Below, in pieces: positions 1 to 27,353 of a DNA stretch of 27,353 bases. The DNA is from Candidatus Micrarchaeota archaeon (GTDB lineage Archaea; Micrarchaeota; Micrarchaeia; Norongarragalinales; Norongarragalinaceae). The translations under genes were made by a program, and so were the position numbers. The notes beneath the pieces were generated by a model that had not been told where the DNA came from, did no database searches, and saw only the letters and a program-made list of their open reading frames with translations. The DNA is taken from the NCBI GenBank assembly GCA_037444485.1, contig JBBIMI010000012.1:1-27353 (forward strand), given 5' to 3'. Positions within the stretch are counted from its first letter, which is position 1, and the number at the start of each line of letters is the position of its first letter.

Positions 1-72
1 GCAAGCCTTTAAAAATTCTTCCAGCTTCAACACCTCAAAAACAGTATTTCGCGCACTACTGCAAATGCGCCG

Positions 73-237
73 TCCGCGCGTTCTGTCTCGGACAATGCTC
101 GCTCACGCTAGACATGACTTACGCCTCCGGCGGCGCAACATCCGCGCCGCTAAGAAGGCATTATAATCGCAAAGAATTTAGGGTTAATTCATCCGTTGCC
201 TTGAAGGACAACGGATTTCTCAGCCAAACGCATTAAA
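73..237. repeat. Dispersed ~165-nt element, copy 1, with an IS200/IS605-end-like hairpin
   Basis: GGTTAATTCATCCG, hairpin 191-216, then TTCTCAGCCAAACGCATTAAA. It matches 25857-25910. Upstream blocks TCCGCGCG, AGACATGA and CGCAACATCCGCGC also have counterparts in copy 2. Confidence 0.6.
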
Positions 238-793
238 GGTTTAGCAAATTCTTTTTTAAGAAAATATTGCGGTTAGCCAATAGTCCATCAATAAACAATC
301 TTAGAATCTTACTGCGAAATTCTAAATGTACTACGCCAAAAGGTTTAACCTTGTGCTCGCCGACGCCGATTGCTTTCTTTAATATTATCTTGTCAACATC
401 TAAACCGCATTCTATTTTCCAAAAGTTTTTAACTTCAGAAAATGTCTTTTTTGAATTCTCATGCAATTGTATCCAGATTTCGCCAGGGGTAAAACTGAAA
501 AGTTCAAAGAACCGTAAGGCTTCTGCGATTATTTTTGGTTTACTATTAATAACTTTGACATTTCGTCTTGTTTTAGTTCCCTCACCGACATATATTCCCA
601 ACCCGCGTAAAAACGTTTCAGAAACTTTTATTCTCTGTGGTAAAATTACTGGTTTAGGGGATTCACCCACTCGATTTTCATAAAAAATGATTACATTGCT
701 AGCGCTTTTAGTATAGAATAATTTGGAATTAGTATAAGACATGCCAGTAAAAACTTTCAGAACATTTAGAAACCATGCGCCGTCGCGTTTCAC
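233..793 (-). CDS. Free-standing LAGLIDADG-like protein
   Basis: GLGIYVGEG followed by VKVINSKP resembles a single LAGLIDADG-type helix/strand motif. The region is AT-rich. The start is uncertain (GTG 793 or a later ATG). Confidence 0.6.
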   Translation of the reverse strand: MKRDGAWFLNVLKVFTGMSYTNSKLFYTKSASNVIIFYENRVGESPKPVILPQRIKVSETFLRGLGIYVGEGTKTRRNVKVINSKPKIIAEALRFFELFSFTPGEIWIQLHENSKKTFSEVKNFWKIECGLDVDKIILKKAIGVGEHKVKPFGVVHLEFRSKILRLFIDGLLANRNIFLKKNLLNL

Positions 794-901
794 TAATAAA
801 TCACCATCAGATTCGCTGAGGGGCGCTGCGGCAGATTTGTTTATGAGCCGAGCGTCAAATTCAATGCTGTCTTTAACTTATTCTCCCAAGCGAATTAAGG
901 A

Positions 902-1129
902 TTAAATATCATCGTTGAAGAAGCCGAATGCCTGAAAAACTTTTTCTTGAATTTTTGGTGAAGGAACCTTATTCTTTCTAATCCAGTTATGAATTGCGTG
1001 ATATGATCTATAGCCAAGCTCCGACGCTAATTGCTGTTGCGTCAAATGATTTCGGCTTAATAAGCCTATAATGAAATAAGCCAAGCCCAAAAAGGGTTTG
1101 CGATAACCTTTTGAATTGTCGTAATACAA
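902..1129 (-). CDS. Possible small Cro/C1-type HTH protein
   Basis: The 3' part of ORF 902..1459 reads LTQQQLASELGYRSYHAIHNWIRKNKVPS, an XRE-like HTH. The 5' part is antisense to the ERCC4 gene, so the start is guessed at a TTG. Confidence 0.45.
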   Translation of the reverse strand: MYYDNSKGYRKPFLGLAYFIIGLLSRNHLTQQQLASELGYRSYHAIHNWIRKNKVPSPKIQEKVFQAFGFFNDDI

Positions 1130-1234
1130 AGATATAAAATGCGGTTTATAAACTTCTCTCGACAGTAGGCTGCCGGTGAATTTTTTTAGAGGAAACAAAA
1201 GGCAATCATCGGCAAAACAACTGGTGAAGAAAAC

Positions 1235-1930
1235 TTGGAAGAAATAGTTTTCGACAAGGAACTCAAGAAAGTCCAAGTTTTTGCGGACGACCGTGAAGTT
1301 GGCGGAGCCACGTTCAAAAAACTCTTGAAACTCGGGGCAGTGATTAAGCCAGTCCGCCTGCTCGTCGGCGACTTTATTGTCAGCGAACGCGTCGGCGTGG
1401 AACGCAAGACAGCGGCAGACTTCGAGGCAAGCATTATTGACGGGCGTTTGTTCACGCAAGCAGCTGAGTTAAAAAACCATTTTGAGTGCCCGCTGTTCGC
1501 GCTCGTGGGCGACGACTTCGAGAGAATCCACCCGAAAGCGTTGCGCGGCGCCTTCATCGCGCTCGTTGTCGACTACAAGATTCCTTTACTGTTCTTCGAA
1601 ACCGACGAAGAACTCGGCGAATTCCTTTACGCGCTCGCGGAACGCGAGCAGCTGCTCGAACGCGGCGAGAAAAAGCTTCGTTTCGAAAAACGCTTGATGC
1701 CCGTGCGCGAGCAACAGTTGTTCGTGGTGGAGAGCTTGCCGCTCATCGGCCCGAAGAACGCGCGCAACCTGCTGGCGCACTTCGGAAGCATTGAAAACAT
1801 CGTGAACGCCGACAAAAAAGAGTTGACTAAAGTCAGGGGAATAGGTGAAGTCAGGGCTCGCGAGATAAAAAAAGTGCTTTCCGCTAAGTATGTTTCAACC
1901 AACCATGCCGAAAAAGAGAAAGAAGAATAA
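1235..1930 (+). CDS. xpf: ERCC4-domain structure-specific endonuclease (short XPF type) with C-terminal HhH2
   Basis: DDRE, GDF and ERKT..DF..SIIDGRL..Q motifs, plus LPLIGPK and VRGIG HhH hairpins. GGTGA SD precedes the TTG start. Confidence 0.9.
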   Translation: MEEIVFDKELKKVQVFADDREVGGATFKKLLKLGAVIKPVRLLVGDFIVSERVGVERKTAADFEASIIDGRLFTQAAELKNHFECPLFALVGDDFERIHPKALRGAFIALVVDYKIPLLFFETDEELGEFLYALAEREQLLERGEKKLRFEKRLMPVREQQLFVVESLPLIGPKNARNLLAHFGSIENIVNADKKELTKVRGIGEVRAREIKKVLSAKYVSTNHAEKEKEE

Positions 1931-1965
1931 CTCACATAACTCGCGGAGAACACTGGATTTTGAAT

Positions 1966-2403
1966 TCAGCCGAATGCCGGCGCTTCGTAACGGAATTCCA
2001 GTGAAACGTTTTTCGTTAACAAAAACGAACTGACGCCGACTGGCGCTAGCTGGCCGTCAACGTAATACTGCCAGTACTTTCCGGTTTTCGAGTCTTCAAG
2101 CAACCCGTTGATTCCGGTGACGTAAATCCCGTAAACCGGGTGCATGGTGTAAGACAAGTTTGCCGCTGCTTTGAAAGCGTCGAAAGCAGTCGAACCGTTT
2201 TTGACGTAAACTGTTTTCGAAACTACTCCAGAACCGTTGTTCACTGAAACGATTACACCCAGCAGCCCTGCCTCGCCAACAGGCCCAACAGGCTTTCCTG
2301 TTTGATCAAGGCAGCCTGCTAAGAGAAAGGCTAATGAAAACAAGAAAAACGCCGGCAAACCCGGCGGCAAACCAAAAATTTTTTTTGTTTTGCTTGAATA
2401 CAC
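1966..2403 (-). CDS. DUF4430-like secreted or lipoprotein
   Basis: Hydrophobic stretch plus LAGC lipobox; YGIYVTGING and YWQYYVDG...VG motifs. Confidence 0.75.
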   Translation of the reverse strand: MYSSKTKKIFGLPPGLPAFFLFSLAFLLAGCLDQTGKPVGPVGEAGLLGVIVSVNNGSGVVSKTVYVKNGSTAFDAFKAAANLSYTMHPVYGIYVTGINGLLEDSKTGKYWQYYVDGQLAPVGVSSFLLTKNVSLEFRYEAPAFG

Positions 2404-2429
2404 GAATTAACCTCTCACGCTGCCTTCAA

Positions 2430-3107
2430 TTATTCGCTTAACTGAAAATTGTCGTAAAACTTTTTTGTGGGCTTCAACAAACGCGTGTTACCGTGTTTTT
2501 GCGCTTCTAAATAACCGGCTTCCTTTAACTCGTGAACGTAAGCATAGATTTCCCCCTTGAAGTACTTCGGCAATTCCTTTTGCAGCAACTGTTTTTTCTT
2601 CGCGACTAGAGCTAGAATCCGCGTCGCCTTGCGACTCAAGTCGATTTGTTTTGAAAGCCGCGATACTTTACTCAAGAACTTTGCGCGCACTTGCAGCGAC
2701 ACGACGTCGCCATTCACAACCATCTCGAAAGCGTTGCCGTTAGCATCGTAACGCGCGCGCAGTTCTTCGACGAGCTTCACGCACTCGTTTTTGCTGACTC
2801 CGACTATCTCGCTCAAACTCGCGATTGTAAGCGGCTTGTTTGCTAGGAAAAGCGCTGCTTCCAGAACGCTTGCCGGCGGGAGTTCGGCTCGCTCGCTTTC
2901 AGTAACCAAGTCTTCAAGCACAGGTTTAGCTCCGGATTTAGCTCCAGGTTTAGCTTCGGTTTCTTCGCGCGCGGCGTTATCTACAGTGTTTTCAAGCCCG
3001 TCCTCAGCGTCTTCAAACTCGCCTTCTTCCAGAACACTTGATTCCGCATCCGCGTTTTCGTCCACGAGTTCAAGTTTATGGTTTTCAGGTTTACGGTTTT
3101 CAGGCAA
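2430..3107 (-). CDS. scpB: SMC-Scp complex subunit ScpB
   Basis: LEAALFLANKPLT, tandem winged-helix pattern and C-terminal TKKFYDNF; acidic N-terminal extension. Confidence 0.85.
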   Translation of the reverse strand: MPENRKPENHKLELVDENADAESSVLEEGEFEDAEDGLENTVDNAAREETEAKPGAKSGAKPVLEDLVTESERAELPPASVLEAALFLANKPLTIASLSEIVGVSKNECVKLVEELRARYDANGNAFEMVVNGDVVSLQVRAKFLSKVSRLSKQIDLSRKATRILALVAKKKQLLQKELPKYFKGEIYAYVHELKEAGYLEAQKHGNTRLLKPTKKFYDNFQLSE

Positions 3108-3374
3108 GAGTAAACACCTTCAACCAAAGTTTGACTAAAGTTTTTGGTCTTCGCTTTTGCGGTCAACCGTATAAAGTCAACTAAGTCAACTGTCTAAGGT
3201 TTGGTTTAAGAATTATTTTGTGGCAAGGAAAGTATTTTTAAGTTTCGCCTTCAAAAAAAACATTGGCTGCGTTTAACTACTTTGTTTTCAAACGCAGACT
3301 AACTAGTAACCGGCTCTGCGAAAAAAATTTTCGAACCCGGCGAAAAAAACGAAAAATAGGGAGTTGAAGCGCTA

Positions 3375-3977
3375 ATGGCTGAAAGGACTATTGAACTATT
3401 GATTCCACAAGAAAAATACTTGAGTGCGGGCGCGCACATCGGAACGCGCACAAAAAACGGAACAATGCGCGAATTCATTTACAAAACGCGTGAAGACGGG
3501 CTGCATGTTCTCGACTTGAAAAAACTAGACAACCACATCCGCGCGGCTGCAGCGCTGCTCGCAAAGTATGAGCCTGAAAAGGTTTTCGTTGTAGGCAGCA
3601 AGGAAAACGCCAAGCAAGCGTTAAAGAAAATGAGCGAGTATACTGGATTTCATGCTTTAATAGGGCGTTTTACTCCCGGGCGTTTCACTAATCCTTCACG
3701 CAGCGACTTCGTCGAACCAGAAGTAATCCTCGTAATCGACCCAAACGTCGACAAGCAAGCAGTCAAGGAAGCATTCTACATCAACATTCCCGTAATCGCG
3801 TTGTGCGACACTAACAACAACACGAAGTACGTTGAATTCGTCATTCCAACCAACAACAAGGGACGAAAAGCCATTGCTTTAATAATCTGGCTTTTAACCC
3901 GCGAAATCCTGAAAAATAAGGGTGCTCTGCAGAACGATGAAGATTTTGCAGCAGCGCCTGAAGACTTTGAAGCTTGA
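3375..3977 (+). CDS. rps2: 30S ribosomal protein uS2 (archaeal type)
   Basis: YLSAGAHIG, GRFTPGRFTN, IPVIALCDT and IPTNNKG motifs. Confidence 0.97.
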   Translation: MAERTIELLIPQEKYLSAGAHIGTRTKNGTMREFIYKTREDGLHVLDLKKLDNHIRAAAALLAKYEPEKVFVVGSKENAKQALKKMSEYTGFHALIGRFTPGRFTNPSRSDFVEPEVILVIDPNVDKQAVKEAFYINIPVIALCDTNNNTKYVEFVIPTNNKGRKAIALIIWLLTREILKNKGALQNDEDFAAAPEDFEA

Positions 3978-4024
3978 CCTGATTCACTTCAAACTTTTTC
4001 AAAGCCTTCAATTTTTCAAAGCCG

Positions 4025-5095
4025 TCAAACTTCCCTCTCAATCGAGTAATCAGCGAAAGCCTTCAAAACGCGTTTCGACTCCCTTTCCTTCAACACTTTA
4101 TCTACGTCCTTCCACGCTCCGCGCACGAGTTTCCTCGCGAATTCGCGAGCGTACTCGAACGCGCCGCTTTTCTTTATTAAGGCAATCGCTTCGTTTATCG
4201 TCGTTTGGTTTGAAGTGTGCGAGTCGAGAATTTCACGCAAGCGGTTTGCTTCCTTCTGCGGGAGTTTTTCAAGAGCGTGAATTACGAGAAGAGAGCGCTT
4301 GCCTTCATGCACGTCTTCGCCAACGCCTTTGAGTTCGCCGAACTTTTCGCCCACAAGGTTGAGAATGTCGTCTTGAATCTGGAACGCGATGCCTATGGAC
4401 TCGGCAAACTTGCCGAGCGCTTCGATTTGCGCGGCGCTTCCACCACCGAAAAGCGCGCCTAGTTTCCCGCTCAAGCGCGCGAGCGTGCCGGTCTTGTAAG
4501 CACACATTTGCAGGTATTGTTTTTCGTGCGGCCGCGCGCGGCCTTTATGCCACCAGATGTCGAAGCCTTGACCAAAGTGGATGTTAATCATTTCTTGTGC
4601 GTAGATTTCGAAGGCTTTTTCTTTAAGCGCTTGCGGGAAATCGTTTTTCAAAATCGCGTTGAGGGGAAGGAAGTACAATACGCTGCCAGCGTTTAACGCC
4701 ACGTCAACGCCGTAAATCTTGTGCAGGCAAGGTTTCCCCCTCCGCAATTGCGAGTCGTCTTCAATATCGTCTTGAATAATGCTGCCGTTGTGGATTATTT
4801 CGCACAATGCAGCTAACTCTATTATTTTCTCGTTTGGTTTCCTGCCGCTCACCGCCTCGTAAACGATTAGAAGCAAGGCAGGCCTCCAGCGTTTTCCGCC
4901 GCGGTCGAGAAAATTCCATATTGGTTTGCTGAGCGCGTTGGTCGCGGTTTCCACGTCGTACTCGTAACGCGGTTTGCCGCAAACGAACTCCATTTTCTCT
5001 GCATCAAACCTTCTAGGAATCAGTTTCTCGATAGCCGCGTCAATCGCTGGCTTTTTTTCGTTAAGCACTGAAACAATGTCTATTTTTTCCGCCAA
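4025..5095 (-). CDS. idsA: Polyprenyl (GGPP-type) diphosphate synthase
   Basis: GGKRWRP, DDIEDDSQLRRG (FARM), YKTG, FQIQDD (SARM) and EDVHEGK motifs. Confidence 0.92.
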   Translation of the reverse strand: MAEKIDIVSVLNEKKPAIDAAIEKLIPRRFDAEKMEFVCGKPRYEYDVETATNALSKPIWNFLDRGGKRWRPALLLIVYEAVSGRKPNEKIIELAALCEIIHNGSIIQDDIEDDSQLRRGKPCLHKIYGVDVALNAGSVLYFLPLNAILKNDFPQALKEKAFEIYAQEMINIHFGQGFDIWWHKGRARPHEKQYLQMCAYKTGTLARLSGKLGALFGGGSAAQIEALGKFAESIGIAFQIQDDILNLVGEKFGELKGVGEDVHEGKRSLLVIHALEKLPQKEANRLREILDSHTSNQTTINEAIALIKKSGAFEYAREFARKLVRGAWKDVDKVLKERESKRVLKAFADYSIEREV

Positions 5096-5204
5096 GACGA
5101 ACCACCTTGTTTTCGAAAGTTTTCAAAACGATTTATAATATTGATAGCATATTAGTTTCAATAAACAATAAAATATAAACTTGATTGCGTGATTGTAAAC
5201 AAGG

Positions 5205-6920
5205 ATGCTGGTGAAAGTGTTGACGAGTTTAAAGCGAATAGTTTTAAAGCACGCGTTAAAGAACGCGTTAGATTACGGCAAGGCTGACGCGAAGGCGGTA
5301 GTCGGCAAAGTGTTTGCCGAAGCGCCTGAAGCAAAGAAAGACGTGAAGAAAACAATGCTGCTCGTCGAAGAAACAGTTGCGGAAGTCAACAAACTGCGGC
5401 ACACAAAAATCGAAGAACAAGCCGCCAAGTTCGAGTACGTTGAAAAAAGCGGGGAAGAAAGCGAAAAACAAATCCGCCTCGAAAACGCTGTTCGTGGCAA
5501 AGTCGTAACGCGTTTTCTCCCTGAACCGAACGGGTTTGCACACTTGGGCCACGCGAAAGCCGCATGGCTTTCAGCTGAAGCGGCTCGACAGTACGACGGC
5601 AAAGTCATACTGCGTTGGGATGACACGAATCCGGAGAAAGAAAAACAAGAATTCGTTGAAGCGATTCGTGAAGACTTAAAGTGGCTTGGACTCGAGTTCG
5701 CGCGCGAGAGCTTCACTTCAGACTTCATGCCGCGCTTTTACGAATTCGCAGAAAAACTAGTAAAGCAAGGTGACGCTTACGTTTGCTATTGCTCGCGAGA
5801 GGAAATAACTAGAAACCGCGAGTTACAGAAACCCTGCGGGCACAGGAACGCTTGCGTTAAGGAAAACCTTGAAGCTTGGGAGAAAATGGTTGCAGGAAAA
5901 TTCCGGGAAGGAGAAGCAATTTTAAGGTTGAAGGCGGACTTGAACGCATTGAACACGGTAATGCGCGACCCGACCTTGTTTCGAATGATTTTCACGCCTC
6001 ACTACCGCCAGAAAAAAAAATATAAGGCTTGGCCAACTTACGATTTTGAAGTAAGCATTTCCGACTCGCTCGATGGAGTGACGCACGCGCTCCGCAGCAA
6101 AGAATACGAATTGCGCGACGAATTGTATTACTATATTATAGACAAGCTTGGCTTGCGTAAGCCAATTATTTACGATTTTTCGCGTTTAAACATTCGCGGA
6201 ACCACGCTCAGCAAACGCTTTCTCCGTCCACTCATTGAAGAAGGCAAAGTTTGGGGTTGGGATGACCCGCGCCTGCCGACAATCAGGGGCCTACGCAGAC
6301 GCGGCATCCTGCCTGAAGCAATCAAGGCATTCGTTTTAAGCTTCGGCTTGAGTAAAGTCGAAAGCGAGCCAGGCTGGGACGCGTTACTTGTGGAAAACCG
6401 TAAGCTACTCGACCCGATTGCTGAACACTATTTCTTCGTCGAAAAACCAGTCAAGCTCGCAGTAGAAAAAGCGCCTGAAAAACCTAGTATTGCGAGGTTA
6501 CCGAAACACTCGACGAAAAATGGCGAACGATTAATCAAGCACGAAAATGAGTTTTTCGTGCAGGAAAGCGACTTGAAGAAGATTAGAAAAGGCGAGGTTT
6601 TTCGCTTGAAAGACTTGTACAACGTCAAACTACTAGATTACTCTAAAAACAAGGCGAAAGGCGAGTACGCGGGCAGCGAGTTGATTGAAGGAAAAAAAAT
6701 ACAATGGGTTTCAACACTCGAATTCGAGAAAGCAGAACTCATTGAGGTAAGCGACTTGTTTATCGACGAGAAATTCAATGAAAAAAGCCTGCAAACGCGT
6801 AAAGGCGTGTGCGAGAAAGCTTGCGCCCGCTTGAAGCAAGGAACCATCATTCAATTCGAGAGAGTCGGCTTCGCGCGCTTGGACGACGAAAAACAAATGC
6901 GCTTCATCCTCTCAAGCTGA
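5205..6920 (+). CDS. gltX: Glutamate--tRNA ligase (archaeal type)
   Basis: RFLPEPNG.HLGH (HIGH), RWDDTNP, LSKR (KMSKS-like), GWDDPRLPT and QFERVGF motifs. Confidence 0.96.
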   Translation: MLVKVLTSLKRIVLKHALKNALDYGKADAKAVVGKVFAEAPEAKKDVKKTMLLVEETVAEVNKLRHTKIEEQAAKFEYVEKSGEESEKQIRLENAVRGKVVTRFLPEPNGFAHLGHAKAAWLSAEAARQYDGKVILRWDDTNPEKEKQEFVEAIREDLKWLGLEFARESFTSDFMPRFYEFAEKLVKQGDAYVCYCSREEITRNRELQKPCGHRNACVKENLEAWEKMVAGKFREGEAILRLKADLNALNTVMRDPTLFRMIFTPHYRQKKKYKAWPTYDFEVSISDSLDGVTHALRSKEYELRDELYYYIIDKLGLRKPIIYDFSRLNIRGTTLSKRFLRPLIEEGKVWGWDDPRLPTIRGLRRRGILPEAIKAFVLSFGLSKVESEPGWDALLVENRKLLDPIAEHYFFVEKPVKLAVEKAPEKPSIARLPKHSTKNGERLIKHENEFFVQESDLKKIRKGEVFRLKDLYNVKLLDYSKNKAKGEYAGSELIEGKKIQWVSTLEFEKAELIEVSDLFIDEKFNEKSLQTRKGVCEKACARLKQGTIIQFERVGFARLDDEKQMRFILSS

Positions 6921-7612
6921 CTGCTTTTTAACTTTAAACTTTTAAACTTTTCGAGAATAAAGCAAAGGTTGTGCGCGCCGCTTCGCGCAGTTTTCACGCC
7001 GTTCTTCTCGTAAAACAATTCGCGAACGCGGAAACCGTGCGCGCGCGCGAGCGCGCGGATTTCTTTTTCTTCAAAAAAATAGTAGTAGCGTTTTAATTTA
7101 GTGTCTTTCCACTTGACGAGCGTGCTTTTGTTTTTTAGTTTTTTGAAGCGCGGCTGGTTTTTATTCCAAACGCTTGCAAAAACAAGCGCGCCCGGCTTCA
7201 AAACGCGGTTCATTTCCTTGAACGCTGCGCGCTGTTCACGACCAGGCCGCAAGTGGTGTAGCACCGCGATGTAGAAAGCAGCATCGAACGCTTGATTGTT
7301 GAAAGGCATTCTCGTAAAATCGGCTTTCACGAAATCAATGTTTTTCGCATTTTCAGCGCGCGCGTTTTCTTGCGCGCATTCAAGCATTTTTTTAGAAAAA
7401 TCAAGGCAAACCACGTGGTTCGCATGCCGCGCGATTTCAATCGCGTTGTTAGCGTTCCCGCAGCCTGCATCGAGAACAACCCAATTTTTTTTAATGAAGG
7501 GGAGGAAGAGTTTAAGCCATTCGCGTGGTTGTTTGCGCGCCTCGTCGCGCTCGCGAGCTATCGCATCGTAAGTTTTCTCTAACACTGGGGCTTTAATGTT
7601 TGAAGCTTTCAT
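6851..7612 (-). CDS. Class I SAM-dependent methyltransferase, Trm9/ALKBH8-like
   Basis: VLDAGCGNA, IAVLHHL and RYYYFF motifs. Likely ATG start at 7612. The 3' end overlaps gltX by 70 nt. Confidence 0.8.
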   Translation of the reverse strand: MKASNIKAPVLEKTYDAIARERDEARKQPREWLKLFLPFIKKNWVVLDAGCGNANNAIEIARHANHVVCLDFSKKMLECAQENARAENAKNIDFVKADFTRMPFNNQAFDAAFYIAVLHHLRPGREQRAAFKEMNRVLKPGALVFASVWNKNQPRFKKLKNKSTLVKWKDTKLKRYYYFFEEKEIRALARAHGFRVRELFYEKNGVKTARSGAHNLCFILEKFKSLKLKSSQLERMKRICFSSSKRAKPTLSN

Positions 7613-7704
7613 GTAGAGAGTTTTGCTGCAAAAGAAATTAAAACTTGCGCGCGCTTTTGAAATAAGCAATGCTTTTGAATAAGCAATAATTTAAGTGGTA
7701 TTAA

Positions 7705-8208
7705 ATGAATAAAACTGTTTTTTACTTGACCGCGTTCGCCGTATTGGCGGCAGTCGCTTATTTTGCTTACGGTGACGTAAAAGAAACACAGTTTCAAGCC
7801 AGCGCGTGGATGGATCCTGTGGTAACGCGCGAGGAATTCGCAGCGCTAGACTGGATTCGCGTTAACACTCTTGAACGCGCTGTTTTCGTCACAGATATTT
7901 TCGGCGGAGAACTCATAATGGGTGAAACGCTGCGTGAAGGCGTTGAAGGAGGGGATTGGGCTGTCGTGCCGAACGTAGTACAACGCATGAATGACGTGCA
8001 ATACAAGTTTTACGGCAGTTCAAGCGCGAAGGAAGCGTGGAACACGGCGCGAAAATACGGCGCGGAGTACGCTTGGATTCCGAACCGCAGGATTTTCGCT
8101 GGCTACGAATGGAAGCATCCTCTTGAGAAAAACGTGGAATTCGACAACTCGACGTTTTTCGAAAAAGTTTTCGATAACGGCGTTAAGATTTACAGGGTAA
8201 AACAGTAA
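7705..8208 (+). CDS. Membrane-anchored protein resembling the soluble C-terminal domain of GT-C/AglB-like glycosyltransferases
   Basis: N-terminal TM helix. AALDWIRVNT...VFVTD, KYGAEY and FEKVFDN...KIYRV parallel the C-terminus of ORF 9342..11249. Confidence 0.7.
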   Translation: MNKTVFYLTAFAVLAAVAYFAYGDVKETQFQASAWMDPVVTREEFAALDWIRVNTLERAVFVTDIFGGELIMGETLREGVEGGDWAVVPNVVQRMNDVQYKFYGSSSAKEAWNTARKYGAEYAWIPNRRIFAGYEWKHPLEKNVEFDNSTFFEKVFDNGVKIYRVKQ

Positions 8209-8235
8209 AGCAAAGTAGTAAAGCGAGTTTGAAAG

Positions 8236-9345
8236 TTGAAAACGTGGTTTAGTTTGAAGGAAGAAAGCAGGAAGTACGTTGCTGCCGCTTGCATTCTCGC
8301 GGCTGTTGCATTGAGTTTATATACCCATGCGATGGTCTTCAGCGAGTGGCACATGCCGACTTACGGCAACACCATGATTCACGTCGCTAACGCGAGGCAC
8401 CTAGTAGAACACGGTTATTACCCGCTTGAAAACGATTATTCTTACGGCGGCGGGATTCCAAACATTTACGTCCCAATTTACCGCTTCCTTGCAGCAGAAC
8501 TCGTAACGCTCACGGGCTTGAGTTTTGACTTGATTAGTAGAATTATTGTAGTAATGTTCGCCGCGCTCGTTCCCCTCGCGTTTTACTCTCTCGGCAAGGC
8601 CTTGTTCAACGATTTAGTTGGCGTGCTCGCTGCTTTCTTCGCCTCGCTCGTGCCTGAACTGCTTATTTACACTGTGCGCCCGCTGCCGCAAGGCTTGGGG
8701 CTCGCACTCCTGCCGCTGGGTTATTATTTTTTATTCAAACAAAAAAAATGGGGGGCGCTAGCTTTCGCCGCACTGGTTTCCCTCTCGCATCAGGAAGCAG
8801 GATTCGTTTACGCAGCCAGCGTTTTCACGGTGTTCGCTGCTTTAACAATTGTTGAAAGCGTTAAAGCAAGGAAACTCGTTGTTTCGAAGCTTGCTTTGCT
8901 TGCGTTGAGCGCTTGGCTAGTTGCAGTCTTCGTTTACCTCGGCTGGCAGTTTGCTTCATTCGGCGACCCCAACATTTTCAAGCTAGCTCAATTCACGCAG
9001 CACGAGGGCGGCAAAGTCTCATTCGACTTGCTTTACTCTAAAACAGGTAAGGTGGTGACAGCGCTTTCAGTAATTGGCGTAATCGCGTTGTTTGCAACCG
9101 GGTTTAGGAAACTAGTTCACGGCAAAGAAGTTGAAAAAGAAGTTTTTATCCTAGCGCTTTTCATAACCGGGATTATACTTGTTAAAAACGATTTGATTGG
9201 CTTAAATGTTTTCATGGACAGGTTTATCGTGTTTCTCAACCAAGCAATGATTCTCGCTGCGGCCTTCGCGCTCGCCTTCGCGCTTGACGTTACAGAAAAA
9301 ATTTCTAGAGGCGTGAAAACGCCGCAAGCGCTTGAATTCGGTTAA
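8236..9345 (+). CDS. Multi-pass membrane protein, GT-C/PMT-like glycosyltransferase membrane domain
   Basis: About 9-10 hydrophobic segments, with an N-terminal external loop (..H..AR....G..P...Y.P) typical of GT-C folds. Confidence 0.7.
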   Translation: MKTWFSLKEESRKYVAAACILAAVALSLYTHAMVFSEWHMPTYGNTMIHVANARHLVEHGYYPLENDYSYGGGIPNIYVPIYRFLAAELVTLTGLSFDLISRIIVVMFAALVPLAFYSLGKALFNDLVGVLAAFFASLVPELLIYTVRPLPQGLGLALLPLGYYFLFKQKKWGALAFAALVSLSHQEAGFVYAASVFTVFAALTIVESVKARKLVVSKLALLALSAWLVAVFVYLGWQFASFGDPNIFKLAQFTQHEGGKVSFDLLYSKTGKVVTALSVIGVIALFATGFRKLVHGKEVEKEVFILALFITGIILVKNDLIGLNVFMDRFIVFLNQAMILAAAFALAFALDVTEKISRGVKTPQALEFG

Positions 9346-11249
9346 CACAAAACTTTGAAAATCTTGTAATTCTGCCAAGTTTCCGGAAACGTTTCATCAA
9401 AAACCTTCTTGAATGAAGGCGAAGACTCGAAGGCGTTCACGTTCGGGGAAAGCTTTGCTTCAGGCGGCCCAATGAAAACGTAATTCACGCCATACTTCTT
9501 TAAAACTCTGCAGTCAGCAGTCGCGTAAGCGAACTTCACGTCCTGCTCTCGCGCTCCGTAATTCAAGCCGTGACTCCACAACCAACCAACGAAACCCATG
9601 ACGATTTGCCTGCCTGCAATAGAGTCAACCAAGTGATTATGCGCGTCGCTCGTCAAGAAAACCGCGTTCGCAGGAGTGTTTTCACGAATCCATTCCGCAA
9701 CCCGCAAGTCGCTCGCTGAAAAAACTTCGTAACGCGCGTTTACGCCAACGCTCACCCACAAGATTGAAAGCACGCCAGAACCAATTGCTAGAATAACGAG
9801 GACGACCGCCAAAGCCTTAAAGCTGAACGCGCGCACTCCCGAAATCTTTTTCTTTCCAACACGCCCAACCTCAAAAATCTTGGCTACCGCCATCGCAGCG
9901 AAAATCGATGCAAACAAACTCCAATGCATGAAAACCTTGTAATTATCCCAATCCCACGTTTGAAAACGCAGCACGTTGCCGGCGAGAAACAAGGCCAGAA
10001 AAAAAGCGAAGAAAACCAGTTGCCGTGGTTTGGCGAACGCCAGCGCGGCGAGCGACAACACTAACACTAGCCAGCCGTTCTTCACCCAAAACATTACTAA
10101 GCTAAAAAACGGTTTGCCTTCGTTTGAAGCAATCCAACCCAAGTGCGCGCTGAAGGTTGCAAGCGTTACTTGTTGACTCATCCAAAGCATTTGCGGAACA
10201 GTTAGCAACGCAGCTGGAATAATCAAACAAAGCCAAGCGCGCGTGGGCTTGTTGAAAAACGAGAATGCGGCGACCACGCCAGCTGCGAGGAAGGAATGCG
10301 CGTGCGTTAAAGGCAGCAAACCGAAAAAAAGTCCCGCAAGGAGAAACTCTCGCTTTCGCTGCCGACCCGCCGGGTCAAACGCATTCCTCCACAACAATAA
10401 GTAAACAACTACCGCTGCGGTAAAGCCGAGCAGCGCGCTGCGTTCAGGAACGAAAACCGCGTAAACAACGTTCAAGAAAAACAAGCCGCGCGGCTCGTCA
10501 TGCGAGTAATCCTGCGCAGGCTGCAACAACACACCCGGATTCTGTAATGCGTCACCCAACGCGTTCATTATTCCCGCGTTACCGTTAAACAAGAAAAACA
10601 ATAATGTGAGCGCCGCGATTTTGTTTGAAGACGAGAATTCCTTCGCCAAACAAAACAAGAACACTACTAAAGCGAAAAACAATGCGATGTTCGAAAACCA
10701 AAGCGCTTCCCGCAAACCAAAACCACCCTTAACGAGAACAGCCGTGAAAAAATCTGTTACGAACGGGTAAGCCAATGGCGAGCCTTCAAGCACAGGATAC
10801 TGGGGTGGAAAATTATTCCGCAAAACAAAAGAATTCACGAGCGAGATGTGCAGCGGATAATCACCCCAAACATTTACAACCGCGCTCCAACCCCCGCGGC
10901 CGTCATCAAACAACACTGCAAAAAAATTCAGCGCCACATAAACCAAGACGACAGCCGCAACCAAAACCAAAACACTGCGGGACGGCCATTTCATCTGCTT
11001 GCTTTCGCTCTCAACAAACAAAACCACGCCTAACGCAAACAAAACCCCGATTACAGAAAAAATAGACGCGCCGCCCAAACCACTGAAAACAAACCAAGAA
11101 AACGCTAGCGCAACCCAAGAAGCGCAAAGAAAGCCGAAAAAAACGGCGAAAGCAATGCGTTTAAGCCAATCGTCGATAAACTCGAAAAAACGGCTTGCAG
11201 CATAGCCGAAGAAGACCGCTGCGGCGACGAAAACGAGTGCGAGAATCAA
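9342..11249 (-). CDS. Large GT-C-fold membrane protein (putative glycosyltransferase)
   Basis: Many TM helices, WGDYPLH, YPF, and C-terminal AEWIRENTP...FLT...KYGVNY. AGGAG SD precedes the TTG start. Confidence 0.75.
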   Translation of the reverse strand: MILALVFVAAAVFFGYAASRFFEFIDDWLKRIAFAVFFGFLCASWVALAFSWFVFSGLGGASIFSVIGVLFALGVVLFVESESKQMKWPSRSVLVLVAAVVLVYVALNFFAVLFDDGRGGWSAVVNVWGDYPLHISLVNSFVLRNNFPPQYPVLEGSPLAYPFVTDFFTAVLVKGGFGLREALWFSNIALFFALVVFLFCLAKEFSSSNKIAALTLLFFLFNGNAGIMNALGDALQNPGVLLQPAQDYSHDEPRGLFFLNVVYAVFVPERSALLGFTAAVVVYLLLWRNAFDPAGRQRKREFLLAGLFFGLLPLTHAHSFLAAGVVAAFSFFNKPTRAWLCLIIPAALLTVPQMLWMSQQVTLATFSAHLGWIASNEGKPFFSLVMFWVKNGWLVLVLSLAALAFAKPRQLVFFAFFLALFLAGNVLRFQTWDWDNYKVFMHWSLFASIFAAMAVAKIFEVGRVGKKKISGVRAFSFKALAVVLVILAIGSGVLSILWVSVGVNARYEVFSASDLRVAEWIRENTPANAVFLTSDAHNHLVDSIAGRQIVMGFVGWLWSHGLNYGAREQDVKFAYATADCRVLKKYGVNYVFIGPPEAKLSPNVNAFESSPSFKKVFDETFPETWQNYKIFKVLC

Positions 11250-11304
11250 TTCAAACTCCTGTGCGAGCGTAAAAGGTGCAAGCGTAAAAGCGCGGAAGCG
11301 GAAA

Positions 11305-11470
11305 CGGGCCCAGTGGGATTCGAACCCACGAACCTACTGGTTTCCCCCAAAAGGAAAACCATTTGTTTTCCGTCAAGACCGAAGCGTCGCCTTCCCACCA
11401 AACCCCTTTCTCGCAACGAAAAAGAGTTTGTCCGGAACCAGTCGCTCTATCCTGACTGAGCTATGGGCCC
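11305..11470 (-). tRNA. tRNA-Arg(CCG) with a canonical 37/38 intron
   Basis: GGGCCCA/TGGGCCC acceptor stem, ACTGG/CCAGT anticodon stem and GTGGG-TTCGAAT-CCCAC T arm. Confidence 0.93.
11342..11431 (-). other. tRNA-Arg BHB intron, 90 nt (37/38)
   Basis: Central helix TTCC/GGGG, bulges GG|A and AA|A, inner helix CAAA/TTTG. Confidence 0.9.
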
Positions 11471-11557
11471 ACTCACTAGATTTTGTCTAGAGAACATTTT
11501 AAAGAAAGCGGTAGCCATAACTTTATTGTAAAACGCTCCGATCGTCTAGTCCGGTCA

Positions 11558-11605
11558 AAGCTTTTCTTTAAGAAAGAAAACCTTGAAAAGGAAAAGCGCG
11601 CCGAA
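11558..11605 (+). other. tRNA-Glu D-loop intron, 48 nt (about 20b/21), carrying the shared motif
   Basis: Central helix CGGT/GCCG, bulges CA|A and AA|A. The intron begins AAGCTTTTC. Confidence 0.85.
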
Positions 11606-11622
11606 AGGACGCAGGCCTCTCA

Positions 11623-11736
11623 ACAAGCTTTTCTTGGAAAGAAAGAAAACCTTGAAAAAAAGAAAAAAGTTTTGAAAAAAGAAAAAAGTTTTTCTTTTGA
11701 AAGAAAAAGAACATAAAATCTTGAAAAAACAGGGAA
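11623..11736 (+). other. tRNA-Glu anticodon-loop intron, 114 nt (37/38), carrying the shared motif
   Basis: Central helix CTCT/AGGG, bulges CA|A and AA|A. Confidence 0.88.
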
Positions 11737-11888
11737 AGCCTGCAACCCGGGTTCAAATCCCGGTCGGAGCACTTTTATAGATTGATTTCGTTTCGCTCGC
11801 GCTCACCGCCTTGATGTTCGCAGTTGCTTGACAAAATCACGTCACGAGTGGAACGCTTAATGTCGAGCTAATGGCTAAGCGAAAAAAA

Positions 11889-12797
11889 TTAATGCTTTTT
11901 CTTTCCGGCGGCCTTTCGCCTGCCTTTAATTCGCACGGCGCGTCCGACCGGCTCGCCTGAAAGCTCAAACAAAGCGCTGGAAAAAAATCCAGCGTTGAAA
12001 ACAGTAATGAAAGAAAGTCCAAACAGCAAAATCGCTACGGAAATAACTCCAAGCACTGCAAACAAAACGATTTTTGAAGCCAGCGTCGCAAGCGACGCGA
12101 TTGCGAGCAGAAAAGTTGCCGCAAGCGGCAGCGAAGCTACTATGATTACCGCCAGCAGTACGACTAGATAACCAAGGAATGCGAGCAGCACGCCGCCTGG
12201 CTTGCGCGCGAACAAACGCACGCTCTCACGCACTGACGAGATAATGCTAGAATTTTTAACTAATAAAAAGAATTGCGCAAACAAAAAAACTAAAGTGATT
12301 ACAATGCTTACAAGAAACAAGAAAATTCCGTAAAGCACCACGCCTACGACGGGAATTAAAAACAAAACTGCTAAAATAACTTGCGCGATTGCGCTCGCAA
12401 CCCAACTCAGCAAGCCAACCAAAACCGACAAAACAATGAATGCAGGCAAACGCGTTAAACCCTCACTCAAACAAACACTGAACGACTTGCGCTCGCGCTT
12501 CAACACGCCGGCTGCGGAACGCACCATTCCAGCAAACAACCACAAATACGCGAGAAAAAACACTAACGCCAACAACGCGAACACAAGCAGAAAAGCTAGA
12601 CCCGTGCCAACAAACTGCGGAAGCAACTGCGCGAAACCCTCGACCAACGCGCTACGCGCTAGCCCGCCAAGCGAACTCTTAACAACAGCTAGAAAACCTA
12701 ACGCCAGCGCGCCTAACGCTAGCAAGGCGAGCGCGTAGAAAGCGAAGAAAACGCCCACGCGCTTCGCGTCGAAAGCAAAGTTTTTCGCAAAAACCAA
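11889..12797 (-). CDS. Hypothetical integral membrane protein
   Basis: 302-aa ORF with about 6-7 long hydrophobic helices and a basic C-terminal tail. Confidence 0.75.
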   Translation of the reverse strand: MVFAKNFAFDAKRVGVFFAFYALALLALGALALGFLAVVKSSLGGLARSALVEGFAQLLPQFVGTGLAFLLVFALLALVFFLAYLWLFAGMVRSAAGVLKRERKSFSVCLSEGLTRLPAFIVLSVLVGLLSWVASAIAQVILAVLFLIPVVGVVLYGIFLFLVSIVITLVFLFAQFFLLVKNSSIISSVRESVRLFARKPGGVLLAFLGYLVVLLAVIIVASLPLAATFLLAIASLATLASKIVLFAVLGVISVAILLFGLSFITVFNAGFFSSALFELSGEPVGRAVRIKGRRKAAGKKKH

Positions 12798-12821
12798 GTG
12801 CTTAGATAAATTCGTTTTGAA

Positions 12822-13460
12822 TCACCTCTTCAAAACACCGTACGGCTTAAACAGCTTTTTGTAAACAGCAGCACGCACTTCAGGAGGCAAACGCCGAATC
12901 GGCATTACCTCCTTTGGATGGTACGCCTTCCCCTGTTTTAAAATGTTCAGAATTTCTTCACGTTTTACATGCTGTAAAACTTCTGGAGAAACTTGAACGT
13001 GTTGAACCTCTGGCTGTGAAACGCGTTCCGAACGCCAACGGGAAAAAGATATTAGGGGGTTTAACAAACGCGCGCCCTCTTTAGCCCCCACGATCTTAAT
13101 CAACTGCCGGTATTCCTTGTTGGGCAAGTCAACGACCACGCCCTGTCCGAAACCATGCCTTCGCGCAAGCGCGCTAGCAAGATCGCCGAATACTGGAACT
13201 TGCCCGAATAAAATAAGCGCGGTCGACTTCAAAACGCCCTTCAAGCCAGCGTGCTTGTAAGTCAAAAGCAGCGGGCTGACGACCGGAATTTCGCCGTAAA
13301 GAACCCTTTCGACTTCGCTGGGCGCCTTCCACGCGCCTTGTTTAAGACCGGCTGTTCTGGCCCTAGCGCGTTCCGCAATCAAGCGTCTCAATTCAAGTTC
13401 ATTAATAGCGCGCATATTTGGTGACTGAAACTTTTTCCTAGTTTCAAAAATCTTAGCCAT
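12822..13460 (-). CDS. Hypothetical basic protein
   Basis: 212-aa ATG-initiated ORF filling the gap downstream of the 23S gene. No motif recognised. Confidence 0.6.
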   Translation of the reverse strand: MAKIFETRKKFQSPNMRAINELELRRLIAERARARTAGLKQGAWKAPSEVERVLYGEIPVVSPLLLTYKHAGLKGVLKSTALILFGQVPVFGDLASALARRHGFGQGVVVDLPNKEYRQLIKIVGAKEGARLLNPLISFSRWRSERVSQPEVQHVQVSPEVLQHVKREEILNILKQGKAYHPKEVMPIRRLPPEVRAAVYKKLFKPYGVLKR

Positions 13461-13553
13461 AAACTGTTTTTAGCTGGACTGCTTTAAAAAACCGATTTCC
13501 GCACTTAAAGCTCGCGCTGGGAAATAGAAAAATGATTTAGAAGCCGGGAAAAG

Positions 13554-13596
13554 ATTTTTTCGAGCTGTGTAGGCAAAGTGTTCTTTGAGGAGTAGT
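13554..13596 (-). other. 23S pre-rRNA processing stem, 3' arm (pairs with 20374-20420)
   Basis: Pairings AGCTGTGTAGG/CCTACACAGCT, GTGTTC/GAACAC and GAGGAGTAGT/ACTACTCCTC. BHB with central TTCG/CGAA and bulges TGA and AAA. Confidence 0.8.
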
Positions 13597-13782
13597 TTCT
13601 TTAAACGAAACCATTTAACTCTAAATTTTTTTGTTTTCTGGTTTCGAATAAAGATTGCGGTCTTTAGTAACGGTAAGCTCACGCCTCGCCTTGCGGCTTG
13701 ACGCTTACACTCCCGTCCTATCAAACGAGTCTGCTTGCTCGCGACCTAAGCTGCCTCGTTTTAGGCATGACTTCGTCCTTAG

Positions 13783-13829
13783 TTAGGCGGCTTTTCTTTG
13801 CTAGGGTTTTCTTCATTAAAGAAAAACCT
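13783..13829 (-). other. 23S intron ~2754/2755, 47 nt, shared-motif variant
   Basis: BHB AGGC/GCCT, bulges AT|A and AA|C. Splicing restores GAAGGCATCTAAG. Confidence 0.9.
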
Positions 13830-13920
13830 ATGCCTTCAGGACTTATTCAAAAGGCGCGTGGCTACCCTGCGTCCCGACAGAGAGCAGGTAAACTAGAGGC
13901 GCCGATTCCCCGTTCCTCTC

Positions 13921-14067
13921 TAAAGCCGAAAAACAAGCCGTACTAAAAAAGATTAAAAAAGCGCTTGCGCGTCTGTTGACGAAACGAAAATTCCGCTTTC
14001 ATCGCATTTCTGCTAGGCGCGCCATCCAACGCGTGACACGCTTTTTCTTCAAAGGCTTGTTCCTCGC
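13921..14067 (-). other. 23S intron 2658/2659 in the sarcin-ricin loop, 147 nt
   Basis: BHB AAGT/GCTT, bulges AC|G and TA|G, 13-bp inner helix. Splicing restores AGTACGAGAGGAAC. Confidence 0.92.
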
Positions 14068-14105
14068 GTACTTAGAGAACCTTACCTTCAGGCAGCCAAA
14101 CACTT

Positions 14106-14771
14106 CTAGGAGATGCCACCGAACTGTCTCGCGACGTTCTGATTCTGGGACGCACAGGGCTGTAAAATATTCTTCAATTTTTGGGCTTTTTCGGGATGAG
14201 CAAAGCCGATTTTTTCCATGAACAAAATGACTGATTTTCTTTCTCGTATTATGACTAAAAACTGTTGCTTTTTAGCACTGTAAAAAAACTTGGCTTTTAT
14301 TTCCATAGCGTTCAAAAAATTGTAAATCCACTCTGAAATACTCTTGTTCTTCACCCACAACATTATTTCTGGCGTGAAGTAAGCCTTGCCATTTTCTATG
14401 TGCACATCTCTGCTTACGCTGCCTTCGCCTGCAAACCACCCGCGAATATAATCAATCTGATCAGCTTCATCAAGATTAGAAGGCGGAATTATTGTTTCAG
14501 CCTTCTTGCCGACCGGAATCGCATATTCTTTTGTTAGTTTCTGAGAAATTGCTTTGTCATATACATAAACGACGTACTTTGTCTTGTTACTGAATCCGGT
14601 TTTGCTTAAGTAAACAGATGGCTTTTTCGAAGTCACTTGCTCCAGCAAAGGAATCACTATTTCATCGACGAAACGTTTGCTGGAATTTATTACTTTTATT
14701 CCGCAACCATCCCGCTCTAAGTGACCGTCACTTGCAACAATGCCTGCAACGAGACTTATTGCCTTGCTCAC
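14106..14771 (-). CDS. Two-motif LAGLIDADG homing endonuclease
   Basis: LVAGIVASDG and YIRGWFAGEGS motifs, C-terminal IGFAHPEK. The linear ORF runs 37 nt into the exon. Confidence 0.9.
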   Translation of the reverse strand: MSKAISLVAGIVASDGHLERDGCGIKVINSSKRFVDEIVIPLLEQVTSKKPSVYLSKTGFSNKTKYVVYVYDKAISQKLTKEYAIPVGKKAETIIPPSNLDEADQIDYIRGWFAGEGSVSRDVHIENGKAYFTPEIMLWVKNKSISEWIYNFLNAMEIKAKFFYSAKKQQFLVIIRERKSVILFMEKIGFAHPEKAQKLKNILQPCASQNQNVARQFGGIS

Positions 14772-14804
14772 AAAAGACCAGCCTTATGGAAGCTCTATGC
14801 GTCT
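14143..14804 (-). mobile_element. 23S intron 2584/2585, 662 nt, encoding a homing endonuclease
   Basis: BHB TTGG/CCAG, bulges GT|A and AA|T. Splicing restores GTTGGGTTCAGAAC. Confidence 0.92.
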
Positions 14805-14911
14805 ACCCAACTAACGTGGCTTTTTAATGGATGAACAACCCAACCCTTGGCGGCTCCTGCACCGCCAGGATAAGCCGAGCCGATAGCGATGTACCAAACC
14901 GCGTGGTCGAT

Positions 14912-15080
14912 TTATTCTCGAACCCACTCGCTTAGCTCCTAGCCACGTCGTTAAGTCGCGTTCGATTCTCCCCTTAACTAGTGTCTTTGTAGGACATTCT
15001 AGAAAGAGAGAAACTAGACGACCCAAAGACGCGTTTGGATAACCAATCGAATTTAAAAAAACGATTGGAGCGAGTTCGTA
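14912..15080 (-). other. 23S intron ~2477/2478 (H89 loop), 169 nt
   Basis: BHB GTTC/GAAT, bulges AT|T and AA|A. Splicing restores GAGTTCATATCGAC. Confidence 0.88.
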
Positions 15081-15107
15081 ATGAACTCTCGCACGCGACG
15101 AGCCTGT

Positions 15108-15205
15108 ATGGAGTTCCGTCAATAACATGATAACGACTACCGTAATCACGCTTTTAAACTTGGCGCGACCACGGTGCCGGTGAAATCACTAGTTGTTGAC
15201 GAAAT
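15108..15205 (-). other. 23S intron 2450/2451 (PTC), 98 nt
   Basis: BHB GGGG/CTCC, bulges TA|A and AT|A. Splicing restores GGGGTAACAGG. Confidence 0.9.
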
Positions 15206-15294
15206 TACCCCCGGGGTAGCTTGTCTGTCAGAACGAGCCCTCATTAAAAGGGACTTCGTTGTTCGTTAAGCCCTGCTTTCGCATCTGCGACCCA

Positions 15295-15435
15295 TCTAAC
15301 CAGCTTTTTCTTTCAAAAAATTTCTTTTTCAATGTTTTCCTTTTTCTTTCTTTTCCAAGGTTTTTTCTTTTCCCAAAAGAAAAAAAGCTTCTTTCTTTTC
15401 CAAGGTTTTCTTTCTTTCCAAGAAAGAAAAGCTTT
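15295..15435 (-). other. 23S intron ~2360, 141 nt, with two tandem copies of the shared motif
   Basis: BHB TAAC/GTTA, bulges AA|A and GA|T, outer helix GACCC/GGGTC. Motif units at 15391-15434 and 15346-15390. Confidence 0.85.
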
Positions 15436-15510
15436 TTGTTAGGGTCACAGTCAGGCCAACATTTGTCTTTAACCCTCTACAGCCGATTTCTGACCGGCTT
15501 GAGTTGACCT

Positions 15511-16429
15511 ATGTCCAGTTTAAAAGCTTTCAAAAAAAAAATTTAATGTCCTCTAGATTCGTGAAAACAATCGCGGGCAAACCAATAAAGTAATGCTTCA
15601 GGTTCGGGTAAGTGTAAACCAAAATGCGGTAACCTGCACTAGAAAAAACCGTTATTTTTTCTTTCATGCGTTTCACATGCGGCTTCCAATCAAAACCAAA
15701 AACTTCGATTACTAAACGCTTCGAAGGCAAGAAAAAGTCAGGGTAAAAACCCAGCAACTCACGCTCGTACTCGAAAACGCAAACCAAGCCGCGACAACAA
15801 TTTCGCCACTTCCAACTCTTTGAAGCTGCGAAACTTTTCACCGCGAAAAACAATCTTGCTCTTGAAAGAGCGGCGGAACGCTTTCCTGCGTTGGCGCGCC
15901 ATTTTTTCAGGCGGACAGCTTTGAATTGATTTTCTGCCGCCCAGTTTTCCTAAAATATGGTAGCAATTCGCGCCGAATTTTTTCTTCAAAGCCGACTTGA
16001 TTGAATTACGCCATTTTTCGCGAAGTGTCTTGTCGCGCATCAAACGCTTTTTAAGTGTTTTCATGCCGCGCTGCCCAAGTTTTTTACTCCACTCGCTTCC
16101 AAACTTTTTTTTCAAAGCCGAAACGCCTTTCTCGCTTGCGTGCCGTAAAAACGACCGCAAGTCGAAAGTCAAGTAACACCCCGCTTTCAAGGGAATACTG
16201 AATTCGTCAGACCATTTTTCGAGTAGCGAAAAAGGAACCGAGCGTTTTGCTCGAACCCAGAGTTTGAGGCACTCGTAAGACACTCCGAGCTTCTTCGCCA
16301 GGTTGAACAGCGTTTCGCAGCCGGTTTTTTCCTGAAGGCGTTTAAAGAACGCTTTCGAACAATCGGCATTCTTGAATTTGGCTCGCTTTGACTCCACGAA
16401 ATCTAGAGGACTCCTAGGCTTTTAAACTT
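15511..16429 (-). mobile_element. 23S intron ~2287/2288, 919 nt, encoding a nuclease
   Basis: BHB GTCC/GGAC, bulges AA|A and AT|A, 11-bp inner helix. Splicing restores GCGTCCAAAGGTC. Confidence 0.9.
15530..16397 (-). pseudogene. Frameshifted HTH + PD-(D/E)XK-type endonuclease
   Basis: ORFs 15759..16397 and 15530..15853 join if one T is removed near 15775, giving LGLRFEYERELLGFYPDFFL...VIEVFG. N-terminal HTH LAKKLGVSYECLKLW. Confidence 0.75.
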
Positions 16430-16739
16430 TTGGACGCCTTTGTTTTCTTATCGAAGGCGTGCCGCCCCAGCCAAACCACCCACCTGCAGCTGTCCCCTTT
16501 CAGGTTAGCAACGCAGTCAAAAAATAGCAGTGTCACACTTTCGCTTATTTGCGTCCCGAAAGACGCAACGTAACGGCTCCTGCTTACTCTTTGATCTTTC
16601 AACCGTGCCACAACAACAGGCTGTGGTTAAGCTCCACGGGGTCTTCGTTTCCCCCTAGAAGTCCTCGGCATGTTCACCGAGTAGTAGGTTCACCAGGTCT
16701 AAAGCAGGGACAGTGGGACGCTCGTTACGCCATTCATGC

Positions 16740-17461
16740 TTCGGCAGAAAGCGCTTAACAAAAAATTAAAAGCTGCGCAAGTCTCTCTTCTTTCTCTCGT
16801 GCTTTAATGGCATACACTCATAAAACCGCAATAGGTTTTTCTTTCCCGTCAACGCGAGTTCGTCAGAATCATGCAATTGAGACTTTACGTCAATCTTATC
16901 GAGAACATTCTTAACGAACTCTAGCGGTTGTTGCCACCAGCATGTTTGCAGCGGAAAGACGCACAAGCTTGAATGGTCTTGGTTTTACCATTCGCGAATT
17001 TGGCTGCATTCCTGCAACCCCCTTCAGAATCGTAGAAGCCAGCAACGTACTCCAACTGCAAATTTGCAGTTTCAACCAGAGCTGGCGTACGCCAGTAAAG
17101 CTGGTCTCCTGGATTGTAAAAACAGGCTAGCAATTCATAAACTTTTTTTGAATAGAGTTTCAACTTGTAGCAATCACGCTTGCTTTTCTTGTCCTTCACC
17201 AAATACGTTTTGAACTTATGCTCTGGCAAGTCAAACTCGGATGCCGCCATTTTAGTCACGGTTCGTAACGTTCGTAACTATTCTACTCTCGGGTCGGTTG
17301 CAAGCGTCAGTTCTTTCTTTAAACCGCATTTGGGTAAAGAATCATTCGCAATGCGCCGAGCAAGTAGAATAAGTTTTTGGTTATCATGCTGCAAGCACGA
17401 AATGCCTGCTTAAAAACTTTAGGAGGGCTCAATGCCGGTAAATTGTTTGAAGCGCTTTCTT
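16740..17461 (-). mobile_element. 23S intron ~1963/1964, 722 nt, with a decayed homing endonuclease
   Basis: BHB CGGC/GCCG, bulges TT|A and AA|G, 11-bp inner helix. Splicing restores GGCGGCTTGCATG. Confidence 0.9.
16766..17387 (-). pseudogene. LAGLIDADG pseudogene
   Basis: MITKNLFYLLGALR, then a frameshift (~17345), an in-frame TAG (17280), a 9-bp duplication (17261-17278), YVAGFYDSEG and a second frameshift (~16930). Confidence 0.85.
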
Positions 17462-17505
17462 AAGCCGCCAATTAAGCGGCGAGGTATTACGCTACCTTAA
17501 GAGAG

Positions 17506-17550
17506 GTCTCCACGTAGTCCTGCGAGTAAAAATTAGCGCAGGAATTCGTT
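17506..17550 (-). other. 23S intron 1919/1920 (H69 loop), 45 nt
   Basis: BHB CTCT/GGAG, bulges GA|A and AC|C. Splicing restores GTAACTCTGACTCTCTTAAGG. Confidence 0.9.
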
Positions 17551-17696
17551 TCAGAGTTACTCCCGCTCTTTAGCAGTCCTTAGACACGTTGAAGCGTGCT
17601 TTGAGATACTGCCAGTGAGCAGGCGTCAGCTTCCGTACTCAGCCTTTCGACTTTGCGGAAACCTGTGTTTTTGTTAAACAGTCGACGTCCCCTTGT

Positions 17697-17877
17697 TTAC
17701 AGCCCCCTTCAAAGACGCGCAAAATGGTAATTTAGTCAGGCGCTATCAACCTCATCACTAAAAAAGAAGCTTTTTCTTTCAAAAAAATTTCTTTTCCAAG
17801 TTTTTCTTTTTTTCAAGAAAGAAAAGCTTGTTCAGAGGTTGTTCAAACGCTCATCACTCTTTGCCTTTGTCGGGAGT
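17697..17877 (-). other. 23S intron ~1758/1759, 181 nt, with the shared motif internal at 17767-17829
   Basis: BHB GCAG/CTGT, bulges TA|A and AA|A. Splicing restores GCAGTAACAAGG. Confidence 0.88.
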
Positions 17878-18031
17878 TACTGCGACCTACGAACCCTCCC
17901 GTTGATGTAATCTCTGGGAAAGAATGTAGGCACCCCTTCTTCCGAAGTTACGGGGCTATTTTGCCGAATTCCCTTGCTTTAGTTCTCCTGCCACGCCTTA
18001 GCTTCCTCTGCTAGGGCCACCAGTACTGGTT

Positions 18032-18075
18032 TTACCGAACCTGCAGTAGACAAAAAATTAACTACTTTTAGGCTT
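18032..18075 (-). other. 23S intron ~1608/1609, 44 nt
   Basis: BHB ACCG/CGGT, bulges AG|A and AA|A. Splicing restores CCGTACCGAGAACC. Confidence 0.88.
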
Positions 18076-18361
18076 CTCGGTACGGTCGCGTGAAATACTT
18101 CCCACACTTTTTTCATGGAGTCGTGGATTCAACCCAACCCCTTGCGGGGCTATTCCCGGCTTACGCGAATGCTCCTCGTTACGAGACTTCTTCGCGTTAG
18201 TCCAAGTTAAACAGCGTGTTACACTGCTGGGCCTATCCCCAACTGTCTAGTGAATGGGCTTGCGTTGCCGCACGCATTCACGCGGCACGCGATTATTAAC
18301 GCGTTTCCCTTTCCCCAATCGCGGTTGCGCTTAGGGTTAGGACCGGCTTACTCTTGGTCGA

Positions 18362-18470
18362 ATCGCCAGCTTTTCTCTTCATTCTTTCTTTTCCAAGGTT
18401 TTTTCTTTTCTTTAAAGAAAAAAGCTTCTTTCTTTTCCAAGGTTTTCTTTTTTTCAAGAAAGAAAAGCTT
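18362..18470 (-). other. 23S intron ~1328/1329, 109 nt, with two tandem copies of the shared motif
   Basis: BHB CGCT/GGCG, bulges AG|A and AT|T. Motif units at 18428-18470 and 18384-18427. Confidence 0.88.
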
Positions 18471-18511
18471 CTAGCGTTGCCAAGAAACCCTTGCCCTTTC
18501 GGCGTCCAGGA

Positions 18512-18803
18512 ACCGAGTCGCAAGAATTAGTCAAGTTTTCTTTTTATCAAATTTTTATCAACAAATTTTTATCAAATGAAACGGTTTTTACCAATGAAAG
18601 TGAATGGCGACAGCAATTACAATAACTGCGATGCCGGACCAAAGTTCGATTGTTTCCAAACTCGCATTACTAGGTTTGTGAAAAAGTGTAGCTCGGAGAA
18701 ACAAATCATAAACGCAGCCCATACTAAAAATCCACCAAGTAGAGAAAGCCGTTTTGTCAGTTTACTCGTGCACCGAGTTATAATTGCTTGAAATTCTTGC
18801 GAT
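18512..18803 (-). other. 23S intron ~1287/1288, 292 nt
   Basis: BHB CGAG/CTCG, bulges AA|A and GT|T, 11-bp inner and 5-bp outer helices. Confidence 0.9.
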
Positions 18804-19029
18804 TTCTCGCCTGGAATAGCTGCTACTAGTACCAGGATCTTCATTGCAATTAGGTCCACTGGAACTCACGCCCCAGCTTCTGCCCTAACCGCACGTCCTC
18901 CTACTCGATCACGCGCACCGCGCGTGCGCCACAGTATCGGCGAATGGCTTTAGTCCCGAGAGTCTGTAGCGCTTCGGTTCTTGACGGGTCCGCTGTTACG
19001 CGTTGTTTAAAGGATGGCAGCTTCTGTTC

Positions 19030-19143
19030 TTGGGCCGACGCCAAAACCGCTTTTAATCAGGCCGTCCGTCAATCCCCATTTTAGTCGGAATTTTTTAGTC
19101 GGAATTTGTTTTGCCGGTCATCATTATTTGGTTTCGGGATCGT
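19030..19143 (-). other. 23S intron ~1062/1063 (GTPase-associated centre, H43), 114 nt
   Basis: Relaxed BHB AGGT/GCCC, bulges AG|A and AA|G, inner CGAT/GTCG and CCGAAACC/GGTTTTGG. The exact junction is less certain. Confidence 0.75.
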
Positions 19144-19408
19144 CTACCTCCCCGCTGTCTGAGAACCAAAACGCCTTATTGATTAACACTTAGCCATTTC
19201 TTAGGGGCCTTAACTGCAGTAGGGGTCGTTCCCCTCTCGGCAACCGCGCTTAACTCGGTTGCCCAACTCCTGTCTTCTCCAGCAGCGTTAGCTTCGGAGT
19301 TTGACTCAAGAATGAGGCCTTTCGGCCCCGCGTTCTCGAATCAGTGGCTCTACCTAACGCTTGCCTCTGACAAGGCTGTACTGCGGTACACTTCGAAGGA
19401 AACCCGCT

Positions 19409-19458
19409 ATAGCGAACTCGAGAAACTAAAAGAAACTAAAAATTAGTTTCACGAGTTT
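19409..19458 (-). other. 23S intron ~803/804, 50 nt
   Basis: BHB GGCG/CGCT, bulges AT|A and AT|A. Splicing restores GGCGATAGCGGG. Confidence 0.9.
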
Positions 19459-19509
19459 ATCGCCGAGCTCGAATGAACTTTCATCCCTAGGCGCAAGTCA
19501 CCCAAGCAG

Positions 19510-19571
19510 TTGTCCAGCATTCTTTTTTCCTTTTTCTTTCCCAAGGCTTTCTTTTTCTAAAAGAAAGGCTT
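19510..19571 (-). other. 23S intron ~750 (H35 loop), 62 nt, carrying the shared motif
   Basis: BHB GTCT/GGAC, bulges AT|A and AA|C. The intron begins AAGCCTTTC. Confidence 0.8.
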
Positions 19572-20623
19572 ATAGACTAGCATTGGTTGCGGGCTTCCAC
19601 CCTTCTGAAGAAGGGCTTCACCCTGCTCGCGTCTAGATCGCTTCGGCTTCGGGTCTTAAGAAAGTGACTGACCGCCGGTTAAGACGGCGCACCTCGCCTT
19701 CTTGCGAAGGTTGCGTGCTAATTCGCTTTCGCTTTGCTTGCGCACGCCACTTTCTTAAACTCCCTGGCTCTTGCTTCAAGAAGTACGACACCACGCTGTT
19801 TGAATCCGCTTGTTCAGCGGATTTACATTCCTTTCGCGCGAGTGTCTTATTGTAGCCACTCTGTTTCAAGCACTTTTAACCCCCCTTTCGGGGTGCTTTT
19901 CAGTTTTCGTTCGCACTACTTTTTACGCTATCGGTCTTGGATTCGTGTTTAGGGTTGCGAGTCAATGGCTCGCGTTTTCACGCTCCCAAGCAAGGGAACG
20001 CTACTCTGGATACCGCCACGCGCGTCGGCGCGTTTGTTTACAAGGCTTTCACTTTCTTCGGCCCGGCTTTCCAGCCGAGTTCAACTCCACGCAACGCGTT
20101 AAAAGACGGTCCAAACGCCACATTCGAACCCACCTTGCGGCAGGCCGTTCGGTTTGCCCTGCGCCGTTTTCGTTCGCACTACTAGCGGCATACCGGTTGG
20201 TTTCTTTTCCTCCGCTTACTAAGATATTTCAATTCAGCGGGTGTGCCCTCCTTCCGGAGTGATTCGGGAACCCGTGGTTCAAAGCCCGCGTGCGGCTACC
20301 CACGGCTTTTCGCAGCTTGCTACGCCCTTCATCGCCGTCCAAGCCTAACTATCCACAGAGTGGCAGCAGCATTACTACTCCTCGATTGAACACCTTTTTC
20401 CTACACAGCTTCACGAAACTCGGAAAACAACGGTAAAGCGATTTTCCAGTCTTTCAGCATTCCATTTCCGAACGCCCGATTGCGGCGGGACTTGCTTCGA
20501 AAACTTCATTTGAACGCCCGCGGAAAGCATTGCGCTCTCAACGCGAACAACAAAAATTTTCACTTTTTCTTTAGTTGAGTTTTCTTTTTTCCCGAAAAAG
20601 AAAAGTCAATGGACTCGGCGGGA

Positions 20624-20668
20624 TTTTCGCAATCCCAGCGCGCGGCGCGCTTTGCGCGCGCGGGCTTT
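20624..20668 (-). other. tRNA-Ala T-loop intron (59/60), 45 nt, GC-rich
   Basis: BHB TTCG/CGAA, bulges AA|A and AA|T. Splicing restores TTCGAAT. Confidence 0.88.
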
Positions 20669-20690
20669 TTCGAACCCGCGGCCTCCTGCT

Positions 20691-20754
20691 TTTTTGGAAC
20701 GTGTATTCGCTTTCTTTTTAGTGAAGTTTTTTCTTTTTTAAAGAAAAAAGTTCT
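20691..20754 (-). other. tRNA-Ala 37/38 intron, 64 nt, shared-motif variant
   Basis: BHB TTTG/CAAA, bulges CA|A and AA|A, inner helix GAAC/GTTC. Confidence 0.9.
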
Positions 20755-20805
20755 TGCAAAGCAGGCGCGCTGCCACTGCGCCACGAGCCCCTTGAAAAAT
20801 GAATT

Positions 20806-20830
20806 CAGGCTCTTTGGAGTGAACAAAATT
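20806..20830 (-). other. 16S pre-rRNA processing stem, 3' arm (pairs with 24779-24803)
   Basis: Perfect 14-bp CAGGCTCTTTGGAG/CTCCAAAGAGCCTG pairing, plus a BHB (GCAA/TTGT, bulges AAG and TCA). Confidence 0.88.
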
Positions 20831-20914
20831 CTTAAAGGAAGAATAGTGCCTCGAATTAGGTCTTTCAACCAATTGGAGGTGATCTAACCGCAGGTTCCCC
20901 TACGGTTACCTTGT

Positions 20915-21729
20915 TTATCGAGCGGTTGAGATGGTATAAAAATTTAGATCCTATTTTGACTCGCTTCAATAAGCCTTGCGCATATAAAGCATTTATGCTC
21001 TTTCTCACGCGATAGTAAGGCATATTTAATGCCTGCATCACGTTCGAAATATCGGTTGGTGTCTCTAACAATTCTAGAAAAGCCGATTTATCCATCATCT
21101 TAGCATGCTCCTTTATTATTACAAGAATCTCGGCTTTCTTTTTTTGGTTTCGTCCGTGAAGCCAATTAATTCCAAAAATTTTTTGACATTTTTTACATAG
21201 AAGTAACAATCAGACTTCTTCGCATCCTTCTTGAGTTTGGGCGTTGTGCAGGAAATTCCTTTTTTAGTAAGGTATTGAAACAAACTTTTTACTAATTTGA
21301 TTTTATGCGGGTTGAAACCTGCTTGAATTCTATGTAACCTTTGGAATCGACCGATGCTTCCGCGTCAAACAAGCCCCTCGCAAAAGAGGGCGTTAAATGC
21401 GCTTTGCGGATTGTTCTAAAAAGTTTTTCTGCTAACTTCTTTAAAGCAACTCTAATCCTAATTTTTTCACTATTTGATTTCCAAGGACTAGCGTCTCTTT
21501 TCAGTCTAACATTTGAAGTTGGCAGGCGCAATGCATTCGCCCACGCTTCTATCGACGCTGGATTTTTTCCATAGATGTCCGCCTTAATTCTTTGTATAGG
21601 AACATGAATTTTGATGGAGGCGATTGCTTCTCTAAGAATTGACTGCGACGTATTGTGAATTTCCGTATGTCGGTCATCCAAATAACCATCGCCTGAAACC
21701 AAACCGGCAAGCCAGTCAAAGCAATTCAT
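20915..21729 (-). pseudogene. LAGLIDADG endonuclease plus wHTH-like segment spread over three reading frames
   Basis: WLAGLVSGDG and FARGLFDAEAS lie in frame 1. The continuation HKIKLVK...KFLELIGF is in a second frame from ~21310 to a stop at 21119. A wHTH-like segment (21098-20915) is in the third frame. Confidence 0.75.
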
Positions 21730-21740
21730 CTCAATCACTT
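20915..21740 (-). mobile_element. 16S intron 1499/1500, 826 nt, encoding a homing endonuclease
   Basis: BHB GTCG/CGAT, bulges TA|A and AA|A. Splicing restores AGTCGTAACAAGG. Confidence 0.92.
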
Positions 21741-21747
21741 TACGACT

Positions 21748-21795
21748 ATAGACCCCCACGACATTAAGTGTTAAAAATATATAATGTTGTGGAGT
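21748..21795 (-). other. 16S intron 1492/1493 (decoding site), 48 nt
   Basis: Weak central helix GGGT/GTCT, bulges TA|A and AT|A, long inner hairpin. Splicing restores GGTTAAGTCG. Confidence 0.85.
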
Positions 21796-22360
21796 TAACC
21801 CCCCTCACGAAGCTCTAGCTCGAATTACGCGTTTCCGCGTAAGCCTCACTAAAACCTCGCTTGGATGGCTTGACGGGCGGTGTGTGCAAAGAGCGGGGAC
21901 ATATTCACCGCGCGATGATGACACGCGATTACTAGCCATTCCAACTTCATGGGGACGAGTTCCAGCCCCCAATCTGAACTGGGACCGAGTTTAGGCGATT
22001 GCCTCCGCCTTTCGGCGTCGGAACGCATTGTCTCGGCCTTTGTATGCCACGTGTGGCCCAGGAAATTCAGGCCATACTGACCTAGCGTCGCCCCTTCCTT
22101 CCTCCTACTTAACGCAGGCAGTTTCCACAGAGTGCGCCAAAAACTTCTTTCTGGTTTGCAACTGTGGACAGGGATCTCGTTCGTTGCAGGACTTAACCTG
22201 ACACCTCACGGCACGAACTGACGCTGGCCATGCAGCACTTCTCGGCTTGTTAGGTAAAGTCTTTAGCTTGACCTTCATCCTGCCGTCTTTCCTGGTGAGT
22301 TTCCCGGCGTTGAATCCAATTGAACCGCAGCATCCACGGCTTGTGGTGCTCTCCCGCCAA

Positions 22361-23013
22361 TTCAGGGAAGAGCTGCAGCGAGTTTAAAAAGTCTCCTGCG
22401 TTTTTCATGAAACGAGTGAATTCTATAAGCAAAATCTTTAAGTTGATTTCGTCGTGTTATTCTAAACTGCCAGACTTTGCCGGTCATCGTTAAATTCGTT
22501 GGCCGAAAATTTTGGCTTACTAGAAAATCACGTACGAACTCTAAAGAACTGCGCGATTTTTGATTGAAGGAAACATATTTCTGTGGACTGTAGTCGTAAG
22601 GAACACCACCTTCAGCATCCCAGAAACCGCTTATGTACCACCACTTCTCTTCTTCGCTGGCATTTGCCACGATGGTTGGCGTATTCCATAAGTCCTGAGG
22701 GCACTTGTATTCCGAAATTGAAATCAATTTCTCCACAAACCAGCGCTTATTAACGCGCAATAGATTTTTGGAAATTTTAGCTTCGACACCAAAATTTTTT
22801 GAAATAATTTCGGAAATAAAGTGAAGCCACTGTGCGTCCTTCTGGTACATGCGAAGTTCATAGTTTTTCCCTTCGCGAGCGTCAAAATTCCCGTCTCGCA
22901 AGGCACCAAGCAAGTAATAAATTTCAGGATTCATGTTATAGAAAACTGAAAAATGAGTTTTTATTCTTGTCTGGACCACCCTGCCAGTGAAAACGCTTTC
23001 TGCAGCATCTTCT
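22361..23013 (-). mobile_element. 16S intron 919, 653 nt, encoding a homing endonuclease
   Basis: Relaxed BHB AAGG/CCTG, inner GAAGA..GCTGCAG/CTGCAGC.TCTTC. Splicing restores AAAGGAATTGGCGG. Confidence 0.9.
22362..22934 (-). CDS. Two-motif LAGLIDADG homing endonuclease
   Basis: YYLLGALRDG and YISGFWDAEGG motifs. Start is ATG 22934 or the upstream GTG 22979. Confidence 0.9.
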   Translation of the reverse strand: MNPEIYYLLGALRDGNFDAREGKNYELRMYQKDAQWLHFISEIISKNFGVEAKISKNLLRVNKRWFVEKLISISEYKCPQDLWNTPTIVANASEEEKWWYISGFWDAEGGVPYDYSPQKYVSFNQKSRSSLEFVRDFLVSQNFRPTNLTMTGKVWQFRITRRNQLKDFAYRIHSFHEKRRRLFKLAAALP

Positions 23014-23024
23014 TTCCTTTAAGT

Positions 23025-23612
23025 TTACTGTAGAAGAAGCCCTATAGAAAAAACTTTATCAGGGTGTTCGAACGGCACTAAACTATAAAACTTTTTGAAA
23101 TTTTCTTTTGACGTTATAAAGAACCTGTTAGTCCCAGATTTTTTATCTGCAATAAAAATATTGCTTGATTTTATGCCATTTTTATTTAGCCAATTTTTTA
23201 TGAATCTAAGCGATTCAAAATTTTTCTGACTAAAACCAACAACATAATTTTTGGTGCTACAATCACCCTCAGCATCGAAAAAACCAGCCACGTAATTTGA
23301 GATAACTTCTTGTGAAGCTTTTTTGATTATGCGTGGCGTATTCCATTTTTCTTGCGGCGCTATAAACTCATAATCGTTTACAAAGAGATTGTAAACTTTT
23401 TGAGAACTGAGGATCACTCGGTAATAATTTTCTTTGTATTCTTCTAGTCTTGGTTCTTTTTTGAATAGCTTGAATATTCTTTTTGCTATAGAATTTGAAA
23501 GCCATTCAGTATTGTTTTCATACCAAATACTGTTGTAGTTTCTGCTATTCTTGTCGTAGAACACGCTTCCGTCCCTCAGAGCGCCAACAAGATACGCTAA
23601 GTCTTTCTGCAT
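23025..23612 (-). CDS. Two-motif LAGLIDADG homing endonuclease
   Basis: YLVGALRDG and YVAGFFDAEG motifs. The TAA stop forms the last three bases of the intron. Confidence 0.92.
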   Translation of the reverse strand: MQKDLAYLVGALRDGSVFYDKNSRNYNSIWYENNTEWLSNSIAKRIFKLFKKEPRLEEYKENYYRVILSSQKVYNLFVNDYEFIAPQEKWNTPRIIKKASQEVISNYVAGFFDAEGDCSTKNYVVGFSQKNFESLRFIKNWLNKNGIKSSNIFIADKKSGTNRFFITSKENFKKFYSLVPFEHPDKVFSIGLLLQ

Positions 23613-23637
23613 AATAAAGTAAAAGGGCTTCCCCTAT
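23025..23637 (-). mobile_element. 16S intron 908, 613 nt, encoding a homing endonuclease
   Basis: Perfect BHB ACTG/CAGT, bulges AA|A and AA|A, 13-bp inner helix. Splicing restores GACTGAAACTT. Confidence 0.93.
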
Positions 23638-23749
23638 TTCAGTCTTGCGACCGTACTCCCCAAGTGGCAAACTAAACGGTTTCCCTACGGCACTGCAGCC
23701 ACTCTAAGTGACTGCAACGCCAAGTTTGCATCATTTACTGCTAGGACTA

Positions 23750-23785
23750 CTCCCGCTACAACGTGGTTGTTAAACCGATTGTAGA
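23750..23785 (-). other. 16S intron ~800/801, 36 nt
   Basis: BHB CCCG/CGGG, bulges AG|T and AG|T, inner helix CTACAA/TTGTAG. Confidence 0.9.
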
Positions 23786-23792
23786 CTCGGGT

Positions 23793-23830
23793 TTTTAGTG
23801 GCTCTTTATTTAAGAGCCATGTAGAGCCAT
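23793..23830 (-). other. 16S intron ~793/794, 38 nt
   Basis: BHB TTAG/CTAA, bulges AT|A and AA|A, inner helix TGGCTCT/AGAGCCA. Confidence 0.9.
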
Positions 23831-23929
23831 ATCTAATCCGATTTGCTCCCCTAGCCTTCGCTCCTCACCGTCAAACGTGTTTTAGCCAAGCGCTTTCGCC
23901 ACTGGTAGTCCGCTAAGGATTACAGCATT

Positions 23930-23973
23930 CTCGGCGTTTTTTCTTTCTTGATTTTCTTTTGAAAGAAAAATCT
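23930..23973 (-). other. 16S intron ~694/695, 44 nt, shared-motif variant
   Basis: BHB TGGT/GCCG, bulges AA|A and AG|A. Splicing restores GTGGTAAAATGC. Confidence 0.85.
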
Positions 23974-24258
23974 TTACCACTCCCCCTAGCGTACTCTTGG
24001 CTTCCCCCACTCTCAAGCCAAGTAGTATTTCCCGCGCGTCTTCCAGTTAAGCTGGAAGATTTGACGGGAAACTTGCTTAGCCGGCTACGAGCGCTTTAAA
24101 CTCAATATTCGTGGACACCACTAGTGCTACCTGTATTACCGCGGCGGCTGGCACAGGATTTACCCACCACTTATTCAACGAGAGTGTCAGTCTCGTTAAA
24201 AGCTTTCCTTTCGGAAAGCACTCGGATTACCTCCGTCACGCTTTCGCGCATTGCGGAA

Positions 24259-24290
<32 letters not shown>

Positions 24291-24323
24291 GCCCTTGTCT
24301 CAGTGCCCGTCTCGGGGCTCCTA

Positions 24324-24418
24324 CTCGGGAGCCTTTCTTTCACTTTTTTTCAAGTTTTCAAAAAAGAAAAAAAAACTTTTTTCCAAGGTTTTCTTTCTTT
24401 TCCAAGAAAGAAAAGCTT
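24324..24418 (-). other. 16S intron ~301/302, 95 nt, carrying the shared motif
   Basis: BHB TGGG/CCCG, bulges AG|A and AG|T. The intron begins AAGCTTTTC. Confidence 0.88.
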
Positions 24419-25032
24419 CTCCCATAGCCCCTACTGATTATCGCCACGGTGAGCCGTTACCTCGCCGTCTAGCTAATCAGCCACAGTCCGATTCCAAGGC
24501 GTTGCCCGCTGCAATCCGCGAGCCCTTTTGGGCCAAAACCCGTTCCAGAATGTTTTGGCCTATCGGGTAATATCCTCACTTTCGCGAGGTTGCCCCCGTC
24601 CTTGGAGTACGTTGACTACGTGTTACTGAGCCGTTCGCCGGGCTGCAACGCTTGCAGCCCAAGACTTGCATGGCTTAATCGCGATCCGATAGCAGTGTCC
24701 TCCAGCGGGATCGACTGGTGTTGCGCCGCAACGCCCCGAAAAGGGCGCCGCTGTCGCGCATTCGAGGTCGCAAGAACTAATTCTTTTGCCTCCAAAGAGC
24801 CTGTCGTCGAACTCGAATGAGTGCGATTTTTGGATTTTTTTGAAATCGTTCTTTGTTCGAGTGCCCATTCTCGCTACAGTAGAAAAAAGCAAGGTTAGTC
24901 ATCACACTTTAAAACGTCATCGAACGCTGGGAAAGCGTTCTAGTACAAGAGCTCTAACTTGCCGGGAACTGTAGCATTAGAGTAATGTTCTTACGCGATG
25001 TAAGAACACAGTATTGTAAATGCTACCAACGA

Positions 25033-25047
25033 GTATATAAGCTTTTC
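25033..25047 (-). promoter_or_regulatory. Candidate rRNA operon promoter (BRE + TATA)
   Basis: GAAAAGC-TTATATAC on the minus strand, about 310 nt upstream of the 16S gene. Confidence 0.55.
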
Positions 25048-25202
25048 TTCGCGACCAGTTAAAGCCTCGAAATGGGGCGAAAAGCGCGAAAATAAGTGTT
25101 TTTTTCGAAAAACAGGGTTGGAAAAGGCGTTTTTCACACGTTTTCGATTTTTTGGTTTCGATTTTCTGGTGAGTGCTTAAAGCGTTTGCTTTCCGAGCTT
25201 TT

Positions 25203-25655
25203 TTATTTTATTCTTTCGAGTATTATTGTAGGGCATATTCTAGTCACGCCGCCTACTGACTTTAGTTTTTTTTCGAACTTGGCCAATTCGTGAGAATTTT
25301 TAAAGCGAGATTCTGTTAATATCATGTGGTCGCCTGTTGAAGAGTACACGCGCGTGGCTTCCGGCATTTTCTTTATTTTTTCGATTACTGTCAAAAATGC
25401 TTCCGGCGTTACATCAACGCCAATTAAGGCCCGTGTTTTAAGCCCTATTTTCTTTAAATCCACGTCTATAGTATATTTGAGTATCACGCCTTCCTTCTCG
25501 AGTTTTTTTACTCGCTTTCTCACCGCTGTTTCGCTTACCTTTAAGTCTTTCGCGATTTCTACGAATGGTGTGCGTGAGTTTTCTTCCAGCAAAGCAAGTA
25601 TCCTTAAAGTTGAGGCGTCTGCGGAAGCATTTTGAAAGTTTGAAAATCGAACCAT
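25203..25655 (-). CDS. Lrp/AsnC-family transcriptional regulator (LrpA-like)
   Basis: NSRTPFVEIAKDLKVSETAVRKRVKKLEKEGVI HTH and YSSTGDHM RAM domain. Confidence 0.92.
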   Translation of the reverse strand: MVRFSNFQNASADASTLRILALLEENSRTPFVEIAKDLKVSETAVRKRVKKLEKEGVILKYTIDVDLKKIGLKTRALIGVDVTPEAFLTVIEKIKKMPEATRVYSSTGDHMILTESRFKNSHELAKFEKKLKSVGGVTRICPTIILERIK

Positions 25656-25744
25656 AAAGTTATTAAATCGAATATATTTAAATAATCTACGCTTAAAGGC
25701 GGAAATTCCGGCACGCTGCCAGCGTTTGTTGACGGGTGCAGTTA

Positions 25745-25910
25745 TCCGCGCGCGAAGCGTGAGACGTGAAGGCTCGAGTCGCCCGCAACACCTGCGCGGC
25801 CTCTACAAATAATTGGCAAACAAGTGAAACGAAATAAATAAGGTTAATTCATCCGAGGTTAATTCATCCGCGACTAAAACTCGCGGAATTTCTCAGGCGA
25901 ACACGTTAAA
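25745..25910. repeat. Dispersed ~165-nt element, copy 2, with a 15-bp tandem duplication (25841-25870)
   Basis: AGGTTAATTCATCCG occurs twice, followed by hairpin TCCGCGA-CTAAAAC-TCGCGGA and ATTTCTCAGGCGAACACGTTAAA. Confidence 0.6.
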
Positions 25911-26031
25911 TTGGTGTTTAAAACGTTTTTTGAATTGTTTTATTGGACTAGTGCGTGGGTTTGATACCGGAATTTGATGGTTTTTTGCATAAAGACTATA
26001 AAGATTCATTCTGGAAAGAGGTGAAATAGAA

Positions 26032-26595
26032 GTGGTTTGGATTGGTGAAAAAATCCCTGAATTTGAACTAGAGGCATTCCACAAAAATGAAGTGCGGAAG
26101 GTAAGGCTTTCTGATTACAAAGGCAAGTGGCTTGTCTTGATTTTTTATCCCGCCGATTTTACATTTGTTTGTCCTACTGAATTGGAAGAGGTTGCAGAGC
26201 TTTACGATGAATTCAAAAAATTAGGCGCTGAAGTGTTGAGTCTGAGCACTGACACAGTATTCGTGCACAAGGCTTGGCACGACAACTCGCCTTCAATCAA
26301 GAAAATCAAGTTTCCAATGCTTGCAGACCCTAGTGGGAAGCTATGCAGGGAATTCGGCACTTACGTTGAAGAAGAAGGGCTTTCACTACGCGGCAGCTTC
26401 ATTATAGATCCGGATGGAATCGTCAAAGCCTTTGAATTGCATGACAACAGCATCGGTAGAAGTGCTAAAGAATTGTTGAGAAAGCTTCAAGCCGCGAAAT
26501 TCGTTAGGGAAAACAAGGGGTTGGTTTGTCCTGCTAGTTGGGAGCCTGGAAAAAAGGCATTAAAACCAGAGTTAGAGCTAGTTGGTAAGATATAG
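26032..26595 (+). CDS. ahpC: 2-Cys peroxiredoxin (alkyl hydroperoxide reductase C)
   Basis: FYPADFTFVCPTE and VCPASW motifs; GAGGTG SD. Confidence 0.95.
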   Translation: MVWIGEKIPEFELEAFHKNEVRKVRLSDYKGKWLVLIFYPADFTFVCPTELEEVAELYDEFKKLGAEVLSLSTDTVFVHKAWHDNSPSIKKIKFPMLADPSGKLCREFGTYVEEEGLSLRGSFIIDPDGIVKAFELHDNSIGRSAKELLRKLQAAKFVRENKGLVCPASWEPGKKALKPELELVGKI

Positions 26596-26749
26596 TTAAT
26601 AAAATAATGCGATAAAATAAAATGATGTTAGTACGAAAAGTTTATTGATAATTTATTGGTGAACCCGTATTTTTTAAAATATTTTTTTCTAAAATTTTCT
26701 AGAATTTGTTGGAAAAAATGGGAGAGAATTAGGTTGGGAGGCGATTAGG

Positions 26750-27331
26750 TTGCAGTACGAAGCGAAAAACTTTGAACGCTTGTTTGGAACCCCTGGATTC
26801 AGCGACGATTTGCTTAAAAACCATTTCACTCTATACCAAGCTTACGTTTCCAACACCAATAAACTCGCAGACGTATTGAATGCACTCGTGAAGGAAGGAA
26901 AGCAAGCGACGCCGGAATACGCGGAGTTGAAGCGGCGTTTTGGTTGGGAATTCAACGGAATGCGTTTACACGAATTTTACTTTGAAAACATGACGAGAGA
27001 CGGAAATCAAATCAATGAAAACTCAAAATTATTTAATGAAATCATTGAAGAATTCGGAAGTTTCAAGAATTGGGAGAATGACTTTAAAGCGACGAGCATG
27101 ATGCGCGGCATTGGTTGGGTGGTTCTTTTCCACGACTCTGGCGCGAACCGCTTGTTCAACGCTTGGATTAACGAGCATGACGTCGGCCACTTGGCGACTG
27201 CAAAACCAGTCTTAGTGATTGACGTTTTTGAACACGCTTTCATGCTCGACTACGGACTCAAGCGCGTTGATTACGTCAACGCTTTCTTTAAAGCAATCGA
27301 TTGGCGCGTTGCAGAAAAAAGATTCGAATAA
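26750..27331 (+). CDS. Fe/Mn superoxide dismutase family protein
   Basis: H..LY..YV, NG..LH..YF, GIGW and DVFEHAF metal-ligand motifs; GGAGG SD before the TTG start. Confidence 0.92.
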   Translation: MQYEAKNFERLFGTPGFSDDLLKNHFTLYQAYVSNTNKLADVLNALVKEGKQATPEYAELKRRFGWEFNGMRLHEFYFENMTRDGNQINENSKLFNEIIEEFGSFKNWENDFKATSMMRGIGWVVLFHDSGANRLFNAWINEHDVGHLATAKPVLVIDVFEHAFMLDYGLKRVDYVNAFFKAIDWRVAEKRFE

Positions 27332-27353
27332 AGCTTTTTTTAGCGTCAAACGC

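Follow-up and report, generated by a model that had tools for sequence, protein, structure and literature searches.

A putative intrastrand-triplex repeat, dispersed in archaeal introns and possibly mobile

The focal 23S rRNA intron and related copies in the genome

The 27,353 nucleotides analysed, together called the window, make up contig C12 of an archaeal genome (G000) that measures 962 kb and is 95% complete. It holds a minus-strand rRNA operon interrupted by many introns, several of which contain LAGLIDADG genes. At least five LAGLIDADG-like intron ORFs lie in this one operon (23025-23612, 22362-22979, 14106-14771, 21292-21759 and 16921-17259), three of them Pfam-confirmed and two apparently frameshifted. 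A further 23S intron (15530-16397, minus strand) contains a long ORF in two frames; its C-terminal part resembles, by eye, a Vsr/DUF559-type nuclease, and neither piece matches Pfam.

The focal feature (19571-19510, minus strand) is a predicted 62-nt bulge-helix-bulge (BHB) intron of the 23S rRNA gene, which we take to lie in the helix-35 region. Several BHB candidates were obtained for the site. The chosen one, cutting at 19572/19571 and 19510/19509, has an outer helix of 2 bp, a central helix of 4 bp (19577-19574 / 19515-19512) and an inner helix of 3 bp. Since these cuts coincide with an exact 62-nt alignment gap in two relatives (G026 and G046), the stretch is regarded as an optional BHB intron; the coordinates of matches imply an identical gap in a third relative, G005. 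The predicted intron shows the 4-bp central helix and the 3-nt bulges of archaeal BHB introns, and its removal would restore the host gene. Among the read sets searched, the focal stretch was found in one DNA run only, probably its source. The contigs of two RNA runs, which come from relatives whose genes may be without the focal intron, end at 19572 and resume past a second intron, a pattern which does not in itself demonstrate splicing, and the DNA contig of one relative has 63 gaps across a stretch including the focal site. Another 50-nt 23S insert (19408-19457, minus strand), missing from a relative's DNA contig, is devoid of the triplex motif.

The intron begins 2 nt before the G preceding a pyrimidine tract, and contains three tracts, all read on the minus strand. 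Y (CTTTCTTTT, 9 nt, 19559-19567) follows G19569-C19568 and is paired, in the predicted RNA fold, with its Watson-Crick partner R1 (AAAAGAAAG, 19547-19555) across a loop of 3 nt. The linker CCTTGG (19541-19546), able to form a CC/GG mini-stem, is followed by R2 (GAAAGAAAA, 19532-19540), a mirror of R1 which would give nine triads. All tracts fall where the original prediction had placed them, and the mirror even extends to 11 nt (19530-19540). An A-rich tail runs from R2 to 19519. Class II intrastrand triplex (ITxF) motifs are described as having stems of 6-15 nt and loops of 1-6 nt (Holder et al. 2015, PMC4666352); the focal copy, with a stem of 9 and loops of 3 and 6, falls within these ranges. 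In relatives the linker often measures 7-8 nt, beyond the ITxF limit and within the 0-10 nt of Hoyne et al. (2000, cited in PMC4666352).

About 33 loci of the repeat, classified by eye, are present in this genome: 16 tRNA introns (in the D arm, anticodon arm or T loop), 1 tRNA trailer, 7 rRNA introns, 8-9 sites located 0-9 nt past a stop codon, and 1 site within rtcB. All share the sense of the host or upstream gene. Several are tandem arrays with units of 39-44 nt, and many upstream units stop just past the linker. The genome contains 17 perfect elements of at least 9 triads, whereas its reversed sequence has 1 and five block shuffles have none, so that chance does not account for them. The other gene-adjacent copies were considered as possible mRNA introns and rejected, as they lie past stop codons and, among the candidates listed, a convincing BHB was found in rtcB only.

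Along the window's minus strand, a 16S rRNA intron (24325-24417, a BHB candidate without outer helix) carries an element with a truncated R2, and a second 16S copy (23935-23970) is imperfect. Imperfection had been noted both for the 16S copy and for the second units of tandem arrays. The tRNA-Ala gene contains a 64-nt anticodon-loop BHB intron (20691-20754) with an element at 20751-20710 (linker CTTCAC). Another copy (20563-20606, linker CTCAAC), formerly assigned to a spacer, has the sequence described; its location needs correction, as it starts 3 nt past the tRNA-Ala 3' end, and is thus a tRNA trailer. The first R2 position is a T in both copies, and the mirror register is intact. In the 23S gene, copies are found in an intron with two tandem units (18362-18470, units at 18468-18382, boundaries uncertain by 2 nt); at 17788-17827, inside an intron, where the copy separates box D' from box C' in a C/D-box-like sequence; in an intron of about 141 nt (15295-15435), which includes the unit first taken as consensus (15391-15434), a second unit and a degenerate purine tail; and, as a diverged in-register copy, in a 47-nt BHB intron (13783-13829). 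Both the consensus unit and the tRNA-Ala intron copy read as described. On the plus strand, a tRNA-Glu gene is interrupted by a D-arm intron (11558-11605), with a copy in host-RNA sense, and by an anticodon-arm intron (11623-11736), with a copy and a purine tail. The C/D-box-like sequence (17856-17736, minus strand) has C, D', C' and D boxes, and a search for its guide targets gave no match over 9 nt. Elsewhere in the genome, the ends of contigs C2 and C5 (positions 1-400 in each) have a near-identical stretch in common, with a ribosomal protein gene and a degenerate element, probably because of an assembly overlap.

Three-way covariation and the favoured folding strand

A pattern without fixed G positions was matched in 28 of the 68 genomes of the order. 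A looser pattern was matched in 86 of 401 genomes of the phylum, where low counts are partly due to chance and three large families are almost empty. Loci sampled from 27 match-rich genomes (some matches being left out) were pooled with those of G000 and of the order-wide scan. The resulting covariation set spans 36 genomes in 15 families and contains 234 elements, 194 of which have a perfect 8-nt mirror. After collapsing to unique types, 173 of 213 (81%) are perfect mirrors, compared to 27% after permutation of R2, a level reached in none of 500 permutations. Taking one element per family and pattern, the figures are 80% and 20%; taking one copy per R1 pattern, 23 of 30 are mirrored, compared to 12% (0 of 2000 permutations). 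Although kin are not independent, the 30 distinct R1 patterns indicate that the mirrors do not derive from a few events. Within families, mirror covariation is significant in 8 of the 9 tested (at most 4 of 500 permutations); the ninth, f10, gave 4 of 500. In G000 alone (22 unique units) the covariation is not significant, the observed level being reached in 450 of 2000 permutations. Y, R1 and R2 thus covary three ways, and this becomes decisive only when relatives are added: the excess foreseen in the original prediction is large over the full set and not significant in the genome from which it was proposed.

The sequences flanking the stem are also constrained. Of 230 elements, 175 have the junction triad Y=C, R1=C, R2=G just outside it, and 8 carry a T in R2 at the loop-proximal triad. 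Where a perfect mirror is flanked by two Cs, the linker is 8 nt long in 80 of 86 cases; where it is flanked by one C, the linker measures 6 nt (55), 7 nt (14) or 8 nt (33). Linker length thus tracks the count of flank Cs, so that these two features covary as well.

One alternative is that no triplex is formed, and that R2 arose by slippage as a duplicate of R1 or competes with it for Watson-Crick pairing to Y, mirrors being produced by low complexity and common ancestry. The result for G000 alone is in its favour, as are the A-runs, which yield the 27% of perfect mirrors seen on permutation, and the rtcB copy, which has symmetric tracts and whose top-scoring stem pairs Y with R2. A mirror nevertheless fits R2 better than a direct repeat in 158 of the 234 elements, worse in 12 and equally in 64, and the 30 R1 patterns are mirrored far above permutation; we know of no copying process that makes mirror repeats. 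This explanation is therefore largely refuted and very improbable, and R2 does not behave merely as an alternative partner of Y. Selection on a triple helix, claimed at first for about 9 triads, is very probable on the covariation data, at about 9-11 triads.

The strand on which such a helix would form is a separate question. In a purine triplex on the sense strand, the central strand is R1; in a pyrimidine triplex on the antisense strand, it is the complement of Y. Sequences deviating in a single triad (28 unique, those within two positions of an end being dropped) have R1 as the odd strand in 15 cases, R2 in 11 and Y in 2. This departs from the 1/3 expectation with a p-value of about 0.001, the deviants not being independent; numbers are low, and tandem or degenerate copies of G000 contribute 4 of the R2 cases. 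The spectrum points to Y or its complement as the hub, and not to R1, as a sense purine triplex needs.

A second indication comes from composition. GG steps occur once in R1, compared to 28 expected, over 93 unique tracts, while in other purine runs the ratio of observed to expected is 0.84-0.99. Consecutive C-G-C triples destabilise pyrimidine triple helices (PMC7583470); the accessible text of PMC2532714 holds nothing on neighbouring C+ triads. The argument is weakened by a control, as Y/R hairpins without mirror, which are possibly decayed family members, avoid inner GG too (1 observed, 7.6 expected). According to Holder et al., purine-motif triplexes cannot form in RNA (PMC4666352), a point called contested in a review that presents findings on both sides (PMC7583470). 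Hairpin-loop sequences separate neither RNA from DNA nor sense from antisense.

The mutability of Y, the lowest of the three tracts, and the avoidance of GG steps favour an antisense pyrimidine motif over an RNA purine triplex, and that this motif is the working fold is somewhat more probable than not. Only the antisense half of the two-strand triplex originally proposed is favoured, the sense-RNA purine motif not being so. In this fold, the complement of Y would occupy the centre as purine strand and be Watson-Crick paired with the complement of R1; the complement of R2 would add a parallel Hoogsteen strand, giving T-A.T triads with isolated C+ triads, and the fold would terminate at the G-C flank.

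Insertion, host range and candidate enzymes

Members of the family begin at a constant point just before Y and differ in their A-rich tails. Of 48 tRNA introns with a strong BHB, 41 have their 5' splice site 1-4 nt ahead of the anchor purine; the tails range from -3 to 233 nt, being 0 nt or less in 3. A stretch of 12-67 nt from just upstream recurs after the tail in 24 of 485 elements (about 5%; at least 12 nt, ending 0-10 nt before Y). With shuffled partners the mean is 0.7 and the maximum 3; with the anchor moved 35 nt further upstream, 11 are still found. The 24 include 3 own-tail repeats of G000, 1 tandem and 3 cases from one site, leaving about 18 separate sites, and among the 485 elements none of the G000 host-gene sites is flanked by a duplication. 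The second duplicate often continues into an intact gene. Duplications are found beside tRNAs in both orientations, and at a gene start, and some antisense elements adjoin a duplicated tRNA 3' end. At three loci (L416, L448 and L496) an element lies near the start of a gene resembling, by eye, topoisomerase I, and a duplication of 44-67 nt restores the gene start.

Inside tRNAs, 79 elements are in sense and 2 in antisense orientation, out of 516 elements, 368 of which are without tRNA call. Inverted arrangements account for 15 of the 90 neighbouring pairs less than 150 nt apart. By eye, one tRNA D-arm intron (L126, G060:C31) holds two inverted elements, so that an antisense copy can persist there.

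A GTDB scan with one fixed tract pattern returned at least 121 stretches. As the pattern fixed the mirror, the scan informs on range and not on covariation. Among the matches listed are Micrarchaeota, Aenigmatarchaeota, Woesearchaeota, Iainarchaeum, Altiarchaeota and others, together with Clostridia, Saccharibacteria, Omnitrophota and Methylophilus, where the copies are intergenic by eye and sit where BHB splicing is absent. Two patterns gave 0 matches in viral contigs, and a phage collection queried with ribosomal protein S2 yielded nothing useful. At L270, L277, L312, L339 and related Clostridia loci, the triplex element is accompanied by a central hairpin and a second Y/R hairpin of opposite orientation; this composite repeat resembles inverted TMECO pairs.

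The fixed end on the Y side, the duplications, the antisense copies and the intergenic copies in bacteria together suggest an insertion by copy-in at the DNA level. Of the roles initially considered, a mobility signal fits better than an element stabilising intron RNA, because the motif is also found past stop codons, beside tRNAs in either orientation, and between bacterial genes. As archaeal terminators are U tracts, selection against transcripts with two such tracts could account for the sense bias in tRNAs. About half of the G000 loci are in tRNA introns, an enrichment for which a purely DNA-level mechanism does not account.

Candidate mobilising enzymes were also searched for. The RVT_1 profile, which divergent or viral enzymes may escape, matched 3 of 68 genomes, none of them with an element match in the order-wide scan. 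A Y1 transposase is encoded by 18 of 68 genomes, including G000 and G026, and was not found in G060, G037, G029, G046 and G045, which are incomplete. DUF559, found in 22 of 68 and in 1 of 5 genomes, does not track high-copy genomes: it is missing from nine (G000, G026, G060, G037, G029, G361, G392, G269 and G074), and 28 of 29 DUF559-type loci are without element. As none of the three co-occurs with copy number in these incomplete genomes, they were set aside as probable mobilisers. Clustering of neighbouring frames (668 ORFs from 341 loci, labelled by eye) gave no recurring non-housekeeping ORF beside A-rich elements apart from one integrase-like family at tRNA genes, the other clusters being housekeeping genes and spurious frames. 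In G020, an archaeon of the same taxonomic family (L385, G020:C25), a 142-aa DUF559 open frame is surrounded by three G-rich BoxC/TM-type elements.

Compared to established classes, MITE, REP and IS200-IS605 elements are marked by terminal inverted repeats and a fixed short duplication or none, whereas this element is one-sided, with variable duplications of 12-67 nt. Retro-elements that move by target-primed reverse transcription are expected to have a reverse transcriptase in their carriers, and RVT_1 is found in 3 of 68 genomes only.

Proposed mechanism, rival readings and known systems

The best explanation, on the sequence comparisons, is that the focal tract belongs to a mobile repeat of intrastrand-triplex type, short, non-coding and dispersed. 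We propose, with a probability of about 0.45, that single-stranded DNA adopts the triplex while being copied, and that the triplex determines the fixed end of what is copied. A polymerase would switch template onto an existing element, be released, or primed, at the point of triplex closure, and then go back to the target, at times re-copying 12-67 nt. Surviving copies would be those at harmless sites: introns removed by the splicing endonuclease and RtcB, positions beside a duplicated gene end, or tight gaps past stop codons, mostly oriented so that the host transcript is spared two U tracts. The wider proposal, of a mobile element some 45 nt long that encodes no protein, has its copying end set by a blunt antisense pyrimidine triplex, uses host polymerases and lands as a spliceable intron in tRNA, rRNA or mRNA, is tentative and on balance doubtful. 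If true, it would describe an archaeal intron generator, through which the orphan BoxC/PIT repeats of bacteria could be understood mechanistically.

Among the competing explanations, the structure could be a BoxC/TM-like DNA end, folding as a sense purine motif or on both strands, of a non-autonomous element, recognised by a nuclease or transposase acting in trans. The order Y-R1-R2 is that of TMECO, which forms a purine-motif triplex in vitro (PMC4666352), and the inverted pairs, the occasional T at the loop-proximal triad of R2 and the G020 DUF559 gene with three G-rich elements around it would all agree. Stems of the A-rich family have just 20% G, R1 is the most tolerant strand, and neither the distribution of DUF559, missing from nine genomes, nor the neighbouring ORFs, apart from the integrase-like family, indicate such a partner, so that we consider this rather unlikely. 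Alternatively, the sense Y, as nascent RNA or displaced DNA, might bind the R2 duplex, either DNA or an RNA-DNA hybrid, as its parallel Hoogsteen strand, the element working as a co-transcriptional switch or pause, with the Y-R1 hairpin as the alternative state. Such an arrangement also has Y as hub and a pyrimidine motif, fits the deviants equally well, accommodates the commonest junction triad, where Y matches R2 and not R1, and agrees with the sense orientation in tRNAs. It requires two to three adjacent C+ triads at the flank, however, and leaves the duplications unexplained; moreover, the Y-R1 hairpin would presumably form first, as R1 exits the polymerase. We regard it as unlikely.

A purine-motif triplex in sense RNA, either in the precursor or in the excised, circularised intron, could stabilise the RNA, mask the U tract from termination or bind a protein. 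The strong sense orientation and the position at 5' splice sites speak for it. Tails of at least 5 nt, present in 43 of the 48 strong-BHB tRNA introns, imply that a sense RNA fold could coexist with the BHB; they would usually suffice to span the helix (12 nt in the focal intron), and some linkers are of the UUCG type, C(UUCG)G. Evidence on both sides for purine-motif helices is reviewed in PMC7583470. A C to T change in Y would preserve both a wobble pair and the contact between R1 and R2, yet it is seen in 0 of the 28 deviants; the 3 introns with tails of 0 nt or less would clash with the BHB fold, and antisense copies and bacterial intergenic copies exist. RNA folds of the element have z-scores near 0, as calculated by a program unable to model triples. 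A sense RNA triplex appears, on the whole, slightly less likely still.

Copying set by an antisense triplex, the preferred reading, has partial parallels in several known systems. The element falls within the sequence definition of class II intrastrand triplexes, and its composition and location depart from those of TMECO/BoxC. With BoxC, PIT and TMECO repeats (ITxF class II; Holder et al. 2015, PMC4666352) it shares a layout in which Y, a loop, R1, a second loop and the mirror R2 follow one another and stems measure about 9 triads; like them it is dispersed in many copies, with a patchy distribution, occasional inverted pairs and no known mobiliser. BoxC/TMECO are G/C-rich, with 9-nt tracts and a second loop of 3 nt, whereas the archaeal element is A/T-rich, with a 6-8 nt CC/GG linker, a conserved C-C-G junction and target duplications. 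TMECO is described as always intergenic, without strand bias (PMC4666352); the archaeal element also resides in essential RNA genes, as sense-biased BHB introns, and its evidence points to the pyrimidine strand, unlike the purine-motif TMECO. Class II has a complementary pyrimidine class, and the main text of Holder et al. counts A/T-rich motifs in bulk, mentions neither tRNA nor introns, and identifies no mobiliser (PMC4666352). The ITxF database and the supplements of that paper may list A/T-rich motifs such as these.

Homopurine mirrors with a short central spacer, like R1/R2, are also typical of H-DNA, which needs no third tract, whereas here Y is the most constrained one. A MALAT1/ENE-type geometry fits the antisense strand only, where the genomically encoded A-rich tract, with matching G, comes last in order; in stability elements of that type, the A-rich tract at the 3' end of a transcript is clamped in a U-A.U triple helix. 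As in the blunt-ended RNA triple helix of MALAT1 and MEN-beta, two U-rich tracts with C interruptions are present there (PMC7583470). Differently from that helix, the element is antisense to the known transcript, mobile and multi-copy, with a tiny linker stem. Natural triple helices with three-way covariation are rare, and this family offers 30 naturally compensated patterns on oligonucleotides of 45 nt.

Asgard BHB introns (10.64898/2026.10.13.758758) are similar in having BHB ends, relaxed motifs and related introns in unrelated tRNAs. In the present case the shared sequence is a structured three-tract element that is not confined to introns and occurs also in rRNA, in an mRNA and in bacteria. 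That 2026 preprint mentions neither triplex nor mirror, and found no general route by which such introns arrive in Asgard archaea. The genome analysed here encodes a 395-aa open frame with two endonuclease-domain matches. The family thus links two questions, both bench-testable, i.e. the arrival of non-canonical archaeal tRNA and rRNA introns, and the function and spread of BoxC/PIT repeats. Rfam matched only rRNA and tRNA in the window, and in 12 bacterial loci all its matches were below the gathering score (one marginally) and were taken as chance. The literature covered, mostly outside subscription journals, yielded no description of archaeal introns encoding a triplex, nor of introns in rtcB.

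A BHB intron in an archaeal pre-mRNA is known from cbf5 of Crenarchaeota (PMC2738675), a different gene in a different phylum. In G000, rtcB is split by two BHB-type introns, the first at G000:C30:2998-3048 and the second 75 nt further (L261:399-561), and the three pieces match positions 1-24, 26-47 and 48-426 of the Pfam RtcB profile. The first intron, with a BHB inner helix of 8 bp, is the triplex element, and the second is a hairpin without mirror tract. As rtcB encodes the splicing ligase, the ligase mRNA would itself need the ligase. The repeat also disrupts gene calling in these archaea, where tRNAs are missed and rtcB is split.
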